Origin: Lutimonas sp.
Lineage (GTDB): Bacteria > Bacteroidota > Bacteroidia > Flavobacteriales > Flavobacteriaceae
Assembly: GCF_051011215.1 (NCBI RefSeq)
Contig: NZ_JBPCUJ010000110.1
Coordinates: 591-64,590 of the forward strand
Length of the DNA stretch: 64,000 nucleotides
Direction: 5' to 3'
The notes under the pieces were generated by a model. That model was not told the origin of the DNA, ran no database searches, and saw nothing but the letters and a program-made list of their open reading frames with translations. Each line of letters begins with the position of its first letter. Position 1 is the stretch's first letter. Position numbers and translations under genes: made by a program. Shown one piece after another: positions 1 to 64,000 of the stretch.

Positions 1-1
1 T

Positions 2-334
2 GATGCTTCCCAGCAGATCATGGCTGGAAAAAATATTGACAAAAATCTGAATTTCAGTCAGCTTGAAAAAGGAGATCTGATGTTTTTTGGAAAAAAAGCA
101 ACTGACAGCACCAGACAAAGAGTGACTCATGTTGGAATCTGGTTAGACAATGGTCAGGGAGAATTTATACATGCGTCTGGAAAGGTCAAAATTGGATCTA
201 TTGATCCGGCATCATCAAAGTACGACTCTTTTAACACCAATCGTTACTTAGGAAGCAGAAGGTATCTAGGTGTCTCGGACAATATGATTATCAACTTGAA
301 AAAAGAAAATTTCGATCCGGAAATAAAATCTTAA
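2..334 (+). CDS. NlpC/P60 (C40) family cell-wall peptidase, C-terminal part; the 5' end lies upstream of the window
   Basis: The frame is open from nt 2, with no stop before the ORF-track Met at 20. ...QLEKGDLMFFGK...VTHVGIWLDNGQGEFIHASG fits the GDLxFF...HVGIY...FIHAS signature around the catalytic His of NlpC/P60 hydrolases. Confidence 0.6.
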   Translation, partial: DASQQIMAGKNIDKNLNFSQLEKGDLMFFGKKATDSTRQRVTHVGIWLDNGQGEFIHASGKVKIGSIDPASSKYDSFNTNRYLGSRRYLGVSDNMIINLKKENFDPEIKS

Positions 335-340
335 CCATTT

Positions 341-1357
341 TTAGTTCCATTCCCAGCCAAACGATGTTGTAAATACATAATCGTTGTCAGCAGCACCTTC
401 AACCGGCTTATTGTCATAGTTATAGGAAAGACCTAAGCGTATGTAAAAGTCTAATGGTAAATCATATTTCATATCAAAGTTAAAATCAACTCTGTACCTT
501 CCACTTTGTGAAAAACTGGGATAAAGAGCAGCAGCCGTTTGAACACTAAGATCGCCAATGGCATATTTGTTAAATCCCACACCTATATAACCTTCCGTAC
601 TATTTCTGTCTGGAGAGTCACTGGTAAAATTCTCTGTTGTATAGGCAATACCAGCATTGGCATTAAAGAACATCGAATTGTTTCGAATAAAATAATAACC
701 CCCGCCTGCTTGATAAGTCGATCTTAAATCTAATAATTGTTCATCATTGGAGAGATATATCGCCTTTGCATTGACAAACCAGTCATTTGGCAAATAATAA
801 TCTCCACCAAGTTCAGCATCCATTCTATTGATATCAGCAGCGCCTTCCTGTCTGCTGATCACAGTTTTATAAAGACCCCTGGCACGCCATTTATAGGCCA
901 GATATGTAGCACTCAAATTAGTTGTAATCTGTCTAAAGTCATTCGCCTTGGTTACCGTAATTCCCAGATCCATATCCACTGTCAAACGAGATAAAAAAGT
1001 ACCTCCAATAGGCTCTATAAAAACAATATCATTTAAATGGAACTCCTGTTTTTCTCCCTCGACTTCAATTTCAACTATTTTATCCTTTCCTTTGACACTC
1101 GAAATTTTACTGGTAAAACGATCTCCATTGGTGATCGAAACAATAAAACTTTGATGGCTGGTAATTTCCAACACCTCACCCCATTTGATCTTAAAATCTG
1201 AATCGTCATATGAAGTACTAAAAGTTAAAATACTTCTGTCCATTTTTTCCAAGGAACCAACAAGCACATCATTATTTGAAAGCTTTAAGGTGTCTTTTTG
1301 AGCAAGAGCTGCCGATGTAATTATAACAAAAAATGCAAAGAGTAATTGTTTTTTCAT
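341..1357 (-). CDS. Outer-membrane beta-barrel protein, DUF481-like
   Basis: 338-aa ORF with signal peptide MKKQLLFAFFVIITSAALAQ. The C-terminal two thirds are Gly/Tyr/Asn-rich with alternating hydrophobicity and an aromatic C-terminus (...FGWEWN). The DUF481 assignment is from memory only. Confidence 0.5.
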   Translation of the reverse strand: MKKQLLFAFFVIITSAALAQKDTLKLSNNDVLVGSLEKMDRSILTFSTSYDDSDFKIKWGEVLEITSHQSFIVSITNGDRFTSKISSVKGKDKIVEIEVEGEKQEFHLNDIVFIEPIGGTFLSRLTVDMDLGITVTKANDFRQITTNLSATYLAYKWRARGLYKTVISRQEGAADINRMDAELGGDYYLPNDWFVNAKAIYLSNDEQLLDLRSTYQAGGGYYFIRNNSMFFNANAGIAYTTENFTSDSPDRNSTEGYIGVGFNKYAIGDLSVQTAAALYPSFSQSGRYRVDFNFDMKYDLPLDFYIRLGLSYNYDNKPVEGAADNDYVFTTSFGWEWN

Positions 1358-1468
1358 GTCTTGGGGATTTTAAACAAATATAAAAAAACAACTTTTATCT
1401 AACCTTTCAACATTTGCTTTTTTTTCGAATCGTTAAAATTAAGTTCAGTTTAAAAAACAAACACTCTT

Positions 1469-3538
1469 TTAACTAATGTTTGCCCATAAAGATTTGTTCT
1501 TAAGAATTGATTCAAAAGTTTGCCAAACATGTGCATAAGCCGGGTCCGTATGTCCCAAATTTGAATAAGCCACCTCTCGTGCAGCCTTTCTGGCTTTGTA
1601 CAATAAGTCGGCATCATGTACGATATCCGCAATCTTTAAGTTTAATACACCACTTTGCTGAGTCCCCATCAGATCGCCGGGACCTCTTAACTTAAGATCC
1701 ACTTCTGCAATCTTAAATCCATCATTGGTAGACACCATTGTTTGCAGGCGCGTTTTAGCTTCTTTACTCAGTTTCTGGCCCGACATCAGAATACAATAAC
1801 TCTGATCTGCTCCTCTTCCTACTCTGCCCCTTAACTGATGTAGTTGTGACAAGCCAAAACGTTCAGCACTTTCAATGATCATCACGCTGGCATTTGGCAC
1901 ATTCACTCCTACCTCAATGACAGTGGTAGCTACCATGATTTGAGTTTCGCCTTTTACAAAGCGTTGCATTTCGTATTCTTTATCCGCTGATTTCATTTTT
2001 CCATGAACGATGCTGATCCTGAAATCCGGCAATGGAAATTCTCTGGAAATACTTTCATAGCCATCCATTAAATCCTTATAATCCAGTTGTTCAGATTCCT
2101 GAATTAAAGGATAAACAATATACACCTGACGCCCTTTTACAATTTCATCTCTCAAAAATTTGAAAACTGCCAACCGATTATTGTCAAATCGATGAATGGT
2201 TTTGATCATTTTTCTTCCTGGAGGCAATTCATCAATGACAGAAATATCCAGATCTCCATAAACGCTCATGGCCAAGGTTCTCGGAATAGGTGTAGCCGTC
2301 ATCACCAAGATATGAGGAGGTAAGTCGTTTTTCATCCACATTTTTGCCCTTTGTGCAACGCCAAAGCGATGCTGTTCATCTATAATCGCTAATCCAAGAT
2401 TCTTAAAAATCACCTTATCTTCAAAAAGAGCATGTGTACCAATAATAATGTGCAAACTGCCAGATTCCAATTCTTGATGGATAACCCGTCTTTGCGCCGC
2501 TGTAGAAGATCCGGTTAATAGTCGTACGTTGATCCCTAAAGGTAAAAGCAACTCTTCAACGGCCTTAAAATGTTGGGAAGCCAGTATTTCGGTAGGTGCT
2601 ATCAAAGCAGATTGAAAGCCATTATCAATAGCAATGAGCATGGTCAACACCGCCACAATTGTTTTCCCGGACCCAACATCTCCTTGTAACAATCGATTCA
2701 TTTGAGCACCTGTATTAAGATCCTTTCGAATCTCTTTCAATACCATTTTTTGAGCATTGGTCAATTCAAACGGCAAATGATTTTTATAAAATGTATGAAA
2801 ATGATCTCCTACTCTATCAAACACATAACCTTTGTTTTTCGTTTTATTAGTGAGGTTCTTAACAATTAATTGCAATTGAATAAAAAACAGTTCCTCAAAT
2901 TTTAATCGATACCTTGCCTTGGTTAATTGCTCCTGGCTTTGAGGAAAATGAATTGAAAACATGGCCTCATTTTTAGAAATCAATTGTTGTTGATCAATGA
3001 TTTTTTGAGACAAGGTTTCACCAAATTTACCTTTTGCTTCAAAATACAGTTGCTGAACCATTTTCTGCATCACCCGATTACTCACCCCTTTATTAGTTAA
3101 CAATTCTGTAGATCTGTAAACAGGTTGCATGGCGGTTTTAAATCCTTTTTTATATTCGCTTAGCAATTCCATCTCGGGATGCGGCATATTAAAAACTCCA
3201 TTAAAATGGGTCACTTTTCCAAAAATAACATAAGGTACATTTCCTTTAATAGAGTCCTTAATCCATTTCGCACCACGAAACCACACCAGTTCCATTTGAC
3301 CTGAATCATCGGTGAATTGAGCCACCAGCCTGCTGCCTCGTTTTTGTTTTACTGTTCGTAGTCCACTAATCATACCTATCAGTTGAACTTCAGAGCTATT
3401 GGGCTGCAATTCCTTAATTTTATAAAACCGGGTACGATCTATATAGCGATTTGGAAAAAAATTTGCCAGATCTCCGTAGGTAAAAATACCCAGTTCCTTT
3501 CCAAGGATTTGAGCCCGCGATGGACCCACTCCTTTCAA
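1469..3538 (-). CDS. recG: ATP-dependent DNA helicase RecG
   Basis: N-terminal (Y)LKGVGP region, helicase motif I GDVGSGKT, motif II DEQHRFG, TATPIPRT and RGRVGRG. The ORF-track 'M' is a TTG (3536-3538) and the true start is uncertain (see finding). Confidence 0.9.
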   Translation of the reverse strand: MKGVGPSRAQILGKELGIFTYGDLANFFPNRYIDRTRFYKIKELQPNSSEVQLIGMISGLRTVKQKRGSRLVAQFTDDSGQMELVWFRGAKWIKDSIKGNVPYVIFGKVTHFNGVFNMPHPEMELLSEYKKGFKTAMQPVYRSTELLTNKGVSNRVMQKMVQQLYFEAKGKFGETLSQKIIDQQQLISKNEAMFSIHFPQSQEQLTKARYRLKFEELFFIQLQLIVKNLTNKTKNKGYVFDRVGDHFHTFYKNHLPFELTNAQKMVLKEIRKDLNTGAQMNRLLQGDVGSGKTIVAVLTMLIAIDNGFQSALIAPTEILASQHFKAVEELLLPLGINVRLLTGSSTAAQRRVIHQELESGSLHIIIGTHALFEDKVIFKNLGLAIIDEQHRFGVAQRAKMWMKNDLPPHILVMTATPIPRTLAMSVYGDLDISVIDELPPGRKMIKTIHRFDNNRLAVFKFLRDEIVKGRQVYIVYPLIQESEQLDYKDLMDGYESISREFPLPDFRISIVHGKMKSADKEYEMQRFVKGETQIMVATTVIEVGVNVPNASVMIIESAERFGLSQLHQLRGRVGRGADQSYCILMSGQKLSKEAKTRLQTMVSTNDGFKIAEVDLKLRGPGDLMGTQQSGVLNLKIADIVHDADLLYKARKAAREVAYSNLGHTDPAYAHVWQTFESILKNKSLWANIS

Positions 3539-3646
3539 ATATGATATGGCTGTTTGAAAAATAATAGCGTTGTTTTTTCTTGAATACGAAAATATAAAAC
3601 TTAATTCTTTTCCATATTTTTTACTTTTGATTTTTATTAAACTTTT

Positions 3647-4402
3647 ATGACAAATTCTGATTTAAAGGAAATCCTTGATGAAAAAGTGTTTCAATACAAC
3701 AATCCACGATTTATTGAAACCGATCCAATTCAAATTCCGCATCAATTTAAAAGCAAAGAAGACATTGAAATATCTGCCTTTTTAACAGCTATCATTTCGT
3801 GGGGAAACAGAAAAATGATCATTAAAAATGCCCAGAGAATAGTTGATATCATGGGGAATTCACCCTACGACTTTGTCATGGAATCAGGCCTGAAAAATCA
3901 AGAAGATTTTGTTCACAGAACGTTTAACACAATCGATTTACAGTATTTTATCAAAGCGCTTCGACATATTTATCAACACCATGGTGGCTTAGAGAATGTG
4001 TTTAAGGCAAATGCCCTTCCCGGTGATCTGCAGCATAGTATTCATCATTTTAAAAAAGTGTTTTTTGAAATTGACCATCCTTTAAGAACTCAAAAGCATG
4101 TTTCTGATCCTAAAAAGGGATCTGCAGCAAAAAGAATCAATATGTTTTTAAGATGGATGGTACGATCTGATGCTGCCGGGGTTGATTTCGGTATATGGCA
4201 GGAACTATCGCCTTCTATGCTTTCCTGTCCCTTAGACGTTCATTCGGGAAATGTAGCCCGTAAACTGGGACTCTTACAACGAAAGCAAAATGATGCCAGG
4301 GCCTTATATGAATTGGATCAAAACCTCAGAAAAATGGATGCAAAAGATCCCGTCAAATACGACTTTGCACTTTTTGGAATGGGGGTATTTGAAAAGTTCT
4401 GA
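3647..4402 (+). CDS. TIGR02757/DUF2400 family protein, function unknown
   Basis: 251-aa ORF with an ATG start, divergent from recG. The family is recognised from memory of conserved Bacteroidota proteins, and I can name no catalytic motif. Confidence 0.55.
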   Translation: MTNSDLKEILDEKVFQYNNPRFIETDPIQIPHQFKSKEDIEISAFLTAIISWGNRKMIIKNAQRIVDIMGNSPYDFVMESGLKNQEDFVHRTFNTIDLQYFIKALRHIYQHHGGLENVFKANALPGDLQHSIHHFKKVFFEIDHPLRTQKHVSDPKKGSAAKRINMFLRWMVRSDAAGVDFGIWQELSPSMLSCPLDVHSGNVARKLGLLQRKQNDARALYELDQNLRKMDAKDPVKYDFALFGMGVFEKF

Positions 4403-4475
4403 GACACTTCGAAACAAGACCTGCCTATTTTTATCTTAATCATAGGAAGCTCACTTAAACTGAAGTTTATTTGAC

Positions 4476-4483
4476 TACCTTTG
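4476..4483 (+). promoter_or_regulatory. Bacteroidota sigma-A type -7 box TAccTTTG
   Basis: Exact TAnnTTTG match 21 nt upstream of ATG 4505. Its terminal TTG is the ORF-track 'start' at 4481. Confidence 0.4.
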
Positions 4484-4504
4484 CGGCCTAAAAATCAATT
4501 ACTG

Positions 4505-5740
4505 ATGCGTTTACATAGAAATTTAGTATTTGCTGTAATATCGGCACTCGACCTTATCTATAATGAAAAAGAATATGCAGATAAAGTGGTCCAAAAAACC
4601 TTGAAGCTGGATAAGAGATGGGGAGCACGTGACAGAAAATTTGTTGCAGAAACGATCTATGATATGGTGAGGTGGAAAAGGCTTTACAACGAGATTGCCG
4701 GAACCAAAGGTCATTACACAAGGGACAATCTGTGGAAAAACTTTGCAGTATGGGCCACCTTAAAAGGAATTTCTCTGCCCGACTGGAGGTATTTTACAGG
4801 AACACCTACCCGAAGAATCAAAGGAAAGTTTGATGAATTGCAAAGTATCAGAAAATTCCGTGAATCTATTCCTGACTGGATGGATGAGGTTGGTTCGGCC
4901 GAGTTAGGTAAAAAATGGGATACAGAACTTACTGAATTAAATAAGCAAGCCAGGGTTATCCTGAGGGTAAACAGCTTAAAAACGTCACGAAAAGAACTTC
5001 TAAATTTATTACGTGAAGAAGAAATAGATACAGAAGAAGTGCCAAATGTGCCGGATGCTCTGGTACTGGTTGAACGAAAAAATGTATTTCTTACCCAGGC
5101 CTTTAAAAAAGGGCTGTTTGAAGTTCAAGATGCCTCTTCACAATTAGTGGCTCCTTTTTTAGATGTAAAACCAGGTCAACGAGTCATTGACACCTGTGCA
5201 GGAGCTGGAGGAAAAACCTTGCACCTGGCATCTTTAATGGAAAACAAAGGTCAGATTATTGCCCTGGATATTTATGGACATAAACTGGCAGAGTTAAAGA
5301 AAAGAGCCAAAAGAGATGGAGCTCATAATATTGAGACCAGGACCATTGAAGGAACCAAGACCATCAAGAAATTGAAAGGAAAGGCAGATCGGGTACTCAT
5401 TGATGCGCCATGCAGTGGAATTGGTGTTTTAAAAAGAAACCCTGATTCAAAATGGAAACTAAACGCTGACTTCCTGGATAGAATAAGGAACACACAGGCA
5501 GAAATTCTTGACCAATATGCATCCATGGTAAAAACAGGTGGTAAACTTGTGTATGCAACCTGTTCGATACTTCCATCGGAAAACGAAAACCAGGTCAAGG
5601 CATTTTTAAAAAATCATTCAGAATTCAAATTGATAAGAGACAAAAAGGTTTCTCCTGCTGCCTCTGGCTTCGATGGTTTTTATATGGCCTTGTTAGAAAA
5701 GAACCCCCTCTTAAAAAACAAGGTAGGTCTTGTTTGGTAA
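4505..5740 (+). CDS. RsmB/NOP2 family SAM-dependent RNA (cytosine-C5) methyltransferase
   Basis: SAM-binding motif VIDTCAGAGGKT plus the catalytic Cys motifs IDAPCSGIG and YATCS. The start is moved to the first ATG because 4481 lies inside a promoter box. Confidence 0.8.
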   Translation: MRLHRNLVFAVISALDLIYNEKEYADKVVQKTLKLDKRWGARDRKFVAETIYDMVRWKRLYNEIAGTKGHYTRDNLWKNFAVWATLKGISLPDWRYFTGTPTRRIKGKFDELQSIRKFRESIPDWMDEVGSAELGKKWDTELTELNKQARVILRVNSLKTSRKELLNLLREEEIDTEEVPNVPDALVLVERKNVFLTQAFKKGLFEVQDASSQLVAPFLDVKPGQRVIDTCAGAGGKTLHLASLMENKGQIIALDIYGHKLAELKKRAKRDGAHNIETRTIEGTKTIKKLKGKADRVLIDAPCSGIGVLKRNPDSKWKLNADFLDRIRNTQAEILDQYASMVKTGGKLVYATCSILPSENENQVKAFLKNHSEFKLIRDKKVSPAASGFDGFYMALLEKNPLLKNKVGLVW

Positions 5741-5889
5741 TCCAGCTACAATTCCTTTTTAAACCAAGATTGATGGCGTTTACAAAAGGCTCGCTTGTAA
5801 TTACTTCTACTGACGCATCAAGTCTGAATGCGATGAACATTTTATTGAATATTATTAACATTGACTGTTATATTACAAGGACAATTGAT

Positions 5890-5897
5890 TAAATTTG
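5890..5897 (+). promoter_or_regulatory. -7 box TAaaTTTG upstream of purL
   Basis: Exact TAnnTTTG match. Its TTG (5895-5897) is the ORF-track start, and the first in-frame ATG is 33 nt downstream at 5931. Confidence 0.4.
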
Positions 5898-5930
5898 CAC
5901 TTTTCAAAATCCAAAGATAAAACGCGTCTA

Positions 5931-8900
5931 ATGATCTACTTTTTTACCCAGAATCAAACAATATTTGCTGTTTCTTCACCTTCAAAAATTGATGAGAATA
6001 CCATTGAAAAATTAACCTGGCTTTTTGGTAATGCCAAAAAACTACCTGAAACATCAGTCAGTGGTAGTTTTATCGGGCCCAGAAAAGAGATGATCAGTCC
6101 CTGGAGTACAAATGCTGTGGAAATAACCCAGAACATGGGGATTTCGGGCATTACAAGAATTGAAGAATTTTTTAAGACTGATGAAGAACAGCCTTTATTT
6201 GACCCAATGATTCAACATCATTACAATCAACTGGATCAGGAACTTTTTACAGTAGATATTGAACCTGAATCTATTCAGGACATTGAAGACATAGCTGCAT
6301 ATAATGAATCTGAGGGATTAGCCCTGAGTGAAGATGAGGTACATTATTTAAATGACCTGGCAGATAAACTTGGACGGAAATTAACAGATTCTGAAATTTT
6401 TGGTTTTTCACAGGTAAATTCAGAGCATTGCAGACATAAAATATTCAACGGAACATTTGTTATTGATGGAAAAGAGCAACCTCATTCTCTTTTTAAAATG
6501 ATTAAGAAAACCTCTGTTGAAAATCCAAACACCATTGTATCAGCTTATAAAGACAACGTTGCTTTTATAGAAGGTCCGGTGATCGAGCAATTTGCACCAA
6601 AATCATCCGACAAACCAGATTTTTATCAAAATAAAAATATAAAATCGGTGATTTCTTTAAAGGCGGAAACCCATAATTTCCCAACGACCGTAGAGCCATT
6701 TAATGGAGCTGCTACTGGTTCGGGAGGTGAAATTCGCGATAGACTGGCCGGTGGAAAAGGATCCTTGCCACTGGCAGGAACTGCTGTATATATGACACCT
6801 TATTCAAGGTTGTCCCAAGACAGACCCTGGGAGAATATGACCGAAAGAAAATGGCTTTACCAGACGCCAATTGACTTGTTGATCAAGGCATCCAACGGTG
6901 CATCAGATTTTGGAAATAAATTTGGACAACCATTGATTTCCGGTTCGCTCTATACTTTCGAACATGAAGAACATAAAAGGAAGTTAGGTTTTGATAAAGT
7001 AATCATGCTGGCTGGAGGAATTGGCTATGGGAAAGCAGCGGATAGTTTAAAAGACAAACCAAAGGAAGGTGATAGTATTATTCTTTTGGGAGGCGATAAT
7101 TATCGAATCGGAATGGGAGGCGCTGCAGTTTCTTCCGCAGATACGGGAGAATTCAATACAGCCATCACCTTAAATGCCGTTCAACGATCAAATCCTGAGA
7201 TGCAAAAAAGGGTGGCCAATACGATCCGTGGCATGGTTGAAGGAGAAGAAAACAATATCGTATCCATCCATGACCATGGTGCAGGCGGACATTTAAATTG
7301 CCTATCGGAATTGGTGGAAGAAACCGGAGGATTGATCAACTTGGATGCTCTACCAGTTGGGGACAAAACCTTGTCTTCCAAAGAAATCATTGGGAATGAA
7401 TCTCAGGAGAGAATGGGCTTGGTGATCAATGAAAAAGATTTAGACTATCTGCATAGAATCGCAGACAGGGAACGGTCTCCTATTTATGATGTAGGCCAGG
7501 TAACTGATGATTTCAGATTTACGTTTAAATCTGAAAAAAGCGGTGAAAAACCTATGGATTTTGATTTGGCAGACATGTTTGGCAGTTCGCCTCAGACAAT
7601 AATGAAGGACAAAAGTCTAGACAGAAAATATGCAGCACTAAGCTATGATACCCAAAAGATTTATAAGGATACTGAAAATCTGCTTCAACTCGAAGCAGTT
7701 GCCTGTAAAGATTGGCTGACCAACAAGGTAGACCGATGTGTTGGAGGTAAGGTGGCAAAACAACAATGTGCCGGGGCTTTGCAACTCCCTTTAAATGATG
7801 TTGGCGTGATGGCCCTGGATTTTCAAGGGAAAAATGGCATTGCTACTTCTATAGGGCATGCAGTTGCAAGTTCTTTGATCGATGAAAGAGCCGGATCCAA
7901 AAACGCCATTGCCGAAGCTTTAACAAATATCGTTTGGGCTCCTTTAAAAGACGGATTACAATCAGTTTCGCTGTCAGCAAACTGGATGTGGCCTTGTAGA
8001 AATGAAGGAGAAGATGCCAGATTATACAATGCCGTAGAGGCAGTATCAGAATTCTCAATTGCTCTTGGAATCAACGTTCCAACAGGAAAAGATTCGCTAT
8101 CCATGAAACAAAAATACCAGGACGAAGAAGTAATTGCTCCTGGAACAGTGATTATCTCAGCAGCAGGAGAATGTTCAGACATACAGCGTGTCATAGAACC
8201 AGTTTTCAAATTAAGTACGACAAATAAAATATACTACCTGGATTTTTCGAAAGATGCATTCCATTTGGGAGGATCCAGTTTTGCACAGATTCGAAACGGA
8301 GTTGGAGCTCAGACCCCAACCGTTGAAGATGCTGCTTATTTTAAAGCATGTTTCAATACGGTTCAAGATCTAATTAAAAGAGATTTAATATCGGCAGGAC
8401 ATGATATTTCAGCTGGAGGTATGCTTACCACACTTCTTGAAATGTGTTTCGCGGAAAACAATGTAGGTGCTGAAATTGATTTGAGTCAAATAGATGAAAA
8501 AGATGCTGCCAAATTACTTTTTTCAGAAAAAAGCGGCGTTATTATTCAAAGTAACGGATCCTCTGAAGTAGAAGAAATTCTAAACCTCAATAAAATAAGC
8601 TATACAGAAATAGGGAAAGCCGTACAAAGTTCTGCTCTTGAAATAAAGAATTTTGATCTTCAATTTGATATCCCTACCTATAGAGACTTTTGGTATACAA
8701 CATCCTATTTATTAGACAAAGAGCAAACCGCACATAATTTAGCCCAAGATCGATTCAATAATTATAAGAATCAGCCATTACACTATATTTTCCCTCAAAA
8801 CTTTACGGGTAAACTTCCCGCTATTGACGCTACAAAACCAAGACCAAAAGCGGCAATTATCAGGGAAAAAGGATCCAATAGTGAAAGAGAAATGGCCAAT

Positions 8901-9587
8901 GCCATGTATCTGGCAGGTTTTGATGTGAAAGATGTACACATGACAGATCTTATCAGCGGACGCGAGAATTTAGAAGACATTCAGTTTATTGGAGCCGTTG
9001 GAGGTTTTTCCAATTCAGATGTTTTGGGTTCTGCCAAAGGATGGGCCGGAGCCTTTTTATACAATGAAACAGCTAATAAAACACTTAAAAAATTCTTTGA
9101 AAGAGAGGATACCTTGTCTGTAGGTATCTGCAATGGCTGTCAATTATTTGTTGAATTAGAAATGATCAATCCCGATCATGCATCCACACCTAAAATGCTT
9201 CACAATGATTCTCACAAACATGAAAGTGCCTTTACATCTGTACAGATTCAAAAGAACAATTCAGTGATGCTCTCCAGTTTAGAAGGTTTAAAACTGGGGG
9301 TATGGATATCGCATGGAGAAGGAAAGTTTAGTTTCCCTTACGAAGAGTCCAAATACAATATTGTAGCCAAATATGGGTATGAGCAATATCCTGCCAACCC
9401 GAATGGGTCTGATTACAACACTGCCATGATGGCTAGTGATGACGGAAGACATTTGGTGATGATGCCCCATATTGAAAGATCGATTTTCCAATGGAACTGG
9501 GCGAATTATCCAGAAAACAGACAGGATGAAGTGAGTCCTTGGCTGGAGGCATTTGTCAATGCCCGCAAATGGATTGAATTGAAATAA
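5931..9587 (+). CDS. purL: Phosphoribosylformylglycinamidine (FGAM) synthase, single-chain large form
   Basis: 1218 aa from ATG 5931. Carries SEHCRHKIF and DHGAGGH motifs and a C-terminal glutamine amidotransferase with the GICNGCQ nucleophile and MMPHIERS. Confidence 0.93.
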   Translation: MIYFFTQNQTIFAVSSPSKIDENTIEKLTWLFGNAKKLPETSVSGSFIGPRKEMISPWSTNAVEITQNMGISGITRIEEFFKTDEEQPLFDPMIQHHYNQLDQELFTVDIEPESIQDIEDIAAYNESEGLALSEDEVHYLNDLADKLGRKLTDSEIFGFSQVNSEHCRHKIFNGTFVIDGKEQPHSLFKMIKKTSVENPNTIVSAYKDNVAFIEGPVIEQFAPKSSDKPDFYQNKNIKSVISLKAETHNFPTTVEPFNGAATGSGGEIRDRLAGGKGSLPLAGTAVYMTPYSRLSQDRPWENMTERKWLYQTPIDLLIKASNGASDFGNKFGQPLISGSLYTFEHEEHKRKLGFDKVIMLAGGIGYGKAADSLKDKPKEGDSIILLGGDNYRIGMGGAAVSSADTGEFNTAITLNAVQRSNPEMQKRVANTIRGMVEGEENNIVSIHDHGAGGHLNCLSELVEETGGLINLDALPVGDKTLSSKEIIGNESQERMGLVINEKDLDYLHRIADRERSPIYDVGQVTDDFRFTFKSEKSGEKPMDFDLADMFGSSPQTIMKDKSLDRKYAALSYDTQKIYKDTENLLQLEAVACKDWLTNKVDRCVGGKVAKQQCAGALQLPLNDVGVMALDFQGKNGIATSIGHAVASSLIDERAGSKNAIAEALTNIVWAPLKDGLQSVSLSANWMWPCRNEGEDARLYNAVEAVSEFSIALGINVPTGKDSLSMKQKYQDEEVIAPGTVIISAAGECSDIQRVIEPVFKLSTTNKIYYLDFSKDAFHLGGSSFAQIRNGVGAQTPTVEDAAYFKACFNTVQDLIKRDLISAGHDISAGGMLTTLLEMCFAENNVGAEIDLSQIDEKDAAKLLFSEKSGVIIQSNGSSEVEEILNLNKISYTEIGKAVQSSALEIKNFDLQFDIPTYRDFWYTTSYLLDKEQTAHNLAQDRFNNYKNQPLHYIFPQNFTGKLPAIDATKPRPKAAIIREKGSNSEREMANAMYLAGFDVKDVHMTDLISGRENLEDIQFIGAVGGFSNSDVLGSAKGWAGAFLYNETANKTLKKFFEREDTLSVGICNGCQLFVELEMINPDHASTPKMLHNDSHKHESAFTSVQIQKNNSVMLSSLEGLKLGVWISHGEGKFSFPYEESKYNIVAKYGYEQYPANPNGSDYNTAMMASDDGRHLVMMPHIERSIFQWNWANYPENRQDEVSPWLEAFVNARKWIELK

Positions 9588-9610
9588 ATCTGTTCCTTGC
9601 TAAATATAAT

Positions 9611-9643
9611 GCCGGTTCTTTAAAAAAGAACCGGCATTTTTTT
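9611..9643 (+). terminator. Rho-independent terminator of purL
   Basis: Perfect 10-bp stem GCCGGTTCTT/AAGAACCGGC with a 5-nt loop, followed by A then T7. It begins 24 nt after the purL stop. Confidence 0.75.
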
Positions 9644-9688
9644 GTAATTGAAACTGCGATTGTCGTACTAAAAATCAAACGATAATTT

Positions 9689-10306
9689 ATGAGCCTGGTC
9701 CTTCACTTCATTTTTGGTTTCTCCACTTCCTTCTTAGGAATGGTATTTCCCAGCATGTTAAATATGACCACGGTTAAAATTAGTCTGGAACGAGGTAAAA
9801 CCAAGGCCAACTATTTTGCTTTTGGAGTGGCAACCACGGTGATCGTGCAAGCTTATATTGCGGTCTTTTTAAGTGAATATCTAATGAAACATCCAGATGT
9901 AATTGATGTACTTCAAACTTTGTCTTCTGTGATTTTTGCCGGATTAGCCGCCTATTTCTTTTTGGCCTTTAAGAAAGATAAACAAAAGGACACATCGATA
10001 AAAAAGGACTGTAGAAATACATTTTTAATTGGTCTTTTACTGTCTGCTGTAAATATGTTTTCCATCCCTTTTTATTACGGAGTAACCACATTTTTAGGAA
10101 GTCAGGGCTTGTTTCAATTAAAAAGTTCACATGTGTTCTTATTTGTTGCAGGATCTGCCATTGGCAGTTTTATGATTTTATGGGTGTACCCCCATTTTAT
10201 TCGAAAAATTTCTAAAAAAGAACGGAACCAAAAATACAATATGAATTTGATTCTTGGTTCTCTTACTGCAGCATTTAGTCTGTTAACGCTCGTAAGAATG
10301 ATCTGA
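9689..10306 (+). CDS. LysE/RhtB-type amino-acid exporter family membrane protein
   Basis: 205 aa with about six hydrophobic helices. Size and N-terminal pattern are typical of LysE-family translocators (recognised from memory). Confidence 0.55.
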   Translation: MSLVLHFIFGFSTSFLGMVFPSMLNMTTVKISLERGKTKANYFAFGVATTVIVQAYIAVFLSEYLMKHPDVIDVLQTLSSVIFAGLAAYFFLAFKKDKQKDTSIKKDCRNTFLIGLLLSAVNMFSIPFYYGVTTFLGSQGLFQLKSSHVFLFVAGSAIGSFMILWVYPHFIRKISKKERNQKYNMNLILGSLTAAFSLLTLVRMI

Positions 10307-11590
10307 TCAGGTTTTTTGCTTTTTCTTTCTGGCCGCTGGAAAAAGTACATTGTTCAATATCAAACGATAGCCAGGTGAATTCGGATGTAAATCCAGTTCA
10401 GTTTTAGGGTCCCCTACCCGATGCTGATAGTCCTCGGGATCATGTCCTCCAAAAAAAGTAAACATTCCCTTTCCTTTCACGCCGTGAATATATCTTGCCT
10501 CCCCGTTGGCATTGTTCTGCCCCATGATCATAACAGTGGGTTTAACCAAAGTAGATTCAAAGGCCGTTGTTTGCCCCATAAAACCCTTCACAAGTAAGGT
10601 ATGATTCTGACATAACATACTTGGCACCATGTCCCATTTGGCAGAATATTCCTTCAACTCAAAATAGTCTTCAGTTTTTAATATTTTTCTTTTTCTTGTC
10701 GTGTCAATATTTGAAAATTCATAAACCACCGGATTCCTTTCCAGCATAAAATCCTGAAACGCAAAAGTTGGTTCGTAAGAGATCTTATCCTGATAGGAAC
10801 TTTCTGATGGATCCCCATCAAACATTACTTCACAAATATCAATTCCTTCAGCCGACAAGGCAATATCAAAACTATCTGTGGCTGAACACATGGCAAACAT
10901 AAAACCTCCTCCAAATACATAGTCTCGAATTTTTAAAGCAACATCCAGTTTCTGTTGAGAAACTTTTGCATACCCCATATCTGCAGCTCTTTTCTCTGCA
11001 TTTACCTTAGATTCAATATACCAGGGAGCCGTTCTGAAAGCTCCGTAAAACTTTCCGTATTGTCCTGTGAAATCTTCATGATGTAAATGCAACCATTCAT
11101 AGAGCAATAACTTATCAGATAAAACCTCCTGGTCATAGACTACCTCATAGGGAATCTCTGCGTATTGCAGTACCATGGTAACCGCATCATCCCATGGTTG
11201 TTTGTCTTTCGGTGAATACACCGCTATTTTAGGTGCTTTCTCAAGAATTACAGCCTCCATATTTTGAGAAGGACTGGCAATAAATTCTAATATTTTTACA
11301 GCTGCTGCCTCAGACACTGGTTCAAAAGACACGCCTCGAATTGTACATTCCCGTCTGAATTCTTCACGATCTTCCAGTAAAAAAGATCCTCCCCGATAAT
11401 TTAACAACCACTGTACCTTCATCCCTTTTTCCAAAGACTGAAACGTAATTCCATAGGCCTTTAAATGGTTCTTCTGAGAGGAATCATCCATAGGAATTAA
11501 CAAGTAAGAAGCAAAAACAGGAGAACTAATTAGAAAAAAAAACAAGCAAAAATAAAATGGATGCTTTAGGAGTCTTTTTCTAATACACAT
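10307..11590 (-). CDS. Conserved secreted protein of unknown function, possibly with a class-I glutamine-amidotransferase-like fold
   Basis: 427 aa with an ATG start and a hydrophobic signal-like N-terminus (FYFCLFFFLISSPVFASY). GGGFMFAMCSATD resembles a nucleophile elbow. Starts 21 nt after the dnaB stop, so it is probably co-transcribed with dnaB. Confidence 0.4.
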   Translation of the reverse strand: MCIRKRLLKHPFYFCLFFFLISSPVFASYLLIPMDDSSQKNHLKAYGITFQSLEKGMKVQWLLNYRGGSFLLEDREEFRRECTIRGVSFEPVSEAAAVKILEFIASPSQNMEAVILEKAPKIAVYSPKDKQPWDDAVTMVLQYAEIPYEVVYDQEVLSDKLLLYEWLHLHHEDFTGQYGKFYGAFRTAPWYIESKVNAEKRAADMGYAKVSQQKLDVALKIRDYVFGGGFMFAMCSATDSFDIALSAEGIDICEVMFDGDPSESSYQDKISYEPTFAFQDFMLERNPVVYEFSNIDTTRKRKILKTEDYFELKEYSAKWDMVPSMLCQNHTLLVKGFMGQTTAFESTLVKPTVMIMGQNNANGEARYIHGVKGKGMFTFFGGHDPEDYQHRVGDPKTELDLHPNSPGYRLILNNVLFPAARKKKQKT

Positions 11591-11611
11591 GAAAACTATT
11601 GATTTGTTTGT

Positions 11612-13132
11612 TTAAAATGGAACATCGTCATCACTGTCAACATTTCCAAAGGCATCATTTGCGCTGGTAAAATTACTTGGAGATATTTGACCGGCATTCA
11701 TTGACGACTGGAATTCAGTCTCAAAACCTTCATCCAGATTGGCAAATTTAGCCAGTCTGCCAATAAATTTCATTCTAATATTCTCCAATCCACCATTTCT
11801 ATGTTTGGCAACAATAAATTCTGCCTGACCATCACAAGGGGTTCTCTCATCATCATCCCATTCGGTAAGACCATAATACTCTGGACGATAAATAAAAGAT
11901 ACGATATCAGCATCTTGTTCGATCGCTCCAGATTCACGAAGATCAGAAAGCAATGGTCGCTTGCTGCCTCCCCTTGTTTCCACGGCTCTTGATAACTGAG
12001 ACAAAGCAATCACCGGCACATTTAATTCCTTGGCAAGGGCTTTTAAGTTTCGCGAAATAGTTGAAATTTCCTGTTCACGATTCCCACCCCCTTTCGCAGA
12101 GGATCCGGCCGTCATTAGTTGTAAGTAATCAATGACCACAATTCTCACATTGTGCTGAGAAACCAATCTTCTGGCCTTTGCCCGAAGGTCAAAAACTGAA
12201 AGAGACGGCGTATCATCAATAAAAATTGGGGCATCTGATAATTTCTTTACCTTTACATTTAACGCCTCCCATTCATAGGTTTCCAGATTTCCTTTTCTCA
12301 ACTTTTCAGAAGAAATACCAGTTTCACTGGATATCATTCTTGTTATTAACTGTACCGAAGACATCTCCAAAGAGAAGATCGCAACAGCATGGTCAAAATA
12401 TATGGCCATGTTCTTTGCCATAGACATTACAAAGGCTGTTTTACCCATACCAGGTCTGGCAGCCAGAATCACTAAATCCGAAGGTTGCCAGCCAGATGTC
12501 AGTTGATCAAGCTTGCTAAATCCTGTAGCAACCCCACTCATTCCTTCCTGATTTGAAATTTCTTCAATTTTCTTCAGGGCCTGGGTCACAAGATTATGGG
12601 CAGCTTCAGAACTTTTTTTCAAATTCCCTTGCGTAATATCAAAAAGCTTTGTTTCCGCTTCATCCAGTAAATCAAACACATCCACCGTCTCATCGTATGA
12701 ATTCGTAATGATCTCGCTGGAAATGGTAATCAGCCTTCGCTGAATATATTTTTGAAGGATGATCCTGGCATGAAATTCAATATGTGCTGCAGAGGAAACC
12801 TTTTGACTCAGGTTAATCAAATAAAAGTCGCCACCAATGGCTTCTAATTTCTCATCTTTTTTTAACTGATTTGAAACAGTTAATAAATCAATAGGTTCTG
12901 AATTTTCAAAAAGCGAAAAAATTGCATTGTAAATAAACTGATTGGCAGGCTTGTAAAAGGCATCCGCATGTAAAATATCAATAACATCATCAACCCCCTT
13001 TTTATCAATCATCATAGCACCTAAAACGGCTTCTTCCAGATCCAAAGCCTGAGGCGGAATCTTACCTTGCTCAAGGTTGATGATTGTCCCTTTACCTTTA
13101 TTGTTATATCCTACTGATTTTGCTGATTCCAT
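11612..13132 (-). CDS. dnaB: Replicative DNA helicase DnaB
   Basis: N-terminal PPQALDLEEAVLGAMM, Walker A ARPGMGKTAF, DYLQLM and a RecA-like C-terminal domain. The start is set at ATG 13132 because the ORF-track start at 13156 is a TTG. Confidence 0.93.
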   Translation of the reverse strand: MESAKSVGYNNKGKGTIINLEQGKIPPQALDLEEAVLGAMMIDKKGVDDVIDILHADAFYKPANQFIYNAIFSLFENSEPIDLLTVSNQLKKDEKLEAIGGDFYLINLSQKVSSAAHIEFHARIILQKYIQRRLITISSEIITNSYDETVDVFDLLDEAETKLFDITQGNLKKSSEAAHNLVTQALKKIEEISNQEGMSGVATGFSKLDQLTSGWQPSDLVILAARPGMGKTAFVMSMAKNMAIYFDHAVAIFSLEMSSVQLITRMISSETGISSEKLRKGNLETYEWEALNVKVKKLSDAPIFIDDTPSLSVFDLRAKARRLVSQHNVRIVVIDYLQLMTAGSSAKGGGNREQEISTISRNLKALAKELNVPVIALSQLSRAVETRGGSKRPLLSDLRESGAIEQDADIVSFIYRPEYYGLTEWDDDERTPCDGQAEFIVAKHRNGGLENIRMKFIGRLAKFANLDEGFETEFQSSMNAGQISPSNFTSANDAFGNVDSDDDVPF

Positions 13133-13185
13133 GTGGCAAATGTAAATGATTAGCAATGCAAACCTTCTCTAAAGTCTCATTTAAA

Positions 13186-13204
13186 GTTAACAATTATTGT
13201 TAAC
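13186..13204. promoter_or_regulatory. Perfect 19-bp palindrome GTTAACAAT-T-ATTGTTAAC in the dnaB / DUF3810 divergent intergenic region
   Basis: Read directly from the sequence. It lies 54 nt upstream of the dnaB ATG. The half-site TTGTTAAYAA recurs at 13215-13224 and 13379-13388. Confidence 0.3.
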
Positions 13205-13419
13205 AATAGAATCCTTGTTAATAAAAGGAGCTGCAATCACAGTATTCCGGAAATTGATCATTGATCTGACCTCAATACTCCTCTAATTTCAAAAACTTAA
13301 TAAATTAATTTGCAATTCTTTAGCAATTTCTGACTTCTCTTATTAAACCAAAACAAAGACAAAAGTAAATTGTAATTGTTGTTAATAATTTGTTTTTTTG
13401 TTCAGAATTATTGGCTGCA

Positions 13420-14502
13420 ATGTATAAAGAAAAAAGAAATATTCTATTATCCGTTTTCCTTTTTTTACAGATAGGATTGATCGCACTCCTCTCTCAATAT
13501 CCATCCTTTATTGACGGTTATTATGTCAATGGAATATACCCCTTGATATCTAAGACGTTGCGCTTGCTTACAGGCTGGATTCCTTTTTCCATAGGTGACA
13601 TAATTTATGCCCTGCTTATTTTGCTGATCCTTCGCTTTATACAGCAACTCATCTTTCCCAAAACAAAAAAGCGCAAAACAATACTCTTAGGATTTGTAGC
13701 AGGCATCTCCCTTTTTTACTTTTTCTTTTATTTGTTCTGGGGATTAAATTATTCGCGTAGTCCCATCTCTAAAAGCTTGGCTCTTGAAAAAGAAGATTTT
13801 AATATTGTAGCACTCGAATCAATCACAGAACAAATACTTTCTAAAACCGCTAAGCTTCATACGTCATTGGCAGATCATGATACAATGGCCGTTGAAATTA
13901 CTTATTCAAAAAATAAAATTCTCCAGTTGACTAAAACGGGTTATGATAATCTAAGCAAGCAACTACCAGAATTTTCATACAAACGCCCTTCCATCAAAAA
14001 ATCTCTTTTCAGCCTTCCCCTGACATATATGGGTTTTGCGGGGTACTTTAATCCTTTGACTGGTGAAGCCCAGGTAGATCATCTGATTCCAAAAATAAAC
14101 CTTCCTTTCACCTGTTCACATGAGGTTGCCCACCAACTTGGAATTGCCTCTGAAAGTGAAGCAAACTTTATTGGTTTTCTTGCCAGTCAGGCCCATGATG
14201 ATCCTTATTTTCAATATGCGGCATATCTGTTGGTATTGCGTTATGCCTTGATGGACATTCGGCGGTATGACAAAGATCTCTTTCTGGTGTATTTAGAAAA
14301 AGTACCTAAGGGGGTCTTAAAAAACATGCGTGAGTCTGATGAGTTCTGGCGACAATACGAAAACCCTCTTGAACCTCTTTTTAAATTGTTTTACGATAAC
14401 TTCTTAAAATACAACCAACAGGAGCATGGATTAAAAAGTTACAATCAGATCATGGGCCTGCTCATTTCCTATCACAAATCCTATCCATTAAATTTTAATT
14501 GA
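13420..14502 (+). CDS. DUF3810-like membrane protein with an HExxH zinc-metallopeptidase motif
   Basis: N-terminal TM helices and SHEVAHQLG (HExxH). First ATG is 13420 (the ORF-track start 13390 is a TTG). The family name is from memory. Confidence 0.55.
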   Translation: MYKEKRNILLSVFLFLQIGLIALLSQYPSFIDGYYVNGIYPLISKTLRLLTGWIPFSIGDIIYALLILLILRFIQQLIFPKTKKRKTILLGFVAGISLFYFFFYLFWGLNYSRSPISKSLALEKEDFNIVALESITEQILSKTAKLHTSLADHDTMAVEITYSKNKILQLTKTGYDNLSKQLPEFSYKRPSIKKSLFSLPLTYMGFAGYFNPLTGEAQVDHLIPKINLPFTCSHEVAHQLGIASESEANFIGFLASQAHDDPYFQYAAYLLVLRYALMDIRRYDKDLFLVYLEKVPKGVLKNMRESDEFWRQYENPLEPLFKLFYDNFLKYNQQEHGLKSYNQIMGLLISYHKSYPLNFN

Positions 14503-14538
14503 TACATTTGAGTATTCATTCAAATTTTCGAAGTCAAT

Positions 14539-17490
14539 ATGAGAAAACTTTACACCCTTATTTTAATTTTTTATGGCTTTGGTCTTTATGGCCAGGAATA
14601 TTTTCCAAAAAATGATGGGGTCAAAACAGACAATCAAAATTATATAGCTTTTACAAATGCTACACTTCATCTAAGCCCAGGCGAGGTCGTGAACAATGGT
14701 ACGCTCTTAATTCAAAAAGGCAGGGTCATCAATTCAGGAAGAAATATCAAAATTCCAGAAGGAGCGATTCAAAAAGATTTGCAAGGAAAGCACATTTACC
14801 CGTCATTTATAGAGATCTTCTCAAGTTTTGGGATCTCCGATAAAAAAAGCAGTCAAAAGAAAAGCGAGGAATCTTTTTATGACACAAAAAGAGAAGGCTA
14901 TTATTGGAACGAGCATATTTCTCCTGAAATATCATCCTTTGACCATTTTGAATTTGATGATGAAAAAGCAAAAGAATTACGAAATGCAGGTTTTGGACTC
15001 ATCAATACCCATCATAGTCAAGGGATAATTCGCGGTACGGGAATTCTGGTGAGCCTGCAATCCAGTAAATCTGATCATGAGCGTATTATCTCATCCGCCT
15101 CCTCCCAATTCCTTTCTTTTGAGAAGAATCAATATTCGAAGCAAATGTACCCGAACTCACTAATGGGAAGTATTGCCTTGTTAAAACAAACCTATCTTGA
15201 TGCCGATTGGTATGCAAAAAGTGGCCAAAAGAACGTTGATTTGTCTTTAAAGGCCTTAAATCAAAATAAAAATCTCAGTCAAATCTTTTATGCCGGAAAC
15301 AAAAGCAATGCACTGCGAGCCCATCAAATTGGCAAAGAGTTCAATGTTGACTATGTCTTATTTGGTGGTATTGACGAATATGAACTCATTGAAGACATCA
15401 AGGAAACCGGCGCAACATTTATTCTACCACTTACATTTCCAAAGCCCTATGACCTAAGTAGTCCTTTTGAAGCCCAGTATATTAGCTTGGGAGACATGAG
15501 GAACTGGAATCAAGCTCCCGGTAATCCTGCTATCATGGCTAAAAATGGCCTGCGTTTTGCTTTTTCCACCTATGGCTTAGATGCTACCGATGATTTTAAA
15601 AAAGAACTCTTAAAGGCCATTGAATATGGTTTAGATAAGGAAACGGCACTGGCAGCTCTCACCACTATTCCGGCTCAAATTCTTCAAAAAAGTGATGACA
15701 TAGGTCATTTAAAGCAAGGTGCTTTTGCAAATTTCCTGATTAGCTCTGGAGATATATTTGAAAAGGAAACCATCCTTTTTGAAAATTGGGTGCAAGGAGA
15801 AGCCTTTGTCATTCATGCATTGGATCAGCAAAATATTGACGGAAACTACAGCTTTCAATTAGATGATGAAAACTATGATTTAACCATAAAAAATTCAGTT
15901 TCAACAGCGAAAATCACGCTAAAAAAAGGTGACAGTATTGTAAAAAGTAAATCAAGCTATGATGACAAATGGCTAAGCATCAGCCTTGAGGTAGACAAAG
16001 AAAATAAAAAGTTCAGCAGATTACGGGCCTTGGTTACATCCCCTGAGACAATCGCAGGAAGCGCCATAGACAGTGAAGGAAACGAATCAGAATGGATTGT
16101 CAAGCCCCAGGCGGCTTCAAAAGAGAAAAAGCCTTCTGAAAACACCAAGCAAACGTATAGGTCGCCTGTTACCTTTCCGAATAATGGATATGGTTTTACA
16201 AAACGACCAACGCAAAAAACAATGCTTTTTAGGAACGTGACTCTCTGGACCAATGAAAGCCAGGGAATAATTGAAAATACTGATGTACTTGTAAAAGATG
16301 GAAAAATCAGTAAGATCGGTAATCAGCTAAAGGCAGGCAATGCAGAAGTCATCGATGGTACCGGTAAACATCTGACTTCTGGCATCATCGACGAGCACTC
16401 ACATATTGCCACGATTTCCACCAATGAATCAGGGCAAAATTCAACGGCTGAAGTAAGTATTGAAGATGGATTAAATTTTGAAGACATCAATATCTATAGA
16501 AATCTTGCCGGTGGCGTTACCCAGGCTCAGATACTGCATGGTTCTGCCAATCCTATCGGAGGGAGATCTGCCATCATCAAACTGAAGTGGGGAGAATCAT
16601 CTCAGGGTTTGATTGATCAAAATGCGCCTAAATTCATCAAATTTGCTTTAGGAGAAAATGTAAAACAATCTAACTGGGGCAATAACTCACGGTTTCCACA
16701 GACCAGAATGGGTGTTGAACAACTGTATATTGATTATTTTCAAAGAGCTCTTGAATATGATCAGTTAAAAAGTTCAGGTCAAACCTACAGAAAGGATATT
16801 GAAATGGAAGTTCTGGCAGAAATTCTAAATAAAGAGCGCTTTATTTCATGCCATTCTTATGTGCAGAGTGAAATTAACATGCTCATGAAAGTGGCAGAAC
16901 AGTTTGATTTCAACATCAATACTTTTACCCATATTCTTGAAGGATACAAGGTGGCAGATAAAATGAAGGCACATGGCGTTGGCGGTTCTACTTTCAGTGA
17001 CTGGTGGGCCTATAAATATGAAGTAAATGATGCCATTCCCTATAATGCAGCTATCATGCACAGTCAGGGTGTTGTAACCGCCATCAATTCGGATGATGCA
17101 GAAATGAGCCGAAGGTTAAATCAAGAGGCCGCAAAATCCTTAAAATATGGAGGTGTTTCTGAGGAAGAAGCCTGGAAGTTTGTTACGCTCAACCCGGCCA
17201 AACTTTTGCATATCGATGACCGGGTAGGGAGTGTAAAAGTAGGAAAAGATGCTGATCTTGTTCTTTGGTCAGGACATCCTTTATCGATTAGCAGCAAGGC
17301 TGAAAAAACAATGATCGAAGGTCGTATCTATTTTGATCTGCAAACTGATTTACTACTCAGAGAAAGTATTAAAAAAGAAAAGAATATGTTGATTAACCTC
17401 ATGATACTGGCGAAAAGCGACGGAGTTGAAACTCAGAAACCAAGTAAAAAAGAAAGTCGAATCAATCACTGTGACACTGTTGATTTTTAA
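14539..17490 (+). CDS. Secreted two-module amidohydrolase-superfamily protein
   Basis: Signal peptide MRKLYTLILIFYGFGLYGQ. The C-terminal module has GIIDEHSHI (HxH), SCHSY, FTHILEG and INSDDAE metal-ligand motifs. The N-terminal module has PSFIEIFSSFG where the HxH motif would be. Confidence 0.75.
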   Translation: MRKLYTLILIFYGFGLYGQEYFPKNDGVKTDNQNYIAFTNATLHLSPGEVVNNGTLLIQKGRVINSGRNIKIPEGAIQKDLQGKHIYPSFIEIFSSFGISDKKSSQKKSEESFYDTKREGYYWNEHISPEISSFDHFEFDDEKAKELRNAGFGLINTHHSQGIIRGTGILVSLQSSKSDHERIISSASSQFLSFEKNQYSKQMYPNSLMGSIALLKQTYLDADWYAKSGQKNVDLSLKALNQNKNLSQIFYAGNKSNALRAHQIGKEFNVDYVLFGGIDEYELIEDIKETGATFILPLTFPKPYDLSSPFEAQYISLGDMRNWNQAPGNPAIMAKNGLRFAFSTYGLDATDDFKKELLKAIEYGLDKETALAALTTIPAQILQKSDDIGHLKQGAFANFLISSGDIFEKETILFENWVQGEAFVIHALDQQNIDGNYSFQLDDENYDLTIKNSVSTAKITLKKGDSIVKSKSSYDDKWLSISLEVDKENKKFSRLRALVTSPETIAGSAIDSEGNESEWIVKPQAASKEKKPSENTKQTYRSPVTFPNNGYGFTKRPTQKTMLFRNVTLWTNESQGIIENTDVLVKDGKISKIGNQLKAGNAEVIDGTGKHLTSGIIDEHSHIATISTNESGQNSTAEVSIEDGLNFEDINIYRNLAGGVTQAQILHGSANPIGGRSAIIKLKWGESSQGLIDQNAPKFIKFALGENVKQSNWGNNSRFPQTRMGVEQLYIDYFQRALEYDQLKSSGQTYRKDIEMEVLAEILNKERFISCHSYVQSEINMLMKVAEQFDFNINTFTHILEGYKVADKMKAHGVGGSTFSDWWAYKYEVNDAIPYNAAIMHSQGVVTAINSDDAEMSRRLNQEAAKSLKYGGVSEEEAWKFVTLNPAKLLHIDDRVGSVKVGKDADLVLWSGHPLSISSKAEKTMIEGRIYFDLQTDLLLRESIKKEKNMLINLMILAKSDGVETQKPSKKESRINHCDTVDF

Positions 17491-17500
17491 TTTATAGACG

Positions 17501-18805
17501 ATGAAGAATTTATACCTAACGCTATCGCTCATCCTGTTTATGGGCTCATTTCAAGCCATTGGCCAGCAAACACCGGCCCCTGCACAAACGGAAACTTTTA
17601 GCATTGTTGGTGCTACGGTTCATACAGGCAATGGTCAGGTAATTGAAAATGCCTCGCTTATCATTGAAAACGGATTGATAAAAGAAATGAATGAAGGTTC
17701 GCAAAGCAACCGGGAAGGGACGATTATTGATGCAAAAGGAAAGCATGTATATCCTGGATTTATTATTCCAAACTCAACCCTTGGTTTGGGAGAAATTGAT
17801 GCCGTCAAGGCTACCAGGGATTTTGACGAATTGGGTACGATGCTGCCACACATCAGAAGCCTCATCGCCTATAATGCAGAATCCAAAGTGATTGAAAGTC
17901 TCAGGCCAAATGGGGTTTTAATTGCACAAATTAGCCCGAGAGGCGGTAGAATTTCAGGAACGTCTTCTATCGTACAACTCGATGCCTGGAACTGGGAGGA
18001 TGCAGCAATCAAAGCCGATGATGGCATACATATCAACTGGCCAAAAACATATCAAAGTAAATATAAGTCCTTTGGTCAAATTGTAATTTCTGAACCTAAT
18101 AAGGAATATAGTCAAGAGGTAGAATCTTTGAAACAATTCTTACGTGAATCTAAGTCCTATCAGAAGAATAAATCTACAAAAAAGAACCTTCCTTTTGATG
18201 CTGCAACGGGAATCTTCTCAGAAGATTTAAAAGTATATGTGCATGTCCAGCGACAAAAAGGTATTATCGATGCCATTACGGAATTAAAGTCTTTAGGGTT
18301 GAATCAAATCGTTTTGGTAGGTGCCGCTGAAGCCTATAAAGTCATGGAACTTATAAAAGAAGAAAATATAGCAGTACTTTTAAGAAGGACACAATCGCTT
18401 CCTTTAAATGAAGATGATGATTACGACCTTCCCTATAAGACAGCTACAACCCTGTTTCAAAATGGCATTCTTGTAGGACTGGAAAATAGCGGGGGTATGG
18501 AAAGAATGAACTCTCGAAATCTTCCATTTTATGCAGGAATGACTACAGGGTACGGCTTAAATTTTGAACAAGCCTTGCAATTGATTACCTTCAACACAGC
18601 TCAAATTCTCGGTATTGATAAGAAGTATGGTTCTTTGGAAAAAGGCAAAAGCGCCACTTTGTTTATCAGTGATGGAAATGCCCTGGAAATGAAGGGAAAC
18701 ATTATTTATAAAGCTTTTATTGACGGTCGAGAGATCAGTTTAAAAACCCATCAGACTGAGTTATGGGAACGTTATATGAATAAATATTCGCAAGGCGACA
18801 AATAA
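17501..18805 (+). CDS. Secreted amidohydrolase-like protein with a degenerate metal site
   Basis: Signal peptide present. KGKHVYPGFIIPNSTLGLGEID aligns with the PGxID-HxH strand but has no His. Starts 10 nt after the upstream amidohydrolase gene. Confidence 0.65.
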   Translation: MKNLYLTLSLILFMGSFQAIGQQTPAPAQTETFSIVGATVHTGNGQVIENASLIIENGLIKEMNEGSQSNREGTIIDAKGKHVYPGFIIPNSTLGLGEIDAVKATRDFDELGTMLPHIRSLIAYNAESKVIESLRPNGVLIAQISPRGGRISGTSSIVQLDAWNWEDAAIKADDGIHINWPKTYQSKYKSFGQIVISEPNKEYSQEVESLKQFLRESKSYQKNKSTKKNLPFDAATGIFSEDLKVYVHVQRQKGIIDAITELKSLGLNQIVLVGAAEAYKVMELIKEENIAVLLRRTQSLPLNEDDDYDLPYKTATTLFQNGILVGLENSGGMERMNSRNLPFYAGMTTGYGLNFEQALQLITFNTAQILGIDKKYGSLEKGKSATLFISDGNALEMKGNIIYKAFIDGREISLKTHQTELWERYMNKYSQGDK

Positions 18806-18841
18806 GAAACGAATTCATCTTGCATTTTAGTTAAACAGATC

Positions 18842-19660
18842 ATGAAAGAAATCTCAAGCCTTCAAAATGAACTGGTAAAAGAACTGGTTCAATTACAGGA
18901 AAAATCGAGGGTCAGAAAGAAAAAAGGGCTGTTCTTAATTGAAGGACAGAGAGAGATCAAACTTGCCCTTGAAGGAGGCTATTCACTCAAACAATTATTG
19001 TTTTGCGCAGAGATTATCTCGCAGAAAGAACTGGAAACACTCATGGAACCTTATTCCACTGAACTTCCGGAAATCATCCATATTTCGCTTCAGGTATACC
19101 AAAAACTAGCGCATAGAAAAACCACGGAAGGATTACTGGCCGTGGCAATATCTAAAACATTGGGACTTCAGGATCTTCATCTAACTAACAACTGTTTGGT
19201 CTTGGTTGCAGAAGCCTCAGAAAAGCCCGGAAATATAGGTGCCCTTCTGAGAACTGCTGATGCTGCCAATTTAGATGCGGTTATTATTGCGAATCCAAAA
19301 ACCGATTTGTTTAATCCTAATATCATTCGGTCCAGCGTAGGATGCATATTTACCAATCAAATTGCAACGGGCAGCACAGAGGACATTTTAAGATTGCTGA
19401 AGAATAAAGGGATTCATATCTATACAGCGGCTCTTGATGATCGGAGTTTACCTTATCAGCAAATGGATTACAAAAAGGCATCAGCCATTGTTGTAGGTAC
19501 AGAAGCCACAGGACTCAGTGAAGAATGGATGGAAAATTCCACACAAAATGTGATCATACCGATGCAGGGAAAAATAGACTCATTAAACGTTTCTGTTTCA
19601 GCAGCAATTATTATTTTTGAAGCCAAAAGACAACGAAATTTCGTTCAGTCGAAAGAATGA
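18842..19660 (+). CDS. TrmH/SpoU family RNA 2'-O-methyltransferase
   Basis: SpoU motifs KPGNIGALLRTADAANL, VVGTEATGLS and IPMQGKIDSLNVSVSAAIIIFE. Confidence 0.8.
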   Translation: MKEISSLQNELVKELVQLQEKSRVRKKKGLFLIEGQREIKLALEGGYSLKQLLFCAEIISQKELETLMEPYSTELPEIIHISLQVYQKLAHRKTTEGLLAVAISKTLGLQDLHLTNNCLVLVAEASEKPGNIGALLRTADAANLDAVIIANPKTDLFNPNIIRSSVGCIFTNQIATGSTEDILRLLKNKGIHIYTAALDDRSLPYQQMDYKKASAIVVGTEATGLSEEWMENSTQNVIIPMQGKIDSLNVSVSAAIIIFEAKRQRNFVQSKE

Positions 19661-19685
19661 ATTTGACTTAATAACCATTGAACAG

Positions 19686-20918
19686 ATGACGCCACAGGTA
19701 TTATTTTATATTATCATAGCCATACTTCTTATTGATTTTGCCATCGACAAATTAATCAGTTATTTAAATGCCAGGCATTTTGACGATGCCATCCCTGAAG
19801 AATTAATCGATGTATACAGTGAAAAAGAATACCTGAAATCGCAGGCTTATAAAAAAGAGAACTATCAGTTTTCATTGTTTAAAAGTATCTTCACAATTCT
19901 TTTGACCTTGGCCTTCTTTCTCTTTAAAGGCTTTGCTTGGGTAGATGCCATTGCGAGATCCTACAGTTCAAATGAGGTTATTATTGGCTTGATCTTCTTT
20001 GGAATTATCATGATTGCAAGTGATATTTTGAATACGCCGTTTTCCTATTATCACAATTTTGTGATTGAAGAAAAATATGGATTTAACAAAAGCAGCAAAC
20101 GCCTTTTTGTAATTGACAAATTAAAAGGATTGATTCTGAGCGCTGCTATTGGGGGTGGGATTCTGGCACTGATTATTTGGTTTTATCAAATAACGGGCAG
20201 CAGCTTTTGGATTTACACCTGGATTTTTATTGGTCTGTTTACCATTTTTATCACTCTGTTCTACTCCACTTTGATTGTTCCTATTTTTAACAAGCAAAGT
20301 CCCTTGGAAGACGGTGAATTGAAAGATGCTATTTTCAATTTTTCAAATAAGACCGGATTTAAGCTCGACAATATTTATGTAATTGACGGATCTAAAAGAT
20401 CGACCAAGGCCAATGCCTATTTTTCAGGTTTTGGAGCCCGGAAACGAATTGTTTTGTATGACACACTGATCAACGATTTAAATACTGATGAAATAGTCGC
20501 GGTATTGGCTCATGAAATTGGTCATTATAAAAAGAAACATGTATTTATCAATATGCTGCTTTCTTTGATCGTAACAGGTATTACATTGTTTATATTCTCA
20601 CTCCTAATCGACAATGCTCTTTTATCTTCTGCCCTATCTGTTGATAATCCTAGTTTTCATATCGGCCTTATTACCTTCGGAATTCTCTATAGTCCCATTT
20701 CTGAACTCACTGGAATCGTTATGAATGTGATCTCCAGAAAGTTTGAATACCAGGCAGATGACTTTGCCAAAAACAAATTTGACGGTGCAGCACTGATTTC
20801 ATCTCTCAAGAAATTATCTAAAAACAGTTTGAGCAATTTGACACCGCATAAGACAAATGTTTTTGTACACTATTCTCATCCAACCTTATTACAGAGGGTC
20901 AGAAACCTAAACTCTTAA
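19686..20918 (+). CDS. M48 family (Ste24/HtpX-like) zinc metallopeptidase
   Basis: Multi-TM N-terminal half and HEIGHYKKKH (HExxH). ATG 19686 is chosen because the ORF-track start 19617 overlaps the upstream gene by 44 nt. Confidence 0.8.
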   Translation: MTPQVLFYIIIAILLIDFAIDKLISYLNARHFDDAIPEELIDVYSEKEYLKSQAYKKENYQFSLFKSIFTILLTLAFFLFKGFAWVDAIARSYSSNEVIIGLIFFGIIMIASDILNTPFSYYHNFVIEEKYGFNKSSKRLFVIDKLKGLILSAAIGGGILALIIWFYQITGSSFWIYTWIFIGLFTIFITLFYSTLIVPIFNKQSPLEDGELKDAIFNFSNKTGFKLDNIYVIDGSKRSTKANAYFSGFGARKRIVLYDTLINDLNTDEIVAVLAHEIGHYKKKHVFINMLLSLIVTGITLFIFSLLIDNALLSSALSVDNPSFHIGLITFGILYSPISELTGIVMNVISRKFEYQADDFAKNKFDGAALISSLKKLSKNSLSNLTPHKTNVFVHYSHPTLLQRVRNLNS

Positions 20919-20998
20919 ACAGTAAGACCTTCATTCTCAGCCCATAGCTGCCATTCAAAAAACTTGTTAATTACTGAGCTTTATAGTATTTTTAAACT

Positions 20999-23215
20999 AT
21001 GGCATATACTGTAACCATAGAAGAAGAGAAAAAGCAGATCGCAAGCAGGTATAAAGACATGCTGAAAGACACCTATCAAACTTTATCGAATGACGATAAA
21101 TTATTGATACGTAAAGCTTTTGACGTAGCAGCAGATGCCCATAAAGATCAAAGAAGAAAAACTGGAGAGCCTTATATATACCACCCTATAGCAGTTGCCA
21201 AGATTGTGGCGAACGAAATAGGTCTGGGTGCTTACTCCATCGCTTCGGCCTTACTTCATGATGTCGTTGAAGATACAGATTATACCTTCGCAGATTTGGA
21301 GCAGATTTTTGGTGAAACCATTACCAAAATCGTCAATGGGCTTACCAAAATTTCTAAACTTCAAAAAGATCAGGACGTTTCTATTCAGGCTGAGAATTTC
21401 AGGAAAATGCTACTGACCCTTAATGATGATGTACGTGTGATTCTAATCAAAATTGCCGACAGACTGCACAATATGCAAACACTTGCCTCCATGCGCGAGG
21501 ATAAACAAGTAAAAATCGCTTCTGAAACGCTTTTTATTTATGCACCGTTGGCTCATCGACTGGGGCTTTACAATATTAAAACACAACTTGAGGATTTAGG
21601 GCTTAAATATACTGAAAATGAAGTATATACGGATATAAAAGAAAAAATATCTGAAAGTAAGGAAGAGCAAGAAATATATATAGATAGCTTTACCAAAATC
21701 ATCAAGGATTCTCTTGACAAAGAAGGGTTTAAATACACGATTAAAGGGCGTACAAAATCAATTTATTCGATTCGCAAAAAGATGGTAAATCAGCGCGTTT
21801 CATTTGACGAAGTCTACGATAAGTTTGCCATCCGTATCGTTTATAATTCCACTTTGAAAAACGAGAAGTTTGATGCCTGGAAGATCTATTCTATCGTTAC
21901 CGATCACTTTAGCCCAAATCCTAACAGGTTAAGAGATTGGATTACTCAACCTAAAACTACAGGCTATGAATCCTTGCACACTACTGTCATGGGTCCAAAA
22001 GGAAAATGGGTGGAGATTCAAATCAGGTCGAGTCGTATGGACGAGATTGCTGAAAAAGGCTACGCGGCTCATTTTAAATACAAACATGGTTCCCAACAGG
22101 AATCCGGCTTGGAAGGCTGGCTCAATAAATTAAGAGAATCTCTTGAAAATCCGGATGTCAATGCTGTAGATTTTGTAGAACAGTTTAAATTAAACCTGTA
22201 TGCCAAAGAAATTTATGTCTTTACACCAAATGGCGATATAAAATCGCTGCCTAAAGGAGCTACAGCGCTTGATTTTGCTTTTGCCATTCACACAGAAGTA
22301 GGTATGCGCTGCCGGGCTGCCAAAGTAAATAGCAGGCTGACTCAAATTAGCAAGGTACTCAACAGTGGGGATCAGGTAGAGATTATTACCTCTAAAAATC
22401 AAAAACCAAAATTGGCATGGCTGGACATCGTAAAAACCGCCAGAGCGAAATCCCGAATCAAAAGCATTCTTAAGGAAGAACACAAGATTATTGCCAAAGA
22501 AGGGCGCGAAGTTCTGGAACGAAAATTACGCCATTTAAAAATTAAACTGAACGAAAAAACAATTAATGAACTGGTAAATTTTTTCAAACTTAAAACAAGT
22601 TTTGACCTATTCTATAAAATTGGAAACGGCAGTATAGACAACCAGCAACTAAAAAAATATGCGGCACAGCGTTCCAATGTATTGATGAACTTTTGGAAAA
22701 GTCGCATGAACCGGCCTTCAGCACTGAAACAAGAGGTGATCAAGGAGGAAGTTACCGCCAACTATGACATGCTGGTTTTTGGCAAAAATGAGGAAAAATT
22801 AAAATACAGCCTTTCCAAATGCTGTAATCCCATTCCTGGTGATTCCGTATTTGGTTTTGTTACCATAAAGGATGGAATCAAAGTGCATAAGCACAATTGT
22901 CCGAATGCACTTAGCATGCAATCTCAATACGCCTATAGGGTGATCTCAGCCAAATGGATCGATTCTTCACATCAGGGCTTTAAGGCTACTTTAGAAATTA
23001 CCGGAGTGGACAACCTGGGGCTTATCAATGAGGTAACCAAAGTGATATCAAGCGTTCTAAACGTTAACATACACAGTATCAACATATCCGGAGAGGACGG
23101 ATTCTTCCACGGAATGATTACAGTTCATATCAACAACCAGAAACATTTGAAAAATTTAATTCAAAAATTACTCAAGATCGAGGGTATTGAGAAAGTAACG
23201 AGAAACACCAATTAA
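20999..23215 (+). CDS. spoT: Bifunctional (p)ppGpp synthetase/hydrolase, RelA/SpoT homolog
   Basis: HD hydrolase motif LHDVVEDT, synthetase region RTKSIYSIRKKM...DKFAIRIV...EIQIRS, and TGS and ACT-like C-terminal domains. Confidence 0.92.
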   Translation: MAYTVTIEEEKKQIASRYKDMLKDTYQTLSNDDKLLIRKAFDVAADAHKDQRRKTGEPYIYHPIAVAKIVANEIGLGAYSIASALLHDVVEDTDYTFADLEQIFGETITKIVNGLTKISKLQKDQDVSIQAENFRKMLLTLNDDVRVILIKIADRLHNMQTLASMREDKQVKIASETLFIYAPLAHRLGLYNIKTQLEDLGLKYTENEVYTDIKEKISESKEEQEIYIDSFTKIIKDSLDKEGFKYTIKGRTKSIYSIRKKMVNQRVSFDEVYDKFAIRIVYNSTLKNEKFDAWKIYSIVTDHFSPNPNRLRDWITQPKTTGYESLHTTVMGPKGKWVEIQIRSSRMDEIAEKGYAAHFKYKHGSQQESGLEGWLNKLRESLENPDVNAVDFVEQFKLNLYAKEIYVFTPNGDIKSLPKGATALDFAFAIHTEVGMRCRAAKVNSRLTQISKVLNSGDQVEIITSKNQKPKLAWLDIVKTARAKSRIKSILKEEHKIIAKEGREVLERKLRHLKIKLNEKTINELVNFFKLKTSFDLFYKIGNGSIDNQQLKKYAAQRSNVLMNFWKSRMNRPSALKQEVIKEEVTANYDMLVFGKNEEKLKYSLSKCCNPIPGDSVFGFVTIKDGIKVHKHNCPNALSMQSQYAYRVISAKWIDSSHQGFKATLEITGVDNLGLINEVTKVISSVLNVNIHSINISGEDGFFHGMITVHINNQKHLKNLIQKLLKIEGIEKVTRNTN

Positions 23216-23262
23216 AACTTACTTTTTTTACATTTAATTGGCTTAGATATGGGGATAAAATG

Positions 23263-23270
23263 TAACTTTG
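23263..23270 (+). promoter_or_regulatory. -7 box TAacTTTG upstream of fur
   Basis: Exact TAnnTTTG match. Its TTG (23268) is the ORF-track start, and the first ATG is 27 nt downstream at 23298. Confidence 0.4.
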
Positions 23271-23297
23271 CAAAGCAAGAACCAGGATTCCATCCAC

Positions 23298-23744
23298 ATG
23301 AGCAATAATCAAAATCAGGAAACAGTTAAAAACTTCTTTACCAAGTTTTTAGAAGACAATAGTCATAGAAAAACTCCAGAAAGATTCGCGATTCTTCAAG
23401 AGATTTATGATAACGATGATCATTTTGATATCGAGACCTTGTATATCGAAATGAAGAATAAGAATTATCGTGTGAGCAGGGCAACGCTTTACAACACGAT
23501 CGAACTACTCTTAGAATGTGGACTTGTAAGAAGGCATCAATTTGGCCAGAACCAGGCCCATTATGAGAAATCCTATTTCAACAAACAACATGACCATGTT
23601 ATCTTGACCGATACCGGAGAGGTGATAGAATTTTGTGATCCAAGAATTGAGAATATCAAAAAATCTATCGAAGAAGTATTTGATGTGAAAATTGAAAGTC
23701 ACTCGCTGTACTTCTATGGACAAAAGAACAAAACCGCTAAATAA
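23298..23744 (+). CDS. fur: Fur family transcriptional regulator
   Basis: 148 aa from ATG 23298. Winged-helix region [14 protein letters not shown]...[20 protein letters not shown] and a His-rich dimerisation/metal region (QHDHVIL...EFCD). Confidence 0.8.
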
Positions 23745-23761
23745 CTTATAAATATTTTTAA

Positions 23762-25030
23762 ATGATTGATTTACTACTAGGCCTGCAATGGGGTGATGAA
23801 GGAAAGGGAAAAATCGTTGATGTACTAACCAAAAATTATGATATTATTGCCAGATTTCAAGGTGGTCCAAATGCCGGGCATACCTTAATTTTTGATGGTA
23901 ACAAGCACGTTCTGCACACGATACCTTCTGGTATTTTTCACGAAAGAGCCATTAATGTAGTCGGAAACGGTGTAGTTATAGACCCGGTAATTTTTAAAAA
24001 AGAGTTAGACAATCTCGCTGAATACAATATTGATTTTAAAACAAAATTGTTAATTTCGAGGAAAGCGCATATCATTTTACCAACACATCGTTTACTCGAT
24101 GCTGCTTCTGAAAAGATGAAAGGAAAGTTGAAAATTGGATCAACTTTAAAAGGCATTGGGCCAACCTATATGGATAAAACAGGAAGAAACGGCCTGAGAA
24201 TAGGTGACCTTGAAATGAGCGACTGGAAAGATCGATACAAAGCACTTACCAAAAAACATCTGAACATGATTAAGTTTTATGATGTAGAACTTGATTTTGA
24301 TCTTGAGACCCTTGAAAAAGAATTTTCAGCTGCTGTAGAAGCGCTAAAAGAACTTACATTCATCGATAGTGAGGAATATATAAATCAGGCACTGTCTAAA
24401 GGTAAATCAATATTGGCGGAAGGTGCTCAGGGATCTTTATTAGATATCGATTTTGGGACCTATCCGTTTGTGACCTCCTCCAATACAACTGCTGCAGGTG
24501 CCTGCACAGGACTGGGTGTTGCTCCTAACAAAATCGGAAAGGTGTTTGGAATTTTTAAGGCATATACAACAAGAGTAGGTTCAGGCCCCTTCCCTTCTGA
24601 ATTATTTGATGAAGACGGAGCAAGAATGGCAAAAGTAGGCCATGAATTTGGAGCTACTACCGGAAGACCCAGACGTTGTGGATGGCTGGATCTGATCGCA
24701 CTGAAATATGCGGTTCAAATCAATGGAGTGACCCAGTTAATGATGATGAAAGGTGATGTTTTATCCGGATTCGACACTCTTAAAGCCTGTACTTCTTATA
24801 CCTATAAAGGTGAAGATATTTTCCACTTCCCTTATAATATTGAAGAAGACAATGTAAAAGTAAACTATACTGAGTTTGAGGGATGGCAAGAAGATTTGAC
24901 TGCCATGACAGCGTCGGATCAGCTACCTAAAAACCTGAATGACTATATTGCATTTATTGAGGATTTTGTGAATGTAAAAGTAACGGTTGTTTCTGTTGGT
25001 CCGGACAGAAAACAAACAATCATGGTCTAA
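23762..25030 (+). CDS. purA: Adenylosuccinate synthase
   Basis: GLQWGDEGKGK P-loop, GPNAGHT and TTGRPRRCGWLD. Confidence 0.95.
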   Translation: MIDLLLGLQWGDEGKGKIVDVLTKNYDIIARFQGGPNAGHTLIFDGNKHVLHTIPSGIFHERAINVVGNGVVIDPVIFKKELDNLAEYNIDFKTKLLISRKAHIILPTHRLLDAASEKMKGKLKIGSTLKGIGPTYMDKTGRNGLRIGDLEMSDWKDRYKALTKKHLNMIKFYDVELDFDLETLEKEFSAAVEALKELTFIDSEEYINQALSKGKSILAEGAQGSLLDIDFGTYPFVTSSNTTAAGACTGLGVAPNKIGKVFGIFKAYTTRVGSGPFPSELFDEDGARMAKVGHEFGATTGRPRRCGWLDLIALKYAVQINGVTQLMMMKGDVLSGFDTLKACTSYTYKGEDIFHFPYNIEEDNVKVNYTEFEGWQEDLTAMTASDQLPKNLNDYIAFIEDFVNVKVTVVSVGPDRKQTIMV

Positions 25031-25050
25031 TAAGTTCCATGAATAGTTAA

Positions 25051-25091
25051 AAAAAAGGTAAAGCTCTTGCAAAGATTCTTTACCTTTTTTT
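25051..25091 (+). terminator. Rho-independent terminator of purA, with A-run/T-run flanks and possibly bidirectional
   Basis: GGTAAAG...CTTTACC stem with an inner TCTT/AAGA extension, flanked by A6 upstream and T7 downstream. It sits 21 nt after the purA stop. Confidence 0.6.
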
Positions 25092-25100
25092 CATTTAGAT

Positions 25101-25108
25101 TATATTTG
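25101..25108 (+). promoter_or_regulatory. -7 box TAtaTTTG upstream of the OstA-like gene
   Basis: Exact TAnnTTTG match immediately after the purA terminator and 24 nt upstream of the TTG at 25133. Confidence 0.4.
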
Positions 25109-25132
25109 TATCACTTAAATTTCAGAATAGAT

Positions 25133-26635
25133 TTGAAATCAATCCTGCTTCTTATATTGTCTTGTTTCTTTTCCTTTTCGGGCCTCGCTCAGGGAAAAAG
25201 GATACAGATTATTCATTCCGACAATTCAAGCATTGATGAAGTAAGGCTTCCTGGCGCTACCATTTTATTGGGTAATGTTGTTATCAGACATGAAGGAATT
25301 AAACTTAATTGCAAGAAAGCAGTACATTATAAAAATCAAAATTTTATCAAAGCCTATGGCGATGTTGTTCTAAATCAAGGTGACAGCATCGTTCAAACCA
25401 GTCAATATACAGAGTATAATGGCAACAATCAGAAAGCACTTTCATGGGGTAATGTCATTATTAAAGACTCTAAGATGACACTGAGTACAGACACCTTGAA
25501 TTTTGATCGCAATCGACAGCTCTTATACTACCGATACGGAGCAACGATTAAAGATAGTATCAACGTACTTACAAGCAATAGAGGAAATTATCATTTGGAT
25601 ACAAATAAATTTCAAGCCGTATCTGACGTCGTCCTCACTAATCCAGACTATGTACTGGAGTCAAATCATTTAGATTATTACACCAATAGTGGTCAGGCCT
25701 ACCTCTACGGCCCTTCTACCATCACCAGTGATGACAATCTAATTTATTGTGAAAAAGGTTTTTATGACACCAAGGCCAACATCTCACATTTCACTAAAAA
25801 TGCAAGAATAGAATTTGACGAAAAGGAAATCAAGGCCGACAGCTTGTTTTACAATCGAAATTTAGGTTTTGCCTCTGCAAGTAACAATATGGTGATCATT
25901 GACACGTTGAACCATGTTGTGCTCAAGGGAAACTATGCTGAGTTTTTTGAAAAAGTTGATTCTGCCTTTGTCATCAAAAAAGCGTTGGCCATTACAAATA
26001 CAAATAAAGATTCTTTGTTTATTCACGGAGACACCATTTTAGCGACTGGCAAACCGGATAAAAGAATTATCAGAGCTTATCATTCGGTTAAATTCTTTAA
26101 AAGCGATCTCAGCGGAAAATGTGATTCAATCCACTCGAATCAAGGGAACGGTATAACACAGATGTTCAGATCCCCTATATTATGGTCGAAAAAGAGTCAA
26201 ATTACAGGAGATACCATTCAGTTACTCAATAATACTGCTACAAATACCCTTGATAGCTTAAAAGTACTCAGAAATGCCTTTATCATAGATAAAGACTCCA
26301 TTGGCTATAATCAGATCAAAGGAAGAAATCTCTATGGAAAGTTTGAAGAAAATGATCTTCGATTTGTCAATATCATTGGTAATTCTGAAGTTATCCATTT
26401 TGTTCGAGATGAAGAGCAGGCACTGATAGGCATTGAAAAGACCTCCTGCAGTGAAATACATTTTGTATTGAGAGACGGAAAAATAGAGTCATCTAAATTT
26501 ATAAACCTTCCAGATGGACAGACCTATCCTCCATCAAGGTTACCTAAAAATGCACGAAAACTAAGAGGATTTATCTGGCGTGAAAGCGAAAAACCACTCT
26601 CAAAAAATGATATTTTCATAAAAGATGAAGAATGA
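25133..26635 (+). CDS. OstA/LptA-like repeat protein (LPS-transport related, periplasmic)
   Basis: The start is set at TTG 25133, giving a signal peptide (M)KSILLLILSCFFSFSGLAQ. The ORF-track start 25067 lies inside the purA terminator hairpin. Repetitive beta-rich OstA_N-like sequence; the family is from memory. Confidence 0.6.
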   Translation: MKSILLLILSCFFSFSGLAQGKRIQIIHSDNSSIDEVRLPGATILLGNVVIRHEGIKLNCKKAVHYKNQNFIKAYGDVVLNQGDSIVQTSQYTEYNGNNQKALSWGNVIIKDSKMTLSTDTLNFDRNRQLLYYRYGATIKDSINVLTSNRGNYHLDTNKFQAVSDVVLTNPDYVLESNHLDYYTNSGQAYLYGPSTITSDDNLIYCEKGFYDTKANISHFTKNARIEFDEKEIKADSLFYNRNLGFASASNNMVIIDTLNHVVLKGNYAEFFEKVDSAFVIKKALAITNTNKDSLFIHGDTILATGKPDKRIIRAYHSVKFFKSDLSGKCDSIHSNQGNGITQMFRSPILWSKKSQITGDTIQLLNNTATNTLDSLKVLRNAFIIDKDSIGYNQIKGRNLYGKFEENDLRFVNIIGNSEVIHFVRDEEQALIGIEKTSCSEIHFVLRDGKIESSKFINLPDGQTYPPSRLPKNARKLRGFIWRESEKPLSKNDIFIKDEE

Positions 26636-27812
26636 TTTTTTAAAATATCAGGCACAGACTTCGGGTCATCCTTTACTTTTGGAAATTAAAGAAGCCAAAG
26701 GGAGTTATGTATTCGATAAAAACGATAAAAAATACCTGGATTTTATCGCTGGAGTATCCGCCAACACCCTTGGACATCAACCCAAACCTGTTGTAGATGC
26801 TGTAAAAAAACAATTGGATGCCTACATGCATGTCATGGTTTATGGAGAATTTATTCAAGAGCCTCAAGTAGCTTTAGCTAAGTTATTGGCCGAACATTTA
26901 CCTATATCGTTAAACTGCACCTACTTAACCAATTCGGGTACCGAAGCAACTGAAGGTGCCCTAAAGCTTGCAAAACGGGTGACAGGTCGATTCGAAATAA
27001 TTGCAGCAAGGAATGCCTACCACGGGAATACGCAAGGTGCAATGAGTGTATGTGGAAAGGAAGAACAAAATGCTGCCTTTCGCCCTTTGGTTCCGGGATC
27101 CTCTTTTATTGATTTCAACAATGAAGAAGATATTCATAAGATTACTAAAAACACGGCGGCAGTCATTCTGGAAACAATACAAGGCGGTGCCGGCTTTATT
27201 GTTCCCGAAAATAAGTACCTAAAAAGAGTGAAGGAACGTTGTGAAGCGGTTGGCGCCCTATTAATCCTGGATGAAATTCAATCTGGAATAGGACGTACCG
27301 GAAGTTTTTTCGCCTTCGAACAATTCGATGTTTCCCCTGATATTCTAATTACTGGTAAAGGGCTCGGTGGCGGCATGCCCATCGGGGCGTTTATTTCATC
27401 ACAAGAAATGATGATACAGCTTACGGAAAATCCAAAACTGGGTCATATCACCACCTTTGGTGGCCATCCTGTAATTGCGGCTGCAGCAGAAGCCACACTC
27501 CGCACCCTTTTTACATCAACTTTGATGGATGCTGTTCCTAAGAAAGAGGCTTTGATCAGAAGTTTACTGGTACACGATAGCATTATCGAAATAAGAGGAA
27601 AGGGATTAATGCTTGCTATACTGCTTAAAGAACCTGAACTGGCGGATTATCTTATTCTGGAAGGCCTTAAACATGGTATCTTACTATTTTGGTTATTATA
27701 TGAAGCAAAGGCTGTAAGAATTACACCGCCGCTTACCATAACTGAGGATGAAATTAAACAAGGATGTGAATTGATTCTTAGTATCCTTAACAAAAGCAAA
27801 GAAACGACTTAA
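26625..27812 (+). CDS. Class-III PLP-dependent aminotransferase (acetylornithine/GABA aminotransferase family)
   Basis: LILDEIQSGIGRTG and the PLP-lysine motif ITGKGLGGG. The ATG overlaps the upstream stop by 11 nt. Confidence 0.8.
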   Translation: MKNDFLKYQAQTSGHPLLLEIKEAKGSYVFDKNDKKYLDFIAGVSANTLGHQPKPVVDAVKKQLDAYMHVMVYGEFIQEPQVALAKLLAEHLPISLNCTYLTNSGTEATEGALKLAKRVTGRFEIIAARNAYHGNTQGAMSVCGKEEQNAAFRPLVPGSSFIDFNNEEDIHKITKNTAAVILETIQGGAGFIVPENKYLKRVKERCEAVGALLILDEIQSGIGRTGSFFAFEQFDVSPDILITGKGLGGGMPIGAFISSQEMMIQLTENPKLGHITTFGGHPVIAAAAEATLRTLFTSTLMDAVPKKEALIRSLLVHDSIIEIRGKGLMLAILLKEPELADYLILEGLKHGILLFWLLYEAKAVRITPPLTITEDEIKQGCELILSILNKSKETT

Positions 27813-27847
27813 ATGATTCCATCCACATCTCCTGCTGCATTATTAAA

Positions 27848-27864
27848 TGTGTAAACTTTACACA
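27848..27864. repeat. Perfect inverted repeat TGTGTAAA-C-TTTACACA
   Basis: Read directly from the sequence. It lies 36 nt after the aminotransferase stop and 217 nt upstream of ATG 28081. Confidence 0.5.
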
Positions 27865-27920
27865 ATAATTTGAATTATCAATAATCATAAGCATTATTCA
27901 CTGCGTATATGTTAAAATTG

Positions 27921-27978
27921 TTAAGCAATTCTTAATAAATAATTGATTTCAATCGTTAAATAGTTAAATGTTTCTTAA
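27921..27978. promoter_or_regulatory. Two dyads, TTAAG-N5-CTTAA (27921-27935) and TTAAA-N5-CTTAA (27964-27978), upstream of paralog 1
   Basis: The same pair of dyads occurs upstream of paralog 2. The regulatory role is inferred, not shown. Confidence 0.3.
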
Positions 27979-28003
27979 TTGAGGCAAATTTAACATCATC
28001 GAA

Positions 28004-28031
28004 TGTAACAAATACCCTAAATGTTCCGTCC
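28004..28031 (+). promoter_or_regulatory. ECF-sigma-like promoter TGTAACA-N16-CGTC for paralog 1
   Basis: AAC (28007-28009) and CGTC (28027-28030) are separated by 17 nt. Both motifs are conserved while the spacer varies in the paralogous copy. No TAnnTTTG box is present. Confidence 0.35.
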
Positions 28032-28045
28032 TTTAATAGTATAAA

Positions 28046-28069
28046 TGTCTAATCTATTTGTCTAATCTA
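28046..28069 (+). repeat. Direct repeat TGTCTAATCTA x2 (period 13) in the leader of paralog 1
   Basis: 28046-28056 and 28059-28069 are identical 11-mers separated by TT. The same arrangement occurs at 28651-28674. Confidence 0.6.
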
Positions 28070-28080
28070 AATTATCTATC

Positions 28081-28422
28081 ATGAAAAACTTAAAATTATT
28101 AATTCTTGCACTTGGCCTTTTTACTGTAAATATTTCAGCAGCCAATATGAACCCCATCAAACCAACTGACGAATTACGCATTGAAATTGTCGAATTGATC
28201 GGTTCTAATTATATGAATGAAATGCAGGCTGACGAACAAGGTGCAGAAGCATTGTTCACCGTGAACAATAACAAAGAAATTATTATTCTTTCAGTTGATT
28301 CTGACGATGACTTACTTGAAGGTTATTTAAAAAGAAAATTAAATTATAAGAAAGTAGATCACAGACCAAGTAAACATGGTGAAATCTATTTATTACCTGT
28401 AAAGATGGTTAAGCAATTATAA
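28081..28422 (+). CDS. Small secreted protein, unknown family (paralog 1, 113 aa)
   Basis: Signal peptide MKNLKLLILALGLFTVNISAA. 82/113 residues are identical to the 28687-29028 product by hand alignment. It has its own terminator. Confidence 0.75.
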   Translation: MKNLKLLILALGLFTVNISAANMNPIKPTDELRIEIVELIGSNYMNEMQADEQGAEALFTVNNNKEIIILSVDSDDDLLEGYLKRKLNYKKVDHRPSKHGEIYLLPVKMVKQL

Positions 28423-28446
28423 GAGCCATCTAACATTTAAAAATGT

Positions 28447-28474
28447 AAAGCTGTCTTCGGACAGCTTTTTTTTT
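28447..28474 (+). terminator. Rho-independent terminator of paralog 1
   Basis: AAAGCTGTC-TTCG-GACAGCTTT stem-loop followed by a T-run to 28474. Confidence 0.8.
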
Positions 28475-28526
28475 GATGAGCATAGCATGGTGCTCATAGC
28501 TGATTATCAACACTTTTACTACAATG

Positions 28527-28583
28527 TTAAGGGTATCTTAAGAAATCACACAACTTCAGCGTTGAACGTTAAATGTTTCTTAA
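28527..28583. promoter_or_regulatory. Two dyads, TTAAG-N5-CTTAA (28527-28541) and TTAAA-N5-CTTAA (28569-28583), upstream of paralog 2
   Basis: Counterparts of 27921-27978. The second dyad lies within an 18-nt block (GTTAAATGTTTCTTAATT) identical in both copies. Confidence 0.3.
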
Positions 28584-28608
28584 TTCATGAATTTTTAACA
28601 TTTCCATA

Positions 28609-28636
28609 TGTAACAATTATAGCATTTCTTCCGTCC
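28609..28636 (+). promoter_or_regulatory. ECF-sigma-like promoter TGTAACA-N16-CGTC for paralog 2
   Basis: AAC (28612-28614) and CGTC (28632-28635) are 17 nt apart, the same geometry as at 28004-28031. Confidence 0.35.
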
Positions 28637-28650
28637 TTTAAAAGTATAAA

Positions 28651-28674
28651 TGTCTAATCTATTTGTCTAATCTA
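28651..28674 (+). repeat. Direct repeat TGTCTAATCTA x2 in the leader of paralog 2
   Basis: 28651-28661 and 28664-28674 are identical to the copies at 28046-28069. Confidence 0.6.
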
Positions 28675-28686
28675 AATTATATAATT

Positions 28687-29028
28687 ATGAAAAATTTAAA
28701 AATCTTCGTTCTAGCCCTTGGTCTTTTTACACTTAATGTATCAGCTGCAAATCTTAACCCAATTAAACCAACAGATGAGCTTCGTGTAGAAATGGTAAAT
28801 TTAATCGGATCCAACTTTATGGAAGAGATGCTGGATGAGGAGTATGCTGCCGACGTGTTATTCACAGTGAACTCAAAAAGAGAACTAATCGTATTGTCGG
28901 TTGACTCTGACAACTCGCAGCTCGAAACCTATTTGAAAAGAAAACTAAACTATAAAAAAGTAAATCACAAGCCTGGAAAACAAGGTGAAATCTACTTATT
29001 ACCTGTTAAAATGGTAAAACAACTTTAA
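28687..29028 (+). CDS. Small secreted protein, unknown family (paralog 2, 113 aa)
   Basis: ATG 28687 gives MKNLKIFVLALGLFTLNVSAA and exactly the same length as paralog 1. The ORF-track start 28663 is a TTG inside the leader repeat. Confidence 0.75.
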   Translation: MKNLKIFVLALGLFTLNVSAANLNPIKPTDELRVEMVNLIGSNFMEEMLDEEYAADVLFTVNSKRELIVLSVDSDNSQLETYLKRKLNYKKVNHKPGKQGEIYLLPVKMVKQL

Positions 29029-29056
29029 TCCACATTAATAAGTTATTTGAAAGGAG

Positions 29057-29085
29057 AAGGTTGGCCGCAAGGTCAACCTTTTTTT
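29057..29085. terminator. Hairpin terminator shared by convergent genes (paralog 2 and tlpA-like)
   Basis: AAGGTTGGCC-GCAA-GGTCAACCTT: a 10-bp stem with one G-T pair and a GNRA-type loop, followed by T7 on the + strand. It overlaps the stop of the minus-strand gene. Confidence 0.7.
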
Positions 29086-29653
29086 ATTCAATAATTTTTT
29101 CCAATAAGTTTCTCACTTTCGAGCTATTCCAATTGGCCGCCCCTACTTTACTCGCTACAATACGACCTGTGGCATCAATTATATAGGTTGTCGGCAAGGA
29201 GTTAGAATCCATTTCAGGGGGTCTGTTACTTACTTGATAGTAGATAGGTAATTCGTATCCATGATCGGAGATAAAGCGCGCTACCTTGTCTGGTTCATCG
29301 TTGGCAACGAAAAGAAACACCACCTTATCACCATAAGCATCATATAATTTTTGAAAACTAGGCATTTCCGCAACACAGGGAGGGCACCAGGTTGCCCAAA
29401 AATTCACCACAACAATCTTATTCTCAAATTGACTAAAATCTATATAGTCTCCTGACATCTTTCTGAGCTGCCATTGATAGTTCTCCAATTTGATTTGCTC
29501 CTTTTTATCTATCTCCATGGAAAATACGCTGGTAGTAATCAAACTGACACCCTTGATCAACGTAGCTCTTACGGGCAAACCATAGGGAGAAAAAAGGAAA
29601 ATAATAAATCCAATGAATAGTATATTGGAAAGATTCTTTTTAATGAAATTCAT
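29084..29653 (-). CDS. TlpA-like thiol:disulfide oxidoreductase (membrane-anchored thioredoxin fold)
   Basis: N-terminal TM anchor (ILFIGFIIFLF) and an FWATWCPPC active site. ATG 29653 is chosen because the ORF-track start at 29686 is a TTG overlapping the upstream gene. Confidence 0.8.
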   Translation of the reverse strand: MNFIKKNLSNILFIGFIIFLFSPYGLPVRATLIKGVSLITTSVFSMEIDKKEQIKLENYQWQLRKMSGDYIDFSQFENKIVVVNFWATWCPPCVAEMPSFQKLYDAYGDKVVFLFVANDEPDKVARFISDHGYELPIYYQVSNRPPEMDSNSLPTTYIIDATGRIVASKVGAANWNSSKVRNLLEKIIE

Positions 29654-29666
29654 AAATAATGCAAAA

Positions 29667-30050
29667 TTACTTCTTGTATAGGGCAATAAAACTGATCAAT
29701 GTATCCTTCTGAGTCCAAACAGTTATGAAACTAAAAACGAAAACCAAAAGTGCTAATCCAAATAATAAACCACCATCTTCCTGCACTTCAATTCCAAGTA
29801 CAAATATATGAGAAAATATAGCGCCACTAATAACTCCCATGCTTAGAATTCCTCCTAACAAAGAAGTTCTTTTGAACAACAATAATCCGGCAACAATCAA
29901 TTCTATAACACCTGTTCCAATTCGACCATAAGGCTCAGCACCTAATTGCTCAAAAATATAAACACTCTCAGGCGCTGCCGTAAATTTAAAAAAAAGTGTT
30001 TGTAATAAAATGAGTGCTGCAAGTACCGAACTAATCCTTTCAATCTTCAT
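29667..30050 (-). CDS. DoxX family membrane protein
   Basis: 127 aa with four hydrophobic helices. Size and pattern are typical of DoxX (recognised from memory). Confidence 0.65.
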   Translation of the reverse strand: MKIERISSVLAALILLQTLFFKFTAAPESVYIFEQLGAEPYGRIGTGVIELIVAGLLLFKRTSLLGGILSMGVISGAIFSHIFVLGIEVQEDGGLLFGLALLVFVFSFITVWTQKDTLISFIALYKK

Positions 30051-30223
30051 GGGTTGTATTTTTTAAAAATTTCTTGATCAGTCGATGCATACTAATTTAA
30101 CTTACAATAATTTTCAAAAAATAAAAAAACTAATACCTTGTATGTCAGTATTATAAAATAATTTATATAAATTAATTAATTAACTTATACAAGACCTTAA
30201 AAACAACATTTAAAAAGTGGTAT

Positions 30224-30907
30224 TTAACTGGCTGGGGCTAAGGAATCTTCTAAAAGAAGGATTTCATTTCTTCTGAAATCTATTACTTTATGATCCTTCA
30301 ATTTATTCATTATCAGATTCAGTGTAGGTCTTGAAGTCCCGATCAAACTGGCAATATCTTTTTGCGTATAAGGATGTTTAATTTTCATTTTACCCGTCTT
30401 TTCACAACAAAAACCATAGTCTTCACACAGTTCAGTCAAAAATTCAAGCAACCTTGTTTCCGTATCTTTAAACATCAATATCTGGAGGCGTCGTTCCAGA
30501 CGCTGTATTCTAAAACTCATAAACTTATATACCTTCAGTGTAAACTTTTGATTATCTTTCATTAGCTCATGAAGCACTGGAACAGCAATCGGGCAAATAC
30601 TGGTTTTATCCGAAAGAGAAACAGCAAATTCATTTCTTTTGTCCATTCCAAGTATGGCTTTTTCTCCAAAGACTTCACCCCGAGTCAGTATTGACTTGAC
30701 AACTTCTCTACCATCTTCGGTGTAATAACCTATTTTCACCTTTCCCTTATCGATCAAATATACCTTCCTCGCAGCGTCTTCCTCGAAATAGATGTAATCT
30801 TTATTGTTGTATAAATTATAGCTGTGATCTTTCTTATAATCCCCATATTTATGTGGACAAAGAATTTTAAATAAGTTGATGTTTTCCAGATACCAGATGC
30901 GTCCCAT
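30224..30907 (-). CDS. Crp/Fnr family transcriptional regulator
   Basis: cNMP-binding beta-roll (GEVFGEKAILG) and a C-terminal HTH (TQKDIASLIGTSRPTLNLIMNKLKD). Confidence 0.85.
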   Translation of the reverse strand: MGRIWYLENINLFKILCPHKYGDYKKDHSYNLYNNKDYIYFEEDAARKVYLIDKGKVKIGYYTEDGREVVKSILTRGEVFGEKAILGMDKRNEFAVSLSDKTSICPIAVPVLHELMKDNQKFTLKVYKFMSFRIQRLERRLQILMFKDTETRLLEFLTELCEDYGFCCEKTGKMKIKHPYTQKDIASLIGTSRPTLNLIMNKLKDHKVIDFRRNEILLLEDSLAPAS

Positions 30908-31013
30908 AGCAGTTCTATTTGCATCTTAGACGAAAAACAATAAGATTATTACAAGAAAAGTCAATTATTCTTATATTTTTCTCAATATTTTTAGGATTCT
31001 ATTAAAAATGTCT

Positions 31014-31045
31014 ATAAAAAAAGCTCCAACAGATGTTGGAGCTTT
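31014..31045 (-). terminator. Rho-independent terminator of the aconitase gene
   Basis: Perfect 10-bp stem AAGCTCCAAC/GTTGGAGCTT with a 4-nt loop. On the minus strand it is followed by a T-run (A-run 31016-31022 on +). It lies 28 nt after the stop. Confidence 0.75.
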
Positions 31046-31072
31046 AACTTTATGAACTAAAACAGTGGCCTG

Positions 31073-33334
31073 TTAAGCATTTTGTTTTTTAATCAAGTTT
31101 AGGGCTGAACCTTCATTATACCATTCTATCTGATTCTGATTATAGGTATGATTCAACATGATAAGATCTTTACTTCCGTTATCATGAACCACCTCTAATG
31201 ATAATTGTTTACCAGGAGCAAACTGATCAAGATCGATAAAATTAAATGTGTCATTCTCCTGAATCAGGTCATAATCATTCTCATTGGCAAAAGTCAAGCC
31301 TAACATTCCTTGCTTTTTTAAATTCGTTTCATGTATTCTTGCAAATGACTTTACAATAACAGCTGCTACACCTAAATGTCTTGGCTCCATTGCAGCATGT
31401 TCTCTGGACGAACCTTCACCATAATTATGATCACCTACTACCACAGAATAAACATCAGCCGCCTTATAGGCTCTGGCTGCATCAGGTACAGGAATATAAT
31501 CTCCTGTTAATTGATTCTTCACGCTATTCGTCTCCATGTTAAAGGCATTCACTGCACCGATTAACAGGTTATTTGAAATATTGTCTAAGTGTCCTCTAAA
31601 TCTCAACCATGGGCCCGCCATAGAAATATGATCAGTTGTACATTTTCCGAAAGCCTTTATCAAAAGTTTTGCTCCCACAACCGTATGCCCGATTGCCTTA
31701 AATGGATTCAAGAGCTGTAATCTTTTAGAATCAACATTCACGACCACATTAATACCTGAACCATCTTCCATTGGCGCCACAAAACCTGGGTCATCAACTT
31801 CAAATCCTTTTGGTGGTAATTCAAAACCTGTCGGCTCATCAAACATCACCTCTTCTCCATCCTGATTCACAAGTTTATCTGTTAAAGGATTAAAATCCAA
31901 TTTACCTGAAATAGCCAAGGCAGCTACCATTTCTGGCGAACCAACAAAGGCATGGGTATTAGGATTCCCGTCAGCTCTTTTCGAAAAGTTTCTATTGAAG
32001 GAATGAACGATAGTGTTTTTTGGCTTACCATCAGCACCAGCTCTGGCCCATTGTCCGATACATGGTCCACAGGCGTTGGTAAATATTTTCGCATTCAGGT
32101 CCTCAAAAATTTCGAGTAAGCCATCTCTTTCTGCCGTATATCTTACCTGCTCTGATCCTGGATTAATTCCAAACTCAGCCTTTGAAACCAATTTCTTATC
32201 AACGGCTTGCTTAGCAATAGAAGCAGCTCTCGAAAGATCTTCATACGAAGAGTTTGTACATGAACCTATCAATCCCCATTCCACATCTAAAGGCCAATCG
32301 TTGGCCACCGCTTTTTTATTCATACCTCCTACCTCTGTTGCAAGGTCCGGAGTAAATGGTCCGTTCAAATGAGGCTTTAAGGTTGAAAGATCAATTTCAA
32401 TCACCTGATCAAAATACTTTTCAGGCTCCGCATATACCTCTTCATCACCTGTTAAATAAGGAGCAACTTCATTCGCTGCATCTGCAATTTCATCTCTATC
32501 TGTCGCTCTCAGGTACCTTTCCATAGAAGCATCATATCCGAAGGTCGACGTAGTAGCTCCAATTTCAGCTCCCATATTACATATGGTCCCCTTACCGGTA
32601 GCTGACAATGCTTTTGCACCCTCTCCAAAATATTCAACAATAGCTCCAGTACCCCCTTTTACAGTTAAGATACCGGCTACTTTAAGAATTACATCCTTTG
32701 GAGCAGTCCAGCCACTCAGCTTTCCTGTTAATTTTACCCCGATTAATTTTGGAAATTTCAATTCCCAAGGCATATCCGCCATTACATCCACTGCATCAGC
32801 ACCTCCAACACCAATCGCAATCATTCCTAATCCACCGGCATTTACTGTATGAGAATCTGTTCCAATCATCATACCACCTGGGAAAGCATAATTTTCAAGT
32901 ACTACCTGATGAATTATTCCTGCACCGGGTTTCCAAAAACCAATTCCATATTTATTCGAAACAGAAGCCAGAAAGTTAAACACTTCACTAGAAGTGTTAA
33001 TTGCTTCCTGTAAATCCTTGTCAGCTCCTATTTTTGCCTGAATCAAGTGATCACAATGCACCGTAGTTGGCACAGCCACTTTTTTCTTTCCGGCCTGCAT
33101 GAATTGCAATAAGGCCATCTGGGCTGTGGCATCCTGACAAGCAATCCTGTCTGGAGCAAAATCAACATAGTCTGTTCCTCTCTTAAAAGATTCCTTTGGA
33201 AGTCCATCCCATAAATGGTTGTATAATATTTTTTCTGATAAGGTCAATGGTCTGCCTACAATGCTTCTTGCGCTATCAACACGCTCAGCCATACGCTCAT
33301 ACACCTTTTTAATCATATCAACATCAAATGCCAT
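31073..33334 (-). CDS. acnA: Aconitate hydratase (about 750-aa mitochondrial-type length)
   Basis: Fe-S cluster ligand motifs [17 protein letters not shown] and [10 protein letters not shown]. Confidence 0.92.
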
Positions 33335-33374
33335 AATAGTCTAATAATTAGTTCTGGTTAAAAATTTTCGTCCC

Positions 33375-33382
33375 CAAAAGTA
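33375..33382 (-). promoter_or_regulatory. -7 box TActTTTG (minus strand) upstream of the aconitase gene
   Basis: The reverse complement of CAAAAGTA is an exact TAnnTTTG match 40 nt upstream of ATG 33334. Confidence 0.4.
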
Positions 33383-33526
33383 CAAAATATATAGGTGATT
33401 TTATAAGATATTCAATGAAAATAGCATCCTATTTATCAATATTTAAAGAAAGGTTGAAATTCTAATTATTCAACAAAATGTATCCCTAAATCTGACCTCA
33501 AATTACGAATTCCATAAAATAAAAAA

Positions 33527-33849
33527 AGTAAGCCAATAAGCCGGATTCTGTTATCCATCAATTGACGGACTCTCATCATTTATCTGGGCCACAAATTACT
33601 TTGCAACTCTAGCTGCTCACCCCTTGAAATCGAACGAGTAGTTCTCTCCCGATAGTATCGGATCTCCAATGTACATAGCATTGCACCGCATAGAGTTTAC
33701 CTGGTTTCACTACAGCCGAACTGTACATACTTTCTGTTGCACTTGTCCTCTCCGATTCATATCGGCGGACGGATGTTATCCGCTATGCTACTCTATGGTG
33801 TCCGGACTTTCCTCCACGTGTAAAAACGCAGCGATAAGATGGCTTACTT
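33527..33849 (-). ncRNA. rnpB: RNase P RNA, bacterial type A
   Basis: The minus strand reads AAGTAAGCC...GGAGGAAAGTCCGGAC...AAGTGCAACAGAAAG...GGTAAACTC...CCCAGATAAATGA...ACAGAATCCGGCTTATTGGCTTACT. The universally conserved P4 and J-region motifs are present, the 5' AAGTAAGCC pairs with the 3' GGCTTACT (P1), and a T-run follows. Ends are accurate to about +/-5 nt. Confidence 0.92.
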
Positions 33850-33857
33850 TATAATGG

Positions 33858-33865
33858 CAAAAGTA
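33858..33865 (-). promoter_or_regulatory. -7 box TActTTTG (minus strand) for rnpB
   Basis: Exact TAnnTTTG match ending about 8 nt upstream of the predicted rnpB 5' end. Confidence 0.45.
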
Positions 33866-33880
33866 GTTTATATAGTTTTC

Positions 33881-33934
33881 AAAAAAAAATCCCACTCTTG
33901 TAAACAAAAGTGGGAAAATTGCTATGAAAAAGAA
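33881..33934 (-). terminator. Terminator module copy 1 (hairpin CCCACT...AGTGGG plus T9) with a conserved 5' flank
   Basis: The minus strand reads TTCTTTTTCATAGCAATTTTCCCACTTTTGTTTACAAGAGTGGGATTTTTTTTT. It shares the flank and stem with the copy at 34043-34090. Confidence 0.6.
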
Positions 33935-34042
33935 TATTACTATAAAAGTAATATAAATAAGACTGTAAAAATACAATATTTAGAATAATATCCTAATCAA
34001 ATTGTTAATTTATTTTAAAAAAAAGATTGACAGAATGCCCAT

Positions 34043-34090
34043 AAAAAAACCCACTCTTAAAAGAGTGGGAAAATTGCTATGAAAAAGAAA
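34043..34090 (-). terminator. Terminator module copy 2, probably the dnaJ terminator
   Basis: The minus strand reads TTCTTTTTCATAGCAATTTTCCCACTCTTTTAAGAGTGGGTTTTTTT, a 9-bp stem plus T7, about 120 nt after the dnaJ stop. Confidence 0.65.
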
Positions 34091-34195
34091 AAGTTACTGA
34101 ATTCTAAAATCCAGCAAAACAAATATAATGAAATTTTCATTAAGAAATTTCATTATTTTCAATTTCTTCCTTATAATAAATTGATTCTTGCGAAG

Positions 34196-35317
34196 TTATG
34201 AAAACATATCCTTCACTTTTTCGAAAAATGATTTTTCAGAAATCGAAGGATTCGGCACAAAATTTTCATGATCTTTCACACTTTCAAAAAACGCTTTTTG
34301 ATCTTTTGACAGTTTTTTCGGAGTCCAGACATTCAAATGCACTAAGATATCTCCATTGCCATATCGATCCAAGCTTGGCAAACCTTTTCCTCTTAATCGA
34401 AGAATTTTTCCACTTTGGGTACCTTCTTCAATTTTAATTCGAACCTTGCCTGTCAAAGTATCAATTTCCTTACTTGAACCTAAAGCGGCCTCTGCAAAAC
34501 TAATATAAAGATCATAGTGAAGGTTGGTACCTTCTCTTTTTAATCTCTCATGTTGAACTTCCTGAATCACAACTAAAATATCTCCAGGTATCCCATCTCC
34601 GGGAGCGTCATTTCCTTTTCCTGACACCTTTAACTGAACACCATCGGTTACCCCTGCTGGAATATCGATTTCAACGGTTTCCTCTTTGGTAATTAATCCA
34701 TTCGCATCTGCACCTTTTGGTCTGTGGTTCACCGTTTTACCTGAACCTTTACATGTAGGGCAAGTTGTAGCCGTTTGCATCCTTCCTAAGATGGTATTGG
34801 TCACCCTCATGACGCTGCCCTGACCGTTACAGGCCGAACAGGTATTATAGGTGACTCCTTCGGCTCTCACCTGACGTTTTACTTTGACTTTTTTACTTAC
34901 GCCGTTCAGGATATCTTTCAATTCAAGTTTCACCCTAATTCTGAGGTTGCTTCCTTTTACCCTGGCCTGTCTTGAACCGCCACCACCAAAACCACCGCCA
35001 AAGCCGCCGCCGAAATGACCCCCAAAAATATCTCCAAACTGACTAAAGATATCGTCCATATTCATACCGCCAAATCCGCCTCCGGCGCCGCCGTTTTCAA
35101 AGGCAGCATGACCGTATTGATCGTATTTCGCTTTTTTCTCCGGGCTGCTTAATATCTCATAAGCCTCAGCTGCCTGCTTGAACCTCTCTTCAGCTGCGCT
35201 ATCACCAGGGTTTTTATCCGGGTGATTCTGTACTGCCTTTTTTCGATAGGCTTTTTTTATTTCATTAGACGTTGCGTTCTTTTCAACTCCTAATATTTCA
35301 TAATAATCCTGCTTCAC
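34196..35317 (-). CDS. dnaJ: Molecular chaperone DnaJ
   Basis: J-domain with HPDKN, Gly/Phe-rich linker, CxxCxGxG motifs (only two: CSACNGQG and CPTCKGSG) and a C-terminal substrate-binding domain. Confidence 0.93.
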   Translation of the reverse strand: MKQDYYEILGVEKNATSNEIKKAYRKKAVQNHPDKNPGDSAAEERFKQAAEAYEILSSPEKKAKYDQYGHAAFENGGAGGGFGGMNMDDIFSQFGDIFGGHFGGGFGGGFGGGGSRQARVKGSNLRIRVKLELKDILNGVSKKVKVKRQVRAEGVTYNTCSACNGQGSVMRVTNTILGRMQTATTCPTCKGSGKTVNHRPKGADANGLITKEETVEIDIPAGVTDGVQLKVSGKGNDAPGDGIPGDILVVIQEVQHERLKREGTNLHYDLYISFAEAALGSSKEIDTLTGKVRIKIEEGTQSGKILRLRGKGLPSLDRYGNGDILVHLNVWTPKKLSKDQKAFFESVKDHENFVPNPSISEKSFFEKVKDMFS

Positions 35318-35346
35318 AAGTGCTCTCTTTTAATTGATCAATACTA

Positions 35347-35928
35347 TTAATTTCCTAGAACCACCTTCGGGAATCTAATGATTGTTTCCCCTAGTTTGTA
35401 TCCTTTTTCGACGGTATCAATAATTTTTCCTTTTAACTTTTTTGATGGTGCAGGAATTTGAGAAATAGCTTCGTGAATCTCTGCATCAAATACATCTCCC
35501 TGCTTTACTTCCATCACCTTCAATCCTTTTTGATTTAAGGTATTTTTAAACTTATTATAAATCAATTGCATTCCTTCGAGCAAGGCTTTGTCAGAAGATT
35601 TTTCAATTTCCTTCAAACCTCTTTCAAAATCGTCCAATATTGGCAATAAAACTGTCATAAGTTCCTTATTGGCCGTACTGAACAATTCTATTCTCTCTTT
35701 TGAAGTACGTTTTTTATAATTTTCAAATTCAGCAAAAAGCCTCAGAAAATTATCTTTCTCCTTCCCTACCTCTAGTTGCAATTTCTCTACTTCCGTCATC
35801 TCAGGTGCAGTGTCAGCCTCAGCCGTATCTCCATTTTCCGTTGATTCATCAGAAACCTGATTTCCCTCAAGGTCCTGATTTTGTATATCTTTTTCTACGT
35901 CTTGTTCTTTATGTTCTTGATTACTCAT
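35347..35928 (-). CDS. grpE: Nucleotide exchange factor GrpE
   Basis: Acidic N-terminus, a coiled-coil FLRLFAEFENYKKR, and a GrpE C-terminal beta domain. Lies directly upstream of dnaJ. Confidence 0.92.
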   Translation of the reverse strand: MSNQEHKEQDVEKDIQNQDLEGNQVSDESTENGDTAEADTAPEMTEVEKLQLEVGKEKDNFLRLFAEFENYKKRTSKERIELFSTANKELMTVLLPILDDFERGLKEIEKSSDKALLEGMQLIYNKFKNTLNQKGLKVMEVKQGDVFDAEIHEAISQIPAPSKKLKGKIIDTVEKGYKLGETIIRFPKVVLGN

Positions 35929-36025
35929 ATAAATACATTTTTATCCTCTTACACCATGGTAAGCAAATTACTTGCCAAGTGTTTAATTGTGTCATATTGT
36001 CACAAAAAATAACTTTGATGATTAT

Positions 36026-37342
36026 CTAGAAGGTGTTTTCTATCCTTTCAATTTTGGCTCCTATAGAGCGTAACCTTTCATCGATGTTTTCATAACCTCG
36101 ATCAATCTGGTCAATATTGTGAATAGTACTGGTCCCTTTTGCAGATAAGGCGGCAATTAATAAGGAAATACCTGCCCTGATATCTGGCGAACTCATGGTC
36201 GTCGCTTTCAAGCTGGATTGATGATCCATACCAATTACGGTTGCCCTGTGCGGATCACATAGGATGACTTTCGCACCCATGTCTATTAATTTATCTACAA
36301 AAAACAATCGACTCTCAAACATTTTCTGATGGATTAACACAGATCCTTTAGCCTGTGTTGCAACCACCAGCACTATACTGAGTAAGTCCGGGGTAAATCC
36401 TGGCCATGGTGCATCTGAAACAGTCAAGATAGAACCATCTAAATAACCCTGGATTTCATAACTTTCCTGTGCTGGAATATAAATATCATCATTTTTCTGT
36501 TGAAGGTCAATACCCAATCTTCTAAAAACATTGGGAATCTGTCCTAAATCTTTCCAACTTACATCCTTTATGGTCAACTCTGATTTAGTCATGGCTGCCA
36601 TTCCTATCCAACTGCCAATCTCAATCATATCTGGCAGAATTCTGTGTTCGCAACCACCCAGCTCAGTAACTCCTTGAATGATCAACCTATTAGAACCGAT
36701 ACCATCTATATCAGCCCCCATACTCACCAACATTTTACACAATTGCTGAATATAAGGCTCACAGGCAGCATTGTAGATAATCGTTTCTCCTTTGGCCAAT
36801 ACTGCAGCCATCAATATATTCGCCGTTCCGGTAACGGAAGCTTCATCCAACAACATTTCTGTTCCATGAAGTTCCTCAGCTTCAACACCGTAAAAATATT
36901 CTTCTCGATTATACCTGAAGTTAGCACCAAGCTTCATAAATCCTTCGAAGTGGGTATCCAGTCTTCTTCGACCGATCTTATCGCCACCAGGTCTTGGAAT
37001 ATAGCCTTTTCCAAATCTGGTTAACAAGGGTCCTACAATCATAATAGAACCTCTTAAAGAACTTCCATCCTTTTTAAACTGAAGTGATTCCAAGTAATTT
37101 AAATCAATAGCATCCGCTTGAAATGTATAGGTATTTGGGTCTAGTTTTTCGATCTTTACGCCTAACTCACCAAGTATAAAAATCAACTTATTGACGTCCC
37201 TAATGTCAGGTATATTGCTAATGGTAACTTTCGATGCTGTTAGAAGCGTTGCACAAACGATTTGTAGTGCTTCGTTCTTAGCACCTTGAGGAACAATCTC
37301 ACCTTGCAGGCGATGTCCTCCTTCAATTTTAAATATTGACAT
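36026..37342 (-). CDS. murA: UDP-N-acetylglucosamine 1-carboxyvinyltransferase
   Basis: 438 aa. N-terminal F.I.GG..L.G.I...GAKNEAL and active-site loop PRPGGDKIGRRRLD, with Asp where E. coli has Cys115. Confidence 0.95.
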   Translation of the reverse strand: MSIFKIEGGHRLQGEIVPQGAKNEALQIVCATLLTASKVTISNIPDIRDVNKLIFILGELGVKIEKLDPNTYTFQADAIDLNYLESLQFKKDGSSLRGSIMIVGPLLTRFGKGYIPRPGGDKIGRRRLDTHFEGFMKLGANFRYNREEYFYGVEAEELHGTEMLLDEASVTGTANILMAAVLAKGETIIYNAACEPYIQQLCKMLVSMGADIDGIGSNRLIIQGVTELGGCEHRILPDMIEIGSWIGMAAMTKSELTIKDVSWKDLGQIPNVFRRLGIDLQQKNDDIYIPAQESYEIQGYLDGSILTVSDAPWPGFTPDLLSIVLVVATQAKGSVLIHQKMFESRLFFVDKLIDMGAKVILCDPHRATVIGMDHQSSLKATTMSSPDIRAGISLLIAALSAKGTSTIHNIDQIDRGYENIDERLRSIGAKIERIENTF

Positions 37343-37363
37343 TAGCCGAAATTATTTTAGTAT

Positions 37364-37990
37364 TTATCTTTTTCTGTAATTCTTTTTACCCTGTTTTTGA
37401 TTGCTTTTCTGGTAGTTTTTTGTAGGTTTTTTTCGCAATAAATCCTTTGAATCAGAAAGCTTCTCTTTGTCATTTAGCACCAAGGCACCACCTGATAATT
37501 CGCTCAAATGACTAAAGATGACCTCATCGTCCACGGTGTCTTTATTCCAGTTTAAATAACATTTTTTCATATGATTTGCAATGGTAAACACCAAAGCGTC
37601 CTTCATTTCTCCTTCTTCCCATGAAAGCGCAGTATCAATCATGATTTGAATATTGTTCCCGTAAAATCGGTATTTTGAAGCAGATTTTGGATAATCCATG
37701 GCGCTTGGTTTAGCCTGCAAAACTTCCTTTTCAGGTTTTGGGTAAGGTGTATCAACTTCCAATTCATAATTAGACATGATAAATAGCTGATCCCATAGTT
37801 TATGCTGAAAATCTGGCACATCTCTTAAATGAGGTTGCATATTTCCCATCACATTTACAATGGCCTTCGCCATAGTGTTTCTCACTTCCTTATCTTCCAG
37901 ATTCACGCAATGGTTGACAAGTTTTTGTATATGTCTGCCGTATTCCGGAATGATTAAATGCTCTCTTTCAGAATTATATTCTAAATCCAT
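37364..37990 (-). CDS. DUF4290 family protein
   Basis: 208 aa immediately upstream of murA, the position this family typically occupies in Bacteroidota. The family name is from memory. Confidence 0.55.
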   Translation of the reverse strand: MDLEYNSEREHLIIPEYGRHIQKLVNHCVNLEDKEVRNTMAKAIVNVMGNMQPHLRDVPDFQHKLWDQLFIMSNYELEVDTPYPKPEKEVLQAKPSAMDYPKSASKYRFYGNNIQIMIDTALSWEEGEMKDALVFTIANHMKKCYLNWNKDTVDDEVIFSHLSELSGGALVLNDKEKLSDSKDLLRKKPTKNYQKSNQKQGKKNYRKR

Positions 37991-38073
37991 CCTTTCGATT
38001 CTTTAAATCAAGTGTTAATTAAATTTTTTATAAGCTGCAAAGTAACAATTATTTTGATGACCTCGGCAAGTAA

Positions 38074-40425
38074 TTAACCAATTATCTTCAACTTGGCAAA
38101 TTGCAATAATAACTTCTTTGTATCGCCAGATTCAAAACGGATTTCAGCCTTTTTACTATTTCCTGCGCCTTCCACTGAAAGCACTTCTCCCTGTCCAAAT
38201 TTGGCATGCTCCACCATGTTTCCCTTCACCAGATTGTTGTCGAATAAATTCTGTGATCCTCCAAGGTTACTTACCTTCTTCAGGTTTTTGGGTGGCATCA
38301 CCTTCATAGGTTTCATCGGAGGTTTCTTTATATTCTTCTCCACTTTCCTCGAAACAGGTTTTTTAAACCGTATCTTTTGCTTTTCCGGAATGCCAAAAAT
38401 ATCCTTATTAATAAATTTATTAGAAGTCATTGGTTCTTTCTTAGGCGTGATATAATCGATGAATTTCTCGTCCACCTCTTCTAAAAACCTACTGGGTTCA
38501 CAATCTATCAGTTTGCCCCAGCGATAGCGCGATTGTGCATAAGATAAATAAACTTGTTTTTCAGCCCTGGTCAGCGCAACATAAAACAAACGTCGCTCTT
38601 CCTCTATTTCACTCCTCGTATTCATACTCATGGCGGAAGGAAATAAATTTTCTTCCAGCCCTACAATATAAACATAGGGAAACTCTAATCCTTTGGCCAG
38701 GTGAATCGTCATTAATGACACTCTTGGAACATCATCTTTCTCTTTGTCAAAATCGGTGGCAAGGGCCACATCCTCAAGAAAAAAAGCAAGAGAGGCATCT
38801 TCATCTTTTTGCTTTTGCTCTTCGATAAAATCTTTAACTCCATTCATCAGTTCCTGAACATTTTCAACTCTGGCCACTGACTCAGGTGTACCTTCTGATT
38901 CTATATCTCTGATCAATCTGGTTTTCTTTACTACCAGATCTGCCATCTCAAAGGCGTTTTTCGTTTGGGCCTCGATTTGAAAACTCCTGATCATATCCCT
39001 GAAATTGACGAGTTTGGCGCGAATTCCTGAATTAATATTGATCGTTACCATTTCCAACTGGCTCAGCAACTCAAAAATTGAAATCTTATGTTCATTGGCA
39101 GCGATTACCAATCTATCAATAGTTGTCTGTCCAATTCCTCTGGCCGGATAATTGATCACTCTTTTAAATGCCTCTTCATCACTGGGGTTGACCAGCAAAC
39201 GCAAATAAGCCAAGGTATCTTTAATTTCTTTTCGCTGATAAAAAGACAGTCCTCCATAAATTTTATACTTAATGTTCTTTTTTCTCAGTGCATCTTCAAT
39301 GGCCCTCGATTGGGCATTTGTTCTGTAGAGAACGGTAAAGCTATCATTTGGCAATTGCTTTTGCATCTGATTCTCAAAAATAGAATTGGCAACAAATCGC
39401 CCTTCGTCACCCTCTGAAAAAGTTCTCATCACTTTGATGAGTTCACCCTCATGATTGGATGTCCAGATTTCTTTATCAAGTTTGGTTTTATTCTTGTCAA
39501 TAACGCTATTCGCTGCCTGAACAATCGTACTTGAGGATCTATAATTCTGTTCAAGTTTAAAGATCTTGACATCGTCATAGTCCTTTTGAAAGTTTAAAAT
39601 ATTCTGGATATTGGCCCCTCGAAAAGCATAGATACTCTGACTGTCGTCTCCCACTACACAAATATTTTGGTATCTGTCAGCCAAAGCCCGTACGATGAGG
39701 TATTGGGAATGATTTGTATCCTGATACTCATCCACCAGAATATACCTGAACCGATCCTGATACTTCGCGAGAACTTCCGGAAATCTCGTTAGCAACTCAT
39801 TTGTTCTCAACAATAAATCGTCAAAATCCATCGCTCCAGCTTTAAAGCATCTATCTACATATTCCTTATAAATGGATCCTATCTTTGGCCTGCCGGAAAC
39901 CTTGTCGGCCTCCATGACCTCGGGATTTTGATAATAAGCTCTTACCGTGATTAAACTATTCTTAAACTGTGAGATCCTTCCCAAGACTTGTTTTGGTTTG
40001 TACTTGTCTTTTTCCAGCTGTAATTCTTTAATAATCGAGGAAATCAATCGCACCGAATCCTGGGTGTCATAAATTGTAAAGTTAGACGGATATCCCAGCT
40101 TGTCAGCCTCGCTTCTCAGAATTCGGGCAAACACACTATGAAAGGTCCCCATCCAAAGGTTTTTAGCTTCACTTGGTCCTACAACCCCGGCTATTCTGCT
40201 TTTCATTTCGCGTGCTGCCTTGTTTGTAAAAGTCAATGACAGGATATTAAATGGATCTACACCATTTTGCATCAAATGGGCTATCCTATAGGTCAACACC
40301 CTTGTTTTACCGGAGCCTGCACCTGCTATGATTATCATAGGCCCTTCTCGTTGAAGAACGGCTTCTTTTTGCGCCTCGTTTAACTCATCCAAATAACTAC
40401 TCACTACATCTAGGGTTTTGTTCAA
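38074..40425 (-). CDS. uvrD: UvrD/PcrA-type ATP-dependent DNA helicase
   Basis: Walker A AGAGSGKT, motif II VDEYQDT, and TIHLAKGLEF. The start is a TTG (40423-40425), and there is no in-frame ATG upstream before a stop. Confidence 0.9.
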   Translation of the reverse strand: MNKTLDVVSSYLDELNEAQKEAVLQREGPMIIIAGAGSGKTRVLTYRIAHLMQNGVDPFNILSLTFTNKAAREMKSRIAGVVGPSEAKNLWMGTFHSVFARILRSEADKLGYPSNFTIYDTQDSVRLISSIIKELQLEKDKYKPKQVLGRISQFKNSLITVRAYYQNPEVMEADKVSGRPKIGSIYKEYVDRCFKAGAMDFDDLLLRTNELLTRFPEVLAKYQDRFRYILVDEYQDTNHSQYLIVRALADRYQNICVVGDDSQSIYAFRGANIQNILNFQKDYDDVKIFKLEQNYRSSSTIVQAANSVIDKNKTKLDKEIWTSNHEGELIKVMRTFSEGDEGRFVANSIFENQMQKQLPNDSFTVLYRTNAQSRAIEDALRKKNIKYKIYGGLSFYQRKEIKDTLAYLRLLVNPSDEEAFKRVINYPARGIGQTTIDRLVIAANEHKISIFELLSQLEMVTININSGIRAKLVNFRDMIRSFQIEAQTKNAFEMADLVVKKTRLIRDIESEGTPESVARVENVQELMNGVKDFIEEQKQKDEDASLAFFLEDVALATDFDKEKDDVPRVSLMTIHLAKGLEFPYVYIVGLEENLFPSAMSMNTRSEIEEERRLFYVALTRAEKQVYLSYAQSRYRWGKLIDCEPSRFLEEVDEKFIDYITPKKEPMTSNKFINKDIFGIPEKQKIRFKKPVSRKVEKNIKKPPMKPMKVMPPKNLKKVSNLGGSQNLFDNNLVKGNMVEHAKFGQGEVLSVEGAGNSKKAEIRFESGDTKKLLLQFAKLKIIG

Positions 40426-40473
40426 AAATACAATGGATATTAAACAAGAACAATAAAAGTTATTGACATTTTG

Positions 40474-40505
40474 TCAAAAAAAAACCGCTTAAAAAAGCGG
40501 TTTTT
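40474..40505 (-). terminator. Rho-independent terminator of the OmpA-family gene
   Basis: AAAACCGCTT/AAGCGGTTTT hairpin. On the minus strand it is followed by a T-run of about 10 nt. It lies 17 nt after the stop at 40522. Confidence 0.8.
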
Positions 40506-40521
40506 AAAGATTAAAAATAGT

Positions 40522-42714
40522 TTAATTATTCAGGAAAATCTCAACCCGTCTATTGGCCTGACGTCCTTTACTTGTTTTATTGTCTCCTATTGGTTTTGAA
40601 GAACCATAGCCTTTAGCTTCAATGTTCTCAGCAGGAAAACCATTCTCAATTAAATAGTTTCTTACCGCATCAGCTCTTTTTTGAGACAATTCATTATTGA
40701 TCTTGTCGCTTCCTGTGCTGTCCGTGTGACCTTCAACTACAAATTTTGAAGTATGATATTCCGCCAAAATTTTGTCAATTCCTTCTAAACGAATTTCTGT
40801 TTCATCTGTAAATGTATTTGCACCCGTCGTAAAATAAATTGCTCTTGCCAAATCAGTAATTTCTTTTTGAACCTCAGGTGTTACCAAAGGACAACCAGAA
40901 TTTTCAACTGCACCTGCTACATTCGGACAATTGTCCTGATCATCAGGAACGCCGTCACCATCACTATCAACTACCGGACAACCTCTATTTTCAATCGGGC
41001 CGGCTTCATTCGGACATGCATCTTTTGAATCCATCACACCATCGCCATCTGTATCCGGGCAACCATTAAATTGCTCTAAACCAGCTACCTCAGGACACAT
41101 ATCTTCTTTATCTGGAAAACCATCACCATCGGTATCAGGACAACCATTAAACTTAGCCAGGCCTGCTTCATTCGGACACTTATCTTCAGAATCCTGGATA
41201 CCATCACCATCTGTATCAGGACAGCCATTAAATTGCTCTAAACCAGCAACTTCAGGACACATATCATCTTTATCCTTGACCCCGTCTCCATCAGTATCTT
41301 TACCTTTTAAATTGAAATTTAAGCCCAGCATAAACATTTGGGTTGTCATTTCATAAGCTACTTCTGATCCAGGAATTTTTCCAAGTGGATTCACTGCTGC
41401 ATTCCATGGGCCGCCAAATTCTACCGGAACAGGACTCAATAAATTACCACTTGTTTTACCGTCACTCATACCATAATGATATACAGCATCCATTCTAAAA
41501 TTATCGGTAAATTCATAACTCAAACCAAACTGGAAGGCATGGGCTATAATTGCTGTTGCCGGAGTAGAAAAGAAAGCCAACTCATCTTGAATAGGATTAG
41601 AACTATAGGTATAACCGAAACGTAAAGGTAACCTCTCGATGGCCTTTAATTGAAGACCCGCAGAAACGACTGACATATTTTGCCATCCAAAACCACTAAC
41701 GGCTCCCGTCGGAAATCCTGCTCCGGGACCTGATTCAGCAATCGCCCATCCATAATCTTCAAATCCTTCTGTACTTTCATAATCTACATAGCGATAATCG
41801 ACCGCGATATCTACAATTCCCTTGGAATACCCAAGACCTACAGAATAAATGGCAGGATAATTCATGGTAAAAGCAACATTTGGAGCAGAAGAACCATCCA
41901 AATAATTATTTTTAAAGTCAAATTCACTAAAGTACTGAGGACTCTTGTAAGACGCTCCTATTTTAAAACCATTCAGCGAATCATAGAACAGCCCTATCTG
42001 ACCACCAAAACCTGTTGTTGAAGCAGATTCACTTAAAGGGTAGCCCAAAGTTGGACTTGGAGACGACAATGGATTAGGTTCCAAGATCAATGAGGCATAA
42101 TTAAATGTCGGTTGTAAACCAATGGAGAATTTTTCTGTAAATCGATACGCCCAGGTAAAACCAACCTGCAACAGCATATACTCAGAATGCAAATTTCCGA
42201 AACCCATCAGATTTTGAGGGTATAGAATCGCATTAGAATCAGTAGGATCCCAATTTGGATTTGGCATACCATCTGATCCTACAGGTAAATTGGTTTCCTG
42301 AGGAAAATCAACCCCAAAACCACTTATTCCAAAGGCAGATACACCAAAGGTATGTTTCGAATCCGCCTTTCCCCAGGCAAAAGCCAAGGCCGGCATTGGT
42401 GAGTACCCTAATTCAGACTTATCAGCTCCATAGGTTCCTGGTGCACCTTCGCCCAGCATTCCCGGAGGAAGTGATGATGAGAGTTCAGGAACACCTTCAA
42501 ATGCTCCTATATCAAATTTCAATATCGATCCGTCAAAAACTGACAATGATGCCGGGTTCCATTGCATTGCGCCACTAATATCCAGCGGTTGTGCCGTGGC
42601 AGCGCCACCCATAGACATATTTACCGCACCTACCCCCTGCATAAGATGACCGGTTTGTGCCATAGCCACACTGCTTAGTAGGATTAAAAATAGTTTGATT
42701 GATTTGTGTATCAT
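40522..42714 (-). CDS. Outer-membrane protein: FadL/OMPP1/TodX-like barrel + thrombospondin type-3 repeats + OmpA C-terminal domain
   Basis: Signal peptide. The N-terminal GVGAVNMSMGGAATAQP...NPASL is typical of FadL-family barrels. Followed by repeated CP(D/V)xDxDGDG calcium-binding TSP3 units and a C-terminal OmpA-like peptidoglycan-binding domain (VEGHTDSTGS...NQKLS..RA..V...L). Confidence 0.75.
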   Translation of the reverse strand: MIHKSIKLFLILLSSVAMAQTGHLMQGVGAVNMSMGGAATAQPLDISGAMQWNPASLSVFDGSILKFDIGAFEGVPELSSSLPPGMLGEGAPGTYGADKSELGYSPMPALAFAWGKADSKHTFGVSAFGISGFGVDFPQETNLPVGSDGMPNPNWDPTDSNAILYPQNLMGFGNLHSEYMLLQVGFTWAYRFTEKFSIGLQPTFNYASLILEPNPLSSPSPTLGYPLSESASTTGFGGQIGLFYDSLNGFKIGASYKSPQYFSEFDFKNNYLDGSSAPNVAFTMNYPAIYSVGLGYSKGIVDIAVDYRYVDYESTEGFEDYGWAIAESGPGAGFPTGAVSGFGWQNMSVVSAGLQLKAIERLPLRFGYTYSSNPIQDELAFFSTPATAIIAHAFQFGLSYEFTDNFRMDAVYHYGMSDGKTSGNLLSPVPVEFGGPWNAAVNPLGKIPGSEVAYEMTTQMFMLGLNFNLKGKDTDGDGVKDKDDMCPEVAGLEQFNGCPDTDGDGIQDSEDKCPNEAGLAKFNGCPDTDGDGFPDKEDMCPEVAGLEQFNGCPDTDGDGVMDSKDACPNEAGPIENRGCPVVDSDGDGVPDDQDNCPNVAGAVENSGCPLVTPEVQKEITDLARAIYFTTGANTFTDETEIRLEGIDKILAEYHTSKFVVEGHTDSTGSDKINNELSQKRADAVRNYLIENGFPAENIEAKGYGSSKPIGDNKTSKGRQANRRVEIFLNN
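40882..41301 (-). repeat. In-frame coding repeats (TSP type-3 units), including two near-identical 63-nt copies
   Basis: MCPEVAGLEQFNGCPDTDGDG is encoded twice. Five DxDxDGDG-type units can be read from the translation. Confidence 0.75.
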
Positions 42715-42914
42715 AATGATTAAATTTGTGTCGCTGTATCTAAAAGTTAAATATTTAAAGTGAGTAATAAACGAACCTGTATTTAGATTTTTTGCGCCTG
42801 TTAATTTACACCAAATTTAGTATCATAAGTTACCAATTAATGTGACAATTATCATCTAAACATCGCTTTGTAATTATAGTTACATAAGCTATATTTGAAA
42901 ACAAAAATAAAAAA

Positions 42915-43439
42915 ATGGACCTGACTAAAATTATTGAATTACTCGCTTATACCCTGCCGGCTGTTGTTACCGGATTGGTTGCTGCTTATTTTTTTAAAAG
43001 CCATATGGAAAATGAAAATAAGAGACGTAATTTTCTGCTTAGAAAAGAAAACAACAAACAAGCCTTGCCTCTAAGGTTACAGGCTTTTGAGCGATTAACC
43101 CTCTTTTTAGAACGTATCTCCTTAAACAAACTATTGATCAGAGTCAAGCCTACTGGAAAAGATCCTGAAAAATATAGTCATAAGTTAATTGGAATTGTTG
43201 AACAAGAATTCGAGCACAATCTTGCCCAGCAAATCTATGTTTCTGAAACAGCATGGAAAGCGGTGGTCACATCAAAAAACCTGATTGTAAAAATAATCCG
43301 AACAACTGCAGCTAAAAAAGAGATCGAAACCGCAGAACAACTAAGAGAAGATATCTTGAGTAATCTGGGTAAAAATGACGGTCCTACAAGTGCTGCTATT
43401 TCTTATTTAAAGATTGAAGTTAAAAAAATATTCTCCTAA
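42915..43439 (+). CDS. Hypothetical protein with an N-terminal TM helix
   Basis: 174-aa ORF with an ATG start. A TAtaTTTG box lies about 19 nt upstream. No recognisable motif. Confidence 0.5.
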   Translation: MDLTKIIELLAYTLPAVVTGLVAAYFFKSHMENENKRRNFLLRKENNKQALPLRLQAFERLTLFLERISLNKLLIRVKPTGKDPEKYSHKLIGIVEQEFEHNLAQQIYVSETAWKAVVTSKNLIVKIIRTTAAKKEIETAEQLREDILSNLGKNDGPTSAAISYLKIEVKKIFS

Positions 43440-43450
43440 ACTAAAAACCT

Positions 43451-44224
43451 ATGAACCGCTTGTTACACAAATCCATTCTTAGCATTTTCACAGTTTTATT
43501 TACTGTTTTTGTTTATTCCCAAAGACCTGAAGCTGATACCTTTGAGACCTCCAATGGAGAACTGACCGTTCAACCCGTTCTTCACGGAACACTGGTCCTA
43601 ACCTATAATGATAAAGTGATCTATATAGATCCTTATGGAGGCGCAAATGCCTTTTCCGGAATTGCTGCACCGGATCTTATCATGATCACGGACATCCATG
43701 GTGACCACCTGAACGAAGGGACCTTAGATGCGGTTAAGGCCGAAGGTGTAACAATCATCGCACCTCAGGCAGTTGCTGATAAGATTTCAGAAAAATACAA
43801 AGCGCAGATAAAAATAGTAGGAAATGACGAAAGCATGAAGTTATTTGATATACATATAAAGGCTTTGCCCATGTACAACCTTCCTGAATCGGCAGACGCT
43901 AAACATACAAAAGGCAGAGGAAACGGCTATGTCTTAGAAATGGGAAAGAAAAAAGTATATATCTCAGGTGATACTGCTGGAATTGATGAGATGCGCAATT
44001 TACAGAATATAGATATTGCTTTTGTTTGTATGAACTTACCCTATACTATGGATGTAAATGAGGCAGCCAGTGCGGTTTTAGATTTCAAACCTGCCATTGT
44101 ATATCCGTATCATTACAGAGGAAAACCAGATATGAGCGATACAGAAGTTTTCAGATCTCTGGTCAATAAAAATGACCAAGACATCGAAGTCAGATTGAGA
44201 AACTGGTATCCGGATTACAATTAG
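43451..44224 (+). CDS. Secreted MBL-fold metallo-hydrolase
   Basis: Signal peptide and ITDIHGDHL (the HxHxDH-type metal motif of the beta-lactamase fold). Confidence 0.7.
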   Translation: MNRLLHKSILSIFTVLFTVFVYSQRPEADTFETSNGELTVQPVLHGTLVLTYNDKVIYIDPYGGANAFSGIAAPDLIMITDIHGDHLNEGTLDAVKAEGVTIIAPQAVADKISEKYKAQIKIVGNDESMKLFDIHIKALPMYNLPESADAKHTKGRGNGYVLEMGKKKVYISGDTAGIDEMRNLQNIDIAFVCMNLPYTMDVNEAASAVLDFKPAIVYPYHYRGKPDMSDTEVFRSLVNKNDQDIEVRLRNWYPDYN

Positions 44225-44267
44225 AACGAATTCTGTTTTTCAATAGGAGCTTTAACCAATGGTTTAT

Positions 44268-45629
44268 TTAATGTATTACTCTAATAATATCGTGCCTGGT
44301 AATCATTTGAAAATGCTCAGCACCTAAATCAACAATCACTGCCTGATTATCCTTGTTTATCAAGGCCGAAATCTTTTCAATAGTCACGTTTTTATTGACA
44401 ATTGGATAGGGTTTACTCATAATATCTTTAATGGGCTTATCTGCGATATCCTTGTCCTTAAAATACAGTCTGAATAATTGACTCTCGTCCAAAGATCCTA
44501 CAAAACCATCTGCATCCTTAACAGGCAACTGGGAAATTTCATATTTTCTCATGCGTTCAATGGCATGTGACACCAACTCTTCCGTTTTTACAGAAATCAA
44601 CTCACGCTCACTTTCTCCTCGCAACAAATCTGCCGCAACTTTAATCTTTTCATCCAAAAATCCTCTCTCCCGCATCCAGTCATCATTAAACATTTTACCC
44701 ACATACCTGCTGCCATGGTCATGAAACAAGACTACTACCACGTCATCTGGTTTGAAATGTTTCTTTAGCTGTATCAATCCTTTGATTGCCGAACCTGCTG
44801 AATTGCCGACAAAAATACCTTCTTCCCGAGCCAGTTTTCGAGTATAAACTGCACCATCTTTATCAGTGACCTTCTCAAAGCCATCTATAATATCAAAATC
44901 CACATTCTTCGGCAATATATCTTCACCGATCCCTTCTGTGATATAGGAATAAATCTCATTTTGATCAAAAACGCCGGTCTCATGGTACTTTTTAAATACC
45001 GAACCATAGGTGTCTATACCCCAAATTTTAATATCGGGATTCTTTTCTTTTAAATATTTTCCCACTCCTGAAATCGTTCCTCCCGTTCCGACACCAACAA
45101 CAAAGTGGGTTACCTTACCATCGGTCTGTTCCCAAATCTCAGGTCCGGTACTTTCATAATGTGCCGCAGTATTTGAAAGATTATCATATTGAAGCGCATA
45201 CCATGAATTCGGAGTTTCCTCAGACAATCGTTTAGAAACTGAATAGTAAGATCTTGGATCATCCGGATCAACATGCGTCGGACAAACCACCACTTCTGCT
45301 CCCAAGGCCCTGAGAATATCTATTTTCTCTTTAGATTGTTTGTCGGCAATTACAAAAATGCATTTATAGCCCTTAATGTTAGCTGCTATTGCCAGGCCCA
45401 TTCCGGTATTCCCCGAAGTACCCTCAATAATGGTCCCTCCTGGCTGCAACAATCCTGAAGCCTCTGCATCTTCAATCATCTTTAAAGCCATGCGATCCTT
45501 TACCGAATTACCAGGATTAAATGTTTCAACCTTGGCGAGTACCAGAGCATCTACTTCTTCAACAATGGAATTTAATTTGACCAAAGGAGTATTCCCAATG
45601 GTTGCTAAAATATTTTCTGCATAATTCAT
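44268..45629 (-). CDS. Cystathionine beta-synthase / cysteine synthase family enzyme with a C-terminal CBS domain pair
   Basis: PLP-lysine motif NPGNSVKDR, plus GTSGNTG and GVGTGGTISG. About 130 aa of C-terminal CBS-pair-like sequence. Confidence 0.85.
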   Translation of the reverse strand: MNYAENILATIGNTPLVKLNSIVEEVDALVLAKVETFNPGNSVKDRMALKMIEDAEASGLLQPGGTIIEGTSGNTGMGLAIAANIKGYKCIFVIADKQSKEKIDILRALGAEVVVCPTHVDPDDPRSYYSVSKRLSEETPNSWYALQYDNLSNTAAHYESTGPEIWEQTDGKVTHFVVGVGTGGTISGVGKYLKEKNPDIKIWGIDTYGSVFKKYHETGVFDQNEIYSYITEGIGEDILPKNVDFDIIDGFEKVTDKDGAVYTRKLAREEGIFVGNSAGSAIKGLIQLKKHFKPDDVVVVLFHDHGSRYVGKMFNDDWMRERGFLDEKIKVAADLLRGESERELISVKTEELVSHAIERMRKYEISQLPVKDADGFVGSLDESQLFRLYFKDKDIADKPIKDIMSKPYPIVNKNVTIEKISALINKDNQAVIVDLGAEHFQMITRHDIIRVIH

Positions 45630-45704
45630 GTCGTAAAATTCTTTCGTCTAAAAATAAGAAAATTCAAGGTTCATTGAACGTCACATCGATTTCATTTGTT
45701 GTGT

Positions 45705-46697
45705 TTATGCAAACATCCCAGGAAAGGCATCTCTGGGTTCTTTTCGCTGAATATACAAGCGAAATACAGTCCTTAAATATCCCAAACCGTATCCGAAAAA
45801 TTGCGTAAAACTTGAAAGAAGGCTCAAAAAACCAACTGCAATACTTTTATTTTTTATATATGAATCAATAATAATACACACAAAATAGAAGCTATATACA
45901 TAGATACCCAGCAGCATTCCTGTAAAGGACATTAAAATGGACAACATGAATCCAAGTACAAATAAGGATGGAAGCCAGTAACTAAACTTAGCAGATCCCG
46001 GGTGCATTTTACTAAGAATGGGTCTTGCAGCACCGAAATTTCTGGTTTGCTTATAAAAGGCACCGAGAGAGGTGCGGCGCTTGTGATATACAAAAGCATC
46101 GTCTATTAACTTCGTTGAACAGTCTTTTTCCAACAGTTTGTAATTTAAATCGATGTCTTCTCCTATTCTTTGTTTTGAAAAGCCACCTGTAACAACAAAC
46201 GCTTTCTTAGATATACCGAGATTGAAACTCCTGAGCTGAAACTTATTATTATCCGATTCTTTGCTTCTCAATCCCCCGGTTGTTAAAAGGGAGGTCATAC
46301 TATAGTTTACGGCTTTCTGCCACGAACTGAACGATTCATGAGCCTCATCTCTACCTCCATAGGCATCAACATATCCAGCTTTCAGAGAATCATTAACGAT
46401 GGAGAGGTAATTTTCAGGGAGCATGCAGTCAGAGTCAAGCATAATAAAATACGTGCCTGACGCGCGCTTCATACCATAATTACGGCTGTCACCAGGTCCT
46501 GAGTTTTTCTTGAAGCAGTACTTTATATCTATTTGGGTCTCATAATTTGACACGAGCACATTGCTTCTTTTATCAGAACCATCATCTATAACGATTACTT
46601 CAAAATCATGCTCCCCAGTTTGGGCACAGATACTTTGAAGTAGTTCTTCTAACTCTTCAGGCCTGTTGTATACGGGAATAATGATGGAAAAACGCAA
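45705..46697 (-). CDS. Family 2 glycosyltransferase with C-terminal TM segments
   Basis: FSIIIPVYNRPE, VIDDGSD and MLDSDC (DxD). TTG start, with no upstream in-frame ATG before a stop. Confidence 0.8.
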   Translation of the reverse strand: MRFSIIIPVYNRPEELEELLQSICAQTGEHDFEVIVIDDGSDKRSNVLVSNYETQIDIKYCFKKNSGPGDSRNYGMKRASGTYFIMLDSDCMLPENYLSIVNDSLKAGYVDAYGGRDEAHESFSSWQKAVNYSMTSLLTTGGLRSKESDNNKFQLRSFNLGISKKAFVVTGGFSKQRIGEDIDLNYKLLEKDCSTKLIDDAFVYHKRRTSLGAFYKQTRNFGAARPILSKMHPGSAKFSYWLPSLFVLGFMLSILMSFTGMLLGIYVYSFYFVCIIIDSYIKNKSIAVGFLSLLSSFTQFFGYGLGYLRTVFRLYIQRKEPRDAFPGMFA

Positions 46698-46731
46698 TAC
46701 AGAATTGTTTCTGGTACTAATTTAAAACAAA

Positions 46732-46768
46732 ATCGGGAAATTTATGACAGACGCACAACTTTCCCGAT
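46732..46768 (-). terminator. Possible fabI terminator hairpin
   Basis: 9-bp stem ATCGGGAAA/TTTCCCGAT with a 19-nt loop, followed on the minus strand by TTTGTTTT. The large loop lowers confidence. Confidence 0.35.
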
Positions 46769-46793
46769 CCTTAATTTTGATTCACTGATTTTG

Positions 46794-47615
46794 TTAGGAT
46801 TCGTCTCCGTCCATAAATCCATCCATGATCACATCACTAATTCCCATATTTGAGAACCCTCCGTCATGGAATAAGTTTTGCAATGTTACTTTTTTAGTAA
46901 GATCAGAAAAAAGAGTCAAGGTATAATCAGCGCATTCAAGCGCCGTAGCATTCCCTAAGGGAGACATTTTCTCAGCATAACTTAAGAATCCGCCAAATCC
47001 TTTAACCCCACTACCCGCTGTTGTTGGTGTTGGGGATTGAGAAATTGTATTTACCCTTACTTTGTGGTCACGTCCGAAGAAATATCCAAAACTTCTCGCA
47101 ATTGACTCCAAATACGCTTTATTGTCTGCCATGTCGTTGTAGTCAGGAAATACTCTTTGGGCTGCCATATACGTCAAGGCAACAATAGAACCCCATTCGC
47201 TCATGGCATTTTTATTGTAAAGCACATTCATCACCCTGTGGAAAGACAGTGCTGAAACATCAAAACCTTTATGTGTGAAATCATAATTCGATTGAGTATA
47301 ATGCTTGCCTTTTCTAACATTGATGGACATACCAATTGAATGCAATACAAAGTCTATTTTCCCTCCTAATATTTCCATGGATTTGTCTACCAATGCTTCT
47401 AAATCTTCCATCGAAGTTGCATCAGCAGGAATAATTTCTGAACCTGTGTCTTTGGCCAATTGATTAATCGCACCCATTCGCATAGCGATAGGCGCATTTG
47501 TCAATACAAATGTAGCTCCTTCTTCATGTGCTCTTTCTGCTACTTTCCAGGCAATTGAATCTTCATTCAAAGCTCCAAAAATGATTCCTTTTTTTCCTTT
47601 TAATAGATTGTACAT
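46794..47615 (-). CDS. fabI: Enoyl-[acyl-carrier-protein] reductase (NADH), FabI type
   Basis: 273 aa. The N-terminal GKKGIIFGALNEDSIAW dinucleotide-binding motif and overall SDR-like FabI pattern are present. Confidence 0.88.
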   Translation of the reverse strand: MYNLLKGKKGIIFGALNEDSIAWKVAERAHEEGATFVLTNAPIAMRMGAINQLAKDTGSEIIPADATSMEDLEALVDKSMEILGGKIDFVLHSIGMSINVRKGKHYTQSNYDFTHKGFDVSALSFHRVMNVLYNKNAMSEWGSIVALTYMAAQRVFPDYNDMADNKAYLESIARSFGYFFGRDHKVRVNTISQSPTPTTAGSGVKGFGGFLSYAEKMSPLGNATALECADYTLTLFSDLTKKVTLQNLFHDGGFSNMGISDVIMDGFMDGDES

Positions 47616-47706
47616 ATGTTATTGTTTAATTAATTGTTTTTTAAATCAAGGTTATCTCTAAAAAAATAACCTCGGTAAAGTTACTAGTTTATTTTAATAT
47701 GTCATT

Positions 47707-49359
47707 TCAAGACAAAAGCTGCTTGGCATGTGCCAGAGCCGAATCAGTGATCTTACTTCCTCCAAGCATCTCTGCCAACTCCACCAATCGCTCATCTCGG
47801 TTCATTAATTTAATATTTGAAGAAACGCTTCCTTTGGAATCTTCTTTAAACACTTTATAATGGTGATGTCCTTTCGCCGCTACCTGAGGTAAATGTGTGA
47901 TGGTTATTACTTGCATATTTTGACTCATAGCCAGCATTACATCTGCAATACGGTTGGACACTTCACCGGAAACACCTGTATCAATTTCATCAAAAATGAT
48001 GGCTGGCAGATTCGAGTATTGCGAAAGAATCCACTTAACGGCCAACATCATTCTGGACATCTCTCCTCCTGAAGCCACCTTTTTCACCTTTTTAAAAGAT
48101 TTGCCTTTGTCAGATGACATCAAAAATTCGAGCTGGTCTTTTCCATTGCTCAAAAAATCCTCACTTGCCGTCAAATTCACTTTAAATCGGGTATTCTTCA
48201 TTTCAAGATTCTGCAAGGCATCTTCAATCTGAGCTGTAAACTCAGGAATCGCCTCTTTTCTCCTTTTATGTAAGCGCCTACTTAATTCATTCAGCGTTCC
48301 CTTCGCTTTTTCAATATTCGCGATGGTTTCTGCCAAGGTCTCATCGGCATTCTCAACCACTGTTATTTTTGCATGATAGGCATCTTTGATCAACAGCAAT
48401 TCTTCAACAGTACTGACCCCATGTTTCTTTTGAAGGCCATACAACGTTTGCAACCGGTTCTCTACATTTTCCAGTGTTGCAGGGTCATAAACCAATTGGT
48501 CATTTTCAGAAGCAATATCGCTCAGTAAATCTTTAAACTCAATAAAAAGACTTTGCATCCTTTCTGACATACTCCCATAGGAGCTGCTGAAGGAATGAAT
48601 CTTTGACAAATGATGATCTATTTCAGTAAGCTGGTTTAAAGCTCCTAAAGATTCTTGCTCAGATATGCTAAGAATGGCAGACAGACCCAATTTAATTTCT
48701 TCAACATGAGATAACTTTTCAAGATCTTCTTCCAGCTCTTCTAACTCACCCGTTTTCAGCTGAGCGCTGTCTAATTCTTCCCAAAGAAATACATTGTAGT
48801 CATATTCTTTTTTTGCCAGCTGCTGCTTCTCTTCAAAAGCCCGCAATTCCTTTAAAAGATCTTTGTATGCTCTAAATGATCCATCATAATCATGTAAAAG
48901 AGAGCCGTTATTCGCAAGTGCATCAATGATATGAAATTGATATCCCATATCTGATAATTGAAGGGTTTCATGCTGAGAATGAATATCGATTAACTGACTG
49001 GTCAATGCATTTAATACCGATAAATTGGTGGGCGTATCATTTACAAATGCCCGTGATTTACCGTTGGGCAGTATTTCCCTTCTGATGATGACCCAAGGGT
49101 CATAATCAAGATCATTCAATTCAAAAAAAGACTCCAATTGATAGGATGCCACTTGAAATTCAGCTTCAATAACACATTTCTTTACCTTATCATATACCAA
49201 ACTACTATCAGCCCTTTTCCCCAATACCAGCGCCAAACCTCCCATCAGTATAGACTTTCCAGCACCAGTTTCGCCTGTTATAATTGAGAGACGATCTTTA
49301 AAATCAACTTTTAAATTCTCTATTAAAGCATAATTTTTTATGGATAAGGATACCAGCAT
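47707..49359 (-). CDS. recN: DNA repair protein RecN
   Basis: Walker A GETGAGKS, a long coiled-coil middle, signature ASGGEMSR and Walker B IIFDEIDTG. Confidence 0.93.
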   Translation of the reverse strand: MLVSLSIKNYALIENLKVDFKDRLSIITGETGAGKSILMGGLALVLGKRADSSLVYDKVKKCVIEAEFQVASYQLESFFELNDLDYDPWVIIRREILPNGKSRAFVNDTPTNLSVLNALTSQLIDIHSQHETLQLSDMGYQFHIIDALANNGSLLHDYDGSFRAYKDLLKELRAFEEKQQLAKKEYDYNVFLWEELDSAQLKTGELEELEEDLEKLSHVEEIKLGLSAILSISEQESLGALNQLTEIDHHLSKIHSFSSSYGSMSERMQSLFIEFKDLLSDIASENDQLVYDPATLENVENRLQTLYGLQKKHGVSTVEELLLIKDAYHAKITVVENADETLAETIANIEKAKGTLNELSRRLHKRRKEAIPEFTAQIEDALQNLEMKNTRFKVNLTASEDFLSNGKDQLEFLMSSDKGKSFKKVKKVASGGEMSRMMLAVKWILSQYSNLPAIIFDEIDTGVSGEVSNRIADVMLAMSQNMQVITITHLPQVAAKGHHHYKVFKEDSKGSVSSNIKLMNRDERLVELAEMLGGSKITDSALAHAKQLLS

Positions 49360-49428
49360 ATATTCTTAGAAATAATCATTTTTATTGAAAACAAACTTAA
49401 ATAAAAACCAACAAAAAGCAGCTTGTGG

Positions 49429-50319
49429 TTAAATCTTAATTTCCTTCCATTTTTCATCAAATGAAGGGTAAATTCTGGACAGCACATCTCTGAGCTTTTG
49501 GGTATCTATTCGCGGGCCATCAGCAAATACATCTACAATCTCATCGCCCTTGGTATCAAAGAATACCCTGATCAAAAAAGTATTGGGTCTGTCATTGTAC
49601 AGATTCTGAAGGCCTTCAATAGATCTGGCCATCACTTCCTTGGCATCTCGGGAATTATCAACCATTCTGTCCAATCCTAAAATATGGTACTCGTACATGG
49701 TTTTTCTGTATTGTTCATAGACAGGTGATAACAAGTTCTCATTTAATTGGTATCGTGTATAATTACCATCAATTCTATTCCAACCAACGCCACCTCCTTG
49801 TTGAGCAACGTTCACAACGCTTTCAGCAAGTTTAAAGAAGTTTTCACCACCCTTATACCCAAAAGTATCACCCTGATAACCTAAAATAGTATAGGCATAA
49901 AAGGTTAAAATTGACACCAGGTTTGAATCAAAGTTGTTCTCGTTATAGACCAATGGCTGAAATTCCTCATATTGGAAGGAGATATTGTTATCATTAAAGT
50001 TTAAGATAGATGTTGTGTAGGTAGAATTAAAAACCGGTCTTGAAATCTGTAATTGCAAACTTCCTCTGAAACTACTGGCCGATACGGCTTCCAGGATGTT
50101 TATCGTAATAGAACAATCGATTCTTTCGTGGGTCTTATATGCAGAAGTAGTCCATTTGGTATTGTTCATGTACTCGAAAATATCATTCTGCATGGTATCA
50201 AATATCTTTTTATTTGAAACTCCTATTTCCGCATGATTGATAAATACAACACAATTCAGCTCTTGGGCGCTAAGATTCAATCCAAAAAATAATACGATAA
50301 TTAATGTAAACTTAGGCAT
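49429..50319 (-). CDS. DUF4835 family secreted protein (annotated as T9SS PorD in some genomes, from memory)
   Basis: Signal peptide. It holds the conserved position between coaBC and recN. No motif-level evidence for function. Confidence 0.55.
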   Translation of the reverse strand: MPKFTLIIVLFFGLNLSAQELNCVVFINHAEIGVSNKKIFDTMQNDIFEYMNNTKWTTSAYKTHERIDCSITINILEAVSASSFRGSLQLQISRPVFNSTYTTSILNFNDNNISFQYEEFQPLVYNENNFDSNLVSILTFYAYTILGYQGDTFGYKGGENFFKLAESVVNVAQQGGGVGWNRIDGNYTRYQLNENLLSPVYEQYRKTMYEYHILGLDRMVDNSRDAKEVMARSIEGLQNLYNDRPNTFLIRVFFDTKGDEIVDVFADGPRIDTQKLRDVLSRIYPSFDEKWKEIKI

Positions 50320-51523
50320 CTATGTTCTTTAATATCTCATTAAAAATATCAGCGGCTACCTCCTGTTTTGATTTTAGATCAAAACCTTGAGTACCACCTT
50401 TTTTATCGATCAATGTGACTTTATTGGTATCTGATTTAAACCCTGCACCTTTATCCTGAAGTGAATTTAAGACGATCAAATCAAGATTTTTCGCGGCGAT
50501 CTTTTTTTTAGCATTTTCAACTTCATTCTCTGTTTCCAGTGCAAAACCAACTAAGTACTGATTCTTTTTTATCTCACCAACAGAAGCTAAAATATCTTTG
50601 GTCGGGACCAAAGCAATTTCCAGCTTACTTTCTTTCTTTTTTATTTTCTGAGAAGATACAACTTTTGGCGTAAAATCTGAAACGGCCGCGGAAAAGATAG
50701 CGATGTCACTTTCCTGGAAATGGGAGTGCGTTGCTTCATACATTTGATCAGCACTAACTACATTATGCCGCTCAATATTACCTTGATTTACTTGTTCATA
50801 ACTCGGACCAGAGATCAATATAACATCGGCTCCTAATTTTGCAGCTGCCTTTGCAAGTTCAAAACCCATTTTACCGGAGGAATGGTTTCCAATAAATCGC
50901 ACCGGATCTATGGCCTCATAAGTAGGGCCTGCTGTAATCAACACTTTCTTTCCGTGCAGAGGCGCATTTTCAAGAAGATGTTTTTCAATAAAATCAACAA
51001 TTTCTTCGGGTTCTGCCATTCTTCCTTCGCCTTCCAAACCACTTGCCAATTCACCATATGAAGGAGGAATAAATACATTTCCTCTTTTTTCAAGCGTAGA
51101 GATGTTTCCTGAAGTTGTTTCGTGCTGGTACATGTCTAAATCCATGGCCGGCGCAAAATAAACAGTAGATTTTGCCGATAAATAAGTGGCCAGCAAAAGA
51201 TTATCACAAATTCCTTCAGCCATTTTAGCCAGTGTATTTGCCGTTAATGGTGCCATCACCATGAGATCAGCCCACAGTGCTAAGTCAACATGGTTATTCC
51301 ATAATTCATTCTCTTCATTCTTATCATAAAAGGTAGAATGAACCGGGTTTTTAGATAGGGTCGACAAGGTAAGCGGGGTCACAAAATCTTTGGCAGCAGG
51401 TGTCATCACAACTTGCACGGATGCCCCAGCTTTAATAAAATGCCTTACCAGATAAGAAGTTTTATACGCGGCAATCCCAGCAGTAACTCCTAAAAGGATT
51501 TTCTTACCGCTTAATACAGACAT
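50312..51523 (-). CDS. coaBC: Bifunctional phosphopantothenoylcysteine decarboxylase / phosphopantothenate-cysteine ligase
   Basis: N-terminal flavoprotein domain (KKILLGVTAGIAAYK) and a C-terminal CoaB domain (ITAGPTYEAIDPVRFIGNHSSGKMG). Confidence 0.93.
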   Translation of the reverse strand: MSVLSGKKILLGVTAGIAAYKTSYLVRHFIKAGASVQVVMTPAAKDFVTPLTLSTLSKNPVHSTFYDKNEENELWNNHVDLALWADLMVMAPLTANTLAKMAEGICDNLLLATYLSAKSTVYFAPAMDLDMYQHETTSGNISTLEKRGNVFIPPSYGELASGLEGEGRMAEPEEIVDFIEKHLLENAPLHGKKVLITAGPTYEAIDPVRFIGNHSSGKMGFELAKAAAKLGADVILISGPSYEQVNQGNIERHNVVSADQMYEATHSHFQESDIAIFSAAVSDFTPKVVSSQKIKKKESKLEIALVPTKDILASVGEIKKNQYLVGFALETENEVENAKKKIAAKNLDLIVLNSLQDKGAGFKSDTNKVTLIDKKGGTQGFDLKSKQEVAADIFNEILKNIDA

Positions 51524-51525
51524 AA

Positions 51526-51864
51526 TTAGTCTAAATTATCGTTGTTAATTTCTGGAGTTCTATAGAAAATTTCTTCATCCAACCACTCCTGAACTGCAAT
51601 GGCAGTTGGCTTTGGCAGACGCTCATAGAAACGTGACACTTCTATTTGTTCTTTATTTTCAAATACTTCCTCAAGACTGTCATTAAAAGTGGCAAATTCT
51701 TCTAATTTGTCAATCAATTCACTTTTCAAATCCTCATTAACCTGAGATGCTCTTTTTGACATGATTGCAATCGCCTTATAGATATTCTGAGTTGGCGCTT
51801 CGATTTTGATCTTGTCAAAAGTAATCGTGCTTTCTGGAGCTTCAGTGTTTTTGTAATCTTTCAT
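51526..51864 (-). CDS. rpoZ: DNA-directed RNA polymerase subunit omega (Bacteroidota type)
   Basis: 112 aa, lying between bamD and coaBC as in other Flavobacteriia. The sequence resembles remembered Bacteroidota RpoZ (…EEVFENKEQIEVS.FYE.LPKP…). Confidence 0.7.
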   Translation of the reverse strand: MKDYKNTEAPESTITFDKIKIEAPTQNIYKAIAIMSKRASQVNEDLKSELIDKLEEFATFNDSLEEVFENKEQIEVSRFYERLPKPTAIAVQEWLDEEIFYRTPEINNDNLD

Positions 51865-51871
51865 CAGTTAA

Positions 51872-52699
51872 TTATTTTTGTGATATTGTTGATAGTGATT
51901 CTCTCGTTTTATTCAATTCTTCCTGCAATTTTTCTCCTAAATTATCCACTTCTTTCATCTTTTCAGATTCAGGAAAAGTCTTCTTAAACTTTTCGTAGGA
52001 TAAAACGGCCTCATTTAATCGTTCTTCTTTCTTAGAAAGCACACTTTGCATTCCTAATTCATAGGCAGATTTAAAGCTGTAATAAAATGTCTCTTCCTTG
52101 TATTGAGATCCTAAATGATCTTCGTTAAAAGTTTCAAAGGCTTGAATAGCAGAAGCATACTTTTCTCTGTGATAATACAATCTCGCCACTTCAAAGTCTT
52201 TAAACTCTAACTTCCTATTTAGTTCAGCATAATCTTTATTCGCTTCTTCAATCAGTTCTGATTTTGGATATTTATCAATGAAACCCTGATAAGCTGTTAA
52301 TGCCTTATAGGTATCTTCCTGATCTCTACTATATACTGGAGATGCTAAATAATAACTCTTTGCACTTAAATAAGCAGCTTCTTGCACCTTTGTACTTTCA
52401 GGATAATTCGTTATAAACTTGGTGAAGTAATAAGAAGACATTGCATAATTTTCCGTCTGAAAATAACAGTCTGAAATCATATACTGAATTCTTTCCATCT
52501 GAGGCTTATTCGCATAAGGCCCCATAATTTTTTCGAACAATGAAATCGCTTTTTTATATTCCTTATCCTCATACATTTTTACAGCCAACTGGTACTTTTC
52601 AGTATTCTTCCCCTTGTTCAAAACTTTCTGGTATTCACCACATGAACCAAGGATCATGGTAAGGGCTAGTATAAACGCTAACTTCTTCAATTTTTGCAT
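51872..52699 (-). CDS. bamD: Outer membrane protein assembly factor BamD (TPR lipoprotein)
   Basis: Lipoprotein signal ...MILGSC, and TPR-like repeats throughout. Confidence 0.8.
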   Translation of the reverse strand: MQKLKKLAFILALTMILGSCGEYQKVLNKGKNTEKYQLAVKMYEDKEYKKAISLFEKIMGPYANKPQMERIQYMISDCYFQTENYAMSSYYFTKFITNYPESTKVQEAAYLSAKSYYLASPVYSRDQEDTYKALTAYQGFIDKYPKSELIEEANKDYAELNRKLEFKDFEVARLYYHREKYASAIQAFETFNEDHLGSQYKEETFYYSFKSAYELGMQSVLSKKEERLNEAVLSYEKFKKTFPESEKMKEVDNLGEKLQEELNKTRESLSTISQK

Positions 52700-52823
52700 C
52701 TGGCAAAATTACTCTTTTAAAATGGAATTTGAAAAAATATTTTAGGCATACATCTATTATTCGCTAAAACTCATAAATAATTGACTTTTAGCGAACTAAT
52801 TAAAAAATAAAACCTGCTACCTG

Positions 52824-53336
52824 TTATTGAGGTTCTTCAGCTTGATTTCCTACGAGCAATTTAACATCATTATCGAACAAGTACAAGCCTCCTTTATCAT
52901 CTCCAATAAGATTGATCTTATCCAAAATGTTTCTGGCAAGTGCCTCTTCTTCAATCTGTTCTGCTACATACCATTGAAGGAAGTTATGCGTGGCATAATC
53001 CTTCTCTTTTAAAGTAATGTCCACTAGGTCATTGATCTTTTGGGATACCATTACTTCATGGTCAAAAAGTGTTTGAAACATTTCCTTGAAGGATCCAAAT
53101 GACACTGGCGGCTTCACCAAGGCACTTATCTGGGCATGACCACCTCTTTCATTAATAAATTTCACTAATTTAAGCATATGCATTCTCTCTTCATCTGAAT
53201 GCGCATACATAAAAGATGCTACACCCTCAAAACCCTGAATCTCAGCCCAGGAGGCCATTGCTAAATATATTTGAGAAGATTCAGCTTCAATTTGAATCTG
53301 ATGATTTAATGCTTTTTCTATAATGCCTGAAACCAT
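52824..53336 (-). CDS. ftnA: Non-heme ferritin
   Basis: 170 aa with ferroxidase-centre pattern EAESSQIYLAMA...EERMH...E. The four-helix-bundle length fits. Confidence 0.88.
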   Translation of the reverse strand: MVSGIIEKALNHQIQIEAESSQIYLAMASWAEIQGFEGVASFMYAHSDEERMHMLKLVKFINERGGHAQISALVKPPVSFGSFKEMFQTLFDHEVMVSQKINDLVDITLKEKDYATHNFLQWYVAEQIEEEALARNILDKINLIGDDKGGLYLFDNDVKLLVGNQAEEPQ

Positions 53337-53338
53337 TT

Positions 53339-54229
53339 TTATCTGTTTTTAAAATCAATTACAAAGGTATTAATTTTTTGTTGCAAATCAGTGGATACTT
53401 CTACCAATGGTAATCTCACATGTTGAGAAGAAATTTTAAGGGATTCAAGCATCGATTTAACCCCAGATGGATTTCCTTCTGAAAAAATTAAATCAATACT
53501 CTCACTTAAGGCATAATACAGTTTGTATGCATTTTGACATTGACCTGTTAATCCTAATCGTATCATCTCGGAAAATTCTTTGGGCAAAGCCTGACCAATT
53601 ACTGATATAACCCCAGCACCACCTGCTAAAACCAATGGGAGTGCCAGTTTATCTTCTCCTGAAATGACCAGAAAATCATCTCTTTTATTTTTCAACAATT
53701 CAAGTACCTGATCAAAATCTCCGGCAGCTTCTTTTATACCAATGATATTGGTACAATCCTCCGCCAGGCGAAAAACGGTTTCCGGCAGAACATTACTACC
53801 GGTTCGTGGCGGCACATTGTATAAAACAACAGGCAGGGGACTTGCCTCTGCAATGATCTTATAATGCTGATAAATTCCTTCTTGAGAAGGCTTGTTATAA
53901 TAAGGGGATACCGATAAAACAGCCGAAAACCCATCCAGATTACCAGATCTTAATTCCGTAGCTATATCCAAGGTGTTATTTCCTCCTATCCCAATAACCA
54001 GCGGCAATCGCCCCTTGTTAAATTCAATTACCTTCGCCTTTAAAAATTCTTTTTCCTCTTTGCTCAATGTGGCTGTTTCACCTGTTGTGCCCAACACAAC
54101 TAAATAATCAACACCATTCTCAATCTGATAATTCACCAGATTTTCCAGCGCTTTTACATCAATTTCATTATTTGAAGTAAAAGGTGTTATCAATGCCACA
54201 CCTGTGCCTTTTAATTGTTCCATTTGCAT
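53339..54229 (-). CDS. dapA: 4-hydroxy-tetrahydrodipicolinate synthase
   Basis: [19 protein letters not shown] and the Schiff-base Lys in IGIKEA. Confidence 0.93.
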
Positions 54230-54244
54230 TTCAATCGTATTACT

Positions 54245-54772
54245 TTACTCGATCAGTTTTAAAATTTGTAAATATTTGACAAGTTCTGCATTGAAAGTGT
54301 CAATATCATTTCCTGGTGTTTTTACCGAAATATCATTAAAGAAATTAGCCTCATCTTCAAATCCTGCAAGCAAATGTGCCTTTGACTTGAGCATAATCAC
54401 TCTCGGATACAAAAGCTGAGGATCGCAATAATTAATCAACAGATCAAATTCTCTTTGCACAAATTTGTTTAAGGCTTCAGATTTAATTTTTGCCCTGTAT
54501 CCAAAACTTTTTTCATCACACATTCCATAAAACTCTGGTGCAGAACCGCTTCCTTCAGTGTCATAAAGAAAAACTTTCAGGTCTTCCTTTCTTATACCCA
54601 GGCCTTCACACAACCTTTTCGTAAAGTCATATGTCTGAATCAAAGACAACTCTGACAGCAGTCCCACACGTCTAATTGACTTCAGATCAAAATCCCGATT
54701 CGAACCATGCGCCTTCCGTTGTTTTTTTATAAATTTATGCGCAGTTGTGATCTTTAAATTCAATAGTCCCAT
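54245..54772 (-). CDS. Conserved hypothetical protein
   Basis: 175-aa ORF immediately upstream of dapA on the same strand. No recognisable motif. Confidence 0.5.
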   Translation of the reverse strand: MGLLNLKITTAHKFIKKQRKAHGSNRDFDLKSIRRVGLLSELSLIQTYDFTKRLCEGLGIRKEDLKVFLYDTEGSGSAPEFYGMCDEKSFGYRAKIKSEALNKFVQREFDLLINYCDPQLLYPRVIMLKSKAHLLAGFEDEANFFNDISVKTPGNDIDTFNAELVKYLQILKLIE

Positions 54773-54783
54773 TCACCAAAATT

Positions 54784-55560
54784 ATGCAGACAAAACTATA
54801 TAAAATAATAGTATTAATAGTGATTTCATTATTATTAAACAAAATCGTAGTTTCCTGTAAAGAAAAAAACAGTGAGCTTAAAACTATTCGAGGCAATCAG
54901 ATTAAAATTGGAGATGAATTGGAGCCAAACCCTGCTATTTTAAAGGAAATACAGCCATATCACGATTCCCTGCAGAGCAAAATCAACGAAGTCCTGAGTT
55001 ATAATCCTCAGTCCTTATCACGGGAAGAATCTCCATTAGAAAGTTCTTTAGGAAATTTTTATGCCGATGCCTGCTATCTTGCAGTTGATACTGTCTTTTT
55101 TAAAGAAAAAAATAAACATATAGATTTTGCACTGTTTAATTATGGAGGAATCAGAACCATGATTCCAAAAGGGAATGTGAAAGTGGAAGATATTTTCACC
55201 TTAATGCCTTTTGAAAACAAATTGGTCGTAGTTGAATTACCAGGATCGACGGTACAGCTTCTTTTTGATTATTTGGCTTCAAGAAAACAGGCCCACCCCA
55301 TTTCAGGCCTGAGAATTAGTTTAAAAAATGGTGCCTTGGTGCATATCAAAATTCAGGGTCAAAACTTTGATGTCACGAAAAAATATTGGGTACTTACGCA
55401 TGACTACCTGCAGCATGGAGGTGATAACATGTCGTTTTTCACCCAACCACTGTCCTTATATACATCCAGTTTCAAAGTCCGTGATGCATTGATAGGAAAT
55501 TTAAAACAGCAAGATACCTTGCACGCTTCATTAGATAACAGATTTGTACAAATAGATTAA
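54784..55560 (+). CDS. 5'-nucleotidase C-terminal (substrate-binding) domain lipoprotein
   Basis: Lipobox ...KIVVSC, and NFYADA...NYGGIR...F.LMPFEN...V typical of the UshA/5'-NT C-terminal domain. Confidence 0.7.
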   Translation: MQTKLYKIIVLIVISLLLNKIVVSCKEKNSELKTIRGNQIKIGDELEPNPAILKEIQPYHDSLQSKINEVLSYNPQSLSREESPLESSLGNFYADACYLAVDTVFFKEKNKHIDFALFNYGGIRTMIPKGNVKVEDIFTLMPFENKLVVVELPGSTVQLLFDYLASRKQAHPISGLRISLKNGALVHIKIQGQNFDVTKKYWVLTHDYLQHGGDNMSFFTQPLSLYTSSFKVRDALIGNLKQQDTLHASLDNRFVQID

Positions 55561-56475
55561 ATGAAAAGGAGAAAATTTTTAAAAAACAGTTTAGCGACAG
55601 GTTCTCTTGTTGGATTAGGGGCAGTTCCCTTTCAGTCTTGTGATGTCGAAAAAGAAAAAACAATTAGCATACTGCACACAAACGATGTGCACAGTCATAT
55701 AGAAGTCTTTCCGACCAAACATTCAAAATATCCAAATCTGGGTGGTGTTGCCAGACGATCCTCGTTGATTGAAAGCATTCGTGCAGAAAATCCGAATACC
55801 CTCTTGTTTGATGCCGGAGATATTTTTCAAGGCACCCCTTATTTCAATTATTTCGGTGGAGAGATTGAATTTAAAATGATGAGTAAATTAGGGTATGATG
55901 CCTCTACGATCGGCAATCATGATTTTGACAATGGAATCGCGGGTCTTGAAAAGCAATTACCACATGCCAGTTTTGATTTTCTAATTGCTAACTATGATTT
56001 TAAGAACACCATTATGGATGGCAGAACAAAACCGTACAAGGTTTTTATCAAGGATGGTATACGAATTGGTGTATTTGGAATAGGAATCAAACTTGATGGA
56101 TTGGTCGACCCCGTAAATTTTAAAGAGACGAACTACCTGGACCCTATAGAAATTGCTCAAGACATGAGTGAAATACTTCGTTCCAGAGAGAATTGTGATC
56201 TGGTGATTTGCTTATCTCATCTCGGGTATTATTATAAGAGAAACCCGGATCATATCAGCGACCTGGTGCTGGCCAGGAAAACCAAAAACATTGACCTGAT
56301 CATTGGCGGACATACCCACACATTCTTAAAAAAACCTACGGTAACAAAAAATGCAGATGATAAAAACATGTTGGTAAATCAGGTAGGGTGCTGGGGTGTT
56401 AATGTCGGAAGAATAGATTTTGTTTTCGATCAGGGTAAAAACATTTCCAGTAAAGGCACCAGCATCATTGTTTAA
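55561..56475 (+). CDS. Calcineurin-like metallophosphoesterase (5'-nucleotidase N-terminal catalytic domain) with a Tat signal
   Basis: Twin-arginine motif MKRRKFLK. Metallophosphatase motifs HTNDVHSH, AGDIFQG and GNHDFD. The ATG directly abuts the upstream TAA. Confidence 0.8.
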   Translation: MKRRKFLKNSLATGSLVGLGAVPFQSCDVEKEKTISILHTNDVHSHIEVFPTKHSKYPNLGGVARRSSLIESIRAENPNTLLFDAGDIFQGTPYFNYFGGEIEFKMMSKLGYDASTIGNHDFDNGIAGLEKQLPHASFDFLIANYDFKNTIMDGRTKPYKVFIKDGIRIGVFGIGIKLDGLVDPVNFKETNYLDPIEIAQDMSEILRSRENCDLVICLSHLGYYYKRNPDHISDLVLARKTKNIDLIIGGHTHTFLKKPTVTKNADDKNMLVNQVGCWGVNVGRIDFVFDQGKNISSKGTSIIV

Positions 56476-56484
56476 ACAAAAAGT

Positions 56485-57666
56485 TTAATCGTAGGTAAGA
56501 TAGGCCGATACCAACCAATGATTGTACTTGTTTTTTGCTGCTTTGGATGCCTCAATATCAATATTGATACTATGATCTCCTTGTTTCATATCTCCCAGCT
56601 CAATTACCATCGGCTCTACTTTGGATCCGGGACACCAATTAGCTCTTGATAAATCTGACGAAGCAATTCTTTCTTCAATTTCTTTGACTTTGTATTTTTT
56701 TGCTTCAAAATCAATATACGCAGCAGAGTCTTTTTTTAACCAGACACCAGCGCTTGGGTTGAAGCGTCTAAAAGAAGCACAATCATTTCTCCAAGGGGTA
56801 AAATCCAAGAGCAATTCATCATCGATTCGAATACGATTTGACTTCTTACTAAATTCATCTCCTCCAGAATGACCTCCATGACCGGATGTTATATAATGTA
56901 ATTTGACATTCCTTGCCGGTTGATCAAAACGGAAGGTATGATTCAGAGCACCTTCAGAAAAGAATTCGGGTAATGATTGTCCATTGACATAGCTGACGGT
57001 ATTTATCAAAGATTTTGTTTTTACCCTTTTATTGGGTCTGTTCGAATAATGTAACGTCAGGTCCAGCAGATAGCCTTCTTTTGTCCAGGAATCGATCCAG
57101 ACACCAATAATAAAATTGTTATCAACCAGTTCCAGTAAATGTGACACATCTTCTTCCCAAACAACTTCTTCTTCCCATTCAGGAATGTATACGGGCTTTC
57201 TATGGCTCTTATCATCCTGACTAAAATGACCGACACCAAAAGGTGTAATGAATCGTAACAATTCAATAACCGGTACATACTTATTTGTTGCTTTGATACC
57301 TAAATTACCTTCATTGAGTCCAGATTTTTTAGGGAACTTTTTGCTGCCTTCCGAGACATCCAGTACCGAAATCAAACTGGTATCTGCCAAAACAAAACAG
57401 GATCCCGTTTTGTCCCATCGATCTCCTGCAGATTTTAAAACCAACTTCAACACAACATCAGAACCTTCAGAAAACTCAGGAACCTGAATTCTTTTATAAA
57501 CCAACCTGCCTTTTTGCAAACGTTTTGCGACTGCATCCGAACCGGTCATTCCTTCAAAGTTTATAGGTTGATTTGAAAAAACAGTCTCCGTGTGCTGATT
57601 TTGAGAAGCCAGTTTATTTGACCAAAAAGTCGCTAGTACCAAAAAAGTAAATAACAGGTATTTCAT
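56485..57666 (-). CDS. PNGase F-like (peptide-N-glycosidase F family) secreted protein
   Basis: Signal peptide from ATG 57666. DRWDKTG, LRFITPFGVG, ITSGHGGH and SRANWCPG parallel the CDEWDRY, GRFITPYWVG, ISGWGH and DRAGWCPG segments of Elizabethkingia PNGase F as I remember them. Confidence 0.6.
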   Translation of the reverse strand: MKYLLFTFLVLATFWSNKLASQNQHTETVFSNQPINFEGMTGSDAVAKRLQKGRLVYKRIQVPEFSEGSDVVLKLVLKSAGDRWDKTGSCFVLADTSLISVLDVSEGSKKFPKKSGLNEGNLGIKATNKYVPVIELLRFITPFGVGHFSQDDKSHRKPVYIPEWEEEVVWEEDVSHLLELVDNNFIIGVWIDSWTKEGYLLDLTLHYSNRPNKRVKTKSLINTVSYVNGQSLPEFFSEGALNHTFRFDQPARNVKLHYITSGHGGHSGGDEFSKKSNRIRIDDELLLDFTPWRNDCASFRRFNPSAGVWLKKDSAAYIDFEAKKYKVKEIEERIASSDLSRANWCPGSKVEPMVIELGDMKQGDHSINIDIEASKAAKNKYNHWLVSAYLTYD

Positions 57667-57755
57667 AAAAGTTAAGAATCTACAAATTAAAACGAAGCCG
57701 ACCAACTAATATTCTATTCGATGACGAATTAGTGCCTTAAAAATAATCCCACTTA

Positions 57756-58469
57756 TTAGTTAATATGATTAAACGGTAAATTAATGATCAACTGTATCTT
57801 TTCGTGATCCGTAATCATGTGTCTTCCCATTCCAAGTTCAATGATTTCCGCATCAGGTATTCTAGCGGTAAAATGCAAATAATCGATCCCGGAACCTGAA
57901 AATTTCAAAGCATTCTCCTTAGAGATGCCACTTCCCGCAATCACCTCCAAACGATCTCCATAGTTTTGTTTAATCTCTGAAATAACTGCAATGCCATTCT
58001 CAGCCTTTGCCTGCAACCCTGAGGTCAACAGTCGGTCGAAGCCAAAACCAACAATCTTTTTTATAGCGTTCCTAAAGTCAGGAACAAAATCAAAAGCCCT
58101 GTGAAAAGTAGCTTTTAATCCAAGTCCGTGCGCCAGTTCCAGTAAATCAAAGTTTTGCTCCGAAACGCTGTTATCATCATTTAAAATACCAAATACAACA
58201 CCCCGAGCACCCGCTACTTTTGCCGCTTCAATATCCATCTTCATGGTCTGAATGTCCTGATCATTCACTTGAAAACCACCTTCCCGATGACGAATCATGA
58301 CATGAATAGCGGCATCAGAGCTCTCAACACATTGTTTGATCAAGCCATAATTAGGCGTTAATCCGCCAACAGACAGCGCGGCACATAATTCTACGCTTTT
58401 AAATCCGTAGTTGCCGGCAATGATAGCTCCTTCCAGTGAATCGGTACAAAGTTCAAAATTCATAGACAT
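57756..58469 (-). CDS. cutC: CutC family protein
   Basis: MSMNFELCTDSLEGA... plus the VELC and HRAFD motifs typical of CutC TIM-barrel proteins. ATG 58469 is chosen because the ORF-track start is a TTG. Confidence 0.85.
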   Translation of the reverse strand: MSMNFELCTDSLEGAIIAGNYGFKSVELCAALSVGGLTPNYGLIKQCVESSDAAIHVMIRHREGGFQVNDQDIQTMKMDIEAAKVAGARGVVFGILNDDNSVSEQNFDLLELAHGLGLKATFHRAFDFVPDFRNAIKKIVGFGFDRLLTSGLQAKAENGIAVISEIKQNYGDRLEVIAGSGISKENALKFSGSGIDYLHFTARIPDAEIIELGMGRHMITDHEKIQLIINLPFNHIN

Positions 58470-58589
58470 TTTATTAAACTCAAACGGTGGCAATTTTTAA
58501 TAAATTGTCATGGACTCTTCGTATTGAAAATCCAACACCCGTTTGAATCATATAAAAATAGTATTTTTAGCCTATCAAAAAAATTGTAT

Positions 58590-60422
58590 ATGCTCGAACT
58601 TGCAGGTATTATTATATTGGGAATTCTGGCCCAATGGGTTGCATGGAAATTTAAAATACCAGCCATCCTTCCTTTAATACTCATCGGACTTTTTGTCGGT
58701 CCGTTTTCCACCATGCTTTCTACAGATGGAAACAAATGGATTGAACCCGTATGGAATGGTCAAATGGGATTGTTCCCGGGAGAAAGTCTTTTTAATTTTG
58801 TGTCTCTTTCTATTGCTCTTATCTTGTTTGAAGGAGGGCTTACACTTAAGAAAGAGGAAATCAAAAGTGTGGGACCCGTTATTTACAAACTGATTACCCT
58901 TGGGTCTTTGATGACTATGATTACTGCGGGAATCGCGGCGCATTATATCATTGGTCTCAACTGGCCTTTATCCTTTTTGTTTTCATCATTGATCATCGTT
59001 ACCGGGCCGACCGTAATTACGCCTATCTTAAGGAATTTACCACTAAAAAAAGACATCTCGACCATCTTAAAATGGGAAGGGATTTTAATAGATCCAATAG
59101 GCGCTTTGGTCGCTGTTTTGGTATATGAATTCATTAGTTTGGGGGGCGATCATGGTACCGAGTATACCAAAGAAACCCTGATTGAATTTGGAAAAATTAT
59201 TATTATAGGATTTTCAATCGGTTTTACTTCTGCCTATGCTTTTGCTACGGCATTAAAACAACGATGGATTCCTCATTATTTGCTGAATGTAGTTTCCCTG
59301 GCCTTGGTGCTAAGTGTATTTGTTCTTGCAGATTTATTTGCTCATGAAAGCGGATTATTGGCCGTGGTAATTATGGGTATGGTTCTTGGTAACATGAATT
59401 TACCTGGCTTAAAGGATGTCTTTTATTTTAAAGAAACGATCAGTATTTTGTTGATCTCCATACTTTTTATTTTACTGTCAGCCAACATAAACTTATCCGA
59501 CCTTGAGCTTATCTTTAACTGGAATTCACTGATCTTATTTGCCTGTGTTGTTTTAATTGTTAGACCAATAGGTGTCTTCCTAAGCAGCAGAAACAGTAGC
59601 CTGAGCAGAAATGAAAAAATATTTATCAGTTGGGTGGGACCACGTGGAATCGTGGCTGCCGGTATCGCGTCTCTTTTTGGCTTAAAGTTGACCATGCAAG
59701 GGGTTGAAAATGCAAATTACATCACCCCGCTTGTTTTTATGATTGTTTTGGGAACCGTTCTTTTAAATGCAACAACTGCGAGAATTGTAGCCAAAATAAC
59801 AGGTGTTTTATTGAAAAAATCGGAAGGTATCTTAATTGTGGGTGCTTCTGATCCATCAAGACTGATTGCCAGTTATTTAAAAACAAATGACCGAAGGGTC
59901 GTTTTGATTGACAGCAACAGAAACAATATAGCGCTGGCAAAAAAAGAAGGTCTTGAAGCCATAGAATGTGATATTTATGAAGATGAGATCTTTGAGAATA
60001 TCGAATTAAATGATATTGGGTTTTTACTTGCCCTGACGGGAAGTCCGACCATCAATGAATATGCGCTTAACAAACTCAAGCCTTCTTTTGGGGAAGAAGG
60101 AGCCTACAGACTCATCAGTGGTGATGAAATGAGAGACCCTGATAACAATCCTGAAGAAGGACTTTTCTCTCAAACAGATGACTTTATCAACATTTCAGAA
60201 GTAGTAAGAGATTATCCGATCATTAATGAAGTGAAGATTAAATCAAAAGATCATTACCTACAGATCATGGAGGCCACTATGAAAGAAATTAAAACCATTC
60301 CGGTATTCGTCAAAGACATCAATAATGACATTCATATCATTCCGGCCGATTACAATAAATTGAAAGTAGAAGAAGATTATCGCTTAATGTATATTGGTAA
60401 AAAGCTACTTATCGATGCCTGA
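58590..60422 (+). CDS. CPA1-type cation:proton antiporter with a C-terminal TrkA-N/RCK-like domain
   Basis: 10-12 TM helices starting MLELAGIIILGILAQW. The C-terminal ILIVGASDPSRLIA...VVLID Rossmann-like segment lacks the full GxGxxG motif. ATG 58590 is chosen over the upstream alternative start. Confidence 0.8.
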   Translation: MLELAGIIILGILAQWVAWKFKIPAILPLILIGLFVGPFSTMLSTDGNKWIEPVWNGQMGLFPGESLFNFVSLSIALILFEGGLTLKKEEIKSVGPVIYKLITLGSLMTMITAGIAAHYIIGLNWPLSFLFSSLIIVTGPTVITPILRNLPLKKDISTILKWEGILIDPIGALVAVLVYEFISLGGDHGTEYTKETLIEFGKIIIIGFSIGFTSAYAFATALKQRWIPHYLLNVVSLALVLSVFVLADLFAHESGLLAVVIMGMVLGNMNLPGLKDVFYFKETISILLISILFILLSANINLSDLELIFNWNSLILFACVVLIVRPIGVFLSSRNSSLSRNEKIFISWVGPRGIVAAGIASLFGLKLTMQGVENANYITPLVFMIVLGTVLLNATTARIVAKITGVLLKKSEGILIVGASDPSRLIASYLKTNDRRVVLIDSNRNNIALAKKEGLEAIECDIYEDEIFENIELNDIGFLLALTGSPTINEYALNKLKPSFGEEGAYRLISGDEMRDPDNNPEEGLFSQTDDFINISEVVRDYPIINEVKIKSKDHYLQIMEATMKEIKTIPVFVKDINNDIHIIPADYNKLKVEEDYRLMYIGKKLLIDA

Positions 60423-61253
60423 TAACTCGGCCTTAATAAATACCGGAAAGTGATCTGAAGGATATTTAAAATCTTTAGAATCTGTTAAAACAGCATATTT
60501 TTTTACCCGGATACTGTTTTTCGAGGTAAATATATAGTCGATTCTATCTTGAACCGGCTCGTGAAACTTGAAGCCTGTAAAAGTACCATGAGGTCCAAAA
60601 GGACTTTCTTCAGATACGGATCTGGAATCGGATAATACAGATGAGAGATAAACAATTGGCTTGCTCTTCTCATTTAGGTTAAAATCTCCCAATAGAAATA
60701 CGGGATACTCTTTTTTGTTGATTTCACCGATTCGTTGCGCAATCAATGTCGCACTTTTCTCTCTTGCCACCTCACCAATATGATCAAAATGCGTGTTGAA
60801 AACCCAGAATTTTGACCCACTACCAGCATCTGTAAAAAGAGCAAAAGTACATATTCGTTCGAAGGCGGCATCCCATCCTTTGGAAACCTTCTCTGGTGTT
60901 TCAGACAGCCAAAAAGTGCCTTGAGCATCAAGGATTACTTTTTCTTTATTATAGAAAATTGCGCAATACTCGCCTTTTCTCTGACCATCATCCCTGCCCA
61001 CTCCAATAAAATCGTATTTCTGATTTGATTCTTTCAAATAAAGCAACTGATGCTCCAATCCTTCTTGAATACCAAAAACTTCCGGTTGATAAAAAGCAAT
61101 CTGATCACTTAGAAAAGCCTTTCTTTTCTCCCATTGATTGTCGCCGTCATTGACGGTTGCATACCGAATATTGTAGGTCATCACGGACAGGTTCTGAGAA
61201 TAACCATGATAACTGATCATCATAAAAATTAAACAAAGTATGAATGCTTTCAT
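60405..61253 (-). CDS. Endonuclease/exonuclease/phosphatase (EEP) family secreted protein
   Basis: Signal peptide from ATG 61253. Motifs SVMTYNIRY, FGIQE, GDFN and the C-terminal SDHFPV. Confidence 0.8.
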   Translation of the reverse strand: MKAFILCLIFMMISYHGYSQNLSVMTYNIRYATVNDGDNQWEKRKAFLSDQIAFYQPEVFGIQEGLEHQLLYLKESNQKYDFIGVGRDDGQRKGEYCAIFYNKEKVILDAQGTFWLSETPEKVSKGWDAAFERICTFALFTDAGSGSKFWVFNTHFDHIGEVAREKSATLIAQRIGEINKKEYPVFLLGDFNLNEKSKPIVYLSSVLSDSRSVSEESPFGPHGTFTGFKFHEPVQDRIDYIFTSKNSIRVKKYAVLTDSKDFKYPSDHFPVFIKAELSGIDK

Positions 61254-61310
61254 ATATGGTTCCAAAGGCTTGTCCTTAAAAAAGAACAAGAGTTTATAAA
61301 AAAAACCGAA

Positions 61311-61826
61311 CTAGATCTTTTTCATTTGTTGCTTGACCATGGTAATCTGATCTTTCAACATCCCGTGCTTGTCCAGCTTTTTGGCCTCAGCAATTAAAGT
61401 CGTTGCCTCTCTTTTTCTTCTTTTGGTCATTGCAATTCCTGCCAACTGCAGTTTTGCCATTGCCTTATCATGGTCCATGGCCAGTCCCATACTCAAAGCT
61501 CGTTTAAAGAATTTTTCAGCCTGGGTCAAATTAGTTTGAGATACCATAATGCCTCGCAGGAAATTATAATACGCTTCCTGCTTTTTTGTCAAGGCAGCTG
61601 AAGGGTTTTTTATCTTGTCCAGTAACTTGTTACCACCTTCAAAATCCTGTTTTCTCAGCTTGAAAAAAGTCAATAGTAGAATTTCATTCTTAAAGTAAAA
61701 AAAGATAAAAATTCCTGCGAGCAGCACAATGGAGATGCCATTCATGATATGACCTTCATAGAATTCAAATCCGGCCCAAACCAGAATAATGGCGGCCACT
61801 ACTAATTTTATATATTTATTGAACAT
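61311..61826 (-). CDS. Hypothetical membrane protein (two N-terminal TM helices plus a helical, TPR-like tail)
   Basis: 171-aa ORF with an ATG start. No recognisable catalytic motif. Confidence 0.5.
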   Translation of the reverse strand: MFNKYIKLVVAAIILVWAGFEFYEGHIMNGISIVLLAGIFIFFYFKNEILLLTFFKLRKQDFEGGNKLLDKIKNPSAALTKKQEAYYNFLRGIMVSQTNLTQAEKFFKRALSMGLAMDHDKAMAKLQLAGIAMTKRRKREATTLIAEAKKLDKHGMLKDQITMVKQQMKKI

Positions 61827-61944
61827 ATGCTGTTTAAATTTTTGTGCAAATTTACATTTTTATAGGATTAATCATCGCCTTTTTGAAAATATTATGGCAT
61901 CTAAAACACCCTGTATCTTCAAATCAAATCACCAATAGAAAGCA

Positions 61945-62607
61945 TTATAGTTTTTCCACATATATGCTTTCTGCAAATTTCTTAGATACATTTTCATTCT
62001 TTCCGTCATAAGCAATCAACATGGAAGCATCAAATTCTCTGATTTCCAGGATTTCAATTTCACTGCTCAACGCCAAGCCCAACTGTGTCACATATTTTAG
62101 AAATACCGCTGAATTGTCTTTAACAGATATCAACCGGCAAACATCTCCTGATAAAAGACTTGACAAGGGTTGTTTTGATTCCACCACAAAACGTCCCTGT
62201 TCATCCGGTATCGCATCACCATGAGGGTCTCTCTTTGGATTGCCCAAAAAATTATCGAGTTCTTTGATTAATTTGGGAGAATTAATATGCTCTAATTGAT
62301 GCGCTACTTCATGCACTTCGTCCCAAGTAAAATTCATATGATCGTGTAAAAAAGTTTCCCAAAGACGGTGTTTTCTTATTAGTTTTAAAGCTATTTCATG
62401 GCCTGACTGGGTCAGTTCTATCTTCCCATAGCGCTCATAATCAACTAATTTTTTGTCTTTCATTTTTTTAATCATAACGCTCACCGAAGCAGGAGATAGT
62501 CCTAAATACTCCGCTAACTGATTGTTTCCTAACTTCTTAACACCCTCTTCCTCTGTAAGGTTAAAAATTGCTTTTATATAATCCTCAATATTTTTTGTTA
62601 TACTCAT
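61945..62607 (-). CDS. DtxR/MntR family metal-dependent transcriptional regulator with a FeoA/SH3-like C-terminal domain
   Basis: N-terminal EDYIKAI...LA..L..S..SVS.MIKKM HTH, the helix RKHRLWETFL, and metal-site region HEVAHQLEH...DPHGD. Confidence 0.85.
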   Translation of the reverse strand: MSITKNIEDYIKAIFNLTEEEGVKKLGNNQLAEYLGLSPASVSVMIKKMKDKKLVDYERYGKIELTQSGHEIALKLIRKHRLWETFLHDHMNFTWDEVHEVAHQLEHINSPKLIKELDNFLGNPKRDPHGDAIPDEQGRFVVESKQPLSSLLSGDVCRLISVKDNSAVFLKYVTQLGLALSSEIEILEIREFDASMLIAYDGKNENVSKKFAESIYVEKL

Positions 62608-62620
62608 AAAATTATATTTG

Positions 62621-62639
62621 TTAGCTATGCCTAACTTTA
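62621..62639. promoter_or_regulatory. DtxR/IdeR-box-like operator TTAGCTATGCCTAACTTTA
   Basis: 14 of 19 positions match the classical TTAGGTTAGCCTAACCTAA iron box. It lies in the 78-bp divergent region between the regulator and the TonB-dependent receptor. Confidence 0.4.
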
Positions 62640-62685
62640 TTAGTTTTGCATTTCAAATTATAAAGTTAAGCGCTTTTATTACAAT

Positions 62686-64000
62686 ATGCAATTCCGTCAA
62701 TTAATTTTACTCTTTACTTTGCTTTTGACCTCAACTCTGGTAGGTCAAAATGCCAGTATTTCAGGAGAAATTATGGCAGACGGTGCCAAATTACCTTTTG
62801 CAACAATTCAAATTAAAAATTCCGCCAAAGGATGTACCGCTGACGAGAACGGATATTTTGAAATGAAAAATATTAGCCCAGGTAATTATACCCTTATCGC
62901 CTCTTTTGTTGGGTTTATTTCTGAAAAAAAACACCTCGAGGTTAAGGCGGGTCAAAACCTTTTAGTTTCATTTAATCTTAGTTCCAACGCTGCCTTAGAT
63001 GAAATCGTTGTAACGGGCACCATGAAAGAAACCTATGTCTCAGCCTCCCCTATTAAAATTGATGTCGTTACTTCAAAACAATTAGATACCTACCTCCCTT
63101 CAGCGGCAAGTTCGGTTATTGAAAGTGCTCAGTTGGTTAATGGAGTTCAGGAAGTAGTTGCTTGTGGTGTTTGTTATACCAATAGCATCAGCGTCAATGG
63201 TCTGCCTGGTTCATATACCGCAATACTGATGGACGGAACTCCTATATATGGAAGTCTTGCATCAGTTTATGGACTCAATGGAATTCCCAATATGATTATT
63301 GACAGGTTTGAGGTTATAAAAGGTCCCAGCAGTACTCTCTACGGATCAGAAGCCGTTGCAGGAGTAATCAATATTATTACCAAAAATCCTGAAAAACAGC
63401 CTTTGGTATCGGCGGATTTGATGACCAGTACACACGAAGAAGTATTTGGGAATTTTGCCTTTGCTCCTACTCTGGGTAAATCGAATGCTTATGTAGGTGT
63501 CAACTTTGGATACGCAAATCATTATGCGGATAATAATGTAGATGGCTTTGGTGATGGTGTTAATACCGATCATGTTTCTTTATTTACAAAATTTAATATT
63601 TTCAGGCCCAGTGATAAAATCTTTACCATTGCAGCCAAATATTATTACGAAGATCGAAGGAACGGAGTCGAAGCCTATGTAAAAGACAGAGCTTATAAAA
63701 CCTTACGTGGGAGTGATGAAATATATGGGGAAAGCATCTATACCAACAGAACGGAATTGTTTGGAACCTATGCCCTGGATACCAAAGCCAGCTTAAAACT
63801 GGATTACTCTTTTTCTAACCACGATCAAAACAGTTATTATGGCAGTGACCTCTATAAAGCTTCTCAACAAATTGCATTTGGTAATTTTATCTGGAGTTTT
63901 GATCATAAAAATCATGATTTTTTAGTTGGTTCTTCTCTTCGTTATGATGCTTATGACGACAATACACTGGCTACAGAAGAAGAAGTGGATGGCGAAATAA
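62686..64000 (+). CDS. TonB-dependent receptor (5' part; continues beyond the window)
   Basis: Not in the ORF track because it has no stop within the window. ATG 62686 opens a frame that stays open to 64000. Signal peptide, CarboxypepD_reg-like domain (GYFEMKNISPGNYTLIASFVGF), and plug motifs DEIVVTG and IDRFEVIKGPSSTLYGSEAVAGVINIITK. Confidence 0.85.
   Translation, partial: MQFRQLILLFTLLLTSTLVGQNASISGEIMADGAKLPFATIQIKNSAKGCTADENGYFEMKNISPGNYTLIASFVGFISEKKHLEVKAGQNLLVSFNLSSNAALDEIVVTGTMKETYVSASPIKIDVVTSKQLDTYLPSAASSVIESAQLVNGVQEVVACGVCYTNSISVNGLPGSYTAILMDGTPIYGSLASVYGLNGIPNMIIDRFEVIKGPSSTLYGSEAVAGVINIITKNPEKQPLVSADLMTSTHEEVFGNFAFAPTLGKSNAYVGVNFGYANHYADNNVDGFGDGVNTDHVSLFTKFNIFRPSDKIFTIAAKYYYEDRRNGVEAYVKDRAYKTLRGSDEIYGESIYTNRTELFGTYALDTKASLKLDYSFSNHDQNSYYGSDLYKASQQIAFGNFIWSFDHKNHDFLVGSSLRYDAYDDNTLATEEEVDGEI

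Follow-up and report, generated by a model that had tools for sequence, protein, structure and literature searches.

A block of non-coding DNA upstream of each of two tandem paralogs in a 64,000-nt stretch of Lutimonas sp. DNA (the whole stretch analysed, referred to as the window) appears to be under sequence-specific functional constraint, a conclusion that comparison across genomes supports over neutral DNA or local conversion. Judged from its sequence, the block forms a regulatory cassette of three parts: upstream GTTAA-type sites, an ECF-type promoter, and a leader box that ends a few nucleotides before the start codon. The promoter appears to be an ordinary one, and the leader appears to be an undescribed control signal in a phylum without Shine-Dalgarno sites. 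Both paralogs appear to be transcribed separately, each unit consisting of the regulatory cassette, the gene, and a terminator.

The two genes (gene 1, 28081-28422; gene 2, 28687-29028; these and all features below are on the + strand) each encode a 113-aa protein with a Sec-type signal peptide. All of the figures in the original prediction for this pair were reproduced: the genes are of equal length and their products are identical at 82 of 113 residues. At the nucleotide level 246 of 342 positions are identical. The observation that identical peptides use different codons also held, since the same codon is used at only 42 of the 82 identical residues and a different one at 40. Among the 4-fold sites common to both genes, 19 of 29 differ, and the Nei-Gojobori method gave a saturated pS of 0.77, leaving dS undefined, with a dN of 0.175. 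Set against this synonymous divergence, the 52-nt blocks upstream of the genes (28024-28075 and 28629-28680) are 51/52 identical, as had been claimed; the sole difference is T at 28037 vs A at 28642, a Jukes-Cantor distance of 0.019. This identity is not due to chance, because exactly two copies of a 37-mer from the block are present in the window, compared with 0 expected from 100 shuffles. The duplication had been taken to be old, and the paralogs indeed group by copy across Lutimonas genomes: at 81-92% identity, gene 1 clusters with the first copies of other Lutimonas genomes, and at 79-83% gene 2 clusters with their second copies, whereas gene 1 and gene 2 are only 73% identical to each other, below the identity of either to its respective orthologs. 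Because each gene groups with its own counterparts elsewhere, the duplication appears to be older than speciation. The gene 2 product is a residue-for-residue match to a deposited hypothetical protein of Lutimonas sp. (alignment judged by eye).

The same upstream layout was found before ~100 gene copies from Lutimonas, related MAGs, and metagenome contigs. In an alignment of 33 copies that were identified in ~20 genomes through protein homology, the 16-nt core of the leader, GTCTAATCTAAATTAT (unit 2 plus AATTAT), had a mean pairwise identity of 99.6%, and identity in the same 33 copies was 0.50 at codon position 3 and 0.39 at 4-fold sites; it is this excess of leader identity (0.996) over that at 4-fold sites that argues for functional constraint. 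The leader was also intact before copies that were found only as neighbours of pattern-selected genes, an independent sample, and the sequence is present even before genes that are only 35-55% identical in protein. Conservation of the blocks thus extends across species and genera, in line with the proposal that non-coding DNA evolving this slowly has a sequence-specific function, and at orthologous loci the leader is conserved rather than lacking. A recent, very local gene conversion between the paralogs, which would have made the blocks identical without constraint, does fit the 52-nt identity as a short tract when this one genome is viewed alone. However, its probability is close to nil and we rejected it on cross-genome conservation, because the same sequence stands at orthologous loci in ~20 genomes and dozens of metagenome contigs, the coding sequences are orthologous rather than concerted in their relationship, and the grouping by copy across genomes cannot arise through conversion within one genome. 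In addition, diverged sequence separates the conserved upstream blocks in the alignment of gene 1 with gene 2, so there is no continuous homogenized tract.

Further conserved blocks had been predicted farther upstream, and in both copies we found GTTAAATGTTTCTTAATT, TGTAACA, and a weaker distal GTTAAG-N5-CTTAA site. The first of these, the proximal site, is a candidate activator-binding site that is identical in gene 1 (27963-27980) and gene 2 (28568-28585), with a mean pairwise identity of 0.906 in the 33 copies; it lies ~41 bp 5′ of TGTAAC (as determined in window gene 1 and in one class-B copy) and, for gene 1, ~69-70 bp 5′ of the predicted transcription start. The distal site is ~43 bp farther up and is moderately conserved in the 33-copy alignment. 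For gene 1 it is GTTAAGCAATTCTTAAT (27920-27936), an imperfect palindrome TTAAG-N5-CTTAA ~112 bp 5′ of the predicted transcription start, and its counterpart for gene 2 is GTTAAGGGTATCTTAAG (28526-28542), both read from the sequence. A TTTAAC block (27989-27994 for gene 1; 28594-28599 for gene 2, read from the sequence and alignment) pairs as an inverted repeat with the GTTAAA of the proximal site; ATTTAAC has a mean pairwise identity of 0.83 in the 33 copies, and upstream regions of the two-unit class carry the block. These conserved GTTAA-type repeats and palindromes would probably be binding sites for a transcription activator. At the 3′ end of the units, gene 1 is followed by an intrinsic terminator (28447-28477) with a 9-bp stem, a 4-nt TTCG loop, and a T run. 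Gene 2 is followed by a terminator-like hairpin read from the sequence (29059-29086; GGTTGGCC-GCAA-GGTCAACC and then a T run). This hairpin, which the convergent redoxin gene overlaps with its 3′ end, was absent from the output of the consensus terminator scan.

The promoter comprises a -35-like TGTAACA (28004-28010 for gene 1, with a mean pairwise identity of 0.976 in the 33 copies; 28609-28615 for gene 2, a motif match) and a -10-like CGTCC (28027-28031 and 28632-28636, respectively), which in gene 1 is separated from the AAC of the -35 by exactly 17 nt. Transcription would start ~8-9 nt after CGTC, at ~28038-28040 for gene 1 and ~28643-28645 for gene 2. Because the 52-nt block opens with TTCCGTCC, 8 nt that include CGTCC, the view of that block as a leader stood for most of its length and failed for these 8 nt. 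Using a parser that also accepted AAT in the -35 element, G[TAC]AAC-spacer-CGT[CT] was found in 86 of 89 distinct upstream regions, with a spacer of 17 nt in 78 of the 86, 16 nt in 4, and 15 nt in 3, and the mean pairwise identity in the 33 copies was 0.98 for the -35 element vs 0.57 for the -35/-10 spacer. The upstream regions thus have the features of an ECF promoter, namely AAC in the -35, CGT in the -10, and a fixed spacer of non-conserved sequence. Given the occurrence of the motif in 86 of 89 regions, its rigid spacing, and the conserved -35 beside a free spacer, TGTAAC-N17-CGTC(C/T) appears to be a classical ECF-sigma promoter signature. This assignment is supported by the transcription-start map of Flavobacterium psychrophilum, which attributes a -10 box with CGT to ECF sigma factors (PMC9723704).

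In the ~600 kb scanned, the leader follows all but one of the TG[TA]AAC-N17-CGTC matches, the exception being at a contig end. The leader is gone in distant homologs (35-39% identity; five loci examined), yet L074, L076, L079, and L083 have kept a GNAAC-spacer-(C)GTC-like motif despite its loss; the motif of L082 is weaker still (TGAAAC...GGTC). A Bacteroidetes primary-sigma promoter was rejected, since no TTTG (-33) and TAnnTTTG (-7) pair is conserved in the upstream regions; TATAAATG and TCTATTTG are partial primary-sigma matches that are missing from single-unit or distant copies. Helmann's work reportedly gives TG(T/A/C)AAC-N16-17-CGT(C/A) as the consensus for B. subtilis sigma-X/W/M. ECF sigma factors are often autoregulated and often paired with an anti-sigma factor, and transcription starts ~6-9 nt after their -10 element. 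Like the ECF promoters of B. subtilis sigma-X/W/M and F. psychrophilum SM6, the promoter described here has AAC in the -35 and CGT in the -10 with a rigid 17-nt spacer of free sequence, is conserved across orthologs, and drives envelope or periplasmic proteins. In contrast to known ECF systems, sigma and anti-sigma genes are not linked to this locus, and in contrast to the ECF paradigm, an invariant transcribed box lies 3′ of the promoter and conserved GTTAA sites lie 5′ of it. Neither the window nor any of the retrieved loci contained a cognate ECF sigma gene, and the promoter would be served by an ECF sigma factor whose gene lies outside this region of the genome.

The leader box of gene 1 (28040-28075) consists of TATAAATG overlapping unit 1 (GTCTAATCTA, 28047-28056), TTT, and unit 2 (GTCTAATCTA plus AATTAT, 28060-28075), and ends 5 nt before the ATG; that of gene 2 (28645-28680; unit 1, 28652-28661; unit 2 plus AATTAT, 28665-28680) ends 6 nt before the ATG. 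Among the copies, the leader is G-poor and consists of GTCTAATCTA in one or two copies plus AATTAT, ending 5-7 nt before the ATG, with the near-invariant consensus (A/T)TGTCTAATCTA, once or twice, followed by AATTAT. It is 16-37 nt long, ~100% identical across genera, and located at -21 to -6 from the AUG, and A at -3, -11, and -12 is conserved at 92-98%. The unit-to-ATG distance is held at 20-22 nt; the -10-to-unit distance is 12-16 nt, with outliers of 26 and 31 nt that resemble a decayed extra unit, and because this distance is also constrained, the argument for anchoring to the ATG is only modest. Spacing between units varies (12, 13, 15, 16, and 20 nt) and therefore lacks the helical phasing that a cooperative DNA-bound dimer needs. 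In decayed leaders the surviving core, TAAT(C/T)TAAAT, remains between about -18 and -9. The Namhaeicola leader has an intact distal unit and a decayed ATG-proximal one, which is at odds with a role that strictly requires a set distance to the start codon.

The original prediction had listed a promoter, an operator, and a bound or structured 5′ leader as candidates for the function of the block. The promoter is present; the structured leader is not borne out, with fold z-scores of -0.02, 0.01, -0.85, and +1.63 and no consensus pairs from RNAalifold for 30 diverse leaders. A complementary partner sequence for the leader was not found in the window or the fetched loci, and there was no excess complementarity to 16S rRNA, for which the E. 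coli 16S served as a proxy. Of ~55 window genes, only these two are preceded by the box, which therefore differs from the generic initiation region. Promoter and leader recur together before a second, unrelated family of secreted proteins of 176-187 aa (L024, L044, and L063), and from this reuse the cassette appears to mark a small regulon.

The explanation that we favour for the leader is mRNA-level control of translation initiation. The box would in effect be the whole 5′ UTR, about +2 to -6 relative to the AUG, and, in single-stranded form, would act where the Shine-Dalgarno-blind flavobacterial ribosome loads onto the mRNA, supplying the A-rich -10 to -12 and A-3 initiation determinants. 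It would probably also be recognized by a regulon-specific trans-acting factor, an RNA-binding protein or small RNA, which would gate translation or mRNA stability of the small ECF regulon. Taken as a whole, this explanation, in which activator sites and an ECF promoter are combined with a leader that is read as mRNA with a trans-acting factor, may be correct with a chance that we put somewhat below even. More tentative is the specific proposal that GUCUAAUCUA(AAUUAU) serves a Shine-Dalgarno-blind ribosome as a sequence-specific translational operator or enhancer, single-stranded and at the Shine-Dalgarno position, whose reader would be a regulon-specific RNA-binding protein, a small RNA, or a part of the ribosome other than the anti-Shine-Dalgarno, and which would provide a post-transcriptional gate on an ECF-sigma regulon in Flavobacteriaceae. 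What argues for reading at the RNA level is the lack of structure, the scarcity of G, the held distance to the ATG, and the conserved A positions, together with the variable unit spacing without helical phasing and the fact that decayed leaders keep the position of their core relative to the ATG.

Flavobacterial initiation depends on A-3 and A-12/-13 determinants and requires an unstructured region (PMC6847099), and the conservation of A-3, -11, and -12 in the leader matches these determinants, which supports RNA-level reading. As in the flavobacterial initiation region, with its Kozak-like A-3, A-6, and A-12/-13 (Baez et al. 2019, PMC6847099), the leader is unstructured, lacks a Shine-Dalgarno sequence, carries A at -3 and -10 to -12, and belongs to a 5′ UTR of ~25-40 nt. 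However, the generic region is a loose composition bias, whereas here at least 16 consecutive positions are fixed; AUG, normally depleted in flavobacterial initiation regions (PMC6847099), is tolerated inside the leader; and the box is restricted to one small regulon. A sequence-specific initiation element of this kind in Bacteroidota was not found in the literature searched. The cspA/B/G/I paralogs of E. coli have a conserved 'cold box' and 'upstream box' in their 5′ UTRs, one of which lies just 5′ of the ribosome-binding region and acts post-transcriptionally; csp leaders are ~160 nt long, structured, and use Shine-Dalgarno sites. In both cases small genes keep near-identical 5′-UTR segments while their coding sequences diverge, but the leader described here is 25-40 nt long, unstructured, in a Shine-Dalgarno-blind phylum, and without sequence similarity to the csp leaders.

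A DNA operator, in which a repressor or other DNA-binding protein on each GTCTAATCTA unit would silence the ECF promoter until induction, is rather unlikely, although several features are compatible with it. The box is regulon-specific, lies at or just after the predicted +1 and 12-16 bp past the -10, and contains a direct repeat of a 10-12-bp unit, and the sequence of unit 2 together with the adjoining bases reads as a palindrome that matches at 10/12 positions, TAAT-CTAA-ATTA. Where only one unit is present, the box begins almost at the predicted +1, which is equally a repressor-operator position. However, the right palindrome half is missing from unit 1, many functional-looking copies have a single unit, unit spacing that ranges from 12 to 20 bp shows no helical phasing, and the decayed leaders of distant homologs hold their position relative to the ATG. 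As a general matter, ECF promoters are usually controlled through the availability of the sigma factor.

We consider it distinctly improbable that the box is an optimized 5′ UTR that works without a trans-acting factor, its initial transcribed sequence, 5′-end stability, and Shine-Dalgarno-independent initiation having been selected for very high burst expression. In favour of this reading, the box has no structure, is rich in A/U and poor in G, and carries A at -3 and -10 to -12, and since the copies descend from one ancestral gene, descent plus selection suffice for that family. Nevertheless, the 99.6% constraint at all 16 positions far exceeds the needs of flavobacterial initiation (PMC6847099), and it extends to C and G positions without a known initiation role (the non-A positions of GUCUAAUC are G, C, or U). 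Moreover, the cassette also precedes an unrelated gene family, and no other window gene resembles the box.

Two further readings have little left in their favour. In Flavobacteriaceae, dCas12f acts with sigma-E using a 5′-G target-adjacent motif and 14-16-nt guides on conserved intergenic sites, sometimes two per region, that lack promoter motifs, and transcription begins 46 bp 3′ of the target-adjacent motif (Hoffmann et al. 2026, PMC13472631). The conserved 14-16-nt block after G could accordingly be imagined as an RNA-guided target of dCas12f with sigma-E or of a nuclease-dead TnpB/Cas12-type repressor, with a scaffold RNA ending in TCTAATCTAAATTAT as the guide. The family, the involvement of an ECF-family sigma, and the short, G-initial, sometimes duplicated intergenic sequences are alike, and each unit is G followed by TCTAATCTA, with the motif-proximal seed common to both. 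We regard this as very improbable, however, because a start 46 bp from G28047 or G28060 would be at 28093 or 28106, inside the coding sequence, and because a conserved, canonical -35/-10 is present here and absent from native targets (PMC13472631). Furthermore, no guide-like extra copy was found in the window or loci, and neither an ECF sigma gene (by search) nor dCas12f (in the ORF listing, read by eye) was found nearby. Fainter still is the chance of a structured cis-regulatory RNA (riboswitch or attenuator) or a regulatory upstream ORF (ATG TCT AAT CTA ...), both of which were rejected for want of structure and of a kept frame: although most copies have an ATG where unit 1 starts and the frame of the commonest single-unit form ends in a TGA overlapping the main ATG, this ATG is AAG or ACG in the intact leaders L020, L025, L043, L054, L059, and L077, the upstream frame shifts against the main ATG with a box-to-ATG gap of 5, 6, or 7 nt, there are no synonymous-type substitutions in the supposed frame, fold z-scores are -0.85 to +1.6 with no RNAalifold pairs, and no Rfam family matched in 27500-29500 at E <= 10 other than at chance level, on terminator regions (at the gathering threshold, RNase P is the only match in the whole window).

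Bacteroidota ribosomes, to our knowledge, ignore Shine-Dalgarno sequences, and we know of very little on how individual Bacteroidota mRNAs are selected or regulated at initiation. The leader would offer a compact, mutation-testable system for sequence-specific post-transcriptional control in flavobacteria and for its reader, because it is short and unstructured, has a recognizable promoter and a fixed position, and is reused by two unrelated secreted families. The cassette would also define a small, previously unannotated ECF-type regulon whose members are stand-alone periplasmic TonB-C-terminal-like proteins. If the box is only an operator or an optimized UTR, the finding shrinks to routine promoter annotation.

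The locus had been described as an accessory-looking island, which is incorrect: it is syntenic core DNA, found at the same position in every related genome examined, with 1-3 copies. Gene order is aminotransferase, the copies, and then, convergently, a TlpA-like redoxin, DoxX (in most loci), and aconitase. The encoded proteins are stand-alone, secreted, ~90 aa, and without a membrane anchor or proline-rich linker, and 48 diverse family members had no match in Pfam, NCBIfam, or PDB-sequence searches. The AlphaFold2 model of the gene 1 product (pLDDT 86) has a helix-strand-strand-helix-strand topology, and its top Foldseek matches in the PDB, although weak (E 0.02, probability 0.85, TM ~0.4-0.47), are TonB C-terminal domains; 12 of the top 15 are C-terminal domains of TonB, HasB, FusB, or TolA. 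A Namhaeicola homolog is named 'TonB C-terminal domain-containing protein' in UniRef. The proteins tentatively model as TonB/TolA-C-terminal-like folds, with Foldseek E-values of only ~0.02, and they differ from such domains in being stand-alone, without anchor or linker, and in not matching Pfam TonB_C. The family, previously unannotated, comprises at least 774 clusters at the 50% identity level and occurs in marine sediment and animal-associated Flavobacteriaceae. We also note that these periplasmic TonB-C-terminal-like proteins adjoin thiol-redox genes.

The window contains two tandem forward-strand genes, gene 1 (28081-28422) and gene 2 (28687-29028), each encoding a 113-aa protein with an N-terminal Sec-type signal peptide according to the ORF listing; in alignment, the gene 2 product matched a deposited Lutimonas sp. 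protein residue for residue. The two genes were identical at 82 of 113 residues and 246 of 342 nucleotides, with the same codon used at 42 of the 82 identical residues and differences at 19 of the 29 shared 4-fold sites. Nei-Gojobori analysis gave pS = 0.77 and dN = 0.175, and dS was saturated because this pS exceeds the Jukes-Cantor limit. In contrast, the 52-nt blocks upstream of the two genes (28024-28075 and 28629-28680) were identical at 51 positions (distance 0.019), and a 37-mer from the block occurred exactly twice in the window compared with 0 times in 100 shuffles. Further upstream comparison of the genes showed diverged spacers alternating with conserved blocks. These values reproduced as written the observation of the original prediction, that codons had diverged beside a nearly invariant block, and supplied the comparison of dS with upstream identity for which it had called. 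Two forward-strand entries from a mechanical ORF list, a 56-aa ORF that runs across the conserved blocks upstream (28487-28657) and a TTG-extended in-frame version of gene 2 beginning MSNLNYIIMKNLK (28663-29028), had no homolog support and were rejected as artefacts of conserved non-coding sequence.

The element closest to the start codon, termed the leader box, consists of the unit (A/T)TGTCTAATCTA, present once or twice, followed by AATTAT, 5-7 nt and the ATG. Spacing from unit to unit was 12, 13, 15, 16 or 20 nt, and TCTAATC started 20-22 nt before the ATG. The distance from the predicted -10 element to the first unit was 12-16 nt, except for two outlying values, 26 and 31 nt, where an extra unit seems to have decayed. 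A was fixed at -3, -11 and -12 relative to the ATG, in agreement with the determinants of flavobacterial initiation defined by experiment (PMC6847099).

The same blocks recurred upstream of all 33 family copies, collected by protein homology from ~20 genomes. Mean pairwise identity among these copies was 0.996 for the leader segment GTCTAATCTAAATTAT, 0.98 for TGTAACA, 0.91 for GTTAAATGTTTCTTAATT and 0.83 for ATTTAAC; it was 0.57 for the -35/-10 spacer, 0.50 at codon position 3 and 0.45 in far-upstream intergenic DNA. The leader value, set against 0.39 at 4-fold sites, bears out the earlier claim that the non-coding blocks are functional. A metagenome scan with the pattern AATGTCTAATCTAAATTAT, which covers only the single-unit leader, returned 53 contigs. 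About 40 of the matches sat 5-7 nt before the ATG of homologs ~35-50% identical to the window proteins, three preceded an unrelated secreted protein of 176-187 aa, and the remainder were isolated chance matches. Many of these contigs carried a second, adjoining family gene that AATGTCTAATCTAAATTAT could not have selected, and the intact two-unit leaders found there are an independent confirmation of leader conservation. Searching the window and the fetched genome and metagenome loci (designated L001 and so on) with an nhmmer profile built from promoter and leader yielded 100 matches at E <= 0.01; all those stronger than E = 1e-3 preceded genes of this or the second family, and the four weakest (E 0.003-0.01) were isolated chance matches to the box. 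Near-perfect conservation is confined to a Lutimonas-centred clade, with gradual decay outside it. Namhaeicola had an intact unit 1 and four changes in unit 2, and in homologs 35-39% identical the leader was reduced to a core resembling TAAT(C/T)TAAAT, positioned at roughly -18 to -9; GTTAAA direct repeats and a GNAAC-spacer-(C)GTC-like motif persisted at most of the distant-homolog loci examined.

The close relatives recovered by protein search numbered 217; all were ~113 aa long, and they came from Lutimonas and from uncultured Flavobacteriaceae. In the 19 genome loci fetched, 1-3 tandem copies were always flanked by the same aminotransferase on one side and by a convergent TlpA-like redoxin on the other, with DoxX and aconitase usually following, and the same synteny was found for more distant homologs and in Namhaeicola litoreus; one MAG had a second family locus at another place (L004). 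The locus is therefore conserved core DNA of variable copy number rather than the accessory-looking island that had been proposed. In other Lutimonas genomes, the first copies were the closest to gene 1 (81-92%) and the second copies the closest to gene 2 (79-83%), compared with 73% between the two window genes. This orthologous clustering indicates that the duplication is older than speciation and that the coding regions have escaped homogenisation. Very local gene conversion, the alternative raised originally for the near-identical blocks, is ruled out by this clustering together with the sharing of the blocks across genomes, between spacers that have diverged. Purifying selection on the non-coding blocks can account for their conservation, judging from these comparisons.

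Upstream of the leader box, G[TAC]AAC, a spacer and CGT[CT] were present in 86 of 89 distinct upstream regions, and the spacer, free in sequence, was exactly 17 nt in 78 of the 86 parsed regions. Matches to TG[TA]AAC-N17-CGTC in ~600 kb were each followed by the leader, except one at a contig end. AAC at -35 and CGT at -10 separated by 16-17 nt, as in the B. subtilis sigma-X/W/M consensus, are a hallmark of ECF promoters. A transcription-start map of F. psychrophilum likewise assigned a -10 CGT box to ECF sigma factors (PMC9723704). By its motif, TGTAAC-N17-CGTC(C/T) is thus a predicted ordinary ECF-type promoter, which would account for roughly one third of what was puzzling. Its -10 region makes up the first 8 nt of the 52-nt block, so that the block is not leader throughout. 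Transcription is predicted to start ~8-9 nt after CGTC, at ~28038-28040 and ~28643-28645, and a terminator hairpin follows each gene; with its own terminator, each copy is a separate transcription unit. A sigma-70 consensus scan stayed at chance level (7 matches, 7.0 expected), no Bacteroidetes primary-sigma -33/-7 motif was conserved in the upstream regions, and no ECF sigma gene was detected among the ORFs of the window or loci by a region-2 regular expression, a weak test.

Further upstream, the proximal site GTTAAATGTTTCTTAATT lay ~41 bp before TGTAAC (measured in two representative copies), with a TTTAAC block between it and the -35 element, and a distal site, GTTAAG-N5-CTTAA, lay ~43 bp further upstream. 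Distant homologs had GTTAAA-N4-GTTAAA direct repeats in place of these sites. The GTTAA sites are plausible candidate activator sites. They resemble LytTR-type direct repeats, a likeness that could be coincidental. At L083, a distant homolog adjoins a LytTR-type response regulator (L083:3480-4214, -), and GTTAAT/GTTAAA repeats occur upstream of L083:3001 at offsets 0, +10 and +31. A Crp/FNR-family regulator lies three genes away in the window (30224-30907, -); because only some syntenic loci have it (L001, L011, L079), it does not accompany the GTTAA palindromes consistently. Outside Lutimonas, the tandem pair in metagenome loci usually had a class-B gene first and a class-A gene second (L020, L022, L025, L028, L031, L037, L038, L041, L043, L050, L051, L054, L057-L059, L064 and L066). 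In class B the leader had one unit, the -10 element was CGTCT and GTTAATTTAATCATAAAA lay upstream; in class A the leader had two units, the -10 element was CGTCC and GTTAAATGTTTCTTAATT...TTTAAC lay upstream. Thus, the upstream sites differ by paralog class and the leader core is common to both.

The box is under strong selection, and it lies between the predicted ECF promoter and the AUG and is single-stranded in character. Of the readings considered, we favour action at the mRNA level: the box would form practically the entire 5′ UTR of the transcript and would act on the mRNA at the ribosome-loading site, where its sequence would be recognized by a factor working in trans, an RNA-binding protein or a small RNA. 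A trans-acting reader is suggested because every position is conserved, including G, C and U residues with no known role in initiation, and because the box is restricted to a small regulon. A small RNA carrying AUAAUUUAGAUUAGAC would support small-RNA control of the leader. The strongest alternative is a DNA operator that overlaps +1; the unphased spacing of the units and the existence of single-unit copies make it somewhat less likely. A third possibility is a UTR optimised purely in cis, with no trans-acting factor. RNA-guided transcription by dCas12f with sigma-E, which in Flavobacteriaceae uses a 5′-G motif and 14-16-nt targets (PMC13472631), is unlikely. In that system transcription starts at a fixed 46 bp downstream of the motif, a point that would lie within the coding sequence of the family genes, and native targets have no promoter motifs, in contrast to the conserved bipartite promoter of the family genes. 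That reading would gain support from a scaffold RNA ending in TCTAATCTAAATTAT, or from a dCas12f or TnpB-like gene accompanied by a guide that matches.

Other identities for the box were rejected. The structured 5′ leader suggested originally is ruled out: the leader had no Rfam match at E <= 10, single-sequence folding gave z ~0 with no stable structure, and RNAalifold found no consensus pairs among 30 diverse leaders. An upstream ORF fails because several intact leaders have AAG or ACG in place of its ATG and its frame relative to the main ATG varies, and a generic initiation region is ruled out because no other window gene was preceded by a box-like sequence (<=3 mismatches). Pairing of the leader with 16S rRNA (an E. 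coli proxy) showed no excess, at -10.9 kcal/mol compared with -11.3 ± 1.7 for shuffled sequences, and a search of the window and ~600 kb of loci turned up no further copy of the box, whether complementary or guide-like. A phage-borne sequence is ruled out by a viral-contig scan, in which 11 matches fell mostly inside apparent phage coding regions and none adjoined the promoter or a family gene. The 10-mer core TAATCTAAAT also occurs within conserved longer strings (GTGTAATAATCTAAATGATTTGA) at 38324 and 38899 (-) in the window, inside a UvrD/PcrA-like helicase ORF (38074-40338, -), and at L001, L012, L028 and L045; these recurrences are probably coding conservation unrelated to the leader. We found no description of the leader box or the upstream sites in Rfam or the searched literature, and literature searches returned none of the motif or the protein family.

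The unrelated 176-187-aa secreted protein (MKALIIGLLFIGLTSLGYAQ...) at L024:8226-8820, L044 and L063 (the last on the same 91.7-kb contig as L025) is preceded by the same cassette, with a GTAAC-N16-CGTC promoter and an exact single-unit leader; its PepSY-like/DUF6843 match was weak and sub-threshold. Because this second family is unrelated, the cassette marks a regulon of at least two families. We regard it as a sigma-factor regulon cassette with an unusual conserved 5′-UTR element, the leader being ~100% identical.

A profile search of 1.8 billion representative proteins showed the family to be large, with at least 774 clusters at E <= 1e-3, and nearly all members among the 150 best listed were 105-120 aa. 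Pfam, NCBIfam and PDB-sequence searches of 48 members gave no match. AlphaFold2 (48-sequence alignment; pLDDT 86) predicted a signal peptide followed by helix-strand-strand-helix-strand, for which the top Foldseek matches, weak at E 0.02, were the C-terminal domains of TonB, HasB, FusB and TolA; in UniRef, the homolog from Namhaeicola is named as a TonB C-terminal domain protein. On the predicted fold, the proteins are best described as stand-alone periplasmic TonB-C-terminal-like proteins with adjoining thiol-redox genes. Many homologs, such as those at L021, L030 and L078, have a Cys pair (e.g. CPYEYNKDEC, CPFELEKGEC; alignment A2 and translations) in a loop that reads SNYMNEMQADEQ, with no Cys, in the window proteins, and the pair is of note given the adjoining periplasmic thiol:disulfide oxidoreductase gene. 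At L079, a lipoprotein with an RskA_C (anti-sigma-K C-terminal) domain (L079:4055-4921, -) occupies the DoxX position of the syntenic locus, and the family gene is preceded by an additional lipoprotein of 188 aa that matched no Pfam family. The MAG with the L004 copy (L004:1683-2024) carries the syntenic locus as well (L014); the L004 copy has a single-unit leader and adjoins two genes that, from ORF translations, we take to be cryptochrome/photolyase-like, a possible hint of a link to light or stress. The only Rfam match at gathering threshold in the window was a bacterial RNase P class A RNA (33521-33850, -; 187 bits, E = 7e-59).
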